A DNA stretch of 64,000 nucleotides from Terriglobia bacterium (GTDB lineage Bacteria; Acidobacteriota; Terriglobia; JAJPHL01; JAPKYU01), in NCBI GenBank assembly GCA_965206645.1, contig CBDBKE010000004.1, forward strand, positions 1,568,001 to 1,632,000, in the 5' to 3' direction. Under the pieces are notes generated by a model. The model was not told where the DNA came from. It did no database searches and saw only the letters and a list, made by a program, of their open reading frames with translations. This document shows positions 1-64,000 of the stretch, piece after piece (position 1 is the stretch's first letter; every line of letters starts with the position of its first letter). The position numbers and the translations under genes were made by a program.

Positions 1-93
1 AAGCTGAGGAAGCACCAGTGAGTGAGCCGATGAAACGCCTGCCTCCCCCAGCGCATCCATATTAGGAAGCCCCTTAGGAAGCATGGAGAGATC

Positions 94-996
94 ATGACAA
101 GTTACGATTGGATCAGGAAGTGCAGCTTTGCTTTCACCGCTTTCATTCTGGCGGTTTCTCTGCCTCTGGGGGCGGTCGCCGGGCCACAGACAAATAACCA
201 GCAACCGGCTACTAATCAACAACCGGCCACGCAAGTTGGACAGGCCAGGCCAGAGACGCCGTCGGTGCCCACCGATGGAATCATCCGCCGATTCGCCGCC
301 AAGGAGAAGGAATTCCAGATCGCGCGCGACAATTACACCTACCGGCAGACCGTCAAGGTGCAGGAACTGGACGGTGACGGGCGCATGCGCGGCAGCTTTG
401 AAATGGTTAGCGACATCATCTTCACCCCGAAGGGGAAGCGCATTGAGAGGGTGGTGTATGCGCCAGTGAGCACCCTGCGCCGCATTTCCATTTCGCCTGA
501 AGATGAGCGGGACCTGCGCGACATCCAGCCCTTCGTGCTCACCAGCGATGACATCCACAAGTACAACCTCCGCCACCTGGGGCGGCAGCGCGTGGACGAA
601 ATTGACACCTACGTCTTCTTCGTCAAGCCCAAGGCAATCAAAAAGGGCGAGCGCTACTTTGAGGGACAGATCTGGGTGGATGACCGGGATCTACAGATCG
701 TGAAGACTTACGGTAAAGCCGTTCCTGATATTAGAGGGAAAAAGGGGCAGGAGAACTTGTTCCCGCGCTTTGAAACCTACCGCGAGCAGATTGACGGCAA
801 GTACTGGTTCCCCACCTACACCCGGGCTGACGACACGTTACATTTCCAGACCGGCCCGCAGCGCATCCGTATGATTGTGCGTTACCAGGATTACAAGCAG
901 TTCCGCAGCCAGATCAAGGTCACCTTTGAGGGGGTCAACGAGCCGAAGTCGCAGCCACAGGCGGATCCGAGCTCCCAACAGTTGCGAAATCCGTAG
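94..996 (+). CDS. Exported hypothetical protein (signal peptide, beta-rich; possibly LolA/MucB-like fold)
   Basis: 300-aa ORF with GGAG RBS, signal peptide, QQPAT linker and beta-strand-rich body. Confidence 0.75.
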   Translation: MTSYDWIRKCSFAFTAFILAVSLPLGAVAGPQTNNQQPATNQQPATQVGQARPETPSVPTDGIIRRFAAKEKEFQIARDNYTYRQTVKVQELDGDGRMRGSFEMVSDIIFTPKGKRIERVVYAPVSTLRRISISPEDERDLRDIQPFVLTSDDIHKYNLRHLGRQRVDEIDTYVFFVKPKAIKKGERYFEGQIWVDDRDLQIVKTYGKAVPDIRGKKGQENLFPRFETYREQIDGKYWFPTYTRADDTLHFQTGPQRIRMIVRYQDYKQFRSQIKVTFEGVNEPKSQPQADPSSQQLRNP

Positions 997-1237
997 CGCT
1001 TGACCTACCTGGCAGCAGTGTTCACCTCTTTACGGTTGCGGCTCGCGTTTGCTCCAGGCTCGGGTTGCTCCATCTGGTGGGCCGCGCACGGGTACTTGGC
1101 ATGAGCTACAGTCGTCGGCGATATACTAGACGGGAACGGGACTCGGGCAAAGCAGCTCGAGATATTGTGAGGTCACAGGCGGGGGGGCATACTCCCGCCG
1201 GAGATTTGCCTGTGCCGGTGTCGGGGGCCGGTTGCCC

Positions 1238-2155
1238 ATGCTCTCCAAGGTTTTTCGCGGGATTGGCAGCTTCATCTTCTGGACGTACGCGCGCGGAAGC
1301 TGGCAGTACGACCTGATGTCTGCCCTCATCCTGGCGTTCATCTTCTTGACTCCGCGCCAGTTTTTTCACGACCGGCCTATTCACACCGAGGCACGCCGGG
1401 GCATGGAACTGCCGGCGGCGCTGTTGCTCCCCTGGCTGACCGCGACCGCTGTTGCTGCCGCCAACAGCAGCTCCAGAAATTCCTACCGCCTCGCTGCTGA
1501 GGAAGGAACGCCCGGCCCAGCGCCCACACTGAAACAAGTGCTGGCGGCAATGGATGCGACCGCCGCCCGCTTCCGGAGCGCGGTTGCCAAGGTCACTTAC
1601 ACGAAGGTGACTCTCCTGGTAGACGACAAGTCCATCGAGGAGGGCACGGTGTACTTCAAGCGCCACCGGCGCAAGCGTGATTTCAAGGTACTGATTCACT
1701 TCCGCAAGCCGACGGAAAAAATTGTGCTGTTCCGCGACGGCAAAGCGTGGATCTACCGGCCGGCGATTGCGCAAGTAGAGGAATACGACGTCTCGCGCAA
1801 CCGGGAAGCCGTGGAGCAGTTCCTGCTGCTGGGCTTCGGCACCCCTGTCCGCCAGCTGCAGGAGGCCTATCACGTCGCCCTGGCAGGCCCCGGGAGCAGC
1901 CAGGGGGGGGGCCAGAAGACCTTGAAGCTGGAATTGGCTCCCAGATCGGCCGCCACCAGCCGCCACATCCGGAAAGTAGAACTCTGGCTCTCTCGGGATA
2001 CCTGGCAGCCCGTTCGGCAGCGCTTCATCGAGCCCAGCGGCGACTACATGATCGTCGAATTCACAGGGACCAAACTAAACACCGCCATCCCCAATTCCCG
2101 CTTCAAGCTGAAACTGCGGGGCAAAGTAAAAAAAATCCGCCCCCAGTCCCTGTAG
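1238..2155 (+). CDS. LolA-like lipoprotein carrier protein with an N-terminal WTY-RGSWQYD membrane segment
   Basis: LolA-like body (GTVYFKR...DGKAWIYRP...IEPSGDY); second signal-peptide-like start at 1403. Confidence 0.7.
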   Translation: MLSKVFRGIGSFIFWTYARGSWQYDLMSALILAFIFLTPRQFFHDRPIHTEARRGMELPAALLLPWLTATAVAAANSSSRNSYRLAAEEGTPGPAPTLKQVLAAMDATAARFRSAVAKVTYTKVTLLVDDKSIEEGTVYFKRHRRKRDFKVLIHFRKPTEKIVLFRDGKAWIYRPAIAQVEEYDVSRNREAVEQFLLLGFGTPVRQLQEAYHVALAGPGSSQGGGQKTLKLELAPRSAATSRHIRKVELWLSRDTWQPVRQRFIEPSGDYMIVEFTGTKLNTAIPNSRFKLKLRGKVKKIRPQSL

Positions 2156-2294
2156 GGCCAGTCCATGTAGGAATAGACCTTGCCCTTCCCCGTATTCAAA
2201 GCCAGCGACCAGCTTCAGACCCAGCGACCAGCTGGACCAAGCAAACAGCGCCCGGCATTGAGTAGGTGGGGAGTAGGTGGGCAAACGCTCGGTC

Positions 2295-4868
2295 TCAGCG
2301 CCAGGTGATCAGGCCGGTGCTCATAGGCTCCAGGGCATCGGAGTGAGCCGGCAGCGCGCGCGCCGTGTACCCGTGCCGGCCGCTGCGCTCGCAGGGAATC
2401 ACACCCGTGTAGTGGTGGATACCGTCCTGGCAGTTCTGCCAGTTCATAGGCACGGCGCGGGCTTGGCTGATATGCCGTTCGGCACTGAGCGGCCCATAGT
2501 AGAGTTCGATGCTGACGTCCTTCGGCTCGATCGCCCCCAGGCGCACCCCGGCCCGCACTTCCAGCCCCTGGCCCACGCTGGGCATGTCCTTGTTCTGCGC
2601 CGCCAAGCTCTCGAAACGGATCTGGGACCAGTTCTGCTGCATGTCGCCTTTCCACTGAGCCAACACCCGGGAACGCTCCAGATTATTGGCTGTCATACGC
2701 GCCCCGAAGCGGGCCGCCGGCAGGTAGAAGCTCTCGGTGTACTCGTGCAGCATGCGGTTGCAACTGAACTGCGGACAGAGCAAGCGCATGGAGTTTTTCA
2801 TTTTGGTGAGCCAGTGGCGCGGCAGCCTGTCTTCGTCGCGACGGTAAAACAACGGCACCACCTCGCTCTCCAGCATGTTGTAGAGGGCATTGGACTCCAC
2901 GTAGTCCTGGTAGGCGGGGTCCTGGTATTCCTCGCCGGAGCCGATGGCCCAGCCGGCTTCCCCCCGGAAGCCTTCGTCCCACCAGCCATCCAGGACGCTG
3001 AGGTTCAGGCCGCCGTTGCCCAACACCTTCATGCCGCTGGTGCCGCTGGCTTCCAGCGGGCGCCGCGGGTTGTTCAACCAGATGTCCACCCCATGCACCA
3101 GGTAGCGAGCCAGCTGGATGTCGTAGTCCTCCAAGAACACCATGTGGCGGTGCAGTTCCTCCTGCTGGCAGGCGGCCACCAGTTCCTTGATGAACTCCTT
3201 GCCTTCGTTGTCGCGCGGGTGCGCCTTCCCCGCGAAGACAAACTGCACCGGCATGGAGGGGTTCAGCAGGATTTTCTTCAGCCGCTCCAGATCGGACAGC
3301 AGCAGGGTGGCGCGCTTGTAAGTAGTAAAGCGGCGTGCGAAGCCGATGGTCAGCACGTTGATGTCCAGCACGCCGCGCGCCTTGCGCAGCTCGGCCGGCG
3401 GCGCCCCGCGCCGCTCCAACTGCACTTGGAGCCGGCGCCGGATAATGGCAATCATCCGCTGGCGGCGCCGCTCGTGTGTCCCCCACAGCTCCTCGTCGGG
3501 GATATCCTTCACCCGCTCCCAAATCCAGGCTTCCGCGGGACGGCTCCACCACTCCGGACCCAAGTATCGGTCGAACAGGGTGCCCATCTCGTTGGAAACC
3601 CAGGAGCGCAGGTGGATGCCGTTCGTGATGCTGGCGATGGGCACTTCGTGTTCCGGAACCTTGGGAAAAAACTTCTGGAACAAGGTGCGCGAGACCTGCC
3701 CGTGCAGCTTGCTCACCCCGTTGGCGGAGGCGCTCGTGCGCAGCGCCAGTACAGCCATGTTAAAGGCCTCCTGGGGATCAAACGGGTTGGCCCGGCCCAA
3801 GGCCAGTAGCTCGTCGCGGGAAATTCTCGCTTCCCGCAGGTACTCGCCGAAGTACTTGTCCATTAGGTCTGGGGCAAACACGTCGAAACCGGCGGGCACC
3901 GGGGTGTGGGTGGTGAAGACGCTGCCGGCCCGGACCGCCTCTAGGGCTTCGCGGAAGCTCACCCCGGCCTCCTGAATGTAGGTGCGGATGCGTTCCAGGG
4001 TCAGGAAAGCCGAGTGGCCTTCGTTCATGTGGTACACCATAGGCTGGATGCCCATGGCGTAAAGCGCGCGCACTCCACCCATGCCCAATACGATTTCCTG
4101 GCGGATGCGCGTTTCGCGGTCGCCGCCGTAGAGCTGGTCGGTAACGTCCTGCAATTTGCGCGGGTTGTCGGGGACGTTGGTGTCCAGCAGGTACAGCGGC
4201 ACCCGCCCCACCTGTACCTTCCACACCTTGATCTTCACTCGCGCCCCGGCCAGCCGCAGTTCCACGAAGAGGGGCTGACCGCCTGCAGTCAGCACCGGTT
4301 CGAGCGGCAGGTTGTAGAAGTCGTTGGCTGGATAGCGCTCCTGCTGCCAGCCGTCAGGGGTCAAGTACTGCCGGAAATAGCCCTGTTGGTACAGCAGCCC
4401 CACGCCCACCAGCGGGATCCCCAAATCGCTGGCCGTCTTCAGATGGTCGCCAGCCAGCACTCCCAGGCCGCCCGAGTATATCGGCAGGCATTCGGCCAGT
4501 CCGTACTCGGCTGAGAAATAAGCGATGCACGGGCGCTCGTCGCCGTGCTTCTTGTCCCACCAGGTGGCCTCTTTCATATAGTTGCTGAATTTCTCGTAAG
4601 CCCGCGAATAAGAAGTCATGTAACTATCGTCGCGAGCCACGGCTTGCAGACGTTCCTGGGCGATGCTGCCCAACAACAGCACCGGATTGTGGTAGGTCTC
4701 CTCCCACAAGTCGCGATCCAGCCGCCGAAAGATTTCGCGAACAGGTTCGTCCCATTGCCAGACTATGTTGTAGGCCATTTCCCGGAGTCCCTTGAGTTCT
4801 TCGGGAAGAGCCGGCTGTACCTGGAAGGTATCAAGTTGCAGGTTCATCATGGCATCGTTGATCGGCAT
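2295..4868 (-). CDS. glgP: Alpha-glucan (glycogen) phosphorylase
   Basis: [20 protein letters not shown] and EASGTSGMK (PLP Lys) motifs; true start may be at MMNLQ. Confidence 0.95.
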
Positions 4869-5018
4869 CGAAACCCTCCTGCGGAAAAACCCGCGGACCG
4901 GAGAACAGGCCGGGCCATCTTACCTCAAAACCGAATTGCATACATCCGCTGAACCTCCCCAACGGTGCGCCCCTGCCCGAATCACGACCGCGCTTTCGGA
5001 CCGGCTTGGCGCCAGCCA

Positions 5019-5048
5019 TTGACACTCCTGGCGAATCCTTCGTAGAAT
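5019..5048 (+). promoter_or_regulatory. Sigma70 promoter upstream of the dksA-like gene
   Basis: TTGACA-N18-TAGAAT. Confidence 0.6.
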
Positions 5049-5097
5049 CGCGAGTTGGCCAAATATCCGTCCGCCAAGTACCCTGCGAGAAGGCCAG

Positions 5098-5451
5098 ATG
5101 GATAAGAAGAAACTCGAGCATTACAAGCGGCGACTGCTGGCGAAGCGGGAAGAACTGGAGCGGATTGTGTCGCAGGCCGAACTGGATGGCCGCTCGGCGG
5201 ACGAAGAGACCCCGCAGGATCTGGCCGACAAGGCAGCCAATTCTTATACCAAGGAATTCTTGTTTAGCCAGAGCAACCACGACCGCGACGTGCTCCAGCT
5301 AGTCCTCGAAGCGTTGGAGCGAATCGAAGAGAAACACTACGGCGAGTGCGTCCACTGCGACGGCGAGATGCAGCAGAAGCGCCTGGAAGCGGTACCCTGG
5401 GCGCGCCATTGTATTCCCTGCCAGGAAAAGCAAGAGCAGGGGCTGCTGTAG
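5098..5451 (+). CDS. dksA: DksA/TraR family C4 zinc-finger regulator
   Basis: Coiled coil with DLADKA (DxxDxA) and CxxC...CxxC. Confidence 0.85.
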   Translation: MDKKKLEHYKRRLLAKREELERIVSQAELDGRSADEETPQDLADKAANSYTKEFLFSQSNHDRDVLQLVLEALERIEEKHYGECVHCDGEMQQKRLEAVPWARHCIPCQEKQEQGLL

Positions 5452-5479
5452 GCCCTGCCAGACTGCTCCGTTTCCCACC

Positions 5480-6253
5480 GTGTCGAAGCAGGCTGAAGTG
5501 GCGCGATTTGATTCCACGATTGGTCAGTTTTTTCACTCCCTGTTCGCTGTTCTGTTCCCCGACCAGTGCCGGCTGTGTGCCGAGCCTCTGGAGGAGCTGA
5601 CGCGGGTTCCCGTCTGCCGGCCCTGCCTGCAGGACCTCCACCCGCTTCGGACGGGCGCCGGGCTCTGCCACTGCTGCGGGATTCCCCGCGAGGTGGCAGC
5701 GGGGTCGTTGTGCGCCCGCTGCACAGCCGGCGAATATGATTTCCAGCAGGCCCGCAGCTTCGGCACCTACGCTGGCGCGTTGCGCGAGGTCCTGCACCTG
5801 TTCAAATACCAAGGGATGCGACCGCTGGCGGCGTCACTGGCCGAGCGGCTGGCCATTGTCTTCCACCAGCAGCAGTGGGACGGTGGCGAGTTTGCCGGGG
5901 TAGTGGCTGTGCCGCTGGCGCGGTCGCGCCAGCGGCAGCGCGGCTTCAACCAAGCACACCTGTTGGCCCGCGAATTGGGTCGCCGGGCAGGACTGCCTGT
6001 ATTGGAGGACGCCTGCCGCCGCAGCCGCGCCACCGCGCTGCAGACCGGACTGACCCGAGCCCAGCGTTTGGGAAACGTGCGCCCCTCCTTCGCTCCAGGT
6101 CCCCGCGCCACCCTGTTGGCCGGCCGTGACATTCTGCTGATTGACGACGTGCTGACCACCGGCGCCACCCTCAGCGCCTGCGCGCGGACCCTCCGCCAGG
6201 CCGGAGCGCGGCGGGTCTGCGCGCTCACCGTCGCCCGCACCGTGGAATCCTGA
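5480..6253 (+). CDS. comF: ComF family protein (double zinc ribbon + phosphoribosyltransferase domain)
   Basis: CxxC pairs, RGFNQA, LLIDDVLTTGAT. Confidence 0.9.
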   Translation: MSKQAEVARFDSTIGQFFHSLFAVLFPDQCRLCAEPLEELTRVPVCRPCLQDLHPLRTGAGLCHCCGIPREVAAGSLCARCTAGEYDFQQARSFGTYAGALREVLHLFKYQGMRPLAASLAERLAIVFHQQQWDGGEFAGVVAVPLARSRQRQRGFNQAHLLARELGRRAGLPVLEDACRRSRATALQTGLTRAQRLGNVRPSFAPGPRATLLAGRDILLIDDVLTTGATLSACARTLRQAGARRVCALTVARTVES

Positions 6254-6288
6254 GTGCCTCCGTCGCGGTTTTGTTGTACATTGGCGCT

Positions 6289-7014
6289 ATGAAACGAGCG
6301 GCCTTTCTCTGCCTTCTGTGTGCGGTGGCGATGTGTGCCCAACAGCGACCGGTGGAAATCATCTCCAGCCCGCAGGGCGATATCCGCATCACCCCCATAC
6401 GCCACGCCAGCGTGATGCTGCAGTTTAACGACAAGATCATTCACGTGGACCCGTGGAGCCAGGGCAACTACAGCGGTCTTCCGCAGGCCGACCTGATCCT
6501 GATTACTGACATCCATGGCGATCACATGGACCCGAAGGCCATCGCCCAACTGAAAAAGGCGGACACCAAGATCGTGGCACCGGCCGCCGTGCAGGAGACG
6601 GTGACCGAGGCGGAAGTGATCCACAATGGAGAGACCAAGACGGTCCTGGGCATCCAGATCGAAGCCGTCCCGATGTACAACCTGAAGCGCGGACCCAAAC
6701 CGGGAACCCTTTACCACGACAAGGGCCGGGGCAACGGCTATGTGCTCACGCTAGGCGGCAGGCACCTGTATTTTTCCGGCGATACCGAATGCGTCCCAGA
6801 GATCAAGGCTTTGAAGAACATTGACGTCGCCTTCCTCACCATGAACCTGCCTTACACCATGCCACCGAAAGAGGCCGCCGCCTGCGTCAAGGCGTTCCGG
6901 CCCAAGATCGTCTACCCCTACCACTACCGCGGCTCGGATCTGAAGGTGTTCAAAAGGGCCTTGCGGAAGTACAAGGAGATCGTGGGGGTACGCATCTTCG
7001 ACTGGTACTACTGA
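6289..7014 (+). CDS. Exported MBL-fold metallo-hydrolase
   Basis: Signal peptide; TDIHGDH, YFSGDT and YPYHY motifs. Confidence 0.85.
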   Translation: MKRAAFLCLLCAVAMCAQQRPVEIISSPQGDIRITPIRHASVMLQFNDKIIHVDPWSQGNYSGLPQADLILITDIHGDHMDPKAIAQLKKADTKIVAPAAVQETVTEAEVIHNGETKTVLGIQIEAVPMYNLKRGPKPGTLYHDKGRGNGYVLTLGGRHLYFSGDTECVPEIKALKNIDVAFLTMNLPYTMPPKEAAACVKAFRPKIVYPYHYRGSDLKVFKRALRKYKEIVGVRIFDWYY

Positions 7015-7058
7015 TGAGTGCCGGTGCTACTGATGAATGAAGGATGCGCGACGATTCC

Positions 7059-8363
7059 TCACCCTTCATTCTTCACTCCTAATCTTCCGCTCTTCGCAAG
7101 CCAACCGCTCACCAGCACCGCGTAGAACGGTACGTACACCAGCAGCAGGATCACAGGATTGTCTTCCCAGACTCCCAGCGCTGCATAGCCAATGAGCACT
7201 TCATAGAAGAGGAAGACCAGCACCGTAAACAACAACCAGGCAGGGTTAGGAAAAATGGCCAGCAGCGGCAGAATCCAGGTGAGGTACCAGGGAAAGACGT
7301 TGGCTGCGCACGCCAGGGTGGTTCCCAGGATAAGAAAGGCCGCCCGCAGGAGGGCAACTCGGCGACCGGCCAGAAATCCGGCCACGCCGGCCACGATCGC
7401 GACAAAGACGACGCTCGCTCCCGCGTGCGATCCGGTCACCGCGTGAAACAGGGCAAACAGGCTGTCATTGTTGCGCCATTGCTGGGCGAACATGGATAAC
7501 CCGGGTAGCACCTGAACCAGGCCCTCGCGAAAGGGCCAGTACGCCACCGCGCCGCACAGCACCGGCAGCAGCAACCCGCGCCAGCGCCCACGTTCCATCC
7601 AACGGGCCAGCACCACCGGCCAGAGAAAAGCGGTGAATAGCTTGGACAGAGTAGAGAGGGCAAGAGCCACCAGGGACCAGGCCTTCTCGCCGGCTGCAAA
7701 CCCGAGCAACGCCAGGAGCAGAAAGAAGACGGCCACCGAATCGTTGTGACCGCTGGCGGCAAACTCGATCACCGCCAACGGAGACCACCAGTAGACCAGC
7801 ACCCGTTGCTTCGGCAACTTGAGCCGCCCCAGCAACAGCACCAATAGCAGAGCCGCGCCGAAGTCGAAGGCCAGCATCGGCACTTTCATCAGCAGCACAG
7901 ACAGGTAAACGTGGCCGGGCGCCATGGCCACCGGGTACCAGAAGCGGAAAAGCAACTCGGTGAAGGGACCGTAAATGGCCACGTAGTGCTTGCCGGCCAC
8001 CCCGGGGTAGGTTTCATCGCGCAGCTCGGCCAGCTGCGGGTCGGCCGGCGGGAGCAGGTAGGGGTTGTAGCCGGCCACCTGCATCTTGCCGTCCCAGCGG
8101 TAGCGGATCAGGTCATCGGAAAGCGAGGGATAGAGAGGAAACAGCGTCGCGCGAAAGACCAGGCCCGCGGCGAAGATGAACCGCAGTGTCCACCGGCCCG
8201 CCGCTGGCAACGGGCGGAACACCAGCCAGACCGAAATCAGGTATAATAGGCCGGCTGCCAACGCAAGCGCGATGAACCACACCACCTGCTCCTTCAGATT
8301 GTGTAGGAGCAGGATGAGGACGTAGACAGCTTCCAGGGCTCCGGCCAGCAGCCAAAAGATCAT
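7059..8363 (-). CDS. GT-C fold membrane glycosyltransferase (GT87/DUF2029-like)
   Basis: Polytopic membrane protein with SDDLIRYRWDG, GHNDS and FPWY motifs. Confidence 0.75.
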   Translation of the reverse strand: MIFWLLAGALEAVYVLILLLHNLKEQVVWFIALALAAGLLYLISVWLVFRPLPAAGRWTLRFIFAAGLVFRATLFPLYPSLSDDLIRYRWDGKMQVAGYNPYLLPPADPQLAELRDETYPGVAGKHYVAIYGPFTELLFRFWYPVAMAPGHVYLSVLLMKVPMLAFDFGAALLLVLLLGRLKLPKQRVLVYWWSPLAVIEFAASGHNDSVAVFFLLLALLGFAAGEKAWSLVALALSTLSKLFTAFLWPVVLARWMERGRWRGLLLPVLCGAVAYWPFREGLVQVLPGLSMFAQQWRNNDSLFALFHAVTGSHAGASVVFVAIVAGVAGFLAGRRVALLRAAFLILGTTLACAANVFPWYLTWILPLLAIFPNPAWLLFTVLVFLFYEVLIGYAALGVWEDNPVILLLVYVPFYAVLVSGWLAKSGRLGVKNEG

Positions 8364-8423
8364 CGGGGGATTCTGCTACCCGTTCTTCAGCGGGTCGCTC
8401 GTTTGAGCAAAGTATCATAGCGG

Positions 8424-10064
8424 ATGGGCACCCTTCTTTTATATCTGCCGTTTCCCGCCGGGCAACCTTCTCTCTGGAAGCAGGTCAAGCTGTTTCTCTT
8501 CGATCGCACCTTTGAAAATGTTTACCAGCCCAATGCCTTCGATGTGACGATCCTGACGCCCTACTTCCTGGTGCTGGCCGTGCTTTCGGTCTACGGGCTG
8601 CACCGCTACTGGCTGGTGTACAGCTATTTTCGGTATCGCCGCCGGGGTGCCGGGCCGCCACTTGGTCGTTGGGAACGGCTGCCCCGCGTCACGATCCAGC
8701 TTCCGGTATACAACGAGCGCTTTGTGGTAGAGCGCTTGATTGAGAGCGTCTGCCGGATTGAGTACCCGCGCGAACTGCTGGAAATCCAGGTCCTGGACGA
8801 CTCGACGGATGAGACGGTGGAGGAGGCCCGGGCCGCCGTGGAGCGCTACGCGCTTCTGGGGCACCCAATCCGCCACTTCCATCGAACCCACCGACGGGGC
8901 TTCAAGGCCGGGGCGCTGGCCGCGGGGCTGGAGAAAGCTGCCGGGGAATTCATCTGCGTCTTCGACGCCGACTTCCTGCCGCCCTCCGACTTCTTGCAGC
9001 GCACCATCCATTGCTTCACCGACCCGGGCGTGGGAATGGTACAGACGCGTTGGACGTTCCTGAATCGCGAGTACTCGCTGCTGACCCGGGTGCAGGCCAT
9101 TCTGCTGGATGGGCACTTCGTGCTGGAGCACGGCGCGCGCTTCGGCTCCGGCTGCTTCTTCAATTTCAACGGCACGGCGGGCATCTGGCGGCGCGCGGCC
9201 ATCGAGCAGGCGGGCGGCTGGCAACACGACACCCTCACCGAAGACACCGACCTCAGCTACCGCGCACAGTTGTGTGGCTGGAAGTTCCTCTACCTGCCGG
9301 ACGTCGAATGCCCCTCGGAGCTGCCGGTGGAGATGACCGCGTTCAAAACCCAGCAGGCTCGCTGGGCCAAGGGCCTGATCCAGACGGCAAGAAAACTGAT
9401 GCCGCGGATCTGGGCCGCCCCCATCCCCCTGCGCCAGAAGGTGGAGGCCTGGTTCCACCTGACCGCCAACATCAGCTACCCGCTGATGGCCGTTCTGGCT
9501 GTGCTGCTGCTGCCGGCCATGATTGTGCGCTTCTACCAGGGCTGGTTCCAGATGCTCTATATTGACCTGCCCTTGTTTGTGGCGGCCACCTTCTCCATTT
9601 CCTCCTTCTACCTGACCAGCCAGCGCGAACTGTTCCCGCGCCAGTGGACGCGTACCTTCCGCTACCTGCCGTTGCTGATAGGCGTGGGCGTCGGGCTCAC
9701 CATCACCAATACTCGGGCTGTGCTGGAGGCGCTGTGCGGAGTGGCCTCGCCCTTCCAACGCACTCCGAAGTACCGCATCGAATTCCACGCTCAACGGGTA
9801 CGCCTGCGGCAATACCGCCGTCGCGCCGGCTGGGTTCCGGCCATCGAATTGGCCGTCGGCACCTACTTCCTGGCCACGGTGTTTTACGCGGTAGACTGCC
9901 GCAATTTTGTTTCCGTCCCCTTTCTGCTGCTCTTCGTCCTGGGTTACTACTACACCGGCTTGATTTCCCTGATGCAGGGACGGTGGGAGGTGCTGGCGCG
10001 TCCTTTTCAGGCCCTCCGCCTGCGCTGGAGCAGGGTTCAGGTCTCAGCAGGCGTCAGGTTTTAG
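8424..10064 (+). CDS. GT2 processive glycosyltransferase (cellulose synthase-like/CslA-like)
   Basis: QVLDDSTD, FDADF, TEDTD and QQARW motifs with C-terminal TM helices. Confidence 0.9.
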   Translation: MGTLLLYLPFPAGQPSLWKQVKLFLFDRTFENVYQPNAFDVTILTPYFLVLAVLSVYGLHRYWLVYSYFRYRRRGAGPPLGRWERLPRVTIQLPVYNERFVVERLIESVCRIEYPRELLEIQVLDDSTDETVEEARAAVERYALLGHPIRHFHRTHRRGFKAGALAAGLEKAAGEFICVFDADFLPPSDFLQRTIHCFTDPGVGMVQTRWTFLNREYSLLTRVQAILLDGHFVLEHGARFGSGCFFNFNGTAGIWRRAAIEQAGGWQHDTLTEDTDLSYRAQLCGWKFLYLPDVECPSELPVEMTAFKTQQARWAKGLIQTARKLMPRIWAAPIPLRQKVEAWFHLTANISYPLMAVLAVLLLPAMIVRFYQGWFQMLYIDLPLFVAATFSISSFYLTSQRELFPRQWTRTFRYLPLLIGVGVGLTITNTRAVLEALCGVASPFQRTPKYRIEFHAQRVRLRQYRRRAGWVPAIELAVGTYFLATVFYAVDCRNFVSVPFLLLFVLGYYYTGLISLMQGRWEVLARPFQALRLRWSRVQVSAGVRF

Positions 10065-10887
10065 GTGGGTCTCCTAACTTTGCCAGCAGCAGAATATCCT
10101 GAGTCCCATACATGATGTTGACACGCAGTCGAAAACCAAGCGACTGAATCAGCTCTAACAAGAAGGACTCTTCATAAGCGATCGCATTCTCCGGATAGCA
10201 ACCGCTGTGGGTGGCAAAGTACCCGTGGAAGCAAGGAAAACAGAGGGGATGCCTGCCTGTACTCCGGACGGCTTCTTCCCGAGAACGGTAGGTAAAAAAT
10301 GACGCGTAAATGGTCCCGCCGCTGTCTGTCATGCGAAACAACTCCCTGAGATAGTGTCGAAGGTCTTCCTCCAGCAGGTGTGTAAAAAGTGAGGTTGCAA
10401 TGATCAGGTCAAAGGAGCCATCGGGGTGGGGGAAGCGGAAATCCCTGGCGAGTTGTTTTCCCTTGGGATTGTAGGAGCGATTGTAAAGATCGGCACAGTA
10501 GAACTGAAATCGAGTGTTTTTCGAAGCGATGTGCTTTTGGCACCAAAGGATGGCCTTTGCGTCGACGTCCATCCCCGCGTACTGTACGTTCAACCGCAGA
10601 AGCTCAGGATCGGTGGCGAAGCAGTAGGCGACCCGGCCGCAACCACACCCCACATCCAAGATCCGGCAGTTCTCTTTGAACAATCCCAGTCGGAAAAATT
10701 CGTGCAGAAACCAGGGTCCCACGTTCTTGAAACCTTTCGATCCGCCGGCCAGAGTGCGAAGGGAATAAGGTGGGAGGTGGAGTTGTCTGGTAAACAGCCG
10801 ATAGAAAAACTCTAAGTGATCAATGACAGACGCGTAAAACCACCGGTATCGGACGTAACTTCTTTCACGCCACAGCAGAGTCATCAT
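10054..10887 (-). CDS. Class I SAM-dependent methyltransferase
   Basis: LDVGCGCGR and SLFTHL motifs; visibly more AT-rich than neighbours. Confidence 0.85.
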   Translation of the reverse strand: MMTLLWRERSYVRYRWFYASVIDHLEFFYRLFTRQLHLPPYSLRTLAGGSKGFKNVGPWFLHEFFRLGLFKENCRILDVGCGCGRVAYCFATDPELLRLNVQYAGMDVDAKAILWCQKHIASKNTRFQFYCADLYNRSYNPKGKQLARDFRFPHPDGSFDLIIATSLFTHLLEEDLRHYLRELFRMTDSGGTIYASFFTYRSREEAVRSTGRHPLCFPCFHGYFATHSGCYPENAIAYEESFLLELIQSLGFRLRVNIMYGTQDILLLAKLGDPPKT

Positions 10888-11293
10888 GCTCTCGCTATCA
10901 ACACGGCCCCAGACGATTTACTCTTTTCCCAATCCCGTGGCCGGCTGGCGTATGCCCTCTCCCTGCCCGACAGTCTCGCATTCCAACCTGCGGTCAAACA
11001 GAGATTCGCGCTCCTGGACAAGCCCTGTAACAAGGACGCGCTCTTGGGCTCGGCTCACTCAGGTGCTTACGAGGCACTTCATAGTAGACTAACTGAGGCT
11101 GGAAGCGCGTTTTCAGTGACTTGGGTCGCAGGTTGCTCCAGTTGAAACGGCAGTGGATCAGCAGGCGAAAGGAGCATGACAGCGAGGCGGCCCCGCGCGA
11201 AGGGAACCCTTGTAGCCATCGGGCCGTGCTTCCTGCTGCCACTTGTTCGGCGCTATGAAGCCGGAACCTGAAGGCTGACGCCCGAGGCCCACC

Positions 11294-12637
11294 ATGGCGC
11301 GACTCTACTTTTTGATCGTCTGCTTGCTGGCAGCGCCGACTGCGGCCGCTCTGGAAAAAGAGCCGCTGGAAAGGTACCAGGCCCGGCGCGCGGCCCTCTC
11401 CTCGAAACTCAATGATGGCATCACAGTCGTCTTCGCTTACGAGGAGCCGGAGGGCCCGTCGGCCACTCTCGGCTTCCGGCAGAACGAGAATTTTCACTAT
11501 TTGACCGGCATCGCTGAGCCAGGGGGCATCCTGGTACTGGTGCCGCGGCTGACGGACCGTTCTTCGCCGCACTCTGGCAAGGCAGAAAAGTTTCCCCGCG
11601 AGATTTTGTTCCTGCCACCCCGCGATCCGAAACAGGAGCGCTGGACCGGTCCTAAGCTCGGCCCCCGGGATCCGGACGTGCGCCAGCGCACCGGGTTTCA
11701 GACGGTGCTCAGCCAGAAATTCTTCGAGCAGGAGCTTCTGCGGCTGCTGCCCGCCTACGGCGTGCTCTATACAGTGCTCCCCTCAGGCCATAATAGGGGG
11801 AATCGCAGCTTTGAGCACGACCGCTCGAATCGCCTGAAGACGCTGGCGCCATTCGCCAAGATCCGCGATGCCGGGCCCGAGATTGCGCGCCTGCGTCAGG
11901 TGAAATCCAAGAGCGAACTGGCGCTGTTGGAGAAGGCCATAGACGCCTCGATGGAGGCGCACCGGGAGGCGATGCAGGCCGTGCGCTCAGGAATCTACGA
12001 ATACGAAATCGCGGCCCTGATGAAGTATGTCTTTGAGCGGCTGGGCTGCGAGCGGCCTGCCTTTGCCCCGATTGTCGGCTCCGGGTTCAACTCCACCGTA
12101 CTGCACTACAACGCCAACACGCGGCGCATGCAGGCCGGCGACCTGGTGGTTCTGGACGTGGGTGGCGAGTATGGCGGCTACGCGGCTGATATCACACGCA
12201 CACTGCCGGTCTCGGGCAAGTTCACCCGGCGGCAGCGCGAGATTTATGAAATCGTGCTCGGCGCGCAGAAGGCGGCTATCGCCGCCATCAAGCCGGGTGT
12301 GACCATCGGTCGCAAGACCCGGAACAGCATTTACAGGATCGCCTATGACTACCTGGACAGCCACGGCAAAGACCGGCGCGGGGAGCCGCTGGGCAAATAC
12401 TTCATCCACGGCGTCGGCCACCATCTGGGGTTGAACGTTCACGACCCCGGTGATGTGGGCCGGCCTCTGGAGCCGGGCATGGTCATCACCGTCGAGCCCG
12501 GCATCTACATCCCAGGGGAGAACCTGGGAGTGCGTATCGAAGACGTGGTCTTGGTCACCAAAGACGGCGCCCGCGTGCTGACCGAGGCGCTACCGCGCGA
12601 GGCCGACGCCATCGAGCGCGCCATGGCCCGACAATGA
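11294..12637 (+). CDS. pepP: Xaa-Pro aminopeptidase (M24B) with signal peptide
   Basis: FRQNENFHYLTG, DITRT, HGVGHHLGLNVHD, EPG and RIED motifs. Confidence 0.9.
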   Translation: MARLYFLIVCLLAAPTAAALEKEPLERYQARRAALSSKLNDGITVVFAYEEPEGPSATLGFRQNENFHYLTGIAEPGGILVLVPRLTDRSSPHSGKAEKFPREILFLPPRDPKQERWTGPKLGPRDPDVRQRTGFQTVLSQKFFEQELLRLLPAYGVLYTVLPSGHNRGNRSFEHDRSNRLKTLAPFAKIRDAGPEIARLRQVKSKSELALLEKAIDASMEAHREAMQAVRSGIYEYEIAALMKYVFERLGCERPAFAPIVGSGFNSTVLHYNANTRRMQAGDLVVLDVGGEYGGYAADITRTLPVSGKFTRRQREIYEIVLGAQKAAIAAIKPGVTIGRKTRNSIYRIAYDYLDSHGKDRRGEPLGKYFIHGVGHHLGLNVHDPGDVGRPLEPGMVITVEPGIYIPGENLGVRIEDVVLVTKDGARVLTEALPREADAIERAMARQ

Positions 12638-12705
12638 GGGGCAGCCCGGTTCCGGTTGGCAAAACTTAGTGGTTCCGGCTGGCTCTCAGGTTCCAGAGGG
12701 CATTC

Positions 12706-12741
12706 AAAAAACTCGGCCCCGGAGTTGCAACCTCCGGGGCC
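12706..12741 (-). terminator. Intrinsic terminator
   Basis: GGCCCCGGAG/CTCCGGGGCC 10-bp stem followed by GAG-T6 on the minus strand. Confidence 0.75.
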
Positions 12742-12846
12742 ATATCCTTATCTACTTCCCCTCCCACCGAGAGGAAAGCCATCTTATCCCACCCAATCCA
12801 GCTCCACCTCGCGGGGGCCACCAAGCAGGGCACGAGCTAATCCTGT
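12706..12846 (-). ncRNA. Candidate sigma54-dependent small RNA (~140 nt, GGA-rich)
   Basis: Lies between a -24/-12 promoter and an intrinsic terminator; no convincing ORF. Confidence 0.4.
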
Positions 12847-12856
12847 CTCCTATTTA

Positions 12857-12899
12857 AGCAATCAGGCTGCCAGCCTGGCTTTCAGTTAAGTACTTGAAA
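12857..12899 (-). promoter_or_regulatory. Sigma54 promoter with upstream IHF-like site
   Basis: TGGCAGCCTGATTGCT at 12872-12857 (correct GG-N10-GC spacing); TTTCAAGTACTTA at 12899-12887. Confidence 0.55.
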
Positions 12900-13016
12900 A
12901 TAAATTACAAAGTTGAATCTTCTCTACGGCAAGAATACAACAATCCGTAGAAGCCCGCCGACCCTCCAAATTCCCGTATTAGCTGTAGTAGCGCTCGGGG
13001 CCCAAGCTTGTCTTTG

Positions 13017-13157
13017 TCACCGGTCTGGCTCACTGGCCTGGCTCAGCCGACGACGCACTTGGTCGGTAATGATGCCGTCTTTAGTCTCCTGATCGCTGGC
13101 AACAACGGGAACGGCACAAGGCAGCAGAATCAGCAAGCAAACAAGGAGGCGCAACAT
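13017..13157 (-). pseudogene. 46-aa ORF: signal peptide plus start of a probable BON domain, truncated
   Basis: MLRLLVCLLILLPCAVPVVASDQETKDGIITDQVRRRL...; starts 2 nt after the era stop. Confidence 0.45.
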
Positions 13158-13159
13158 AA

Positions 13160-14113
13160 TTACAACGTCAACGGCCCTTCGTCGGAATCGCTTTTCTCTT
13201 CGCCCACCATACTGCGCCAGTCAATGGCCTGCAAGAACCGCGGACTTTCGCGCCAGCCGGGACGCACCTTCACGAACAGCTCCAGGTAGACCCTCAGGCC
13301 GAACAGTTTCTCAAGCTCCTCGCGGGCCCGGGTGCCGATCTTCTTCAGCTTTTCGCCGCGGGCCCCGATCATGATCCCCTTCTGGCCGGCGCGCTCGACG
13401 TAGACGGTGGCGTGAATGCGAAGCAGGCCGGGCTTCTCCTCGAAGCTGTCCACCAGCACCATCGTCGCGTAGGGCAATTCCTGGCGAGTCAGCAGGATGA
13501 CCTTTTCCCGGACGATCTCGCCAGCCAGGAAGCGAGCGGGCTGATCGGTGAGGTGGTCCGAAGGGAAGTACTGGGGACCCTCCGGCAGGGCGGCGATAAT
13601 CCGTTCAACCAGCGTCTCCAGGCCGTCGCCGGTGAGCGCGGAAGTGGGAAGGAGTTCAGCAAAATCGTGCCGCTGGCGATACTGTTCCATCAGCGGAAGC
13701 AGGATGCGCTTGTCGGGGAGCAGATCAATCTTGTTCAGTAGCAGGAAGCTGGGCTGGCCGGTCTTCTTCATCAGCTCCAAGGCGTACTGGTCGCCACGGC
13801 CGAAGGCGCGGGTGGCGTCCGCCAGTAGCAGCAGCAGATCACACCCCTGAAGCGCCTCGCGGACTTCGGCCATCATCCTCCGGTTGATCCGGCTGTCGGG
13901 TTTGTGGATGCCGGGAGTATCCAGGAAGATGATCTGCGCGTGCGGCCGGTTCACGACGCCCTGGATGCGGTTGCGTGTGGTCTGCGGCTTGTCCGTGACG
14001 ATGGCGATCTTGGAGCCGATCAGAGCGTTCAGCAGAGTGGACTTGCCAGCGTTGGGGCGGCCCAGGATCGAAATAAACCCGGAAGCAAAACGGCCCTGCG
14101 GCACCGCCTTCAT
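13160..14113 (-). CDS. era: GTPase Era
   Basis: GRPNAGKSTL, QTTR, DTPG, NKID and KH domain. Confidence 0.97.
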   Translation of the reverse strand: MKAVPQGRFASGFISILGRPNAGKSTLLNALIGSKIAIVTDKPQTTRNRIQGVVNRPHAQIIFLDTPGIHKPDSRINRRMMAEVREALQGCDLLLLLADATRAFGRGDQYALELMKKTGQPSFLLLNKIDLLPDKRILLPLMEQYRQRHDFAELLPTSALTGDGLETLVERIIAALPEGPQYFPSDHLTDQPARFLAGEIVREKVILLTRQELPYATMVLVDSFEEKPGLLRIHATVYVERAGQKGIMIGARGEKLKKIGTRAREELEKLFGLRVYLELFVKVRPGWRESPRFLQAIDWRSMVGEEKSDSDEGPLTL

Positions 14114-15396
14114 CCGGGGACCGACGACGCCTCCTCGGTGTCGGCAGGACGCATGGAAATGCGGAGGCGATCGACCTTGAGGCCATTGGCGGCCAGGACC
14201 TCAAAGCGCAGCCCGTTGTGATCGAAGACCTCGCCGGGCTGCGGCACATGGCCGGCCAGCGCATTGACCAGGCCGGCCACCGTGGCCACCTCAGCCGGCG
14301 TCTCGGGTCGCACGCCGAACAATTCCTCCAGCCGGTCGATATCTGCATGGCCAGCCAGCAGGTAAGAATTGTTTCCTTCAGCCACCACTTCGCCGGGCGT
14401 TTCGGTCTCGTCGTGAATTTCGCCCACGATCTCCTCGACCAGATCTTCCATGGTGGCCACGCCGGCCACCGAGCCATATTCGTCAATCACCACGGCCATG
14501 TGGATGTTCTGGCGCTGCATCTCACGGAACAGCTCGGCCACCGGCTTGGTTTCCGGCGCGAACAGGACCGGACGGAGCCGCTCGCCGGCTCGCATGCGCT
14601 TCAGCTCCGGGTCCTCCAGTTGGATGAACTCCCGGGTGTAGACGAAACCCTCGATGTTGTCCAGGTCGCCGGAGTACACCGGAACGCGGGAGTAGTGCTT
14701 GGTCTCGATCGTCCGAAGCAAGTCCTCCAGCGTGACGTTCTTTTCCACCGCTACAATGTTCGGGCGCGCTGTCATTGCCTCACGCACAGTCTTGTCGCCG
14801 AACTCCACCACCGACTGAATCAGCCGCCGGTCCCCTTTCTCGATCAGCCCCTGTTCTTCGCCGCGTTCGATCAGCGCTTCAATGTTTTTCTCGTTGCTCT
14901 TGGGATTCTCCTGCTCGGCTCCCGGCTCGGCGCCCAGCGCGGCCATGGAGAAAGAAAAGGAAAGCACGGCCACCACCGGAGTGGCCAGCAGAGCCGAAAG
15001 CCGCAGCAGGCGGGTGAAGCCCACCAGCCACTCGCCACTGGTGCGGGTGATCAGCACGTGCGGGACCAGATGAGCGAACACCACCACGGTCACTACCAGA
15101 AGGATGGCCGTCTGCAGAGCGGTTGCCCAGTTGAGGGTAGCTCGAGCAAAGGCCAGATAGCCGCCCAGCACGGCTAGCGCCAGGATCATCATCTGGGCCA
15201 GCAGAGCGAACGTCAGGCCGGCACGGACGCGGTCCAGCTTCAGCGAGGGTTCGACCTTGCGCTCAAACATCTCGATGTTGTCCTCGACGCCAACCAGGAA
15301 GAACTTGCCCATTTCTGTATAGAGGCGGTCCACGTAGGCAAACAGGGTGAGCAGCGCGATGCTCAGCACAATCAGGATGGCGGCCAGCAGAATCAT
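14110..15396 (-). CDS. HlyC/CorC family hemolysin-like transporter-associated protein
   Basis: N-terminal TM helices, CBS pair (YSRVPVY, VIDEYG, EDLVEEIVGEI) and CorC C-terminus. Confidence 0.9.
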   Translation of the reverse strand: MILLAAILIVLSIALLTLFAYVDRLYTEMGKFFLVGVEDNIEMFERKVEPSLKLDRVRAGLTFALLAQMMILALAVLGGYLAFARATLNWATALQTAILLVVTVVVFAHLVPHVLITRTSGEWLVGFTRLLRLSALLATPVVAVLSFSFSMAALGAEPGAEQENPKSNEKNIEALIERGEEQGLIEKGDRRLIQSVVEFGDKTVREAMTARPNIVAVEKNVTLEDLLRTIETKHYSRVPVYSGDLDNIEGFVYTREFIQLEDPELKRMRAGERLRPVLFAPETKPVAELFREMQRQNIHMAVVIDEYGSVAGVATMEDLVEEIVGEIHDETETPGEVVAEGNNSYLLAGHADIDRLEELFGVRPETPAEVATVAGLVNALAGHVPQPGEVFDHNGLRFEVLAANGLKVDRLRISMRPADTEEASSVPG

Positions 15397-15872
15397 TGGT
15401 GGACCCGTTCCATCAAACCCTGAGGGAGGGCCAACCGCTTACGCCAGCGCCGCTCGGCACGCGCCATCCGGGCGGCATCCCGAGGCCCCTCGTGGTCAAA
15501 GCCCAGCAGATGAAGCAGGCCATGCAGCAGCAGGATTCGGATTTCAGTCTCCACGGAATGGCCTAGGCGTCGCGCCTGCTGCCGGGCGGTTTCAACCGAA
15601 ACCAGCAAGTCGCCGGCCCGCCCGTCGGCTCCATCCGGAAACGACAGCACGTCGGTCGGCTGGTTCAGGCCTCGGAAGCGCTTCTGGTACCGCCGCATGA
15701 CCGCATCCGAAACCAGACACACGCTGACGGGACTCCCGGCAGCTACCTCCCGCTGCAAACGCCGCAGGAAATCCTGCAGTGGGAGAATGGAAAGCTTCAC
15801 GCGGCGTTGCCGGTTCAGCAGCGTGGGTCCGTTGTCACTGTCGGAGGGAGTTTCTGGCGCTGGCGCTGTCAT
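15393..15872 (-). CDS. ybeY: rRNA maturation RNase YbeY
   Basis: PTDVLSF and HGLLHLLGFDH motifs. Confidence 0.95.
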   Translation of the reverse strand: MTAPAPETPSDSDNGPTLLNRQRRVKLSILPLQDFLRRLQREVAAGSPVSVCLVSDAVMRRYQKRFRGLNQPTDVLSFPDGADGRAGDLLVSVETARQQARRLGHSVETEIRILLLHGLLHLLGFDHEGPRDAARMARAERRWRKRLALPQGLMERVHQ

Positions 15873-15894
15873 GCTGTTGGCGGTGGGCTGGTGG

Positions 15895-16947
15895 CTACTC
15901 TGAAGTGGACTCGTTGGACACGACTCCCGGCGGTCGATCTCCGTTCGGCCCCTCTACCGGCGTCCCATCCCGGACCGTGCCGCCACCATTGACAACGGCG
16001 GCGGTTTGCGTCGCGTAGCTCTCGTACGCCTTGATGATCTGCTGCACCAGCGTGTGGCGCACGACATCCCTTTCGTTGAAGTAGACGAAGGCGATCCCCT
16101 TGATTCCCGACACCACGTCAATGGCTTCCAGCAGGCCGCTCCGCTTGCTGGCCGGCAGGTCAATTTGTGTGATATCGCCCGTGATCACCGCCTTGGAATC
16201 AAACCCGAGGCGGGTGAGGAACATCTTCATCTGCTCGCTGGTGGTATTCTGCGCCTCGTCCAGGATCACGAAACTGTGGTTCAGCGTACGCCCGCGCATG
16301 AAGGCCAGCGGCGCAATCTCGATCGTGTCCCGGTCCAGGTAGCGGTCCACCTTTTCGGTGTCCATCATGTCATAGAGGGCGTCATAGAGGGGCCGCAGAT
16401 AGGGATCCACTTTCTCCTGCACGGTGCCCGGTAGAAAGCCCAGCCGCTCGCCCGCCTCGATCGCCGGGCGGGCCAGGATGATGCGGTTCACCTTCTTGCT
16501 CATTAGCGCGCTGATGGCCATGGCCACTGCCAGATAGGTCTTGCCCGTGCCTCCTGGCCCGATACCAAAGACCATGTCATTGTCCTCGATGGCCTCCATG
16601 TAGCGCTGCTGGTTCAGGCTCTTGGGTTGAATCGGTTTCTTGCCAAAGTGGCGCTGCCGCCCGCTGTGCACCAAGCCGAGGAGTGTACTGGAGGGGTCTT
16701 CCAGCAACACCCGCAGGTAGTCATACAAGGCTCCATTGTTGAACAGGTGCCCTTCTCGCAACAATCGGTTGTAATCTTGCACAATTTGGGTGGCGCGATC
16801 CACATTGGCCGCTTCGCCTTCGATTTCCAGACAGTCGTCCCGGAGGGCGGTATTGACTCGCAATGCGGTTTCCAACAGGCGGATGTTCTCGTCGCGGGTA
16901 CCGAACAACCATTCGATTCCGCGATCGATCTTGACGCTGGCCTTCAT
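15895..16947 (-). CDS. phoH: PhoH family ATPase (YbeZ-like)
   Basis: [20 protein letters not shown] and DEAQN motifs. Confidence 0.95.
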
Positions 16948-17042
16948 CTAGTCGGGCTTCTCTACCTCCCTAAGACAAAAATGCCCCTTTCGGGGCTAAA
17001 GCAGAACCGGTTCTAGTTCACCTCCATAAGAAGGTCATTCAC

Positions 17043-17071
17043 AGGATAGCAAAGCATATGAACTTAGTCAA
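17043..17071 (-). promoter_or_regulatory. Sigma70 promoter of the phoH-ybeY-hlyC-era operon
   Basis: TTGACT-N17-TATCCT with extended TG. Confidence 0.65.
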
Positions 17072-17258
17072 TTGGCAATAACTACTTGTATTTAAATTGG
17101 TTATCACTAGGCAGATGACCTCTGCTCTGGAAGGCCTTCTGGCGAGCGGGCCGGCCACTGAGCAAAACACTTCTAAGATGAACCCCAGCCGTCGGAGATA
17201 TCGTAGCTCTTCGCCTTGGTCATCCGGCCGATCTCTCCTCGCCAAGCATCGGGCCCCC

Positions 17259-18767
17259 TCAGGAAGCCGAGGCGGGCACCGTGGTGTTAGCGCGGACGGC
17301 ACGGCCCCGCGCCCAGTGTCGCAAAGCGTCCACCTCCTCTCGCCGAGTCACGGAGAGCGGCATGGTATTGCCCAGTTCGCCAAGCACGATCTCGGTGCTC
17401 AATTCTTGCCTGTCCGCGTAAGCGCTGAAGAGGGCACCTTTCACCGCTTGCTCGATTTCGGCGCCGCTGAACCCCTCCGAGGCACCCGCCAGTGCCTCCA
17501 GATCAAATGCCGCCGGGTTGCGACCCTTACGCTTCAGGTGCACCCGAAAGATCTGTTGGCGCTCTTTCGGGCCGGACAAATCCACGAAGAAGATTTCATC
17601 GAATCGTCCTTTGCGGACCAGTTCCGGGGGCAGCACAGTGATGTCATTCGAGGTGGCAACCACAAAGACCGGCGCCTTGCGTTCCTGCAGCCAGGAGAGG
17701 AACGATCTCAGAATTCGGTTGGAAACTCCGCCGTCGGTGGCAGCCGCTCCAGACGAGGCGGCAAAGCCTTTCTCAATCTCGTCGATCCACAAGACGGCCG
17801 GGGCCAACTCGCCCGAGATGTCCAGGGCTTGCCGCAGGCGTCTCTCCGATTCCCCAACGTACTTGTTATACAGGCTGCCCGCGTTCAGTTTCAGAAGCGG
17901 TAGCCGCCATTCCCGCGCCACCGCCTTGGCGCACAGGCTCTTACCACAGCCCTGGACACCGGTGATCAGGATACCGCGTGGCGGGTCCAGGCCAAATTCG
18001 GCCGCCTCGCGCGTATAAGCCCCATGCCTTTTCTTCAACCAGCTCTTCAAGTTGGCCAACCCGCCCATGCTCTGGAAGTCATCGCTGGGCTCCACAAATT
18101 CCAGCACGCCCTGGTGGGAGATGATCTCCTTCTTCTTGGCCAGAACCGCGTCCAGGCAGCGCTCATCCACCCCGCCGTGTTCCAGCATGGCCGTGGTCAG
18201 GACCCGCTCGGCTTCGTTCAGAGTCAGCCCGCGCAGGCCGGCCGCCAGCCGATCCAGGCCCGCTTTATCCAGATCCCTGCGGAGAGTGTAGGACGCCTTC
18301 AGACGGCGAAAGGTGAGCTCGGTGAGCCGCTTCAGCTGCGCACTGTCAGGCACATCCAGGCGGAAGATAACCACATCTTTCTGCAACTCCACCGGCACCT
18401 ACAGCACCGGTGCCGAAATCAGTACCGACCGCCGAGTGCGACGGAACTGGTCGCATAGGTCGCGCAACTTGCGCAGGACCACGTCCTGCTCCAGGTAGGG
18501 GTGAAAATCTTCCAGCAGGTAGAGGGCGTCCACCGACACGTTCCCGATGTGATTCAAAGCGGCCATGGGTTCGCAAGTGCGGAAGATGGCGTTGGGCAGC
18601 CCGGCCCGCTGCAAACCAGTGGTCACCGTCCAGAAGAAGAGAGGAATCTGGAGGTCTACCGCCAGCGCCTCGAGCATCGCTTCCACTCGCTCTTCTTCCC
18701 AGGTCTCGATGTAGATCAGGGGAGTTTCCGAGTTGATCAGCAGCGTGAGTTCTCTGGCCTTGTTCAT
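17259..18767 (-). pseudogene. Ycf46-like AAA+ ATPase interrupted by an in-frame TAG at 18399-18401
   Basis: Two abutting same-frame ORFs (...SAPVL*VPVELQ...); Walker A GVQGCGKS, Walker B WIDEIEK, RKGRFD. Confidence 0.8.
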
Positions 18768-18831
18768 CCGGTGGAAGATCATTTTATATCGGGCGGGGGA
18801 ACACTCCAAAGACCCAAAAGGACGGAACCGC

Positions 18832-18853
18832 TTTGACAGTTGTGACTGTCAAA
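18832..18853. promoter_or_regulatory. Palindromic operator-like site
   Basis: TTTGACAGT-TGTG-ACTGTCAAA, perfect 9-4-9 inverted repeat in a divergent intergenic region. Confidence 0.45.
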
Positions 18854-18910
18854 TTGGATGCGCATAAAATGACTGTCTATGCTAACCTCCAAGGAGCAAA
18901 CAGGAGAATC

Positions 18911-19192
18911 ATGGCCAATCATTTCTCGGCGCTGAAAAGAATGCGCCAGAGCCGGAAGCGAGCCGAAGCCAACAAGGCCCGTCGCACCCGCCTTCGTCAT
19001 GAGCTGCGGGAACTGCGTCGGGCGATCCGCGCCGGAGACCTCCAGAAGGCCCAAACTCTGTTAGGTCCTGCCGCTTCGGTCATCGACAAGTCCCTGAAGA
19101 AAGGGATCATCAAGGAGAGGACGGCCGGCCGCTTTAAATCACGGCTGATGGCCCGCCTCGCCGCTCTGAAGAAGAGCGCCGCAGCCGCCTAA
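18911..19192 (+). CDS. rpsT: 30S ribosomal protein S20
   Basis: MANHFSALKRMRQ...KGIIKERTAGRFKSRL with AGGAG RBS. Confidence 0.95.
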   Translation: MANHFSALKRMRQSRKRAEANKARRTRLRHELRELRRAIRAGDLQKAQTLLGPAASVIDKSLKKGIIKERTAGRFKSRLMARLAALKKSAAAA

Positions 19193-19279
19193 AGCCCCAC
19201 AGTTCCAAGCGGACCCGGAGTTTCAAGCAGACCCACGGTTCCGCGCTGGATTGCTCAAGTGGGGGCGCAACAGGCGGCG

Positions 19280-20254
19280 CTACCAATCAAGATTGGCGTC
19301 CCAGAGGGGAGCCGGGGGCTTCCGGATCAGGACCCTGTGCAGGAGTTGCGCAGCTAACTCGAACCCCTCCTCCGGATCAATCAGCGGATCCTCGTGCTCG
19401 ATGGACAGCACGTCATCATAGCCCACCTGGCGCAGGGTGCTGACGAAGGCGCGCCAGAACTCTTCCGGGTGTCCATAGCCGACGGTGCGGAAAATCCAAC
19501 TGCGGTTCTTTGTGTCCTGAAACGTCTTGGCATCGAGGATCCCGTTGACGCGCACGTTATGCGGGTCCGGTAGGCTGTCTTTCGCGTGGGCATGGTAGAT
19601 GACCTCGCCCAGGGTCCGGATCACTTCCAGGATATCCATGCCCTGCCAAAACAGGTGGGACGGGTCGAGGTTGCATCCGATGACCGGACCCACCGCATCT
19701 CGCAAGCGGAGCAGCGCTTCGGGATTGAACACTATGTCACCCGGGTGCATTTCAAAGCACAGCTGGATCCCGTGGTCCGAGGCAATTTTTCCATGCTCCT
19801 TCCAATACGGGATCAGCCGCTTCTCCCACTGCCACTCATACCTCTCCATCAGCCGCGGCGGAAAGGGAAAGAGAATCCAGTTGGGGACCTTGTCCCCGGG
19901 GGCCGCCTCCGGCACGCCGGACAGCAACGTCAGCCGGGTGACTCTGATTTTCTCAGCCAGTGCGCAGGTCGCGCGAAAGTCGCGGTCGTAAGCTTCCGAA
20001 ATCTTAGGGTCAGGATGAAGCGGCTCTCCGTGCATCGCAAAGGCACTGATCTTCAGCTCGGCGTCGGCCAGAATGGCCTGAAACTCCTCCAGCGCGCGCG
20101 AATTGGCCAGCAACTGCGCCGGGTGGCAATGGTTCTTCGGGAAGAAACCTCCGGTGCCGATTTCTATTGCTTGCAATCCCAGCGCGTGCATCTTCTTGGC
20201 GGCTTCCGGTAGCGGCTGGTTTACAAAGACGGTGGTAATGGCTCCTAGATGCAT
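19280..20254 (-). CDS. Sugar phosphate isomerase/epimerase (xylose isomerase-like TIM barrel)
   Basis: FEMHPG, DPSHLFWQG, HAHAKD and SIEHED motifs. Confidence 0.9.
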   Translation of the reverse strand: MHLGAITTVFVNQPLPEAAKKMHALGLQAIEIGTGGFFPKNHCHPAQLLANSRALEEFQAILADAELKISAFAMHGEPLHPDPKISEAYDRDFRATCALAEKIRVTRLTLLSGVPEAAPGDKVPNWILFPFPPRLMERYEWQWEKRLIPYWKEHGKIASDHGIQLCFEMHPGDIVFNPEALLRLRDAVGPVIGCNLDPSHLFWQGMDILEVIRTLGEVIYHAHAKDSLPDPHNVRVNGILDAKTFQDTKNRSWIFRTVGYGHPEEFWRAFVSTLRQVGYDDVLSIEHEDPLIDPEEGFELAAQLLHRVLIRKPPAPLWDANLDW

Positions 20255-20344
20255 GGCAGTCTCTCCTCCCGACCAAACCGCGAACAGAGTTTTCCTTTGG
20301 TCCTAGCAGCCTGCGGAGGACCCCTTTGTACGACACTTGCAGGA

Positions 20345-21430
20345 TTACCGTTCTTGGGCCAGATCCATGACTAGGCGTTCCAAAATGACGTGCTCATCGG
20401 GCGGCGAGAAGCGCAGGGCTACGTCCGCTTCAAACAGCTTTTCCAGTGCCCCGGTCAATTCTGCCACCGTAAACTTGCGTGCTTGCTCGCGCACCTTGGG
20501 ATGGACCCACTCCCGGGCTCCCTCCTTGCACTTCAGCAACTTCCGCACGTGACCGGCGATCAAGGCAGCCACCAGCAGCGGCGAGGTGTTCCGGCGCAGC
20601 ATCACCTGCACCAGGCGCAGTGCGCCGGCGATATCGCGTTCTCCGATGGCGTCGGAAATTTCCCACAGCGTAAAACTGCTTTCGGCCGGCACCACTGCCT
20701 GCACCTGCGCGGAAGAAATCCGGCCGCTACCGGCGGCGCACAGCATGAGTTTTTCCAGCTCCAGAACCGCACGGGCCAAGTCACCGGTGCAGGCTTCGGC
20801 CAATTCTCTGGCGGTATCCTGCTGTAAGACAATGTTGTTGCGCCTAGCTTCCTCGATCAAGTAGCGGGCGGCTTGCCCAGTGGAAGACCTCTCCAGCCGC
20901 AACGATGGTACCGGGAGCAGCTTCTCGAGCCGCTCGGCCTTGCGCGCAGCGTCCCGGTCGCTCAAATCCAGCGAAGTTGCCTCGAACACCACCACGCTGC
21001 CCGGCAGGGGGCGCGCGAAATAGTCGGCAACCGCAGCCGCAGAATGCCGGGCTGCCGTCGCGGGCTCATCGGATGTGTCCTCCTCACCCTCCTCGGGCAG
21101 GCCGGCAGCTGGCGCCTCCGGGCGCAGCGGCCTCCCCTGCTGCTTTCGCTTGGCGAGTAGAGCTTCTGCATTGCGCAACCATAACAGGCGCCGGCTGGCA
21201 AATAGGCCTGGCGAGGCGGCGTCCTCAAGAGCATTGTGCACAGGCACTTGGACCAGATCGTGTTCTACTAGTTCCCCCCCTGGCTCCCCGCCCGGGTCCT
21301 CGAGGAAAAATTTTCGCAGGGCTTCCCGAACCCGGTCGCGAAAGAACAGCTCTCTGCCGACCAGCAGATAGCCGGGGGAAAACTTGCCCCCGGCGGCCCC
21401 CTTCAGGAACTCAGCCAGAGACAGGCCCAT
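20345..21430 (-). CDS. holA: DNA polymerase III delta subunit
   Basis: YLLVGRELF, GLFASRRLLW and ELEKL motifs; follows lptE. Confidence 0.85.
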   Translation of the reverse strand: MGLSLAEFLKGAAGGKFSPGYLLVGRELFFRDRVREALRKFFLEDPGGEPGGELVEHDLVQVPVHNALEDAASPGLFASRRLLWLRNAEALLAKRKQQGRPLRPEAPAAGLPEEGEEDTSDEPATAARHSAAAVADYFARPLPGSVVVFEATSLDLSDRDAARKAERLEKLLPVPSLRLERSSTGQAARYLIEEARRNNIVLQQDTARELAEACTGDLARAVLELEKLMLCAAGSGRISSAQVQAVVPAESSFTLWEISDAIGERDIAGALRLVQVMLRRNTSPLLVAALIAGHVRKLLKCKEGAREWVHPKVREQARKFTVAELTGALEKLFEADVALRFSPPDEHVILERLVMDLAQER

Positions 21431-21987
21431 CAGAATGCCTCAAGAAGGGAAGACACCAGGCTGGCGGCGAAGGAGCGGCCGAGTCGTTCCACGGCCGGGC
21501 CGCTTTCTTCAAAGTAGGTGGCCGCGTCGCCGCTGACCTCGTGGGTTTCTGTGAAGCGGAAGTCGGGATCCTGGAATAGCAGTTTGCCGGTGTGCTGGTC
21601 GGTTAGCTTCACTCGCATGCGCACGGCCATGCTCACCGCGGTGGTGCGCCTTTCGGAGGAATCCACCAATATTGGCGTGGTCCAGAACTGGATCACGGTG
21701 CCCGTCAGGACCGCGTCGCTGCCGGCCGGTTCCGGCTGGATGCGAAATCGGGTACGGGCCAGTAATTCGCGCACCACCGCCTGGGTGAGCACTTGCTCGA
21801 CTTTGTAGCGCGAGGTCTCGTTGCGGAAGGCAGGGACGGCGATGGTTTTGACCTCAGCGGGGATTTGCGTCCCCTTGCCGGCCACGTGGTAGCCGCAACC
21901 GTTGCCCGCAAGACCCACCATCAGGACCACCGCGACCAGAGCTGCGCTGCTTGTCCTCAATTCCGCACCCGGCACTCCCTGCTTCAT
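21430..21987 (-). CDS. lptE: LptE family lipoprotein
   Basis: Lipobox-like GCGYHVAG and KTIAVPAFRNET; ATGA overlap with the upstream gene. Confidence 0.8.
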   Translation of the reverse strand: MKQGVPGAELRTSSAALVAVVLMVGLAGNGCGYHVAGKGTQIPAEVKTIAVPAFRNETSRYKVEQVLTQAVVRELLARTRFRIQPEPAGSDAVLTGTVIQFWTTPILVDSSERRTTAVSMAVRMRVKLTDQHTGKLLFQDPDFRFTETHEVSGDAATYFEESGPAVERLGRSFAASLVSSLLEAF

Positions 21988-23024
21988 TCGACTCGCAGCC
22001 TGGGGATTCGCACCCTGGCCAGCTCCTCGGCAATACAGACTGCGTTCAGCGCCGACAAGCGCAGATTGTCGGCGGCGGCCCACAGCCAGTAACCGCACGA
22101 GCCCGCGCGATCCCGGCGGATATCGCCGACCAGGATGTCGTCGGAGGCGGCAGCTCCCACCGCCGTCGGCGCCTCTTCGCTGCTCCGGCGCAGGTCGAAC
22201 CCGTCTCCCGACAGGGCCTCCTCAAGGTCAGCGGCATCGCGGGGCTGCTCCAGCTCCAGGTAGAAAGAAAACGTGTAGGCGTGGAAGGTAGGCGATTGCA
22301 CCACCCGCACCGCAGGCCGCAACGCGCGGCCGCCCAGCAAGCGCTCGACGTGGCATCCAACCCGCTGCTCCACCTCAGCCAGCGAAGCTTGACTGCCCTC
22401 CCCGCAGGCGGCCAGCAGGTTAAACGCCACCTGGCTGCCGAACACCTGCTGCGGCACCTTTTGGAAACGGAGCAGGCTCATGGTCTGCTGGTGGAGTTCC
22501 GCCACTCCGGCCGCGCCGCGCTCACTGGCCGGCTCAAAGACGTTCACAACAGCGCGAGTCAGCGAAAAGCTGGCGGCCAGCCGTCGCAGGATGGAACTGA
22601 TCGCCAGGGCTGCCGGGTGCGCCGCTGCGAATATCTTCCCTTCCCCCAGCGGAAGGTGCCCAGTAGCCAGCGGGCCGGCTACTGGCACCTCCGGCATCGC
22701 CTCCTCCAGTACCCCGCTCAGGTCAATCAACCGGCTACCTTTGCCCTCGGCCAATTTCCAGCAGTGCCGCATGAAGGGAGCCGAACCTGTGAAAAAGGCA
22801 AAATCCACCTGCTCAAAGCTCCCCTCATCCACGGAACGGATAAAGGTGGGCTCGCCTTGAAACTCGGCCAGTTGTCCTTGCCGTTCCTCATCATCCAGCA
22901 AGGTCAGGCGGCGAATAGGGAAAGAGCGTCTCTCCAGAACTTCTTTGACTTCCTTGCCCTTGAGCGAGGACGCTCCCACCAAGGCGATATGGAACCCGGC
23001 GTGAGGCATGTGGCCCTCAGGCAC
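21984..23024 (-). CDS. Asd/Usg-like semialdehyde dehydrogenase paralog
   Basis: ALVGASS Rossmann-like start, QVAFNLL and DNLR motifs; no NCST catalytic motif. Confidence 0.8.
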   Translation of the reverse strand: MPEGHMPHAGFHIALVGASSLKGKEVKEVLERRSFPIRRLTLLDDEERQGQLAEFQGEPTFIRSVDEGSFEQVDFAFFTGSAPFMRHCWKLAEGKGSRLIDLSGVLEEAMPEVPVAGPLATGHLPLGEGKIFAAAHPAALAISSILRRLAASFSLTRAVVNVFEPASERGAAGVAELHQQTMSLLRFQKVPQQVFGSQVAFNLLAACGEGSQASLAEVEQRVGCHVERLLGGRALRPAVRVVQSPTFHAYTFSFYLELEQPRDAADLEEALSGDGFDLRRSSEEAPTAVGAAASDDILVGDIRRDRAGSCGYWLWAAADNLRLSALNAVCIAEELARVRIPRLRVE

Positions 23025-23871
23025 CGGCGGGAAGATCCCCCGGAGGCGGCACGGGGCGAGGGAAGCGGCGGCGAAAGAGGCCGCCGACGCGGGCCACTAC
23101 GCCAGAGCCGGCATAGGTCAAGGCCATGGCCAGAAGGACCGGCTCGGAATAAAACCAGATAGCGGCCACCAGCGCGCCGATTGCAATCACGGGGACGAAG
23201 CGGCGGCGGCGACGCAGGTCCAGGTCCTTGAAGCTGTAATAGCGCCAGCGGCTCACCATTAGCAGTGCGATAGCCAGCAAAATCGTCAGCCACGCCAACG
23301 ACCAGCCCCACCAGACCAGCGGTCTGCCGTTTCCGACGTGCACGATCGCGGCCAGTAGTCCGGCCGCCGCTGGAATAGGCAGGCCCGAAAAATATTTGCG
23401 GCCTGGACGCCCCGGATTGGCCAGCACCGGATCGGACTGGATGTTGAATCGCGCCAGCCTCGACGCCCCACAGAGCACGAACAGAAAGCTCAAGAACCAG
23501 CCCGCGCGATGGACGTGCTCCATCAACGCGGCACTACTCGGATCAACCCAGCGGATACCCCAAGTGAACGCCAGCAACGCCGGGGCAACCCCAAAGCTGA
23601 TGACGTCAGCTAGCGAGTCAAATTCCCGACCGAACGCGCTGGCCGTGTTGGTCAGCCGGGCCAGGCGGCCATCCAGAAGGTCGAACAGCACGGCAAACCC
23701 GATGGCTTTCGCGGCGGCATCCAGATGCTGCGCGGCCACCTCCGGCGCGAGCACCGCCTCGAGGATCTGCGTTAGGGCAAAGTAGCCGCAAAACAGATTG
23801 GCCACGGTAAACAGGCTAGGCAGCAGGTAGGCGCCTCGGCGAACAGGCCGCAATCGGTTGGTCGTGGCCAT
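23017..23871 (-). CDS. pssA: CDP-diacylglycerol--serine O-phosphatidyltransferase
   Basis: DGRLAR...FGREFDSLADVISFG CDP-alcohol transferase motif. Confidence 0.92.
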   Translation of the reverse strand: MATTNRLRPVRRGAYLLPSLFTVANLFCGYFALTQILEAVLAPEVAAQHLDAAAKAIGFAVLFDLLDGRLARLTNTASAFGREFDSLADVISFGVAPALLAFTWGIRWVDPSSAALMEHVHRAGWFLSFLFVLCGASRLARFNIQSDPVLANPGRPGRKYFSGLPIPAAAGLLAAIVHVGNGRPLVWWGWSLAWLTILLAIALLMVSRWRYYSFKDLDLRRRRRFVPVIAIGALVAAIWFYSEPVLLAMALTYAGSGVVARVGGLFRRRFPRPVPPPGDLPAGA

Positions 23872-23872
23872 C

Positions 23873-24493
23873 TCAGTTTCTCCGCGCCAAGATAGTCGTG
23901 CCCGCGCGGACCCGCGTCCCCCACGGCACCAGAATTTCCCAGCTCGAGTCCAGAAAGACATCCACCCGGGACCCGAGTTTGATCATCCCGACTCGTTCCC
24001 CGCGAGCTACGCGATCCCCTTGCTTCTTCCAGAAGACGATGCGGCGGGCCACCAGGCCGGCAATCTGCTTGAACACGACCACCCCTTCCGGCCCTTCTAC
24101 AGTCACCGAGTTGCTCTCATTTTGAACCGAGGCCTCGGGCCGGTTAGCCATCCGGAAGCGCCCCGGGCTGTATTGGACATCGCGGATGAAGCCAGCGATC
24201 GGCGCGCGGTTCACGTGGACGTCAAAGGGCGAAAGAAAGATGCTGATGCGGCGAACGGGGCGCCCTTGGTGCTCGCCCGCGCAGATGTCCACCACCCGGC
24301 CATCGGCCGGGGAAACCACCACCGGGCCCGGGTCGTTGGACACCAGACGCTCAGGATCTCGGAAGAAATAAAGGAGAAAGAGCGCCGCGGCCAGCGGCGG
24401 CAGGGCAAACCACACCCCAGCCAGCCAGGCCAGGAGCACCGCAGCCAGGCTTAGTGTTACGCCATAGCGGATTCCGTCGGAGACCACAGCCAC
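23873..24493 (-). CDS. psd: Phosphatidylserine decarboxylase (Psd-A)
   Basis: FFRDPER, SPADG, DVHVNRAP and LGSRVD autocleavage motif. Confidence 0.92.
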   Translation of the reverse strand: MAVVSDGIRYGVTLSLAAVLLAWLAGVWFALPPLAAALFLLYFFRDPERLVSNDPGPVVVSPADGRVVDICAGEHQGRPVRRISIFLSPFDVHVNRAPIAGFIRDVQYSPGRFRMANRPEASVQNESNSVTVEGPEGVVVFKQIAGLVARRIVFWKKQGDRVARGERVGMIKLGSRVDVFLDSSWEILVPWGTRVRAGTTILARRN

Positions 24494-24524
24494 TCCCGTA
24501 TTTTACCAGAGCCCCAAAGCCTAA

Positions 24525-24558
24525 AGGGGGCGATGAGCCTTTGCGGCGCATCGCCCCT
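24525..24558 (-). terminator. Hairpin, possible terminator after the DUF465 gene
   Basis: GGGGCGATG...CATCGCCCC stem with short T run. Confidence 0.4.
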
Positions 24559-24596
24559 CTGTGTTTCCCGTCTGCCAGTCAATCGGCCAAAGACCG

Positions 24597-24836
24597 TCAG
24601 GCCACCGAAGGGTGTTCCTTCTTATGCTGCTGAATGATCCGCTGCATTTCGTCTTTCAGGCGGAGTTTCAGCTTCTTTAGCTTCGCCTCCTCCAGCTGCT
24701 CCTCGTCATTGAGGTAGCTCTTGCTGGAGAGCTCTTGCAGTTGTTCGTCGTAGATATGGTGTTGATCCGCCAGCCTTCGAAATTCCTCATTGGTTGCCAC
24801 CAGGTACCCTTTGAGATCCTGAGGGCGATCCATCAT
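24597..24836 (-). CDS. DUF465/YdcH family small protein
   Basis: EFRRLADQH...LKKLKLRLKDEM. Confidence 0.8.
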   Translation of the reverse strand: MMDRPQDLKGYLVATNEEFRRLADQHHIYDEQLQELSSKSYLNDEEQLEEAKLKKLKLRLKDEMQRIIQQHKKEHPSVA

Positions 24837-24912
24837 AAGGTATGCCTCCGGGGAAGAAGTCTGGGGTCAGACTAGCACAGCGCGCGAGCCGGTTCAAGGA
24901 ACAAAGCGGCGG

Positions 24913-25362
24913 TCAGCTCCCGGCAGCCTTCTTGGCCGCCACCTTGGCCGCGAACCTGGCCCGGTCCACGATGGCGCGCCCGACCGTGCCCCGGCCGATC
25001 TGTTCGCGCTCGTCGCGCGCTTCCACGCGGAATTCTAGAAAGCGACCGTCCACCCGGATCAGTTCTGCGCGCACCGTCACCTGCATCCCCTCCGGGGTAG
25101 CCGCCAGGTGCTCGACGTGGATCGCCGTGCCCAGGGTAAGGGTCCCCGGCGGCAGCGCCGGCGCCACCGCCTGGCCTGCGGCCCGTTCCATCGCCAGCAC
25201 CATCGCCGGGGTGGCATAGACCGCCGGCATCGCCGGGTCGTGCGACTGCACGGTGAGCGAGTGTTCCACTCGCTCGCTGAATTCGTAAGAGAGGCCCGGT
25301 TGCAGCTCTAGGGGCTCCGAAGATCCACCCGCCGTGCCGCCTGGTATCCCTGGGGTGTTCAT
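24913..25362 (-). CDS. Hotdog-fold thioesterase (FlK-like)
   Basis: [12 protein letters not shown] and HLAATP motifs. Confidence 0.85.
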
Positions 25363-26675
25363 TGTGCTTTGACCTTGCGCTGCGCAGCCACAGCCTCAAA
25401 AGCGGTGGCCGCGGCGCGGACAGTGATTTCGATATCCGCTTCGCTGTGGGCGGCGGAGAGAAACGCCGCCTCAAACTGCGAGGGCGGCAGGTATATGCCT
25501 TCTTCCAGCATGGCACGGAAGAAGGCGGCGAAGGCTTCGGTATCACTGGTCTTGGCCGTCGCATAGTCTTTCACCGGACGGTCGGTGAAGAAAAAAGTAA
25601 ACATGGACCCGCGGCGGTTGATGGTGAGAGAAACCTCGGCGGTCGCCGCGGCTGAAGCGACGCCGCTGGTCAGCCCTTCTGCCCGCTGGTCGAGTCCGGC
25701 ATAGAGATCGGGGTCGCGGCGCAGCACCCGCAATGTCGCGATGCCTGCAGCTACCGCTAGTGGGTTGCCCGAAAGCGTACCCGCCTGATAGACGGGACCT
25801 TCCGGGGCTATCTGCGCCATGATCTCGGCCCGCCCGCCATAGGCACCCACCGGCAGGCCGCCGCCGATGATCTTGCCCAGGATGGTCAGGTCCGGAACGA
25901 TTCCGGCCAGCCGTTGCACCCCGCCAAACGTCAGCCGGAAGCCGGTCATCACCTCGTCGAAGATCAACAGCGCTCCGGCCTGCTCACTCCGTCGGCGCAG
26001 CAATTCCAGGTAGCCAGGCTCGGGGGGTACGCAGCCCATGTTGCCCACGATCGGCTCGACGATGACGCAGGCGATTTGGCTGCCAAAGCGGTCAAAGGCT
26101 GCCTCCAGCGCCGCGAAGTCGTTAAAGGGCAAAGCGAGGGTCTGACGCGTCACTTCCGGTGGCACGCCGGCGGTGTCGGGCAAGCCGAAGGTGGCCACGC
26201 CCGAGCCCGCCTTCACCAGCAGGGAATCCACGTGCCCGTGGTAGCAGCCTTCGAACTTCACCACCAGCGTCCGGCCCGTAAAGGCTCGCGCCACGCGGAT
26301 GGCGCTCATGGCGGCCTCGGTGCCCGAGTTCACCAACCGCACTTTCTCCATCGAAGGGAAAGCTTCGCAGATGAGCGAGGCCAGTTCCAACTCGCCCTCC
26401 GTGGCAGCGCCGAAACTGGTGCCCCGCCCCACCGCCTCTCGCAGCGCGTCGACCACCTCCGGATAGCAGTGACCCAAGATGAGCGGTCCCCAGGAGTTGA
26501 CATAATCCAGGTACTCATTGCCGTCCACGTCCCAGACCCGGGCGCCTGCGCCGTACCCCACCACGACCGGCTCCGCACCCACGGCGCGGAACGCGCGCAC
26601 CGGCGAATTCACCCCGCCGGGAATCAATTGCCGGGCACGGCGGAAAATTTCTTCCGATTGTTTATGCGGCTTCAG
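25359..26675 (-). CDS. hemL: Glutamate-1-semialdehyde 2,1-aminomutase; probable CTG start
   Basis: [27 protein letters not shown] and [10 protein letters not shown] motifs; AGGAGG RBS 5 nt before CTG. Confidence 0.93.
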
Positions 26676-26838
26676 GTCGGCCTCCTTGCTGCTCTCGGCC
26701 CAGCAGGCTCCGGACCGGTAACGCGACGCCCGATCGCGGCCATCTGGGCTGCGGCAAAGGCGCCGGCAGGCCCGCCCTCAACCACTGCGATGCAGCTCGG
26801 TTGGCGCGATGCCGTTTCGGCTTTCCCCGCATCGGCTA

Positions 26839-27231
26839 TCAATACCGCCCACCACCTCCAGCTTCCTGCGGCGCGGAGGTGACTCCCTTGGTCTTGTCGC
26901 GCTCCACCAGCCAGGTGCGGCTTCCCGCGCGCTTCAGCACGTAGCGCAGCGAAACGCTCGATTGCGGGTCTTCCCTGCCGTGAAACAGCACCGTAGCCTC
27001 CGCTTGGTCATCTCGGAAGGTGACCTGTTGGATTTCCATGGACATGGCCGTGGGCGACAAAATCGGGCGCGAGTTCACGTAGTCCTGGATGGCCTTCTCG
27101 ACATCGGCTCGATCGTTGACCGGCGCCTGCTGGGAGCAGCCCGTGACGACGGTCAGCAGCAAGCAAAGCGCCACTAGCGCAGGCATCCGCCCTGAGGCTA
27201 GCGCAGAAGCTCGCACGCATACAAGGAGCAT
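26839..27231 (-). CDS. Hypothetical lipoprotein
   Basis: Hydrophobic leader with VTGC lipobox. Confidence 0.6.
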   Translation of the reverse strand: MLLVCVRASALASGRMPALVALCLLLTVVTGCSQQAPVNDRADVEKAIQDYVNSRPILSPTAMSMEIQQVTFRDDQAEATVLFHGREDPQSSVSLRYVLKRAGSRTWLVERDKTKGVTSAPQEAGGGGRY

Positions 27232-27302
27232 TCCGATGACGCCAGCTTAGGTCTCGATCCTGCCGACAAACCGCCCGCCCCGGTCGTGCTACAGTGGTGG
27301 CA

Positions 27303-28640
27303 ATGCTGGACTTGAATTTTGTACGAAAGAACCTGGACCTAGTAACCCAGAAACTGAGCGCGCGTGGTTTGACCAGCACTGGCCTGGAACGATTTCAGGA
27401 AATAGACACCAAACGCCGGCGGGCACTGACGGAAGTCGAAAAGCTGAAGAACAGACGGAACGAAGCCAGCAAGAAAATTGCACATTTGAAACAGGGCGAG
27501 ACGTTCACCCCATACGGTCCCCAGCCACCGGAGGGACTGAAAGAGCGATTCCGCGAGATGCGAGCGCTCTCCGACCAGATCAAGGAGATGGACGAGCGAG
27601 CGGGAAAGCTGGACGCCGAACTGCAAGAGCTACTGGCGGGCTTGCCGAATGTGCCGCACGAGACCGTGCCCGCCGGCCGCACCCCCGAGGACAACGTGGA
27701 AGTGCGTCGCTGGGGCACGCCGCCGCAGTTTTCCTTCACCCCGCGACCACACTGGGAACTGGGAGAAGCGCTGGGCGTGCTGGACCTGGAGCGCGCGGCT
27801 AAGATCACCGGAGCGCGCTTCGCGGTCTACTGGGATCTGGGCGCGAAGCTGGAACGCGCCCTGCAGAACTTCATGCTCGACCTGCATACGCGCGAGCACG
27901 GCTACCTCGAAGTGCTGCCGCCTGCGATGGTAAATTCCGCCAGCCTGTTCGGAACCGGGCAGTTGCCCAAGTTCGCCGACGACCTGTTTAAGCTCGAAGG
28001 GCACGATCTCTGGCTGACCCCCACGGCCGAGGTGCAGTTGACGAACTTGTTCCGCGACGAAGTGCTGGAGACCGAGCAGCTCCCGATCAAGCTCTGCGCG
28101 TTTACCCCATGCTTCCGCAGCGAGGCGGGAAGCTACGGGAAAGACGTCCGCGGCATTATCCGCCAGCACCAGTTCCAGAAGGTGGAGCTGGTGAAGTTCA
28201 CGCATCCGGAGCGCTCCTACGAGGAGCTGGAAGAGCTGACCCGCAACGCCGAAACCATTCTGCAAGAACTGGGGTTGCACTACCGTGTGGTGGCGCTATG
28301 CACTGGTGACCTGGGCTTCGCCTCCTCCAAGACCTACGACATCGAAGTCTGGACACCGGCTCAGGGCGTCTACCGGGAAATTTCTTCCTGTAGCAATTTT
28401 GAGTCCTACCAGGCGCGGCGCGCCAATTTGCGCTTCCGCCCACGGGCGCGGGGCAAGACCGAATTCGTGCACACCCTGAACGGCAGCGGCCTAGCGATCG
28501 GGCGCACTTGGCTGGCGATCGCGGAAAATTACCAACAGGAAGATGGCTCGGTTCTGCTTCCCGAGGTACTGCGCGGCTACCTGCACGGCGCCGAGCGCAT
28601 TGCCGCCACGGGCAAACTGGTGGGCGCGCGATCCTCCTGA
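27303..28640 (+). CDS. serS: Serine--tRNA ligase
   Basis: [30 protein letters not shown] and TLNGSGLA motifs. Confidence 0.97.
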
Positions 28641-28664
28641 GCCGGTAGTGTCTCAGTTTGAATG

Positions 28665-29708
28665 TTAGCGGCTGCCTGTAAGTTCGTAGTGATCCCGCTC
28701 TTTGTCACACATCCAGGGCGGTTGCCTATTACCCCGGAAACCCGTTCCCGTTTCGGTACTAGCGGGTCCACCAACGGAGCCAGGAATGGGTGCATTGAGT
28801 CTGAACATCTGTGTTCCATTACATCCCGGATGCGTACAAGGTCTTGTTTCATTCTCTGTCGGCATGATCTGTACCTCAACATTCAGTTTACCCAGAAGCG
28901 CGATTTCCTCTAAGTCCCAAACGTGATCGGCAACCCCAGCCTCCATTGCCGGTGTGACCCTGAGCGTCTTGTGGATACGGGCGAAGTTGTAGTACATGAA
29001 GTATAGGGCTAGCGCCGCCGCGTGGTTCTCTAGCTTCTTTGAAAACCCATTGGTCAATCGGGTGAACCTCCTCATGTACATGCGCATCGTGAGGTTCTGC
29101 CGCTCTATGTAGCTCGTGCTTATATGCTTTGGGTGAGGGTTCCCCATGACAACGGTAGGAACCGCACCGATGCACTGTGCGGGACTGTGCCGCTTCTCCT
29201 GCTCGGAATCGGCCCCATACAGTTTGACCAGCATTGCGTAGTCAACGCCCGAACCAAAGGCACCTTCGACAGCGGTTAAATACGCCTTGTGACCGTCCGT
29301 TGTGAGTTGCACGCGATTCGCCAGCCGTCCAGCAAGATCGTCAATGAATTCCTTCGCCGTATGTGCATCGCGTGAACCGAGCCGCCAAGATAGAACTAAC
29401 TTCGTATCCGCATCCATGGCCGTCCAGGTCCACACGTCGCCAGCGTGCCCGCGCTCCAGCATCTTCGGCGTGACGTTCTTTTCCTTCGCATAGACAAAAC
29501 TCCAAATCTCATCGCACTGAATTCGGTTTAGCTTGAGATTACGGAACATGCGGTCCTGAAAGTCGGAGCACGCCGCGCCCACCTCGACCAGCAGCTTCGT
29601 GACGGTGTTGATAGAAACATCGGCCATGCGGCTAGTGGAGCGCAGGCTGCTACCCTCAGCCAACATTCCAAGGATCGCGGTGCGTTTCTGAATTGGTAAG
29701 CGATTCAC
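28665..29708 (-). CDS. IS1-family single-ORF DDE transposase with a Cys/His-containing C-terminal extension
   Basis: N-terminal HTH, QCDEIWSFV, LTTDG and STSYIERQNLTMR motifs. Confidence 0.85.
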   Translation of the reverse strand: MNRLPIQKRTAILGMLAEGSSLRSTSRMADVSINTVTKLLVEVGAACSDFQDRMFRNLKLNRIQCDEIWSFVYAKEKNVTPKMLERGHAGDVWTWTAMDADTKLVLSWRLGSRDAHTAKEFIDDLAGRLANRVQLTTDGHKAYLTAVEGAFGSGVDYAMLVKLYGADSEQEKRHSPAQCIGAVPTVVMGNPHPKHISTSYIERQNLTMRMYMRRFTRLTNGFSKKLENHAAALALYFMYYNFARIHKTLRVTPAMEAGVADHVWDLEEIALLGKLNVEVQIMPTENETRPCTHPGCNGTQMFRLNAPIPGSVGGPASTETGTGFRGNRQPPWMCDKERDHYELTGSR

Positions 29709-29714
29709 GGTCCA

Positions 29715-29743
29715 AGCATAATGAACTCTCCATATTGCGTCAA
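29715..29743 (-). promoter_or_regulatory. Leaderless sigma70 promoter of the transposase
   Basis: TTGACG-N17-TATGCT ending 6 nt before the GTG start. Confidence 0.6.
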
Positions 29744-29782
29744 GCAGTAAGTTCAGTTTAACGCCATCGGTTCAGTAGTGTA

Positions 29783-29811
29783 TTGACATCATTCCCAGGG
29801 CTTGCTATGCT
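29783..29811 (+). promoter_or_regulatory. Sigma70 promoter of the cargo operon
   Basis: TTGACA-N17-TATGCT with extended TG. Confidence 0.7.
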
Positions 29812-29843
29812 CATGCCCGGCGATTTCCCAAGGGCCATGATGA

Positions 29844-30140
29844 ATGGAAGTCAAGTTCAACGACAAAGACTTGGCGCTCATAGAGACAGACCGAGCGGCG
29901 GAGACGCGTCTGCCCGTATCCGTCATCAACTCTTCCAGACGGAAGTTAGTGGTGATTCGGGCGGCACCCGACGAGAGGACGTTAAGAAACTGGAAGAGTC
30001 TTCACTACGAGAAACTGGAGGGCAAGAAGAGCGGACGACGGTCGATCAGGCTGAACGACCAGTGGCGGGTAGTCTTTACTCTCAACACGGACTCCAAGCC
30101 AAACAAGATCACAGTCTTGGCAGTCGAGGACTATCACTGA
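29844..30140 (+). CDS. higB: HigB/RelE-like toxin
   Basis: LHYEKLEG...SIRLNDQWRVVF...VEDYH. Confidence 0.85.
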   Translation: MEVKFNDKDLALIETDRAAETRLPVSVINSSRRKLVVIRAAPDERTLRNWKSLHYEKLEGKKSGRRSIRLNDQWRVVFTLNTDSKPNKITVLAVEDYH

Positions 30141-30151
30141 AGGGGGCAACT

Positions 30152-31285
30152 ATGTCAGCCACGAACGCGAACTGGATTATGCACCCTGGGTTTTACATCA
30201 AGGAGGAGATGGAGGAGCGCGGCTGGCTCCAGCGCGACCTTGCTTTCATACTCGGTTGCCCGGAGCAGGCGGTGAATATGATTCTGTCCGGTAAGCGCGG
30301 AATCAGCCCTGAGATGGCAAAGGCACTCGGCGAGGCATTCGATGTTCCGGCAGAGTTCTTTGCAAATCTCCAGCAGGCCTACGATATGGCGCAGGCACGC
30401 AACCCCGATCCGGGTGTCGCCGTGCGCCGGAACATGCAAAGCACCTACCCCGTGCGGGAAATGATAAAGCGGGGCTGGATCGAGTTGTCCGATCCGGCAC
30501 TTCTTGAGTCTCAGCTTGCGAGGCTCTTTCAAGTTGGGGGCGCAGACAAAATCCCGTATATGGCGCACCCCGCAAAGAAAAGTAGTTATGAAGAGCGAGA
30601 TGTCCCGCCCGCTCAGTTGGCTTGGCTGTTCAGGGTTCGTCAGATAGCCAAGTCAATAAGCGTTCCTCGGTATTCCGAAAGGATGCTACGGCAGGCCCTA
30701 GCCGAAATGGAAACGCTGTTGATCGCCCCGGAGGAGGCTCGGTGTGTACCGCGTATTCTCACGGAGGTTGGAGTCCGTTATGTTCTGGTGGAGAAGCTAC
30801 CGACCGCGAAAATTGACGGCGTGTGCTTCTGGTTGGATGGGCGCTCTCCGGTCATAGGCATGTCCCTACAGCACGACCGAATCGACAATTTTTGGTTTGT
30901 ATTGAGGCACGAGATTGAACATGTCCTCCAGCGGCACGGGCAACAGCAGGAAATAATCGACGCCGACCTTGAAGGGGCAGGCGGCTCTGCGTGGGGTTCT
31001 GTTCCGCGAGAGGAGCAGATCGCAAATGGGGCGGCTGCTAACTTCTGCACCCCCACGGAAAGGCTGGAATCTTTCATCCGGCGCAAGCACCCCTTCTATT
31101 ACGAAAAGGATGTCGTGGCGTTTTCTCGCACTCTAAACCGACATCCTGGCGTTGTGATTGGGCAGCTTCGTCGAAAGCTGGAACGGTACGACTACCTGAC
31201 TCGCTACTTGGTCAAGATTCGACCGTTCGTGGTCTCCGGATCGATTGCAGACGGCTGGGGACAGTTAGCACCAGTTTCTTTGTGA
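30152..31285 (+). CDS. HigA-type HTH antitoxin fused to an ImmA/IrrE (M78) Zn-peptidase domain
   Basis: HPGFYIKEEMEERGW Xre HTH; RIDNFWFVLRHEIEH (HExxH). Confidence 0.85.
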   Translation: MSATNANWIMHPGFYIKEEMEERGWLQRDLAFILGCPEQAVNMILSGKRGISPEMAKALGEAFDVPAEFFANLQQAYDMAQARNPDPGVAVRRNMQSTYPVREMIKRGWIELSDPALLESQLARLFQVGGADKIPYMAHPAKKSSYEERDVPPAQLAWLFRVRQIAKSISVPRYSERMLRQALAEMETLLIAPEEARCVPRILTEVGVRYVLVEKLPTAKIDGVCFWLDGRSPVIGMSLQHDRIDNFWFVLRHEIEHVLQRHGQQQEIIDADLEGAGGSAWGSVPREEQIANGAAANFCTPTERLESFIRRKHPFYYEKDVVAFSRTLNRHPGVVIGQLRRKLERYDYLTRYLVKIRPFVVSGSIADGWGQLAPVSL

Positions 31286-31307
31286 AAGAAAGAATAGAGG
31301 TAGACCG

Positions 31308-31767
31308 ATGGCAACTAAAAACGAACAACTACAGCGGGTTTGGCACCACTACGATAATCGGCAGGCACACAGGCCACTTAGTGCTCGACAGGCTGTTGAA
31401 TGGGCTGTTGCGGAGGGACTGCTAGAACTCCCGGAAACCGATCCCTACGACGTGCTTGCGGGTGAAATGTCACAGGCCCTTCGCGAGGAGTTCCAGACTG
31501 ATGAAGAGGGGCGCAGATACAGGGTCAACCACGCTGTCCGCATTACCAAGAGTGGCGTCCAGCATACCTTCTGGGGGGTTATGGGTTACGCGCCGCACGA
31601 TTACAATGGAGAAGGCTTTCGCACAGCGGCGTGAGCAGGTGGTCGGAGACCTTATGCAGCTCAAGACTGATGTTGATGTCTACAACGACATGAATAAGGG
31701 CAGGAGGCCTCCGATTCAGATTGAACTTGATTTTAGGGACGATGTGGCAGAGCGGCAGCAAGTATAG
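31308..31767 (+). pseudogene. Hypothetical protein split by an apparent 1-bp insertion near 31606
   Basis: GAGGT RBS; ...APHDY|a|MEKAFAQRREQ...; removing one A gives a ~152-aa ORF. Confidence 0.65.
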
Positions 31768-31786
31768 AAGGCTCCGCCCCGCAAGG

Positions 31787-32026
31787 CTACGGTTGTCGCC
31801 TAGACTTCTTCCAGCGAGCCTGAGCTGCTAGCTTAGCGATTTCTTGCCGCTGTTCTGACGTAAGGCGCTTTGCTCTGGCACGTCCGCCCTTCAGACCCCC
31901 AGCTCTCCTCTTAGAAGGCATCTTCTTGGCCTCGCTGAGGGTATCTTCAACCTCACCGGTAGCAATGTCTAGGATCAGCTTGGCTAGCTGGTTTGGATCG
32001 CGTGGGCGCTTTGGACCCCCTTGCAC
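31787..32026 (-). CDS. Small basic protein at the transposon right end
   Basis: KRPRDPNQLAKLILDIATGE...GGLKGGRARAKRLT...ARWKK; -10-like CATACT just upstream (leaderless). Confidence 0.75.
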   Translation of the reverse strand: MQGGPKRPRDPNQLAKLILDIATGEVEDTLSEAKKMPSKRRAGGLKGGRARAKRLTSEQRQEIAKLAAQARWKKSRRQP

Positions 32027-32107
32027 TCTGTCAGTATGCCACGCTTAACAGACCCCCGCCATCCCTAGTCACTCCCAAACTGAGACACTACCCCCGAGCC
32101 AGTCGTG

Positions 32108-32137
32108 TTGCCAATCCTGCCGCACTTTTGCTATATT
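32108..32137 (+). promoter_or_regulatory. Sigma70 promoter of tRNA-Asn
   Basis: TTGCCA-N18-TATATT with extended TG. Confidence 0.6.
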
Positions 32138-32164
32138 GTTTGGTGGTCTTTGCGCCCACCACAT

Positions 32165-32241
<77 letters not shown>

Positions 32242-32278
32242 ATCATAACCGCGAACTTTTGCGGTCTGTTAGTTAACG

Positions 32279-32312
32279 CAAGACCCCGACGGACGGCCCC
32301 GCCGGGGTCTTG
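32279..32312 (+). terminator. Hairpin downstream of tRNA-Asn
   Basis: CAAGACCCCG...CGGGGTCTTG stem. Confidence 0.55.
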
Positions 32313-32531
32313 TCGTATCTGGCGCTTTTCCAATCGCTTGCGCCGACCTACACATTCTTTCCGATTCTCCAGTTCGTAAACTGACGCACGGGGTAGCGCG
32401 TGCAACCATGGGGGTTGCGCACGCCCCCCCAAGATATCGTTTACGGATTCTCCCATTCTCCATTTAACATCCCGCTTTATTTAACGGCCCGGTTGCACGC
32501 GGACCACCGAAAGTGACACTTTTTCACTCGC

Positions 32532-32563
32532 TCCGGTAAGTATCTATTCCGGTAAGTATCTAT
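32532..32563. repeat. 16-bp direct repeat x2
   Basis: TCCGGTAAGTATCTAT in tandem. Confidence 0.85.
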
Positions 32564-32758
32564 ATAGAAGCCGGGCCAAGAGGGTCCGGCGGATCACCAG
32601 ACAGCGGCGGCGGCCGTGAAAACGGAGCCCGTTGTGGGTGCCGGCGACATCGCCTGGTGCGGTGTCGAGCGGACTCCATCGGCTCCTGACGACCGTTTCC
32701 GTCCCACGCGGCATCCACAGCACCTCCTCTTCCGCGGCCTCCCGCCAAGGAGGACCGG

Positions 32759-32962
32759 ATGCCGACCAACGCAAACATCCCACCCTCCCGCGATGAAGTG
32801 ATCGCGGAGATCGCCTCGATCCTGGCCCAAGGCTGCCTGCGCCTCCGGAAGAGTCGACGAATCTCGCCCGAGATTGGGAACGAGGCCGGGAAAGGCAAGT
32901 ATTCTCAGGCGCTTACGGAGAATCGACTTGATCGTTCGGGCCACCGAAGCGTTCATGAATGA
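32759..32962 (+). CDS. Small hypothetical protein upstream of the DUF2924 gene
   Basis: AGGAGG RBS; EVIAEIASILAQGCLRL helix. Confidence 0.6.
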   Translation: MPTNANIPPSRDEVIAEIASILAQGCLRLRKSRRISPEIGNEAGKGKYSQALTENRLDRSGHRSVHE

Positions 32963-33261
32963 ACGAGTTAACGCCCCGAAACGGCAAGGCGGAGGGACCG
33001 CCCGCCAGAGGGTGAGTCCATGAACAGGAGGAAATTGAATGAAAGCAAGCACCTATCAACAGATCGAGATTGGGAACGAGGCCGGGAAAGGCAAGTATTC
33101 TCAGGCGCTTACGGAGAATCGACTTGATCGTTCGGGCCACCGAAGCGTTCATGAATGAACGAGTTAACGCCCCGAAACGGCAAGGCGGAGGGACCGCCCG
33201 CCAGAGGGTGAGTCCATGAACAGGAGGAAATTGAATGAAAGCAAGCACCTATCAACAGATC
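32870..33261. repeat. 196-bp exact tandem duplication
   Basis: 32870-33065 matches 33066-33261. Confidence 0.9.
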
Positions 33262-33767
33262 CAGGAGCTGTCCCGACTGACCGTGGGCCAGCTCCGGGAC
33301 AAGCACCTGGATGTCTTCGGTGAGGAGAGCCGCTGCCACCACAAGGCGGCCCTGCAAAAGCGCATCGCCTGGCGCCTGCAGGCCCTGGCCGAGGGCGGCC
33401 TCTCCGAGCGGGCCCGCCGGCGTGCCGAGGAACTGGCCAACGACGCCGATCTCAGAATGCGCGCCCCGCGTGATCCGATCCGGCCCGGCTCAGCGGAGGT
33501 GAGGGCTCGAACGGCGAAGAGCCGCATCCCGCCCTCGCGAGATCCGCGACTACCCGTGCCCGGCACACTGCTGGTGCGGGAGTTTCGGGGGCGCGACGTG
33601 GTGGTCAAGGTGCTCGATGAGGGCTTCGAGTTCGAGGACCGGCGCTATCCGTCTCTGTCGGCCATCGCCAAGGAAATCACGGGCAGCAAATGGAACGGGT
33701 TCTTGTTCTTCAGCCTCACCGGTGGTGACGCAGCCGCGAGCGGGCGTCACCATCAGGGGGTGAGCGA

Positions 33768-33771
<4 letters not shown>
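33235..33771 (+). CDS. DUF2924 domain protein
   Basis: RIAWRLQALAEGGLS, PGTLLVRE and SLSAIAKEITGSKWNGFLFF motifs. Confidence 0.85.
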
Positions 33772-35324
<1,553 letters not shown>

Positions 35325-35388
35325 CCTGACCGGCACTTTTTGTACCAAGTGGAAAGAGAGAGAATCCACTTGAGGAGGAAGTGAGGTC

Positions 35389-35661
35389 ATGCCGACAAGG
35401 AGTTACAAGCCGGAGCAGATTGTAGCGGTGCTACGGCAGATAGAAGTGCAGATGGGGAACGGGAAGACTGCGCCCCAAAAAGAAGCTGGAATCCACACCC
35501 AAACCTACTACCGGTGGCGGAAGGAATACGGCGGGCTGAAGGTGGTGCAGGCAAAACGGCTAAAGGAGTTGGAGAAGGAAAACACGCGGCTGAAGCGGTT
35601 GGTAGCGGAGCTTTCTCTGGAGAAGCAGGTGCTGCGGGATGTGGCACAGGGAAACTTCTGA
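35389..35661 (+). CDS. IS3 transposase OrfA (6-bp deletion relative to copy A2)
   Basis: HTH plus leucine zipper ELEKENTRLKRL. Confidence 0.9.
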   Translation: MPTRSYKPEQIVAVLRQIEVQMGNGKTAPQKEAGIHTQTYYRWRKEYGGLKVVQAKRLKELEKENTRLKRLVAELSLEKQVLRDVAQGNF

Positions 35662-36587
35662 GCCCTGAGCGGCGGCGTTGTGCGGTGGAGCGTGCGTGGG
35701 AGCAACACGGGTTGTCGGAACGGCATGCCTGCCGGCTGCTGGAGCAATGGCGAGGGACACAACGATACGAGCCGATTCATCGGGTGGACGAGGATGCTCT
35801 GACCCGAGCGATCATTGCCCTGGGAGCGAAGTACGGGCGATATGGCTACCGGAGGATCACAGCGTTGCTGCGGAGTGCGGGCTGGGAAGTGGGCAAGGAC
35901 CGGGTGCAGCGGATTTGGCGGCGGGAAGGGCTGAAAGTGCCGCAAAAACAAAGGCCGCGAGGACGGCTGTGGCTGAACGACGGTTCCTGTGTACGACTGA
36001 GGCCGGAGCGACCGAACCACGTGTGGAGCTACGACTTCATGAGTGCCAGAACGCACGAGGGGAGAACGCTGCGGCTGCTGACCTTGCTGGATGAGTACAC
36101 GCGGGAATGCCTGGCGATCCGGGTGGAGCGGAGGATGGGCAGCCAACAAATCATTGAGGCGTTGTCGGACGTGATGTTGTGGCGAGGGATACCGGAACAG
36201 ATTCGATCCGACAATGGTCCCGAGTTCATCGCCAAACAACTGCGCCAGTGGTTGGCAAATCTAGGGACCGGGACACTGTACATCGAACCGGGCAGTCCCT
36301 GGGAGAACGGGTACTGCGAGAGTTTCAATGGGAAGCTGCGGGACGAATGCCTGAATGGAGAGATCTTCTACTCGTTGAAGGAGGCACAGGTGGTGATTGA
36401 ACAGTGGAGGGTGCAATACAACACGGTGCGGCCGCACTCGGCGCTCGGCTATAGGCCCCCGGCGCCGGGGGCCTATAGCATGATTCGCTCCAGAATTCTG
36501 GTGTTTCGATCTTCGCCGAGTCGCCGGTCCGGGAGTCTGCCTCCCCTGCCACTGAAACCAGTTTCACAGCCCCAGGCTGCGATGTAA
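35658..36587 (+). CDS. IS3 transposase OrfB with a 20-codon insertion
   Basis: WSYDF, RSDNGPEF and ENGYCESFNG motifs. Confidence 0.9.
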   Translation: MSPERRRCAVERAWEQHGLSERHACRLLEQWRGTQRYEPIHRVDEDALTRAIIALGAKYGRYGYRRITALLRSAGWEVGKDRVQRIWRREGLKVPQKQRPRGRLWLNDGSCVRLRPERPNHVWSYDFMSARTHEGRTLRLLTLLDEYTRECLAIRVERRMGSQQIIEALSDVMLWRGIPEQIRSDNGPEFIAKQLRQWLANLGTGTLYIEPGSPWENGYCESFNGKLRDECLNGEIFYSLKEAQVVIEQWRVQYNTVRPHSALGYRPPAPGAYSMIRSRILVFRSSPSRRSGSLPPLPLKPVSQPQAAM

Positions 36588-36649
36588 ACTCTCACTACGG
36601 TTGGTACAAAAAATCGGTCTGGTCACATCGGCTACGGCCCGTGAAGGCG

Positions 36650-37908
36650 TGACGTGACCGGGGGTTTTTGTACCAGGTGGAATAAGAGAGAATTCACCTG
36701 AGAAGGAGCCCCGATCCTGTCGACGAAGAGGTATAAGCCGGAGCAGGTTGTAAACCTCCTCCGGCAGATCGAAGTGGAGACTGCCAACGGGAAGACCACG
36801 CCGCAAGCCTGCCGGGATGCTCAGCTCACGGTGCAGACGTAGTATCGCTGGCGGAAGGAGTTTGGCGGGCTGAAGCTAGACCAAGCGAAGCGGCTGAAGG
36901 AACTCGAGAAAGAGAACTCTCGGCTCAAGCGGTTGGTGGCCGAGCTTTCCCTGGAGAAGCAGGTTTTGCGGGATGTGGCGCAGGGAAACTTGTAAGCCCT
37001 GAGCGGCGGCGTTGTGCGGTAGAGCGTGCGCGGGAGCAACACGGGTTGTCGGAACGGCATGGCTGCCGGCTGCTGGGGCAATGGCGAGGGACACAACGAT
37101 ACGAGCCGAATCCTGTGCTGGACGAAGATGGCCTCACCCGAGCGATCGTTGCCCTGGCGACGCAGTACGGGCGCTACGGCTACCGGAGGATCGCGGCACT
37201 GCTGCGGGGTGCAGGCTGGCCAGTGGGCAAGGATCGGGTGCAGCGGATCTGGCGGCGGGAGGGGCTGAAGGTGCCGCAAAAGCAAAGACCCCGAGGACGA
37301 TTGTGGCTGAATGACGGTTCCTGCGTGCGGCTAAGGCCGGAGCGGCCCAACCACGTGTGGAGTTACGATTTTGTCAGCGGCAGAACCGAGGAGGGGAGAA
37401 AGCTGCGCATCCTGACGCTGATTGATGAATATACGCGGGAATGTCTGGCGCTGCCGGTAGAGCGGCGAATGGGGAGCCGGCAGGTGATTCAGACCTTGTC
37501 GGAGGAGATGCTGTGGAAGGGCATTCCAGAGCACCTTCGCTCTGATAACGGGCCCGAGTTCATTGCCCAACAGCTGCGCCAGTGGCTGGCGAAACTAGGG
37601 ACCGCGACGCTGTACATCGAACCGGGCAGCCCTTGGGAGAACGGATACTGTGAGAGTTTCAATGGGAAGCTGCGGGATGAATGCCTGAATGGAGAAGTCT
37701 TCGACACGTTGTGGGAGGCGAAGGTGTTGGCCGAGAAATGGCGCAGGGAGTACAACCAGCGACGGCCTCACAGCGCCTTGGCCTATCGGCCGCCGGCGCC
37801 GGAGGCCAGATTACCCAGGCCCCAGGCCCAGAGTTCTATCCCATGGAGTGGACTTCAAATGGTCCCAGGTCTAACTTAGAGGGTGGTACCATTCGTGAGA
37901 GCAGGTCA
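36650..37908 (+). mobile_element. Divergent IS3-family element B; orfA defective
   Basis: TG...CA ends; orfA 36717-36995 has a CTG start and TAG at 36840; orfB runs to 37879. Confidence 0.85.
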
Positions 37909-37989
37909 GGATGAATTCCCTGTTGGAAACTAGGGAAATGTATGCATAAAGAGGTGGTCAGATTGAGCTGAAGCTGCAGGCGGAGATCC

Positions 37990-39231
37990 ATGCTGGAAGA
38001 GAGTCACTACTACTTCAACAAGGCAGCCGATTTGCTCAGTCTCTCCGAAAGGGTGCGCAAGATCCTGATTACTCCACGCCGGGTGGTCAAAGTAGAGATC
38101 GTAATCGAAAGCGACAGCGGCCAACTACTCCACTTCCTCGGATTTCGGGTGCAGCACAGCAACACTCGCGGGCCCTATAAGGGGGGCTTGCGGTATCACC
38201 CCACACTAGACGAGAACCATGCGGCGGCTCTGGCCAATCTGATGACCTGGAAGACCGCCATCGCCGATGTGCCGTTCGGGGGTGCTAAGGGGGGGATCGA
38301 CTGCGACGTGGCGCAGCTCTCGAAGTCCGAACTTGATCGCGTTACTCGTGCCTTCGTGGGTCAGATCAAAGAAGTGATTGGCCCGAACCTGGATGTGCCC
38401 GCGCCTGACGTCAACACGAATGCTGAAGTGATGGCGTGGATCATGGATGAGTATTCGAAGTACGAGGGTTTCTCACCCGGGGTGGTCACGGGGAAGCCGG
38501 TTCATTTGTTCGGATCAGCGGGCAGAGAGGAAGCTACCGGACGTGGCGTCTTGTACGTCCTGGAGGAGGCGCTCGGCGACCACGACCTGCCACTTGCAGG
38601 TCGAACCGTTGCGCTACAGGGATTTGGAAACGTGGGCAGTAACGCGGCCCGGCTCATTGCCGAAAAAGGGGGAAGAATCGTGGCAGTGGCTGACCATGCC
38701 GGAGCCGTCCACAATGTCGATGGGCTCGACGTGCCGGCTCTGGTGGATTGGGTCAAAGAGCATGAAACCATTCACGGCTTTCCGTTTGGCGATGCTTTCG
38801 ACGGCGCTGAGATCATCACTTGGCCGGCGGAGATTTTGATCCCCGCGGCTCTCGAGAACGTGATCACAGCGGACAACGCCAGGGACGTTCAGGCCAGGAT
38901 CGTGATCGAAGGAGCCAATGGTCCCACTACCCCCCAGGCCCACGAGATCCTTTTGGAGCGCGGCGTCACGGTAGTTCCGGACATCCTCGCCAACGCCGGT
39001 GGCGTTACTGTCAGCTACTTCGAATGGGCTCAGAACATCCAGCGATTCAGCTGGGAATACGACCGAGTGGTCAAGGAGCTCGAGAAGGTCATGCGACGCG
39101 CCTACCGGGAGGTCCGGAGTCTCGCACAGGAGAAGAACATCGACCTGCGAACAGCGGCTTTTGCACTGGCGATTCAACGAGTGGGCAGGGCGGCTGTCTC
39201 TCGCTCAACAATGCGCTTCCACGACTTTTGA
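37990..39231 (+). CDS. gdhA: Glu/Leu/Phe/Val dehydrogenase (glutamate dehydrogenase)
   Basis: KGGLRYHP, GGAKGG, GFGNVG and NAGGVTVSYFEW motifs. Confidence 0.93.
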   Translation: MLEESHYYFNKAADLLSLSERVRKILITPRRVVKVEIVIESDSGQLLHFLGFRVQHSNTRGPYKGGLRYHPTLDENHAAALANLMTWKTAIADVPFGGAKGGIDCDVAQLSKSELDRVTRAFVGQIKEVIGPNLDVPAPDVNTNAEVMAWIMDEYSKYEGFSPGVVTGKPVHLFGSAGREEATGRGVLYVLEEALGDHDLPLAGRTVALQGFGNVGSNAARLIAEKGGRIVAVADHAGAVHNVDGLDVPALVDWVKEHETIHGFPFGDAFDGAEIITWPAEILIPAALENVITADNARDVQARIVIEGANGPTTPQAHEILLERGVTVVPDILANAGGVTVSYFEWAQNIQRFSWEYDRVVKELEKVMRRAYREVRSLAQEKNIDLRTAAFALAIQRVGRAAVSRSTMRFHDF

Positions 39232-40223
39232 CAACCAGAGAGAGTTAACCTTGCCCCTAAAAGGGGTCACCTCACGAAACGGAAAAAATCGTACGCTAAG
39301 GAGATTCGCCGTATCTGGAGGTGTCGGATTGAAGTAAACCCTAGCCTGTCGTCAGGGAAAGGCAGCGCAGTGGCGTCAGAACAGAGTCCTCCTTTGAATT
39401 GATGACACATACCGTCAAGGGTTATAGACTTCTTCCTGACGGATTGGATTCAGGAGGGACGCCTGGCACGGTCAGCGCATCGGCTATGTCCCGGTGAGCA
39501 GCTTCGAGCAGAACCCGGAACGCCAACTTGAGTCGTGTCCAGCTTCGAGAAGAACGCCCAGCCAAGGAGTCTGGGGACATCGAAGAAGGAGACGATCGCA
39601 GAAGGTCCTGACGCATTTTCTAATTGGTTCTTATACGGTGTCAAAGCCTGCTCCGAAACGTGACCAAGCATCTTTCTACCCCACTTACAAGTGACAAAGC
39701 CGAGGTTTTGTACCAGTCCACCTGTACGTTCACCACGGTGTGCTGGTCTCGCGTCCCCTCATCGTCGGCGTTCGAGCACAGGAAGGCCATTTACCCGGGG
39801 GGAAGTGCAACTACGGGGAGTCGGGGCCGTTGACTTGGTAGTATGCCTGTGCCCCAGGAGCAGGACTTACAGCTTTGGATCGACGCGCCGACGCTGGTGC
39901 TCGCTACGAGCGGCGGCGAGCGCATCGAGGGGCGTGGCTCGCCGCCGGCGCTAAGGGTCAGCCGGGCCGAGACGGAAACGGGGTTTCGGTTTATGGTTGC
40001 AGAGAGTCGGCCGTAGGAGTTGCCGGCCCCTGAACTGCAACATGCGAGTTTCAGGATACGGATCGATTGGTTTGCTGGCGGTTTGCCTGGCTGGTTGCGA
40101 AACCGCATGGGGTCAGGCGCCGCGCATCTCCCCGGGAGGCATTGTCAACGCCGCCAGTTTGAGACGCGGCGGCTCCCCCAATTCAGCAAAAAGATCTTCG
40201 GAAACTGAGGTTCTTGCTCTGGG

Positions 40224-41882
40224 CCCGGATTTCCTTTATGAACTATCGGCGGCAACCTTCTGAATGACTCCAACGTCAGTATTGATGCGGGTTCCAGCAT
40301 CAACATTGCCTTCCGGAGGTGTACACCGAATGGGTGAGAGCCAAAAACAGGCGTTTCAACTGTCATTCAACCGGTTTCTGCGGGTCACATTTCAGGGATC
40401 GCGAATCACTTCCGACGGCGGTCTGATTGTGGTGCGCGAGTTGGACGAACGTTTGGGGTTCGGCGAACTTATCGAACAGCACTTGATCGACTCTCGGGGG
40501 AAGAACACCCGGTTGCCCCTCGCTGACTTGCTGCGGCAGTCCATCTACAGCCGCTTGGCAGGATACGAAGACGTCAACGACGCCGAGCGGCTTTCCCAAG
40601 ATCCGACGTTCCGGCTGATCGGTTCGGAGAAGATCTGGGAACGTGGCGCAGCCCTGACTTCCCGGTTACAGTCGTTCGAGACAGAACTGCTGACGCAAGA
40701 CGAGAACCTTGCTGGTTTGGCAGCGATCAACCGGGATTTGATCGCCAGGGCGGAAGCTATGGATGCGCCGCGCCGGGTGGTGCTGGACATGGACAGCACC
40801 GAGATCCCGGTCTACGGCGAACAGGAGCAGAGCGCCTACAACGGGCATTTCGAGTCGAGTTGCTATCACCCGTTGTTGCTGTTCAGTCGCGAGGGTGACT
40901 GTCTGGCGGCCAAGCTGCGACCCGGCAACGTGCACAGCGCCGAGGATTGGGAAGAACTTCTCCTGCCAGAGATCGAACGGCAGCAGAAGCTGGGCAAGGA
41001 AGTGGTGTTTCGCGCCGACGCCGCCTTCGCCAAGCCGGAGATCTACGACGCACTGGAGGAGCGGGACGTGAAGTATGCGATTCGCATCCCGGCCAACGAC
41101 AGTCTGGAGAGGGACATCGCGGAGTTGTTGACGCGGTCAGTGGGGCGACCGAGCCACAAGCCGGTGGTCTGGTACAAGAGCTTTCTCTACCAGGCAGCCA
41201 GTTGGAAAAAGGCGCGGCGGGTGGTGGCGAAGGTGGAGTTCCACTTTGGCGAACTGTTCCCTCGCGTGGGGTTCATCGTCACCAATCTGGAGACCGACAG
41301 CCGGGCGGTGGTCCGGTTCTACAACAAGCGGGGCACCGCAGAGCAATGGATCAAGGAAGGCAAGCAGGCGGTAAAGATGACCCGGCTGAGTTGCCATCGG
41401 TTTCGGTCGAACGAGGTGCGCCTATGGCTGAGCCTGATCGCCTACAACTTGGGAAACCTGTGGCGGCGGCTGGTGCTACCGAAGAGGATCAACAACTGGT
41501 CGCTGACGAGTTTGCAGCAGCGGCTGGTGAAAACGGGCGGACGGCTGGTGAAACATGCGCGATATTACTGGCTTTTGCTGGCCGAAGGGCACTTGAGCCG
41601 GAGGCTGTTCAGCAGCATGCTGCGAACGATCTCGGCACTGCCGCTGCCAGACGGCTAGCGACCCAGGAGAGAGGGTAATTTTAGGTGCTCAGAAGTGGTC
41701 GGGCCGGACAAGTGTCAGCGGCGAGGCAGGCTGGGCAGGCGAAACCCGCACAGCGACTCCGAAGAACAGCCAAAATGTGCCGCACTACCACCTCAAAGAG
41801 GCCCGGGCGATTTGCGATTGACACGACAGGGTAAGAGGCATAGGTTTTCGGGTGAAGGTGAAGCTCAAAATGGAAATTCCGG
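40224..41882 (+). mobile_element. IS1380-family element
   Basis: Imperfect IRs CCCGGATTTCC / GGAAATTCCGG; 5-bp TSD CTGGG (40219-40223, 41883-41887). Confidence 0.9.
40330..41658 (+). CDS. IS1380-family transposase
   Basis: ITSDGG, LDMDST, RADAAF and YNKRGTAEQWIKE motifs. Confidence 0.92.
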   Translation: MGESQKQAFQLSFNRFLRVTFQGSRITSDGGLIVVRELDERLGFGELIEQHLIDSRGKNTRLPLADLLRQSIYSRLAGYEDVNDAERLSQDPTFRLIGSEKIWERGAALTSRLQSFETELLTQDENLAGLAAINRDLIARAEAMDAPRRVVLDMDSTEIPVYGEQEQSAYNGHFESSCYHPLLLFSREGDCLAAKLRPGNVHSAEDWEELLLPEIERQQKLGKEVVFRADAAFAKPEIYDALEERDVKYAIRIPANDSLERDIAELLTRSVGRPSHKPVVWYKSFLYQAASWKKARRVVAKVEFHFGELFPRVGFIVTNLETDSRAVVRFYNKRGTAEQWIKEGKQAVKMTRLSCHRFRSNEVRLWLSLIAYNLGNLWRRLVLPKRINNWSLTSLQQRLVKTGGRLVKHARYYWLLLAEGHLSRRLFSSMLRTISALPLPDG

Positions 41883-43730
41883 CTGGGAAGCATCGTTTCG
41901 ATCTTTGGCGAACACTTGGCGGCCGAGACGGCGGCCGCGCGGGCGATGCCGTTGCCAAGGGAGTTAGCAGGGACCCGGGTTCTGTTTGACGGCATCGAGG
42001 CGCCGCTTTTCTTTGTCTCGCCGAGGCAAATCAACTTGCAGGTTCCCAAAGCTATTGTTCCCGACCGCGAGGACCGGAGCTGGCACGAGGTCGATGTCGA
42101 AGTACGGACGGCTCAAGGAAGCAGCGGCCCCGACGTTGTGGATGTCGGTCGTGACGTGAGCGCCCCCGGGGTGTTCACGTTGGATGCCAGCGGATGCGGC
42201 GAGGGTGTCGTCCTCAATATTGACGACATCCCTGCGTGGGCACTCAGTCTGCATAGCAAGGAGAACTCGCTATCCCCAGACGGGCACTTTCTCGTCTTCG
42301 GGACCGGCATTGGGGAAATTGTGGCAGGTTGCGATAGTCTCGACGGGTATCCCTCCACTATCAATGAATCACTCTTCGGCTCCTACTGCCTTCCTAGATC
42401 GTCTCATCCGCAGAGAGGCGCCGCTCTGGGTCCCCATGAAGGCGCTGCAAGAACTTATCCCAGAGTTAGTTACGCTGGTCGAGCCCCGGGCTACGTGGGC
42501 GTTGACCAATGGAATGTTCAAGTTCCCGAAGATGCGCCCGAAGGCTGTTCCATCCCTTTTCGGATCAGCACGGGAGGAGGGCTGAGCCAGACGATCCCCC
42601 TCCACATACGCCAAGGCGGCGGGCGCTGTGAGGAAAAGCAGGCGGTTGACCGGCTGGGGGAGTTCATCTGGGAGCGCAGGACCGTCTCTAAATGGACTGG
42701 AACGGAAGAGAGCTTCGAACTTCGCGGGCGGCTGGAGCAAGGAATCGAAGGGGCCACTATCGATTTTCTAGAAGGCGGTGTTCGCTACCATGGCGACACC
42801 GCCCGCAGGTGCCCGCCGTTTGCACGGGTGCCGTTGGACGGCGGAGTGGTAACGGCGATTCTCCCCGACGGAACTCGATCAGCGGCACCTTCGCTAGCTG
42901 ACGCCGCCGATCCCTGGTTCCAAATCCCCTTTGAGGTGGATCAGTTCAGGTCCGGCGAGGCGCAAACCACGAACCCCGGGGGGCCGAACGTGGGTCCGTT
43001 CCAAACGAGCGTTCAGTTGCAGGATCCGATCATGATCGAGAACCAGTTCCCTCCGGGCACCCGAATCTTCGAAGAGATCTCACGCGTGATCCGTTGAACG
43101 GGCGGGACGGATGATCAGGTGGTTTGGGTAGTATTCGATGGCTCTGTCATAGGCCCGATTTCAGCCGCTGCCGACGAGATGGAGCTTTTATTGCCGAGAT
43201 TCGGTCTTCCAAGAACCGTAGCATTGGAGATTATCCAGGAGCCCAGCACGCCGCCGCACTGGGACTTTGTTGAAGACTCGCTGAACCTGGGAGGGCGTGT
43301 CAGCTGGCGGCACGTGAATCGATTTGAGAGTATAGATTTTACTCCCGATTATGATAGCGCTTGGGGTTCCATTCCATTCAGGTAGCCCCAACATCTTGTG
43401 GTTGGGCTCACAGCGTTTCAGTATCCCCAGTCGGCGACAATCAAGCGGTAGGGTGTCGGTTCGACCGCCACGGTCTGCTGAACGAACCGATAGAACAGCT
43501 TGCCGCGGCTATGTGAGCCGCGCCGACAAAATTGCTCGCTAAGGCATGGTCCCCGGCGAGCACGACCCTCGGAGCAGCGTTGTCGCCCCCCCCAGGTTCG
43601 CTAGCGTACAGAAATTCCCCTTTCGTGTCTTGACCCATTGACCAGACCGATTTTTTGTACCAACCGTAGTGAGAGTTCACATCGCAGCCTGGGGCTGTGA
43701 AACTGGTTTCAGTGGCAGGGGAGGGCTATA

Positions 43731-45124
43731 GAGCCTGTGTGGAAACTCGGTTTAGCTGGCTGGAAATCAAAAGGGATCATGATTCGCTCCAGAATTCTGG
43801 TGTTTCGATCTTCGCCGAGTCGCCGGTCCGGGAGTCTGCTGAACTAGCCTTCCTGATTTAGCTTCGGTTTGTTGCGCCACAGGCGGGTGAGGTTGAAGGC
43901 CGTTGCGGCCAGCGCGAACTCCACCGCGACCTTCTCCAGGCCCCGCCGCCGGAACTGCCGCATTCCACGCTGTTCTTTCAAAACCCCGATCACTGGTTCC
44001 ACGATCGCCTTGCGCCGCTGATAAACCGCCCGGCCGGCCGGGTCGCGCAGCTTGCGTCGCATTCGCCGATGTTCCGGATGCCGTACAGCAGGTGCTCCGG
44101 GCGCGCGTTGGCCTCGGTTCAGTTCCCGCGCCAAGTTCGAGTCGGGCACATAGACGTCCAGGCCACGCTGGGCCAGTTCCACGATGGTCTCCAAGCAAAA
44201 GAAGCCGCTGTCGGCGCTGACCTTCTGCGGGCGTTCCCGGCAGCGCCGCTCGACCGCCTCCACCAGAGGGACCAGCGTCGCGTTGTCGGTGGCGTTTTGC
44301 CCCACGTGCTGCTCGACAATCAGATGATCTTCGCTGACCGCCACCTCCGCCGTGTAACCCAGCGTGAATCCCTTGCGGTCGCGCAAAAACCGGCTGTCGG
44401 GATCGGTTTCCGAACGCCGCTTCAGCCCGCTTTTGCGCAACCGCTCCAGGCATCGCGGGATTTCTTCCAGCCGCTTCTCCAGCGCTGCCATCTGCTTGCC
44501 GCTCAGTTGCTGGCCAGCCGCTTCCTCGCAGGACTGCGTGTCACATTGTTTCTGCCAGCGACGAATCTGCCGCCGAATTTTGGCTCGCTCTGCCCTCAAC
44601 TTGGCCACCGTCTCCACCCGGTCCTGCGAGGCGTTGGCCGCCACCCGCGTCGAGTCCATGGCCACGTGTCCCAGCCGCCCCATCCCCAGCGACCGCGCCA
44701 ACTCCACCACCTGTGTGAACAGATCGTTCAGGGCACGGGCGTGCCGCGTCCGAAACTGGTTCAGCGTCCAAAAGTCCGGCCCCGCTCCGGCCGCCAGATA
44801 ACGGAACGCCAGGTCCTCCCGCACCCGCTGTTCCAGACGGCGGGCCGAGGTCACGCCCAGCGCGTAGGCATACAGCCACACCTTCAGCAACAGCGCCGGA
44901 TGATAGGCCGGGCGGCCTTCTTCCACGTAGCCCTGCTCAAACGCACTCAGTTCCAGCCGCTCCACGACTTGGTGCACAAAAAAACAGATGTGATCTTCTC
45001 CCAGCACCTCCCGCACGCTGGGCGGTAGCAGATACGCTTGCTCCGGGTTGTAGGTCAAGAATTTCATCGCGCCCCCTTAAGGCGCATTATACGTGACTCG
45101 CAAGAGCGGTTTTCACACAGACTC
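43731..45124 (-). mobile_element. IS1182-family element
   Basis: IRs GAGCCTGTGTGGAAAC / GAGTCTGTGTGAAAAC; 4-bp TSD TATA (43727-43730, 45125-45128). Confidence 0.9.
43844..45067 (-). CDS. IS1182-family transposase
   Basis: GRPAYHP, MDSTRVAANAS, TDPDSR, ADSGF and RRKAIVEPV motifs. Confidence 0.92.
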   Translation of the reverse strand: MKFLTYNPEQAYLLPPSVREVLGEDHICFFVHQVVERLELSAFEQGYVEEGRPAYHPALLLKVWLYAYALGVTSARRLEQRVREDLAFRYLAAGAGPDFWTLNQFRTRHARALNDLFTQVVELARSLGMGRLGHVAMDSTRVAANASQDRVETVAKLRAERAKIRRQIRRWQKQCDTQSCEEAAGQQLSGKQMAALEKRLEEIPRCLERLRKSGLKRRSETDPDSRFLRDRKGFTLGYTAEVAVSEDHLIVEQHVGQNATDNATLVPLVEAVERRCRERPQKVSADSGFFCLETIVELAQRGLDVYVPDSNLARELNRGQRAPGAPAVRHPEHRRMRRKLRDPAGRAVYQRRKAIVEPVIGVLKEQRGMRQFRRRGLEKVAVEFALAATAFNLTRLWRNKPKLNQEG

Positions 45125-46307
45125 TATAGGCCCCCGGCGCCGGGGGCCTATAGCCGAGCGCCGAGTGCGGCCGCACCGTGTTGTATTGCACCCTCCACTG
45201 TTCAATCACCACCTGTGCCTCCTTCAACGAGTAGAAGATCTCTCCATTCAGGCATTCGTCCCGCAGCTTCCCATTGAAACTCTCGCAGTACCCGTTCTCC
45301 CAGGGACTGCCCGGTTCGATGTACAGTGTCCCGGTCCCTAGATTTGCCAACCACTGGCGCAGTTGTTTGGCGATGAACTCGGGACCATTGTCGGATCGAA
45401 TCTGTTCCGGTATCCCTCGCCACAACATCACGTCCGACAACGCCTCAATGATTTGTTGGCTGCCCATTCTCCGCTCCACCCGGATCGCCAGGCATTCCCG
45501 CGTGTACTCATCCAGCAAGGTCAGCAGCCGCAGCGTTCTCCCCTCGTGCGTTCTGGCACTCATGAAGTCGTAGCTCCACACGTGGTTCGGTCGCTCCGGC
45601 CTCAGTCGTACACAGGAACCGTCGTTCAGCCACAGCCGTCCTCGCGGCCTTTGTTTTTGCGGCACTCTCAGCCCTTCCCGCCGCCAAATCCGCTGCACCC
45701 GGTCCTTGCCCACTTCCCAGCCCGCACTCCGCAGCAACGCTGTGATCCTCCGGTAGCCATATCGCCCGTACTTCGCTCCCAGGGCAATGATCGCTCGGGT
45801 CAGAGCATCCTCGTCCACCCGATGAATCGGCTCGTATCGTTGTGTCCCTCGCCATTGCCCCAGCAGCCGGCAGGCATGCCGTTCCGACAACCCGTGTTGC
45901 TCCCACGCACGCTCCACCGCACAACGCCGCCGCTCAGGGCTCAGAAGTTTCCCTGTGCCACATCCCGCAGTACCTGCTTCTCCAGAGAAAGCTCCGCTAC
46001 CAACCGCTTCAGCCGCGTGTTTTCCTTCTCCAACTCCTTTAGCCGTTTTGCCTGCACCACCTTCAGCCCGCCGTATTCCTTCCGCCACCGGTAGTAGGTT
46101 TGGGTGTGGATTCCAGCTTCTTTGCAGGCTTGGGGCGCAGTCTTCCCGTTCCCCATCTGCACTTCTATCTGCCGTAGCACCGCTACAATCTGCTCCGGCT
46201 TGTAACTCCTTGTCGGCATGACCTCACTTCCTCCTCAAGTGGATTCTCTCTCTTTCCACTTGGTACAAAAAGTGCCGGTCAGGTCAGTTTCCCGATGATT
46301 GCTTTAC

Positions 46308-46910
46308 TCAGGGAATGTTGGGCGCGGTGGCGTGAGCCAGAATCAGGGGCAGAATTCCAACCGGTACGAGGTGCTGCATGGACTGCATCCGAAAGCCGGC
46401 TTCGACCAGCGCTGCTTCGGTGTCGCGGTCCAGGTGGCAACCGCGCGCCAGTTTTTTCCAAGCCGGGGTCAGGCGCGCTTGCAAACGCGCCGTCGGCCGA
46501 TCAGAAGAGCGCACATGCTCGAGCAGCAGCAAATGGCCGCCGGGCCGCAGGACCCTGCGGATCTCGGCCAGCGCACGGGCCTGGTCCGTGACGGTGCACA
46601 GCACCAGCGTGGAGACGACCGTATCGAAGGAGCTGGCCGCGAAGGCCAGCCGTTCGGCGCAGGCCAGCACAGCTAGCGCGCCGCCACGACGTGCGCGGCG
46701 CAGCATGGCCCAATCGGGCTCGCTGAGCACCACCCGAGCATCTTTACCGGGGTGGCCGTAGTGCGCCAAATTCGCGCCCGTTCCGGCGCCGATTTCCAGC
46801 ACCCGGCCCTGGACCCGGGCCAGCAGTTCCCGACGCAGGCGACCGAGGTACAAGCGCTCCGCGGGCCACAGGACCGCATCGTACAGGGCTGCATGCAAAT
46901 GACCATTCAT
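46308..46910 (-). CDS. Class I SAM-dependent methyltransferase
   Basis: LEIGAGTG, TLVLCTV, RVLRPGG and GCHLDR motifs. Confidence 0.88.
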   Translation of the reverse strand: MNGHLHAALYDAVLWPAERLYLGRLRRELLARVQGRVLEIGAGTGANLAHYGHPGKDARVVLSEPDWAMLRRARRGGALAVLACAERLAFAASSFDTVVSTLVLCTVTDQARALAEIRRVLRPGGHLLLLEHVRSSDRPTARLQARLTPAWKKLARGCHLDRDTEAALVEAGFRMQSMQHLVPVGILPLILAHATAPNIP

Positions 46911-47060
46911 ATTGGCAAGCAGATACAGGTCATATTGGCAAGCAGATACAGGTCATATTGGCAAGCAGATACAGGTCATATTGGCAAGCAGATACAGGTC
47001 ATATTGGCAAGCAGTTACAGGTCATGTTGGCAAGCAGTTACAGGTCACGTTACAGGTCAC
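46907..47060. repeat. 23-bp tandem repeat x6 with a degenerate tail
   Basis: TCATATTGGCAAGCAGATACAGG x4 exact, then 2 variant units; no spacers. Confidence 0.95.
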
Positions 47061-47377
47061 GGCCGATCGCGGGGCGCGGATCTGGACGAAACCTCTTGGT
47101 CCAGCGACAGCCTCAGCCTGCCCGGGGCTTGGCCCCATACCCTAGAAGACGTATCACAATTGTCGGGGGAAGGTGAGTCGAAAGTCAAAGTGAGGAAATG
47201 GTACTGACGGTCTCTTCCCAGCAGCCAGCGCTGACCTTCGTAGGCCTCAATCACGAACGCCTTCTTTATAGATCCAGTTGGCAGATCCAGTTAGTTGACG
47301 GTATCTCTCAGGCTGTGTTAAAAGTGCTGTTCTTGCACACTCCGCAGCATTGTTCCTCTAGCAAGTGCTAGCAGCAG

Positions 47378-48019
47378 ATGGCTGAAGAAGAAAAGAAACC
47401 CGCAGCAGGTGAAGGCGAAAAACCAGCGGCGAAGCCTCCGTCAGCAGCGGGGGGGACACAACCGGCGGGAGCGGCCGAGAAGCCGGCTGCGCCGCCCAAA
47501 CCTCCCAGCGGGCCTACGCCTCAGCCCTGGGACGACGAATTTTCCCGCCGCGCCCGGGAGCATTTGGGCGGCGGTATCCAGGAAAGTCTGACGTATCTGG
47601 GGCAGAACTATTTCCTGGTGGACGCCGGTTCAATCCTCAGCATCTGTCGTTACCTGAAACAGGAAGAGCAGTTCAACTTCCTGACGGATCTGACCGCTTT
47701 GGACGATCCCCAACGGGAAAAACGCTTTGATGTGATTTACCAGCTCTATTCCTTCCCCCACAACGTCCGGCTCAGGCTGAAGGCTCCCCTGGGAGAGAAG
47801 GAAAGCATCGAAAGCGTGGTGTCGCTTTGGGCCGCAGCCAACTGGCTGGAACGGGAAGCCTACGACATGTTCGGAATTCATTTCCGCGGCCACCCCGATC
47901 TGAGACGGATTTTGCTTCCCGAGGAGTGGCAGGGACACCCGTTGCGCAAGGACTATCATATCTTGCAGCAGGACGTGCAGTGGGTGCAGGAAAATCTGCA
48001 TATTGAAAGCGGCCAATAG
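47378..48019 (+). CDS. nuoC: NADH-quinone oxidoreductase subunit C
   Basis: [23 protein letters not shown] and GHPLRKDY motifs. Confidence 0.95.
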
Positions 48020-48028
48020 CGCGCGAAC

Positions 48029-49165
48029 ATGGCTGAAGAAAAACAGATCGGGACCGCTGAAGCCACCTTCCTGGACGCGAATGAAATCGTATTGAACATG
48101 GGGCCGCAGCATCCCTCGACGCACGGGGTGTTGCGGGTGGTGCTGAAGCTGGATGGCGAGAAGGTGATGGGCTCAGAGTGTGTCATCGGGTACCTGCACC
48201 GCGGCGTGGAGAAGATCGCCGAGAATCGCACCTACGCGCAGTTCAACCCCTACGTGGACCGCATGGATTACGTTGCGGCGGTTTCCAACGGGCTGGGGTA
48301 TTGCGAGGCGGTGGAAAAGCTGCTGAATGCAACGGCGCCTCCGCGAGCGCAGTACGTCCGCGTCATCCTCACCGAATTGAACCGCATCGCCAGTCACCTG
48401 CTCTGGCTCGGGACCCACGCTCTGGATATCGGCGCGCTCACACCACTGTTTTACACCTTCCGTGAGCGCGAAGAGGTTCTGAAAATTTTCGAGAACTACT
48501 GCGGGGCGCGTCTGACGACCCACGCCTTTCGCATCGGCGGCCTCCAGTATGAGACTTACGACGGATTCGAGGAGCAGGTGAAAGCTTTCTGCAACGATTT
48601 GCCCCAGAAGCTTGATGAGTATGAAGCGCTGTTGACGACCAACCGCATCTGGGTGGGGCGGACGCGGGGCGTGGGGGTGCTGACCGCCGAGGACGCCATC
48701 GATCTGGGCGTGACGGGACCGCTGCTGCGCGCCTCCGGGGTCAAGTGGGATATTCGCAAGGCGCAGCCTTACGCGGCCTACAACGATTTCGATTTTGAGA
48801 TTCCGGTCGGAGAGTCCGGCGATACCTACGACCGATATCTAGTGCGCATGGAGGAGATGCGCCAGGCGCGGCGCATCATCCTGCAGGCGGTGGACCGCAT
48901 CCCTGACGGGACGATCCTGGCCCGGGTTCCCAAGGTGATCAAGCCGCCGGTGGGCGAGGTCTACCATTCGATCGAAGCGCCCAAGGGGGAACTGGGTTAC
49001 TTGGTCGCCAGCGACGGCAGCACCCAGCCGTACCGATGCCGGGTTCGCCCTCCTTCCTTCGTAAACTTGCAGGCGCTGGACCGGATGGTGCGCGGGCAGC
49101 TGCTGGCCGACGTGGTGGCGATTATCGGCACGATTGATATTGTGCTCGGGGAGGTGGACCGCTAG
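48029..49165 (+). CDS. nuoD: NADH-quinone oxidoreductase subunit D
   Basis: [23 protein letters not shown] and DIVLGEVDR motifs. Confidence 0.97.
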
Positions 49166-49204
49166 CGCCATGCAGCCGGCGCGATTCCCGCGATTCCAAG
49201 ATTG

Positions 49205-50485
49205 ATGCTGAGCTTTCAGTTGCCCTTCCCGATCGAGCCCTACAAGCCTTACATCCTCATGGCCTTGGTGGTGATGGTGTTTCCCCTGGTGGCCGGCTAC
49301 ATGGTGTTGCTGGAGCGCAAGCTCATGGCCGACATGCAGGCTCGGCTCGGCCCCATGCGAGTGGGGCCTCACGGGCTGCTGCAACCCATCGCCGACGCTC
49401 TAAAGCTGCTCCTGAAAGAGGACATCATCCCCGGGATGGTGGACAAATGGGTGTTCTGGCTGGCGCCCATCCTGTCCGTGACCACTGCGCTGGTGGCCTT
49501 CTCAGTGATTCCTTTTGGCGAGAACATTTACATCGCTGACCTGAACATTGGTGTCCTGTTCCTGCTGGCGGTCACCTCCGTGGGCGTTCTGGGAATCATC
49601 CTGGGCGGGTGGGCCTCCAACAGCCACTACCCTTTGCTGGGGGCGCTACGCTCTACGGCGCAGATGGTCAGCTACGAGGTGGTGATGGGGTTCGCGATCA
49701 TTTCGGTCCTGTTGATGGCCGGGACCCTCAGCATGGTGGAGATTGTGAAGGCGCAGGCTGAGGGCCAAAGGTGGTTATTATTCGGGACCAGCAACTGGCT
49801 ATTGCCCTTCAGCCTGATTGCCTTTTTCATGTACCTGGTGGCGGGCATGGCGGAGACCAATCGCGCGCCCTTTGACCTGCCGGAAGCCGAATCAGAGCTG
49901 GTCGCTGGATACATGACCGAGTATAGCGGCTTCCGCTGGTCGCTGTTTTTCCTGGCCGAATACGCCAACATCTTCATCGTGACTTCCATTGCGGTGACGA
50001 TCTTCCTAGGCGGCTGGTTGCGCCCTTTTCCCAATGTGCGCGGTCTGGATTGGCTGGATTACGTCGCACCAATCGGCTTGCTACTGCTGCTGGCCGCGCT
50101 GTGCCTGTATCTGGCGGTTCCGCCTTGGATGCAAAACGCTGTGCGGGGAGCATTGGTTCGTGGAGCCAGGCGCAGTCCGGAGCAGGTCAGCTACCCGCGC
50201 CAGAAGCGGCCGGCTGACCGGCTGATTATGGCCGCGCTCGGGGTTGCGTTCCTGACCGTGGCTGCATTGTTTGCTTGGCCGGCGTTTAACCAATTGGCCC
50301 GCGGCCTGTTCTGGTTCCTGGCCAAGGTGACGGCCGTCGTCTACTCCTTCATTTGGTTCCGGTTCACGTTCCCGCGGTTCCGCTACGACCAGTTGATGCG
50401 ACTGGGCTGGCAGCTGATGATTCCGCTAGGCATCCTAAACGTGATTGCCGTGGCGATTGTGCTGGCTTTGACTAGCCAGACTTAA
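49205..50485 (+). CDS. nuoH: NADH-quinone oxidoreductase subunit H
   Basis: GPHGLLQPIADALK, PFDLPEAESELV and PRFRYDQLM motifs. Confidence 0.95.
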   Translation: MLSFQLPFPIEPYKPYILMALVVMVFPLVAGYMVLLERKLMADMQARLGPMRVGPHGLLQPIADALKLLLKEDIIPGMVDKWVFWLAPILSVTTALVAFSVIPFGENIYIADLNIGVLFLLAVTSVGVLGIILGGWASNSHYPLLGALRSTAQMVSYEVVMGFAIISVLLMAGTLSMVEIVKAQAEGQRWLLFGTSNWLLPFSLIAFFMYLVAGMAETNRAPFDLPEAESELVAGYMTEYSGFRWSLFFLAEYANIFIVTSIAVTIFLGGWLRPFPNVRGLDWLDYVAPIGLLLLLAALCLYLAVPPWMQNAVRGALVRGARRSPEQVSYPRQKRPADRLIMAALGVAFLTVAALFAWPAFNQLARGLFWFLAKVTAVVYSFIWFRFTFPRFRYDQLMRLGWQLMIPLGILNVIAVAIVLALTSQT

Positions 50486-50517
50486 AGCGGCTGAAGCCGC
50501 AGATTACGAGGCTTTGC

Positions 50518-51039
50518 ATGGCCGATACGGTTTTCTTCTACATCTTCGCGGCCATTATCCTGGGGGGCGCGGTGCTGACCATTACCCGCCGCAACGCCGT
50601 GCACAGCGCCATCTTCTTGATCGCTACGCTGCTGGGAATTGCCGGGCTGTACCTGCACCTGCATGCCGAGTTTCTGGCCGCCGTGCAGGTCATCCTCTAC
50701 GTGGGCGGGATCATGGTGCTGTTTCTGTTTGTGATCATGCTGGTGGACCTGGACGAGGCGGTCCGGTTACCCCAGTTCAACCGGCAGTGGTGGCTGGCGC
50801 TGGTGGCAGCGGTCGTCATGCTGGCCGAGTTGGGCTACGGCATCTACCGGGGCGGCGAGGCCTTCCGCTTTGACGCGAGGGCGGCCGCCGCTGTCCAGGC
50901 CGGCGCCGGAGCCCTGGGCAACACCCAGGCGGTCGGCAACGCGCTTTATCAGAACTACATGCTGCCGTTTGAAATCGCCTCCATCATGCTGCTGGTGGCG
51001 ATGGTGGGGGCGGTGGTGATGGCCAAGAAGCAGCTCTGA
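50518..51039 (+). CDS. nuoJ: NADH-quinone oxidoreductase subunit J
   Basis: QVILYVGGIMVLFLF and LPFEIAS motifs. Confidence 0.95.
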   Translation: MADTVFFYIFAAIILGGAVLTITRRNAVHSAIFLIATLLGIAGLYLHLHAEFLAAVQVILYVGGIMVLFLFVIMLVDLDEAVRLPQFNRQWWLALVAAVVMLAELGYGIYRGGEAFRFDARAAAAVQAGAGALGNTQAVGNALYQNYMLPFEIASIMLLVAMVGAVVMAKKQL

Positions 51040-51046
51040 GGCGTCC

Positions 51047-51352
51047 ATGAATATACCGGTTACCCATTACCTGTTTCTTTCCACCGCGCTGCTCACCGTG
51101 GGTGTCATCGGGGTGCTAACCCGCCGCAACCTGGTCATCATCCTGATGTCCATTGAGCTGATCCTAAACGCGGTCAACATCAACCTGGTGGCGTTCTCCC
51201 GACAATTGGCTGATGTGAATGGCCAGGCCTTTGCCGTCTTCATCATCGCCGACGCCGCTGCCGAAGCGGCCGTCGGCCTGGGCATTATCATTGCCTTCTT
51301 CCGGAACAAGGGCACCATCCTGGCCGACGAGGTGGACCTGCTGAAGTGGTGA
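51047..51352 (+). CDS. nuoK: NADH-quinone oxidoreductase subunit K
   Basis: SIELILNAVN and AAAEAAVGL motifs. Confidence 0.95.
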   Translation: MNIPVTHYLFLSTALLTVGVIGVLTRRNLVIILMSIELILNAVNINLVAFSRQLADVNGQAFAVFIIADAAAEAAVGLGIIIAFFRNKGTILADEVDLLKW

Positions 51353-51353
51353 G

Positions 51354-53420
51354 ATGAGTTCCTTCCTGGAATATTGCTGGCTGGTCCCGCTGTTTCCGCT
51401 GCTGGGCGCGGTGCTGATGTTGTTCTTCGGGCGCGCGCTGGAACGCGCGGGCCGCCGCTCGACCATCAGCGTGCTGTGCCCGGGGCTGGTGGGCCTCTCT
51501 TTCGTTTTCGCGCTGGGCGCGGTGCTGGAACTGGCCTCCCGGGCCGGTCACACTTTCGAGAAGACGCTTTTCACCTGGATCGCCGGGTTACCCTTCCACA
51601 TGGCGAACGGCCAGATCGCTCGGTTCGAGGCCGCCTGGGGCGTGCTGCTGGATCCGCTCTCGTCGGTGATGGTGCTGGCAGTCAGCTTCGTCGGCTTTCT
51701 GATCCACGTCTACTCGGTCGGCTACATGGCCCATGAAGGCGGCTATTACCGCTACTTCGGCTACCTGAACCTGTTCATGTTCGCCATGTTGACGCTGGTC
51801 CTGGCCAACAACTACGCCTTGATGTTCGTGGGCTGGGAAGGCGTGGGGTTGTGCTCGTACCTGCTGATCGGCTTCTGGTTTCAGCGGAAGTCAGCGTCGG
51901 ATGCGGGCAAGAAGGCGTTCGTGGTGAACCGGGTCGGCGACGCGGCGTTTCTGCTGGGGATGCTGTTGACCTTTGCCACTTTCGGGACGGTGGCGTTCAG
52001 TCAGGTGAATGAAGCGGCGCGCAGCGGTTTGTTCTCGGTGGGCGATGCTACGATCACCGCCATCACCCTGCTGTTCTTTGTGGGGGCGGCCGGCAAGTCG
52101 GCCCAGATTCCACTCTACACCTGGCTTCCCGATGCGATGGAAGGCCCCACGCCGGTCAGCGCTCTGATTCACGCGGCCACCATGGTGACGGCCGGCGTTT
52201 ACATGGTGGCGCGCTCCAGCCCCCTGTACTTGCTGGCGCCGACCAGCATGAAGACGGTGGCGGTGGTCGGCGCGCTTACGGCGATCTTCGCTGCTTCGAT
52301 CGGACTGGTGCAGAACGACATCAAGCGCGTGCTGGCCTACTCCACCGTCAGCCAGCTCGGCTACATGTTCATGGCCTGCGGGGTGGGAGCTTTTGGCGCC
52401 GGCATCTTCCACCTTTCCACGCATGCCTACTTCAAGGCGCTGCTGTTTCTCGGCGCCGGTAGCGTGATCCACGCCCTTTCGGGCGAGCAGGACCTGCGCA
52501 AGATGGGTGCGTTGAAGGACAAGATTCCCTGGACCTTCCGCTTCTTTGCGGTGGCTGCGCTCGCGATCATCGGGATTCCGCCGCTGGCCGGATTTTTCAG
52601 CAAGGATGAGATTCTGTGGGGGGCTTGGTCGAACGCCCAGTACGGCTCGAAAGCCCTGTGGCTGGTCGGATTCCTGACGGCGGGGATGACCGCGTTCTAC
52701 ATGTGGCGGCTGGTCTTCCTGACCTTCTGGGGCCGCTCGCGCGTGGACCACCAGGTGGAGGAGCACATCCATGAATCGCCGCGGGTGATGCTGGTGCCGC
52801 TGGGGGTGCTGGCGGTGCTGTCAGTGGTCGGCGGCTGGATCGGCTGGCCGGCGAGCCTGGGCGGGTCGAACTGGTTGGAGCACTGGCTGGCGCCGGCGTT
52901 CCGGAACTCGGCGGCTGTTCGAGCCGTGGCAGCTCCGGAAGCGCATCATGATCCGTTTGAATACGTCCTGATGCTCCTGGCGATCGGGCTGGCGGGAGCG
53001 GGCGTGTATGTGGCCTATCAGCTGTACCACCGCCGACCGGAGCGCGCCGATCAACTTCAGGCGCAGTTTCGCCCGGCCTACAACGTGCTTTTGAACAAGT
53101 ACTACGTGGATGAGCTCTACAGCGCCGTGTTTGTCGAGGGACCAGTGCTCGGCAAAAAGATGGGCGCAGCGATGTCCACCTTTGACGAACGCGTCGTCGA
53201 CGGCGGGGTCAACGGCGCCGGCTGGCTGACCCGCTTCATCAGCACGCTTTCGATCTGGTGGGACACCTGGGTGGTGGACGGCGCGGTCAACCTGGTGGCT
53301 TTCACCACTAAGGTGGCCTCGTTCCCGATGCGGTTGATCCAGACCGGCTTTGTGCAGAGTTACGCCCTGCTAATGGTGCTGGGCGTGCTGACTTTTTTGG
53401 GGTATTACCTGTTCCGGTAG
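51354..53420 (+). CDS. nuoL: NADH-quinone oxidoreductase subunit L
   Basis: WLPDAMEGPTPVSALIHAATMV motif. Confidence 0.97.
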   Translation: MSSFLEYCWLVPLFPLLGAVLMLFFGRALERAGRRSTISVLCPGLVGLSFVFALGAVLELASRAGHTFEKTLFTWIAGLPFHMANGQIARFEAAWGVLLDPLSSVMVLAVSFVGFLIHVYSVGYMAHEGGYYRYFGYLNLFMFAMLTLVLANNYALMFVGWEGVGLCSYLLIGFWFQRKSASDAGKKAFVVNRVGDAAFLLGMLLTFATFGTVAFSQVNEAARSGLFSVGDATITAITLLFFVGAAGKSAQIPLYTWLPDAMEGPTPVSALIHAATMVTAGVYMVARSSPLYLLAPTSMKTVAVVGALTAIFAASIGLVQNDIKRVLAYSTVSQLGYMFMACGVGAFGAGIFHLSTHAYFKALLFLGAGSVIHALSGEQDLRKMGALKDKIPWTFRFFAVAALAIIGIPPLAGFFSKDEILWGAWSNAQYGSKALWLVGFLTAGMTAFYMWRLVFLTFWGRSRVDHQVEEHIHESPRVMLVPLGVLAVLSVVGGWIGWPASLGGSNWLEHWLAPAFRNSAAVRAVAAPEAHHDPFEYVLMLLAIGLAGAGVYVAYQLYHRRPERADQLQAQFRPAYNVLLNKYYVDELYSAVFVEGPVLGKKMGAAMSTFDERVVDGGVNGAGWLTRFISTLSIWWDTWVVDGAVNLVAFTTKVASFPMRLIQTGFVQSYALLMVLGVLTFLGYYLFR

Positions 53421-53468
53421 TGGCTGGCTTGCGCAGCCCAGAAGGGGCGGCGCGGGGTGTGAGAAAAC

Positions 53469-55112
53469 ATGGAATTTTTCTACCGCAACATCCTGACGAT
53501 TACGCTGTTCACCCCGCTGGTGGGCGCCTTGGTGATCATGCTGCTGCCCAAGGAGGGCAAGGACACCATCCGCTGGGTGGGAAACGTTTTCGCGTTCCTG
53601 GGCTTTCTGATTTCGCTGGCGCTGATCTTCTGGTTCGACGCCGACCAGGGCGGCTTCCAGTTCGTCAAGCAGGTTGAGTGGATCCCCACAATCGGCGCCC
53701 AATATCATCTGGGGATTGACGGCATCAGCCTGCTGATGGTGCTGCTGACCACGTTGCTGGGCTTCCTCTCCATCCTTTCCTCCTGGACAGCGATTGGGGA
53801 GCGGGTCAAGGAATACTACGCCTTCTTCCTGATTCTGCAGACCGGGATGCTGGGCGTGTTCATGTCGCTGGACTTCTTCTTGTTCTACGTCTTCTGGGAA
53901 GTGATGCTGGTGCCGATGTACTTCCTGATCGGCATTTGGGGCAGCCCGGGACCGCGACGGTTGTATGCCGCCATCAAGTTCTTCCTCTTCACCCTGTTCG
54001 GCTCGGTGCTGCTGCTGCTGGGCATTCTGGCGCTCTATTCCGGCTATTACGAAGAGTTCGGTTCCCGCACCTTTGACATCACCCGGTTGATGGACTTGAA
54101 CCTGCCGCTCAAGACCCAGATCGCGATCTTCGTATTGTTCGGCGTCGGCTTCGCTATCAAGGTGCCGATGTTCCTCCTCCACACCTGGCTACCGGACGCG
54201 CACACCGAGGCGCCCACGGCCGGCTCGGTGATCCTGGCCGGCGTCCTGCTGAAGATGGGCACCTACGGGTTCGTCCGCTTCTCGCTGCCGCTGCTGCCCG
54301 ACGCCTCGGCCGACGCCTGGGTCGTTGGAGTGATGGTAGTGTTCTCGATTATCGCCATTATCTACGGCGCGCTGGTCAGCCTGATGCAGAAGGACTGGAA
54401 GAGGCTGGTGGCCTACAGCTCGGTCAGCCACCTGGGGTTCTGCACGCTGGGTTTGTTCGCGCTCAATCCCAACGGCATCGCCGGCAGCATCCTGCAGCAG
54501 ATCAACCATGGCATCACCACCGGCGCACTGTTCTTGATCGTGGGCATTGTGTATGAGCGGCGGCACACGCGCGAGATCTCCGAGTATGGCGGGCTCTCCA
54601 GCGTCATGCCCGTTCATGCCACCATCTTCATGATTATCACCATGGCCTCGATCGGGGTGCCGGGGCTGAACGGGTTCATCGGCGAGTTCACCATTTTGCA
54701 GGGGGTCTTCGAGGTGAGCTGGATATGGGCCGCGTTCGCGGTGCTCGGCATCGTGCTCGGCGCTGCTTACATGCTCTGGCTCTACCAGCGCACTATGTTC
54801 GGGCCCGTCACCAACGCGAAGAACGAAAAGCTACCGGACCTGAACGTGCGCGAACTGGTCACCTTGGTGCCGCTGGTCATCCTGGCGTTCTGGATCGGGC
54901 TGTATCCCAAGCCCTACTTCCGGATTCTGGAAAAGCCGGTGGCCCAGATCGTGGAACGTGTGCGGCCGGGCTATTACGCCCAGCGGGGGATTCCGTCGCC
55001 GTTGGAGGGAGTGCCGGCTGGGCAGTCCGGGGGCACAGCAGTCGCGGAAACTGCGGGCGCCAGCGCGCCGCCCAGCGTGCCGTTCAACGTACCGCCCAAC
55101 GTGCCGGAATGA
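53469..55112 (+). CDS. nuoM: NADH-quinone oxidoreductase subunit M
   Basis: HTWLPDAHTEAPTAGSVILAGVLLKMG motif. Confidence 0.97.
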   Translation: MEFFYRNILTITLFTPLVGALVIMLLPKEGKDTIRWVGNVFAFLGFLISLALIFWFDADQGGFQFVKQVEWIPTIGAQYHLGIDGISLLMVLLTTLLGFLSILSSWTAIGERVKEYYAFFLILQTGMLGVFMSLDFFLFYVFWEVMLVPMYFLIGIWGSPGPRRLYAAIKFFLFTLFGSVLLLLGILALYSGYYEEFGSRTFDITRLMDLNLPLKTQIAIFVLFGVGFAIKVPMFLLHTWLPDAHTEAPTAGSVILAGVLLKMGTYGFVRFSLPLLPDASADAWVVGVMVVFSIIAIIYGALVSLMQKDWKRLVAYSSVSHLGFCTLGLFALNPNGIAGSILQQINHGITTGALFLIVGIVYERRHTREISEYGGLSSVMPVHATIFMIITMASIGVPGLNGFIGEFTILQGVFEVSWIWAAFAVLGIVLGAAYMLWLYQRTMFGPVTNAKNEKLPDLNVRELVTLVPLVILAFWIGLYPKPYFRILEKPVAQIVERVRPGYYAQRGIPSPLEGVPAGQSGGTAVAETAGASAPPSVPFNVPPNVPE

Positions 55113-55208
55113 GCTGGCAGCGTGCGGTTGGCGGCCGCCGGGGCAGACGGCGATCCGTGTGGACTGGATCCCGTAAGGACTGGGCCGCGTGTGACTGGAC
55201 ATAGTTGA

Positions 55209-56693
55209 ATGTTCAACGAGTACTTTACGCCGACAGATTTCTTCCTGGTCAAGCCGGCCATCTTGCTGGCGCTGTTCGGCTGCGGCATCCTGCTGACCGA
55301 TTTTCTCCACGCGCCCCGCTACAAGTACCTGAACGCGGTCACCGCACTTCTAGGTCTAGGCTTTACCGGCTTCCAGCTCGTTCTCATCCAGCGCGCCATG
55401 TCCCGGGAGGGGTACATCGAGATCAGCGGTTTTCAGGGGGCGCTGGTGATGGACGGTTTCGCACTGTTCTTCTGCTGGGTGTTTCTGATCGCCACAGCAA
55501 TCGCCATCCTGTTTTCCATCCGCTACCTGGAGATCGAGGGCGAACACCACGGAGAATACTACGCGCTGATGCTGTTCAGCCTGGTCGGCATGTATTTCCT
55601 GGCGACGGGAATGGATCTGATCACCCTGTTCATCGGCCTGGAGACTATGGCGCTTTCGGTCTATGTGCTGGCCGGCTTCCTGCGGGGCGACCGCCGCTCG
55701 AACGAAGCAGCGCTGAAGTACTTCCTGCTGGGGGCGTTTTCCAGCGGCATCCTGGCCTTCGGCTTTTCGCTGCTCTACGGGATGTCAGGCTCGACGAGGC
55801 TCACGGAGATTGCTGAGGCGCTGGCCCGCCGGCCCGAAGGCGACCCGGTGGTGTACATGGCGTTGATCACCACCGCCACCGGACTGTTGTTCAAGGTGGC
55901 CGCCGTGCCGTTCCACCAGTGGGCTCCGGACGTCTACGAAGGCGCGCCCACCTCGATCACTGGTTTCATGTCTACTGCCCCCAAGGCCGCCGCGTTCGCC
56001 TTGCTGCTGCGCGTGTTTCTGGTGCCTTTCGCGTCCGTCCGTCCGGCCTGGGAAGGCATGCTGGTCGTGGTCTGCGTGCTGACGATGACCCTGGGAAACC
56101 TGTCAGCCATTAGCCAGAACAACACCAAGCGCCTGTTTGCCTACTCCTCCATCTCGCACGTGGGCTACATCCTGCTGGGCCTGGTGGCGGGCAATGAGAC
56201 GGGCATGAAGGGGATTCTCGTCTACATCCTGGTCTACGCCCTCATGAACCTGGGCGCCTTCACCGTGCTGGTGACGCTGCGGCGCAAGGACATCATCGGC
56301 GACGAAATCAAAGACCTCTCCGGGTTGTACTTCACCAATCCTGGCTCGGCGCTCATGATGCTGATTTTCCTGCTGTCACTGGCCGGCATTCCGCCCACCG
56401 CCGGCTTCCTGGGAAAGTACTTCATCTTTCTTGCGCTGATTGAGACCGGGCACTACGTGTTGGCCGTGTTCGCCGTGCTCTATGTGGCCGTGGCGCTCTA
56501 CTACTACTTCCGCCTGGTGGTGATGATGTTCATGCGCGAAGCGGCGGACGTGGAGCGCCCCAGCATTTCTCCCGGCGTGGGCGTGGCGCTGGCGGTGACC
56601 CTGGTCATGACTCTGGTGATCGGCATCTACCCCGAGCCTTTGTTGGAACCGTACATCCGGATGGCGAGCGAGGCGGTGCTGTTGCCGCGGTAA
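55209..56693 (+). CDS. nuoN: NADH-quinone oxidoreductase subunit N
   Basis: EAALKYF and PFHQWAPDVYEGAP motifs. Confidence 0.97.
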   Translation: MFNEYFTPTDFFLVKPAILLALFGCGILLTDFLHAPRYKYLNAVTALLGLGFTGFQLVLIQRAMSREGYIEISGFQGALVMDGFALFFCWVFLIATAIAILFSIRYLEIEGEHHGEYYALMLFSLVGMYFLATGMDLITLFIGLETMALSVYVLAGFLRGDRRSNEAALKYFLLGAFSSGILAFGFSLLYGMSGSTRLTEIAEALARRPEGDPVVYMALITTATGLLFKVAAVPFHQWAPDVYEGAPTSITGFMSTAPKAAAFALLLRVFLVPFASVRPAWEGMLVVVCVLTMTLGNLSAISQNNTKRLFAYSSISHVGYILLGLVAGNETGMKGILVYILVYALMNLGAFTVLVTLRRKDIIGDEIKDLSGLYFTNPGSALMMLIFLLSLAGIPPTAGFLGKYFIFLALIETGHYVLAVFAVLYVAVALYYYFRLVVMMFMREAADVERPSISPGVGVALAVTLVMTLVIGIYPEPLLEPYIRMASEAVLLPR

Positions 56694-56697
56694 TAAG

Positions 56698-56922
56698 GTG
56701 TCGGAAGAAAAGGAACCCGGTGCGTCCAGGAGCTGGAAGCAGGTCAGCCGGTATCTGGAAGTCGGCATCATGTTTCCGGCCTCGACGGTCGCGGGGTTGC
56801 TGGTCGGCTACGGTCTGGATCGCCTGTTCGGAACCCATTTTCTCTATTGGGTGTTCATGCTGGTGGGCATCGTCAGCGCCTTTGTGCAGCTGGTGCGACT
56901 CACGGGCAAATTGAATCATTGA
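56698..56922 (+). CDS. AtpZ/AtpI family protein
   Basis: Two TM helices with GYGLDRLFGT. Confidence 0.8.
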   Translation: MSEEKEPGASRSWKQVSRYLEVGIMFPASTVAGLLVGYGLDRLFGTHFLYWVFMLVGIVSAFVQLVRLTGKLNH

Positions 56923-56944
56923 CCGAATGAGTGAATGACTGCTA

Positions 56945-57403
56945 ATGAATGCCGAGGAGCAGTTCGTCGCCGCGGCCGTGCGCCGGATGTACCGCTGGAT
57001 GGGCGTTTGCGCGGTTGCCGTTACCCTGGCGGTGCTGGTGTGGAAGGGACCCTGGTACGGGGGAGGGTTCGCCGTCGGCGCGGCCCTGTCCATCCTGAAT
57101 TTCCATTGGATGAAAGGGGGCGTGGACCAGCTGGCCGCCTACTTCCAACCGACCACCGTACCGCCATCGGCAACCGCAGCTGTCCAGCCCGCGGGGCCGG
57201 CGCGCCGGCCCGGGCGCGCGGCTCCGGTGGTTAAGTTTGTGCTGCGTTACGCGTTGCTGATTGCGGTTGGCTATGCTATATTCCGCACTTCCATCTTGAG
57301 CCTGACCGCATTCTTGGCGGGCTTGTTTGTCTTTGTCGCCGGCGTCCTGGCGGAAATGATCTACGAACTGGCGACCGGAACGGGGGCCGGAACCTCGACC
57401 TAA
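56945..57403 (+). CDS. atpI: ATP synthase subunit I
   Basis: Four-TM protein directly before atpB. Confidence 0.75.
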   Translation: MNAEEQFVAAAVRRMYRWMGVCAVAVTLAVLVWKGPWYGGGFAVGAALSILNFHWMKGGVDQLAAYFQPTTVPPSATAAVQPAGPARRPGRAAPVVKFVLRYALLIAVGYAIFRTSILSLTAFLAGLFVFVAGVLAEMIYELATGTGAGTST

Positions 57404-57408
57404 AGCAA

Positions 57409-58152
57409 ATGCATCCGGAAGAAACCCTGTGGTTCACCAAGTTGCTCAATTACCTGTTTGCCGGTCCGGTCAACCGGTTCCTGGAGGCACTTGGCATCCA
57501 CCCGCACAATCCCGCCGAGCCGATTCCCGACTACATGGCCATGCAGGTCCTGGTGGCGCTGGTCCTGGTGACCCTGGTCCTGTTCCTGCGCCTGCGGCTG
57601 TCGCTGGATCGTCCGGGGAAACTCCAGCACATTCTGGAAGCGGGCTACGGGTTTATCCGCAGCCAGGCGGAGGAAATTATCGGCCATCACGGGCACCGCT
57701 TCGTGCCCATGGTGCTGACGCTGGGCCTGTTCATCCTGTTCTGCAATCTCGTCGGCCTGATTCCCACCTTTGGGGCTGCCACGAGCCACATCGAAGTGAC
57801 GGTGGGCTGCGCCATGTTGGCTTTCATTTACTATCACTACGCAGGTGTGCGGCAGCAAGGCCTGTCCAAATACCTGAAGCATTTCACCGGCCCCATGTTG
57901 GTGCTCGCGCCGCTGATGATTATCGTTGAATTCTTTAGCCACCTGGCGCGTCCGCTCTCCCTGGCAGTACGTCTGTATGCCAACATTTTCGCGGGCCATA
58001 CGGTTGCGGCGATTTTCTTCAAGTTGAGTTGGGGGATCGTCGTCCCGATGGTTTTCTATGGGTTGGACACCTTCGTCTCGTTCCTGCAGGCTTATATTTT
58101 CATGCTTCTGACCATGGTGTACCTGTCTGGAGCTGTGGCCGAAGAGCACTAA
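57409..58152 (+). CDS. atpB: F0F1 ATP synthase subunit a
   Basis: RPLSLAVRLYANIFAGH and LQAYIF motifs. Confidence 0.95.
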   Translation: MHPEETLWFTKLLNYLFAGPVNRFLEALGIHPHNPAEPIPDYMAMQVLVALVLVTLVLFLRLRLSLDRPGKLQHILEAGYGFIRSQAEEIIGHHGHRFVPMVLTLGLFILFCNLVGLIPTFGAATSHIEVTVGCAMLAFIYYHYAGVRQQGLSKYLKHFTGPMLVLAPLMIIVEFFSHLARPLSLAVRLYANIFAGHTVAAIFFKLSWGIVVPMVFYGLDTFVSFLQAYIFMLLTMVYLSGAVAEEH

Positions 58153-58275
58153 GAACAGGTTTCAGGTGTCTGCGGAAGCGATGAAAAGTTTTCCTGACAC
58201 CTGGTTTTGCCTCCCCGGTGTGAGCCCGGCTGCACGAGGGATGTCCGGGAACCACCTCCCGGGGAGAATTCATAC

Positions 58276-58323
58276 GTAGCGGTCGGCTTTAGCCGGCCAT
58301 GGCGCCCTGAAAGGCGCGGCTAC
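58276..58323. repeat. GTAG-type REP-like palindromic element
   Basis: GTAGCG...GGCTTTAGCC...GCGCCCTGAAAGGCGCGGCTAC. Confidence 0.45.
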
Positions 58324-58337
58324 AAAAGGAGACGCAA

Positions 58338-58652
58338 GTGAAACGCAAACTCAGTTTTCTTTTCCTGGGGATGGTGCTCTTTCTGGTGGCCACCCCGGCG
58401 TTTGCTCAAGGGCCGGGGTCCGGCCAGGACAACGTCAAGTGGGTCATCATTACCTCGGGCTTCGCTATGGCCATCGCCTCGGGGGTCTGCGGCCTGGCGC
58501 AGGGGCGGGCCACTGCAGCCGCCGCCGAGGGCATGGCTCGCAATCCCAGTGCCACCGCGGCCATCCGCTTCGCGCTGATCCTAGGGTTGGCGTTGATCGA
58601 GTCGCTGGCGCTGTACACCTTCGTGATCATCTTCATTAAGGTCTCGACCTAA
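58338..58652 (+). CDS. atpE: F0F1 ATP synthase subunit c with signal-peptide-like extension
   Basis: GMARNP loop, IESLALY and AGGAG RBS. Confidence 0.93.
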   Translation: MKRKLSFLFLGMVLFLVATPAFAQGPGSGQDNVKWVIITSGFAMAIASGVCGLAQGRATAAAAEGMARNPSATAAIRFALILGLALIESLALYTFVIIFIKVST

Positions 58653-58671
58653 CAGCCTGACCGGCTGATTC

Positions 58672-58710
58672 CGCTACCGGCCAGATCGCTCCGCGATCTG
58701 GCCGGTAGCG
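58672..58710. terminator. Perfect 18-bp-stem hairpin between convergent genes
   Basis: CGCTACCGGCCAGATCGC-TCC-GCGATCTGGCCGGTAGCG. Confidence 0.65.
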
Positions 58711-58769
58711 TCAGTGCGCACCGGCAAGCGCCCCTGGACTGCTCATCGATGGCTTAGTGCTGTTGCTCC

Positions 58770-60305
58770 TTACGCAGGGAAAAAGTCCGGGGCAAGAGCG
58801 GCGGAGTGCTCACGCAGTAACTCCCATGCGGTGCGGACGTGCTCTTGGGTCGTGCGCAGGTTGCCGATGGCGAGCCGCAGGGTGAAGCGGCCGTTCAGCT
58901 CCGTGTGCGATAGGTAAACCTTTCCGCTGGCGTTCACCCTGTCCAGTAGCGCGGTGTTGAACTGATCGAGGCGGGTGTCGTCCGGCTCAACCGAGCGGGG
59001 CCGTGCGCGGAAGCAAACCACCGAGAAGGGCAGCGGCGCCAGGCGCTCGAAGCCCGGATCTTCATCCACCCAGCCGGCGAATTCCTGCGCCAGGCGGATA
59101 TGTTCGCGCAGGCGCACCCGAATCCCTTCCTGGCCGAAGTAGCGGAGCACAAACCACAGTTTGAGGGCGCGGAACCGGCGGCCGAGCTGCACGCCGTAGT
59201 CCATGTAGTTGTTGACGCACGCATCCTCTGGCGTGCGCAAGTATTCCGGGACCAGACTGAAGGCCGCCCGCAGCGTCTCCGGATGCCGGCAGTAGAAGGC
59301 GCTGCACTCGACAGGAGTGAACAGCCACTTGTGGGGGTTCAGCACCACTGAATCGGCGCGTTCCCACCCGGCCATCAGGGGACGATACTCCGGCACGATG
59401 GCGGCGGGTCCGGCGTAGGCCGCGTCTACGTGCAGCCAGAGTTTTTGGGCTGCGCAGATGTCGGCGATCGCCGGTAGGGGGTCCACACTGGTGGTGGAGG
59501 TGGTGCCGACCGTAGCCACCACGCAGAAGGGGAGCCAGCCAGCGGCGCGGTCCTCCCGTATGGCCGCCGCCAGCGCCTCCGGCCTCATGCGAAATTCCGA
59601 GTCCGCCGGGATCTTCCGCACCCCTTCATGGCCGAAGCCCAGCACAATGGCGCCCTTCTCGATGGAGGAATGCGCCTGCTCGGAGGTGTAGAGCCGAAGG
59701 CGGGGGCCGCCAGCCAGCCCGTGCTGGCGAAAGCCCAGTCCTAATGCTTCGCGTGCTGCTGCGATGGCGCGCATGCTGCTGACCGAGGCCCCCTCGGTCA
59801 GCACTCCGAAGAATTCCTCGGGTAGCCCGACCATCTTGCGAAGCCAGCTGAGAACCACTTCTTCCAGTTCGGTGGCGGCGGGGCCGGTGCGCCAGAGCAT
59901 GGCGTTGATGTTAAGCGCCTGGCTGAGCAACTCGCCCAGGATGCCAGGCCCCGAACCGGTGATGGCGAAGTAAGCAAAAAAGCCGGGGTGATTCCAGTGC
60001 GTCACGCCCGGCAGCAGCAGCCGTTCCCAATCGTCGAGCACGCTGGTGAAATCCTCGCCCGTCTCAGGCGCCACGTCCGGCAGCGCCGCCCGAAACTGGC
60101 CGGGCTCGACCTGCGGCAGGACAGAAAACCGCTCCGGGTGAGCCAGGTAGTCGGCGATCCAGTCAATCAGCCGATAGCCGTGCCGACGGAACTCCTCCGC
60201 GGGCATGTCCCCAGCCTTCCGTTCGGACGAAGTAACGGCCGGATCGGGGCCCATGCTCGTTCTGCCGGATTTCGCCTTTTTCCTTTTTCGACTTCCGCCC
60301 TTCAT
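58770..60305 (-). CDS. Group II PLP-dependent (aromatic-L-amino-acid-type) decarboxylase
   Basis: THWNHPGFFAYF, HVDAAYAG, NPHKW and GRRFRALKLW motifs; start uncertain. Confidence 0.9.
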   Translation of the reverse strand: MKGGSRKRKKAKSGRTSMGPDPAVTSSERKAGDMPAEEFRRHGYRLIDWIADYLAHPERFSVLPQVEPGQFRAALPDVAPETGEDFTSVLDDWERLLLPGVTHWNHPGFFAYFAITGSGPGILGELLSQALNINAMLWRTGPAATELEEVVLSWLRKMVGLPEEFFGVLTEGASVSSMRAIAAAREALGLGFRQHGLAGGPRLRLYTSEQAHSSIEKGAIVLGFGHEGVRKIPADSEFRMRPEALAAAIREDRAAGWLPFCVVATVGTTSTTSVDPLPAIADICAAQKLWLHVDAAYAGPAAIVPEYRPLMAGWERADSVVLNPHKWLFTPVECSAFYCRHPETLRAAFSLVPEYLRTPEDACVNNYMDYGVQLGRRFRALKLWFVLRYFGQEGIRVRLREHIRLAQEFAGWVDEDPGFERLAPLPFSVVCFRARPRSVEPDDTRLDQFNTALLDRVNASGKVYLSHTELNGRFTLRLAIGNLRTTQEHVRTAWELLREHSAALAPDFFPA

Positions 60306-60386
60306 GGCTGACCTGCCTCCCGAGGGCTAACCAGTCTCCGCCTTCAGGCAACCTTGTAGCTGGCCCCCGCTCCGGCGGGCTCCACT

Positions 60387-60434
60387 ACCCTCACCTACAC
60401 CCTCACCTACACCCTCACCTACACCCTCACCTAC
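60387..60434. repeat. 12-bp tandem repeat x4
   Basis: (ACCCTCACCTAC)4, intergenic. Confidence 0.9.
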
Positions 60435-60462
60435 AATGGTAACGCGGATTTTGGACGGAGGT

Positions 60463-61236
60463 TTACTGGAGGGGTTTCCACTTATCGGGGGCGTAGCAGA
60501 TGTTGTCGAGCGAGCATTCAGCGCAGTTCGGCCGCCGCGCCATGCAAAGCTTACGGCCGTGCCAGATGATCTGATGGCCAAACTCGATCCACTTTCGTTT
60601 CGGGATGATCTTCATCAGGTCCTGCTCAATCTTCTCGGGCGAGTTCTGTTGGGTAAAGTCGAGGCGCCGCGTGATGCGGTGGACGTGGGTGTCCACGACG
60701 ACCCCGGTGGCCTTGCCGAAGGCCGTGCCCAGCACCACATTGGCCGTCTTGCGGGCCACGCCAGGGAGAGTGAGAATCTGTTCCATAGTGTCCGGCACGC
60801 GCCCGGCAAACTCGGAGACGATTCTGCGTGCTGCTCCCACGATGGATCGGGCTTTGTTGCGGAAAAACCCGGTGGAGCGGATGTCTGGCTCCAGCTCCTC
60901 TGGCTCCAGCCGGGCGAAGGCATACACGTTGGGATACCTGCGGAACAGTTCGGGGGTCACCTGGTTGACGCGCTGGTCGGTGCACTGGGCAGAAAGGATA
61001 GTGGCCACCAGCAGTTGCCAGGCGTTGGTATGCCCCAGGGCACACTGCACATTCGGGTACAGCCGGTCCAGATCGCGCATGATCTGCGCGACGCGCTCCG
61101 GGGCGGTGCCTTTCCTGGATTTCGGATTTCGGATTTCGGATTTCCGATTGCGGGTCGAAGCCGCATTCCTCCCGGTACGCTGGACTTTCTTACCCCGCCT
61201 CTGGTTGCGTTGGGCACGGCGGCTAGCGGTTGTCAT
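60463..61236 (-). CDS. nth: Endonuclease III
   Basis: LSAQCTD, LPGVARKTA, VDTHV and C-x6-C-x2-C-x5-C motifs. Confidence 0.95.
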   Translation of the reverse strand: MTTASRRAQRNQRRGKKVQRTGRNAASTRNRKSEIRNPKSRKGTAPERVAQIMRDLDRLYPNVQCALGHTNAWQLLVATILSAQCTDQRVNQVTPELFRRYPNVYAFARLEPEELEPDIRSTGFFRNKARSIVGAARRIVSEFAGRVPDTMEQILTLPGVARKTANVVLGTAFGKATGVVVDTHVHRITRRLDFTQQNSPEKIEQDLMKIIPKRKWIEFGHQIIWHGRKLCMARRPNCAECSLDNICYAPDKWKPLQ

Positions 61237-61254
61237 AGGCGGGCCGCAATCCCC

Positions 61255-61962
61255 TCAGCCCCCCAAAGTGTCCAGTGTTTCCGGCAGGGGCTTCTGCAAG
61301 CAGGTGAAGATGGGAGTGTCGCGCAGAGTGTAACGGCTGGCCTCGGTTTCCCGCAGATCCATGACCACGTCCAGGAAATCGCCCGGCTTGTCGGTCTCAA
61401 AGGCCACCACAAATTCCTGGTCGTCCAGGCCGAACGAGTAGGTGGTGTTCAGCTTGACCGAGGGGTACTTGTGCCCCACCGTGATATGTTCGTTCATCAT
61501 CCCCTGCCGCGCCGTCATCGACATCCGGTACCAGTCGCGCGTCTTCACGAAGGGGTAGACGAACAGGTACTTGTGCTGGCCGGGCAGGATTTGCCCGCGC
61601 GAGTCCACTTGGCCGGGGTGCTCGTGCCCCAGAAGATAGGTGGAGCGCTTGGTCATCGCCAGGAAGGAATATGCCGTTGAAAGATAGTGCCCCAGGCCGG
61701 TGGCCCGAAGACAGGAGTTCAGTTCCTGCAGCTCTTCCAGGCTGTAGCAGATGAGCCACAGCATCATGTCACAGTCGGCGCGGGTTCCGACCGTCGTGTA
61801 GGAGAGCGCCTTGAAGCGGTCCTCCTGGGCATGGCTCTCCACCGCTCGGCAGAACTCTTCCTTACCTCGTTCCCGTTCCTCCTTGGGGAGCCGCCGCCAG
61901 AGGGGATCCACTTTGTAGAATACGAAACTGACAAACTGCCGCTTCTGCTCGGATTCAGGCAT
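61255..61962 (-). CDS. Chlorite dismutase-like family protein, probably coproheme decarboxylase
   Basis: YPFVKTRDWY, MMNEH and YSFGLDDQEFVV motifs. Confidence 0.85.
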   Translation of the reverse strand: MPESEQKRQFVSFVFYKVDPLWRRLPKEERERGKEEFCRAVESHAQEDRFKALSYTTVGTRADCDMMLWLICYSLEELQELNSCLRATGLGHYLSTAYSFLAMTKRSTYLLGHEHPGQVDSRGQILPGQHKYLFVYPFVKTRDWYRMSMTARQGMMNEHITVGHKYPSVKLNTTYSFGLDDQEFVVAFETDKPGDFLDVVMDLRETEASRYTLRDTPIFTCLQKPLPETLDTLGG

Positions 61963-62039
61963 GGGGAAATAATAACATTGCCGGAGGCCAGTAGCGCAGG
62001 TGAGAACGCAGAAGCTTCTTCCCTGCGAAATTGGCCCTC

Positions 62040-62660
62040 CTAAGTGATTTGCTGCTGCGAGAGCCAGCCCAGCATGGCGCGAAACGCGCGGCCGCGGTGG
62101 CTGTAGCGCAATTTCTCTTCGGGCGACAGTTCGGCGAAGGTACGGCCTAATTCAGGGAGCATGAACAGCGGGTCGTATCCAAAGCCGCCACTGCCGCGAG
62201 GGACATCGGCTACGACGCCTTCTACCTGGCCTTCAAAGCTGCCTAGGACCCGGCCTTCCCGGGCCAGTGCCAGGGAGCAGCGAAAGCGCGCTCGTCTCTG
62301 TGCCGCGGGCAGCGGACCTAGTTCCCTCAGCAGCTTTTCGTTGTTGCGGGCGTCAGCGTCTGGGGCAGCGGACTTGGCCGCCCCGGAGTAGCGGGCCGAA
62401 AGCACTCCAGGCGCGCCCCTCAGCGCTTCCACTTCCAGGCCCGAATCGTCGGCAAAGACCAGACCGGAACACTCGTGGCTGTAATGCACCGCTTTCTTGC
62501 GGGCGTTCTGGACAAAGGTAGCTCCGTCTTCGAGGCAGTCGGGCAGCGAAGCCAGGCCGGGGAGTGGCTTGACCAGAGGGGCAACGCATTCTTGCCGGGC
62601 GGCAGCCTGGAATTCAGCCAGCTTTGCGGGATTGGAGGTGGCCGCGAAGAGCGTCAGCAC
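62040..62660 (-). CDS. rdgB: dITP/XTP pyrophosphatase
   Basis: ATSNPAK, ADDSGLEV, GFGYDPLF and SHR motifs. Confidence 0.93.
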   Translation of the reverse strand: MLTLFAATSNPAKLAEFQAAARQECVAPLVKPLPGLASLPDCLEDGATFVQNARKKAVHYSHECSGLVFADDSGLEVEALRGAPGVLSARYSGAAKSAAPDADARNNEKLLRELGPLPAAQRRARFRCSLALAREGRVLGSFEGQVEGVVADVPRGSGGFGYDPLFMLPELGRTFAELSPEEKLRYSHRGRAFRAMLGWLSQQQIT

Positions 62661-62678
62661 AGCCGTGTCCCGGGAGGC

Positions 62679-63413
62679 TCAACGGCGTACGGCAGCCCGC
62701 AGTGGTGCCGCTGCTTTCTGCTGCTTCATCAGGGTTTCTACGCCTTGGCGCCCCAGAGCCAGCAGTTGTTGTAGTTGGGACTCGTCGAAGGGCTGTTGTT
62801 CGGCAGTGGCCTGCACTTCGACCAGGCGTCCGGCGCCGGTGAGCACCAGGTTCATGTCGACCTCAGCGTGCGAGTCTTCCTCGTAGTTCAGGTCCAGCAT
62901 CGGGGTGCCATCCACAATTCCCACGCTGACGGCCGCCACGTAGTCGGTAAGTGGAGAAGAAGGCAGGTCACCCTGCTGCACGAGTTGCTCGAAGGCCAGA
63001 GCCAAAGCCACGCAGGCGCCTGTGATGGAGGCGGTTCGGGTGCCGCCATCGGCCTGAATCACATCGCAGTCCAGCCACACGGTGCGCTCGCCAAACGCTG
63101 CCAGATTGGTGACCGCGCGCAGCGAGCGCCCAATGAGCCGCTGGATTTCCTGCGTCCGGCCGGAGAGGCGGCCGCGCGAGGCTTCGCGTGGAGTGCGGGT
63201 GAGAGTGGCGCGTGGCAGCATCCCGTATTCGCCGGTTACCCAGCCCTTTCCGCTGCCACGCAGGAAGTGCGGGACACCCGCGTCCAGCGTCGCAGTGCAG
63301 ATCACGCGGGTGCCGCCGACTTCGATCAACGCTGACCCTTCCGCTGTGCGGATGAAGTTGGGGACAATGCCCACGGGTCGCATTTGATCGTGTTGGCGTC
63401 CGTCAGTTCGCAT
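62679..63413 (-). CDS. rph: Ribonuclease PH
   Basis: [11 protein letters not shown] and [12 protein letters not shown] motifs. Confidence 0.97.
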
Positions 63414-63643
63414 AGTTTGTCACGAGCCTTCCGAGGGCGCTATTACAGGACGGCAGGCTGGCGCTCGCCGCTATCTGCGGCTTGGCCCCGGCCGGCCGCG
63501 CAACCATCCAACCGAGGGCCTCCACGCCAACCGCGGGCGCGCGCGGCGCCATCGAATCCATCATGTAGGACCTCATGTAGGAAATGATAGCGCGAAGCCG
63601 CCAGGACGCAACCCACCTATCTTGGCTGCTACCAGCTTGGCTG

Positions 63644-64000
63644 CTACCAGGTGCTATAGGGGGTTCCTTCCAGCGAGGCGCGTTCGGAGCTGCTGCGGAC
63701 GTCCACGATGCCGGGCTCGGTCTGGTCCACAGCCATGAGCGTGTCCTCCATCTCCTCCTGCCAGGTTGTGTTGCTGCCGGTGAATGGGTCGCGCGGAATC
63801 ACGCGCAAATAGCCTCCCGACACCAGGTCCTCCAGCGACTGCGGTGCTTTCTGCTTGTCCAAGGTGTATTCGTCAATCAGTTGCCGCATCGTAAACAGGT
63901 TGTCACGCAGCACCGCTTCCTTGGCACGAATGATCGAATTGCGGTAGATCGGTGCCGCCACCGAGATCAGGATCAGGATAATCGAGACAACGACAATCAG
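63644..64000 (-). CDS. Type II secretion pseudopilin-like protein (N-terminus outside the window)
   Basis: Hydrophobic LIVVVSIILILISVAAP, then KEAVLR...YLRVIPRDPF. Confidence 0.8.
   Translation of the reverse strand: MIVVVSIILILISVAAPIYRNSIIRAKEAVLRDNLFTMRQLIDEYTLDKQKAPQSLEDLVSGGYLRVIPRDPFTGSNTTWQEEMEDTLMAVDQTEPGIVDVRSSSERASLEGTPYSTW

Follow-up and report, generated by a model that had tools for sequence, protein, structure and literature searches.

A probable IS1-family transposable element with passenger genes and a conserved small basic protein between serS and tRNA-Asn of a Terriglobia bacterium

The DNA analyzed here (the window) is a stretch of 64,000 nucleotides from a Terriglobia bacterium, in which the interval between serS and tRNA-Asn is interrupted by a 3,449-bp insert bounded by perfect 17-bp inverted repeats. 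What kind of unit is this insert, how did it reach its place and could it still move? Its boundaries are as follows.

28636-28643, no strand: CCTGAGCC, the 8-bp target duplication on the left side (supported by the empty sites of L045 and L046)
28644-28660, plus strand: left terminal inverted repeat, GGTAGTGTCTCAGTTTG, 17 nt, 100% complementary to the right arm
32076-32092, plus strand: right terminal inverted repeat, CAAACTGAGACACTACC, 17 nt, 100% complementary to the left arm
32093-32100, no strand: CCCGAGCC, the 8-bp target duplication on the right side, differing from the left copy at one position

The unit was inserted between serS and tRNA-Asn as a single piece, duplicating 8 bp of the target. 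By our own arithmetic, the chance expectation for a perfect inverted pair of 17-mers in 4.8 kb is ~7e-4, and the preliminary description, which had reported such repeats 3.45 kb apart together with an 8-bp duplication containing one mismatch, was accurate on both points. CCTGAGCC and CCCGAGCC lie directly outside the repeats and match at 7 of 8 positions, the serS stop codon TGA being located inside the left copy. It had also been proposed to look for an empty serS-tRNA-Asn site in relatives. Our comparison covered three congeners (L045, L046 and L047), and two of them, L045 (genome G002) and L046 (genome G001), both of the same genus as the window, were found to possess such a site, in which the 8 bp occur once. 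In these two loci the left flank of the window corresponds to positions 2739-2838 and the right flank starts from 2831, so the flanks overlap by exactly 8 nt, in agreement with the duplication; at the junction, ...CTCCTCCTGAGCC is followed directly by GGTCGCGTTGCC... and the insert is absent. The spacer of the third congener (L047, genome G003) differs, so this locus is uninformative on the empty site. The G+C content of the insert is 0.52-0.58, versus 0.60-0.68 in the flanks.

Next to the left repeat lies the gene for a transposase:

28665-29708, minus strand: single-ORF IS1-type DDE transposase, 347 aa, GTG start (PF03400; NF033558; alignment A2)

This protein scored 35.3 bits against Pfam PF03400 (cut-off 24.1) and thus contains an IS1-type catalytic domain; D66, D138 and E202 are invariant across the 16 transposase homologues of alignment A2, and homologues are named 'IS1 family transposase' by PGAP. 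The NCBI IS1 equivalog NF033558 was matched with 73.2 bits, below its cut-off of 100, and at profile positions 43-168 of 199 only; the first 42 positions, which we take to be the zinc-finger part, were unmatched. Conserved N-terminal cysteines were absent from the 16 sequences of A2, and the window's transposase, being one open frame of 347 aa, showed neither the classical insA-insB' -1 frameshift nor the zinc finger. The end consensus of the IS1 family is GGnnnTG (ISfinder), and GGTAGTG starts both repeats of the window's element as well as those of its relatives. With regard to the 8-9 bp duplications of this family, the empty site gives 8 bp here, and in 43 of 80 related loci inverted repeats flanked by a perfect 8-bp duplication could be delimited (lengths 2,282-5,011 bp). 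The earlier claim of an IS1-type element making 8-bp duplications is therefore borne out by the PF03400 score and the empty site. The suggestion of a 'distinct cargo-transposon family' gives way to a placement as a lineage inside the IS1 family; separate-family status is not supported so far. As a whole, the preliminary interpretation is thus partly supported.

The window's transposase has a peculiar C-terminus. Residues 273-347 (about 28665-28892) form a 75-aa tail that is missing in the other 15 aligned homologues, and DNA comparison revealed that it begins after a 1-nt change at the place where relatives' transposases terminate inside the repeat. A tblastn alignment to locus L086 had suggested that the tail was a conserved zinc-binding domain, which was rejected on DNA comparison because the L086 transposase ends within its repeat, the repeat being all that is shared. 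Given this unique tail, the window's copy may therefore be sluggish or dead. That it is a relic, inserted once, vertically inherited and now immobile, is a serious possibility that falls somewhat short of probable. In line with this idea, besides the altered C-terminus, the insert is single-copy in its own genome, its duplication contains the mismatch, and contigs from two DNA sequencing runs of other studies bridge the same junctions with 14-15 differences. However, the transposase reading frame is uninterrupted, with no invariant residue of A2 missing, the repeats are perfect and all six ORFs of the element are intact.

The opposite end carries a second minus-strand gene:

31787-32026, minus strand: small basic protein, 79 aa, GTG start (ORF list and public records; four-helix model, pLDDT 76)

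Using this small protein as a single query, we retrieved 80 loci from many phyla, 68 of which had at least 2 kb of room downstream of the small gene and were assessable for a transposase. The transposase gene was located downstream on the same strand in 62 of these 68 loci and was not found in the other 6; within the class, 59 of 74 matches showed both proteins (151 genomes, by our own reading). The proposed co-occurrence of a transposase at one end with a small protein at the other thus extends well beyond the window. The same ends recur, with 8-bp duplications, in relatives across many phyla, where the small gene adjoins one repeat and reads inward and the transposase gene terminates in or at the other repeat. 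Around transposase homologues, 17 elements of 1.8-4.6 kb were delimited, 12 of which showed a perfect 8-bp duplication, in addition to the 7/8 match of the window. The fixed architecture suggested previously holds for the pairing of the two backbone genes, but not for every layout, as in some relatives the cargo is located after the transposase or the small protein is split into two ORFs. Two further assignments were discarded. G047:C16, with a 76-bp gap from small gene to transposase, had been considered a cargo-free minimal element, and clean ends were not found there. The 3,743-bp span of L073 has no duplication, and since the small gene sits at 2144-2488 of this span, the far repeat is probably part of something else.

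Promoter-like sites were observed before both backbone genes and before the cargo operon that lies between them:

29715-29743, minus strand: transposase promoter-like site, TTGACG-17-TATGCT, same layout in 24 elements
29751-29761, minus strand: conserved TTAAACTGAAC motif adjoining the -35 box upstream, seen in most of the upstream regions compared (24)
29783-29811, plus strand: cargo operon promoter-like site, TTGACA-17-TATGCT, with TG before the -10 box, 10/12 matches
32033-32041, minus strand: TGGCATACT, an extended -10-like box that precedes the small gene's GTG start by 6 nt (aligned ends)

These sites, including the cargo operon's own, were found where the preliminary description had placed them. 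Its view that the two minus-strand genes have leaderless-type promoters agrees with conserved -10 boxes 6-7 nt 5' of both start codons: the -10 box of the transposase gene ends 6 nt before its GTG start, a leaderless-type layout, and TGn plus a -10 box at the spacing seen in the window precedes the small gene in nearly all of 21 aligned ends. The TTAAACTGAAC motif is a candidate operator because AAACTGA also forms the inner part of the terminal repeat. With regard to expression, two metatranscriptome runs of one study contained contigs at the small gene (31739-32019, 31739-32100) and in the transposase-end region (28588-29008, 28778-29042). They hint only weakly at transcription, because such libraries may contain DNA; 29640-31655 was covered by no RNA-library contig, an absence that carries no weight.

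What does the small protein do? It is characterized by two motifs, RPRDPNQLAKxIxDIATGE and GGxKGGxARAxxLTxEQRxEIAxxAAxARW, and is recorded publicly as 'hypothetical' or 'histone H1'; the ESM Atlas has only clusters for it that are nameless or called 'histone H1'. Clusters of the small protein number roughly 3,700. No match at E 0.001 or better was obtained when its model was searched against PDB folds, and Pfam and NCBIfam revealed neither a family nor a relation to InsA. An uncontrolled complex prediction of transposase and small protein scored 0.00 and speaks neither for nor against an association. Since the small protein stays with the transposase whatever the cargo, it is most likely an accessory or regulator of transposition, at the place of insA in IS1, and not cargo. 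It seems rather unlikely that it is instead a nucleoid-associated, histone-like silencer or a host-directed factor that is carried as cargo. The 'histone H1' label in some records and its strongly basic, helical nature would suit a silencer, and a cargo role would suit both the 6 of 68 loci without transposase and the occurrence of its C-terminal motif in fusions to P63C-domain proteins and as a free small ORF. Such a role is at odds with its fixed position beside one repeat, its own conserved leaderless-type promoter and its retention with the transposase when the cargo is exchanged.

The cargo operon (29844-31767, plus strand) runs on the opposite strand to the transposase and small genes, and all the ORFs named previously do exist. 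It comprises four genes:

29844-30140, plus strand: HigB-like (RelE-fold) toxin-like protein, 98 aa (Pfam PF05015, E 3.1e-10)
30152-31285, plus strand: Xre-type HTH plus M78 (ImmA/IrrE-like) peptidase, 377 aa, HEIEH (Pfam, TIGR02607, PADLOC)
31308-31634, plus strand: orf108, no known family, adjoins the HTH-peptidase gene in relatives, tblastn matches in 38 of 80 loci
31606-31767, plus strand: orf53, overlaps orf108 in another frame, tblastn matches in 36 of 80 loci, up to 80% identity

The HTH-peptidase matched Pfam HTH_3 (1.4e-10) and Peptidase_M78 (3e-4), TIGR02607 HigA (1.1e-14) and, over 338 residues (16-353), the PADLOC model PD-Lambda-2_B (PDLC03982, E 4.5e-44), which identifies it as component B of PD-lambda-2; its match to PADLOC RmrA was weak (4.7e-5). 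Neither the HigB-like protein nor orf108 or orf53 matched any PADLOC model even at E 1, so only one of the three PD-lambda-2 components was recognized; component C had no counterpart by this measure, orf108 and orf53 being without match in PADLOC, Pfam and NCBIfam. In E. coli, according to the accessible part of PMC9519451, defence requires the third component of PD-lambda-2, described as 'related to a P4 phage antitoxin'. As far as the system is described there, the window's operon resembles it in having a HigB-like first gene followed by an Xre-HTH fused to a peptidase, and differs in having two small ORFs without match in place of the third component. It also differs in that its HigB-like gene does not match the PADLOC A model. 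RosmerTA offers another Xre-HTH plus M78 comparison (PADLOC RmrA), and a sister element, L161, has an RmrA-like protein (E 5.5e-44), whereas the window's HTH-peptidase is far closer to PD-Lambda-2_B. From these similarities we infer kinship of the cargo (HigB-like protein, Xre-HTH plus M78 peptidase and two small ORFs) with the PD-lambda-2 abortive-infection system; its probable effect is to protect the host against phage, to make the element addictive, or both.

Further analysis of the relatives showed that the HTH-peptidase module occupies the same place in 46 of the 80 loci, in several phyla, and that all 46 have it between the small gene and the transposase gene in antisense orientation. 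Other, mostly defence-type, cargo was present in 14 of the 80 loci, together with a full transposase and small protein. The alternative cargo seen among relatives includes HEC-04, PDC-S13, RmrA-like, Schlafen/AlbA, nSTAND, Clp-like, Fic and P63C proteins. The idea of a swappable cassette is therefore correct insofar as the interior differs among relatives, but the window's own cassette is no recent swap, the same module being found in 46 of 80 loci.

Could the module be the element's own switch and not a passenger? It might act as an ImmR/ImmA-like self-cleaving repressor at divergent promoters, comparable to that of ICEBs1, and release the transposase upon stress or phage infection. The module is divergent from the transposase gene, with promoters back to back within about 70 bp; the HigB-like gene was not found in 14 of the 46 module-bearing loci, and in such loci (L086, L107 and L141, for instance) the HTH-peptidase gene begins about 130 bp from the transposase start; and in different phyla the module is retained together with the backbone. 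There is also a correlation among identities to the window's proteins (Spearman 0.59 for small protein and HTH-peptidase, 0.41 for HTH-peptidase and transposase, n=43), but such a correlation is expected among related sequences from shared descent alone. On the other hand, the 14 loci with unrelated cargo have a full transposase and small protein, so the module is dispensable for the backbone, and the nearest relative described for it is part of a defence system that has been validated. A switch function thus appears unlikely.

In a Vicinamibacterales chromosome (OZ252241.1), we identified three copies of a related element that were 99.9-100% identical over 3,167-3,170 bp and had different flanks. 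These copies include the cargo, indicating that passengers move with the transposase as in a transporter IS, with which the empty site agrees. A chance juxtaposition of an ordinary short IS1 beside a resident toxin-antitoxin locus, with coincidental outer repeats, has only the general rarity of passengers in IS1 elements in its favor and is refuted, with hardly any probability left, by the empty site that lacks the whole 3,449 bp at once, by the same six-gene unit bounded by repeats and duplications in other phyla and by the identical copies within OZ252241.1.

Taken as a whole, the 3,449-bp unit is very probably an IS1-family transposable element of the 'transporter IS' type, with a DDE transposase, terminal repeats and passengers inside. 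The transposase (D66/D138/E202) would bind the GGTAGTG...CAGTTTG ends and, like other IS1 transposases, move the unit. For both backbone genes the mRNA would be leaderless, the -10 box of the promoter lying 6-7 nt ahead of the start codon. The AAACTGAA motif beside the transposase -35 box appears to be a copy of the inner part of the terminal repeat and is likely to serve as an operator at which transposase expression might be throttled by the transposase itself or by the small protein. Beyond this, we tentatively propose a wider model, which is conceivable but less than probable: the small protein would be a family-defining, so-far-unnamed transposition factor; the small gene, the leaderless transposase gene and the AAACTGAA operator would form a control circuit with a free cargo bay; and this IS1 lineage would serve as a cross-phylum defence shuttle, on which transposase-less cassettes with the same ends ride along.

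With its fixed second gene and its cargo slot, this widespread IS1 lineage makes the boundary between IS and transposon less sharp. The accessible part of the 2021 database paper does not list such IS1 forms, and our literature search found no paper on IS1 elements with such cargo or such a small protein. In public annotation the unit is overlooked and its parts are labelled 'IS1 family transposase', 'helix-turn-helix protein' or 'histone H1'. Judged by similarity, most of the cargo that can be named is of the defence type (PD-lambda-2-like, HEC-04, PDC-S13, RmrA-like, Schlafen/AlbA and STAND NTPase), so these 2-5 kb elements may be among the smallest vehicles spreading anti-phage systems in soil bacteria, the Acidobacteriota, Alphaproteobacteria and Nitrospirota included. 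Their conserved promoters and operator-like motif provide testable handles on how they control themselves.

How does the element compare with known systems? IS1 is the textbook minimal insertion sequence of about 0.8 kb. The window's element shares with its family the IS1-type DDE domain, the GGTAGTG ends, the 8-bp duplications and the order of a small gene beside one repeat and then a catalytic gene. In contrast with classical IS1, it is 3.4 kb long, lacks the insA-insB' frameshift and the N-terminal zinc finger, has a small protein not related to InsA (Pfam, NCBIfam) and carries passenger genes between its two backbone genes. The IS1 subgroups of ISfinder include single-ORF and ISMhu11, and ISMhu11-type members may reach about 4.6 kb, in which case long IS1 elements have already been recorded. 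Transporter IS, as defined in the available part of the TnCentral preprint, have IS-like ends, one transposase and passengers inside the repeats. The element resembles those of the IS1595 and IS66 families, as covered there, in all three features, and differs from them in being IS1-type and in having a conserved second backbone gene. Finally, Tn7-like transposons, according to the accessible part of PMC8649781, likewise carry cargo rich in defence systems, but they are multi-gene machines with targeted insertion, whereas the window's element has a single transposase and random-looking 8-bp targets.

The element between serS and tRNA-Asn is bounded as the preliminary description had claimed: the repeat finder placed its inverted-repeat arms in the window at 28644-28660 and 32076-32092 (17 nt, full complementarity), and the 8 bases flanking them on the outside are CCTGAGCC and CCCGAGCC. 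The features of the element and its site are listed below.

Features of the element and its insertion site (window positions)
27294-28640, serS, stop codon inside the left copy of the 8-bp duplication
28665-29708, minus strand, transposase, 347 aa, Pfam DDE_Tnp_IS1 match above cut-off
29761-29708, transposase upstream layout, promoter-like site found by the scanner too
29783-29811, promoter-like site of the cargo operon, TTGACA-17-TATGCT
29844-30140, plus strand, HigB-like protein, first gene of the operon
30152-31285, plus strand, Xre-HTH + M78 peptidase (HTH-peptidase), second gene
31308-31634, plus strand, orf108, third gene
31606-31767, plus strand, orf53, fourth gene
31787-32026, minus strand, small basic protein, 79 aa
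32033-32041, extended -10 box of the small gene, TGGCATACT
32108-32137, promoter-like site of tRNA-Asn, right duplication copy 8 nt upstream
32165-32239, tRNA-Asn, right duplication copy 65 nt upstream

An empty site in relatives had been proposed as a check, and serS was searched in 20 relatives, whose flanks were then compared. Two genomes of the same genus (L045 of G002 and L046 of G001) have such a site: there the two window flanks meet with an overlap of exactly 8 nt (...CTCCTCCTGAGCC GGTCGCGTTGCC...), which indicates insertion of 3,449 bp into a previously intact serS/tRNA-Asn spacer, with duplication of 8 bp; a third congener has a different spacer. The G+C of the insert is below that of its surroundings, and the element is the sole full-length copy in its own genome. 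Contigs from two runs of other studies span 28463-32191 (15 differences) and 29085-32122 (14 differences), so related populations have the same insertion.

Repeat-bounded elements of this kind were also delimited elsewhere. Around transposase homologs, 17 elements of 1.8-4.6 kb were delimited, 12 of them with perfect 8-bp duplications. A scan of the 80 loci retrieved with the small protein of the window as query found GGTAGTG-type repeat pairs with matching 8-bp flanks (at most two mismatches) in 45 loci, perfect in 43, the elements being 2,282-5,011 bp long. In a Vicinamibacterales chromosome (OZ252241.1), three copies of 3,167-3,170 bp, cargo included, are 99.9-100% identical at different sites, so the unit moves in its entirety. 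The duplication is perfect in one of them (GACCAGTG), and the other two show swapped flanks (GAAGGTGA/TGAACAAG versus TGAACAAG/GAAGGTGA), the pattern that would be expected if inverted copies had recombined and inverted the DNA between them. This pair (L106 and L109, at 1308832-1319023 and 1936475-1946666) consists of two identical inverted copies, and its flank swap is the signature of a ~630-kb chromosomal inversion via recombination between copies. In the runs X17, X4 and X6, one RNA-library contig joined 32092 to 28644 with 8 other letters between them (depth 37), and DNA contigs joined 28662 to 32076 with 2 letters between. The former may stem from a circle or from two elements that abut, and the latter may be a miniature of the two repeats alone; both may derive from related elements, because a match is needed in the repeats only.

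The small protein and the transposase occur together widely. Among the 80 loci, 68 had at least 2 kb of DNA beyond the small gene (scripted count), and the transposase lay downstream on the same strand in 62 of these, with at least 240 residues aligned in 57; the remaining six (L120, L126, L136, L139, L140 and L153) had no downstream same-strand transposase. The sample comprised Acidobacteriota (Terriglobia, Vicinamibacterales, Bryobacterales and Pyrinomonadaceae), Alphaproteobacteria (Mesorhizobium, Sphingomonas, Sphingobium, Rhodovulum, Caulobacter and others), Burkholderiales, Nitrospirota, Planctomycetota, Polyangiales, Chloroflexota and Actinomycetota. In the class-wide search of 151 genomes, matches to the small-protein alignment (A1) were found in 71 and the transposase in 88. 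Hand counts from the two match tables side by side covered 74 A1 matches spanning most of the model: among the matches listed, the transposase lay 0.08-3 kb downstream on the same contig and strand in 59 (two from genomes marked unpublished, G096 and G105), had a different orientation in two and was absent in six, and seven were left unclassified (contig end, or transposase outside the matches listed). In the transposase-centered sample (24 loci, drawn from relatives and from the genome of the window itself), tblastn placed the small protein on the same strand, 5' of the transposase start, in 17 loci, to which ORF clustering added L064. Three further loci (L067, L070 and L079) carry a split variant, in which the C-terminal motif alone is encoded by a short ORF divergent from the transposase and the N-terminal motif alone by an ORF at the far repeat. 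The split layout was also seen at G068:C2, G008:C6, G103:C262 and G017:C3, and an alternative form has the C-terminal motif fused to a P63C domain.

Control signals were shared as well. In 24 elements the region 5' of the transposase start has a common layout (TTAAACTGAAYTTTATGC-TTGACA-17 nt-TAnnnT-6 or 7 nt-ATG/GTG), and in 21 aligned small-gene ends the repeat is followed by a variable spacer and a TGnnAnnnT-type extended -10 box 6-7 nt before the start. The predicted leaderless-type promoters of the preliminary description are accordingly conserved features. The AAACTGA of the upstream motif is the inner portion of the terminal repeat (CAAACTGAGACACTACC), and the motif is a probable binding site, which would couple transposase expression to a repeat-binding protein.

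With regard to cargo, 46 of the 80 loci contain an HTH-peptidase homolog, aligned over 200 residues or more with 34-72% identity. Its gene is antisense in every one of the 46 and occupies the interval that separates the small gene from the transposase. A HigB-like gene accompanies it in 32 of these loci, orf108 in 38 and orf53 in 36. In the HigB-less form (14 loci, plus L074), the HTH-peptidase gene lies ~130 bp from the transposase start, and its annotation on a plasmid of Mesorhizobium loti reads 'histone H1 / hypothetical / helix-turn-helix domain-containing protein / IS1 family transposase'. This recurrence indicates that the window's six genes represent an element type of long standing that spans phyla, rather than cargo captured locally. 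Fourteen of the 80 loci have a full transposase and small protein with different cargo. These and class relatives yielded HEC-04-type ATPases (E 1.3e-44 and 2.7e-52), a PDC-S13/Bro-N protein (E 1.5e-101), an RmrA-like HTH-peptidase with partner (E 5.5e-44), a Schlafen/AlbA + HATPase protein with a Clp-like protease, an nSTAND1 NTPase, a DUF5343 protein, P63C proteins whose N-terminus bears the C-terminal motif of the small protein, a Fic protein, a trypsin-like protease, a proteasome-like protein and a HigB-like/HTH/SecB-like trio. In the L168 element (2,510 bp, duplication CAGAAATG), the cargo is located beyond the transposase. Judging from these comparisons, the cargo is old and also replaceable.

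Residues 16-353 of the HTH-peptidase match the PADLOC model PD-Lambda-2_B (E 4.5e-44), and no PADLOC model matched the HigB-like protein, orf108 or orf53 even at E 1. According to PMC9519451, PD-lambda-2 was discovered in E. coli via functional selection; gene 2 encodes an Xre-peptidase fusion, whose toxicity when present alone is rescued by the HigB-like gene 1, and gene 3, 'related to a P4 phage antitoxin', is required for defense.

Related mobile DNA is also present in the window's own genome (G000). A related end (GGTAGTGGGTCAGTTTCC..., at most two mismatches to the pattern) occurs there 55 times, and several pairs bound segments of 1.4-8.6 kb (C2:777120-778525, C2:192568-195447, C2:436250-441258, C3:194357-197663, C3:758129-761272 and C4:758246-766860), with two perfect and four 7/8 8-bp duplications. 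An IS1-type transposase was not found in these segments by tblastn, and they may be transposase-less cassettes mobilized in trans. One example is a 1,406-bp unit with a lone 378-aa ORF and the duplication AAAGCGAG; other units contain IS21-type or other transposases. At C3:191069-194348 and 194357-197663, two different repeat-bounded elements adjoin, and the same 8 bp (GCCCGTCG) occur before, between and after them, an arrangement suggesting that the first element's duplication was the target of the second. A sister element of 4,646 bp (C2:14856-19501) has its transposase in three pieces through an internal insertion, keeps the small protein, carries PDC-S13/Bro-N-type cargo as in L064 and has no target duplication. 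In the window, a perfect 16-bp tandem lies at 32532-32563, and a 196-bp tandem duplication (2.0 copies, 100% match) at 32869-33261, downstream of tRNA-Asn. The stretch that follows tRNA-Asn (33235-37879) is a mobile-DNA hotspot: ahead of a glutamate dehydrogenase gene it encodes a DUF2924 protein, a large serine recombinase (33235-35081) and, at 35514-36587 and 37046-37879, two transposases of the IS3 type (rve).

The small protein was assigned to no family in Pfam, NCBIfam or PADLOC. In a search of 5.8 billion proteins, 3,694 clusters among 3,748 candidates reached E 0.001 or better; they are ~73 aa long and labeled 'hypothetical' or 'histone H1', and the A1 alignment has two motifs (RPRDPNQLAKxIVDIATGE and GGxKGGKARAxxLTPEQRxEIAxxAAxARW). 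The AlphaFold model has four helices (pLDDT 76) and had no match in PDB. With middling confidence, we prefer the reading of a transposition accessory or regulator, favored by the constant position of the gene next to one repeat, its persistence with the transposase despite cargo changes and, in the most compact arrangements, its place immediately upstream of the transposase gene, where insA lies in IS1. A histone-like host factor, in line with one of the cluster labels, appears rather unlikely given this fixed association, and a part of the cargo is less favored since the gene stays when the cargo changes.

In the literature searched, no IS1 element is described that has this small protein or PD-lambda-2-like cargo. 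The IS1 subgroup ISMhu11 in ISfinder has lengths up to about 4.6 kb. The window's transposase matched NCBIfam transpos_IS1 below cut-off, the first 42 positions of the profile having no counterpart, and an alignment with 15 homologs shows no variation at D66, D138 and E202. The transposases of relatives end in ...LLAN, with the stop codon within the terminal repeat; in the window the gene carries a single additional base here and reads on for 75 residues up to the actual repeat, a stretch with no counterpart in the relatives compared. The element is classed as a member of the IS1 family on the basis of its domain, its ends and the length of its duplication; it differs from classical IS1 in lacking both the frameshift and the zinc finger.
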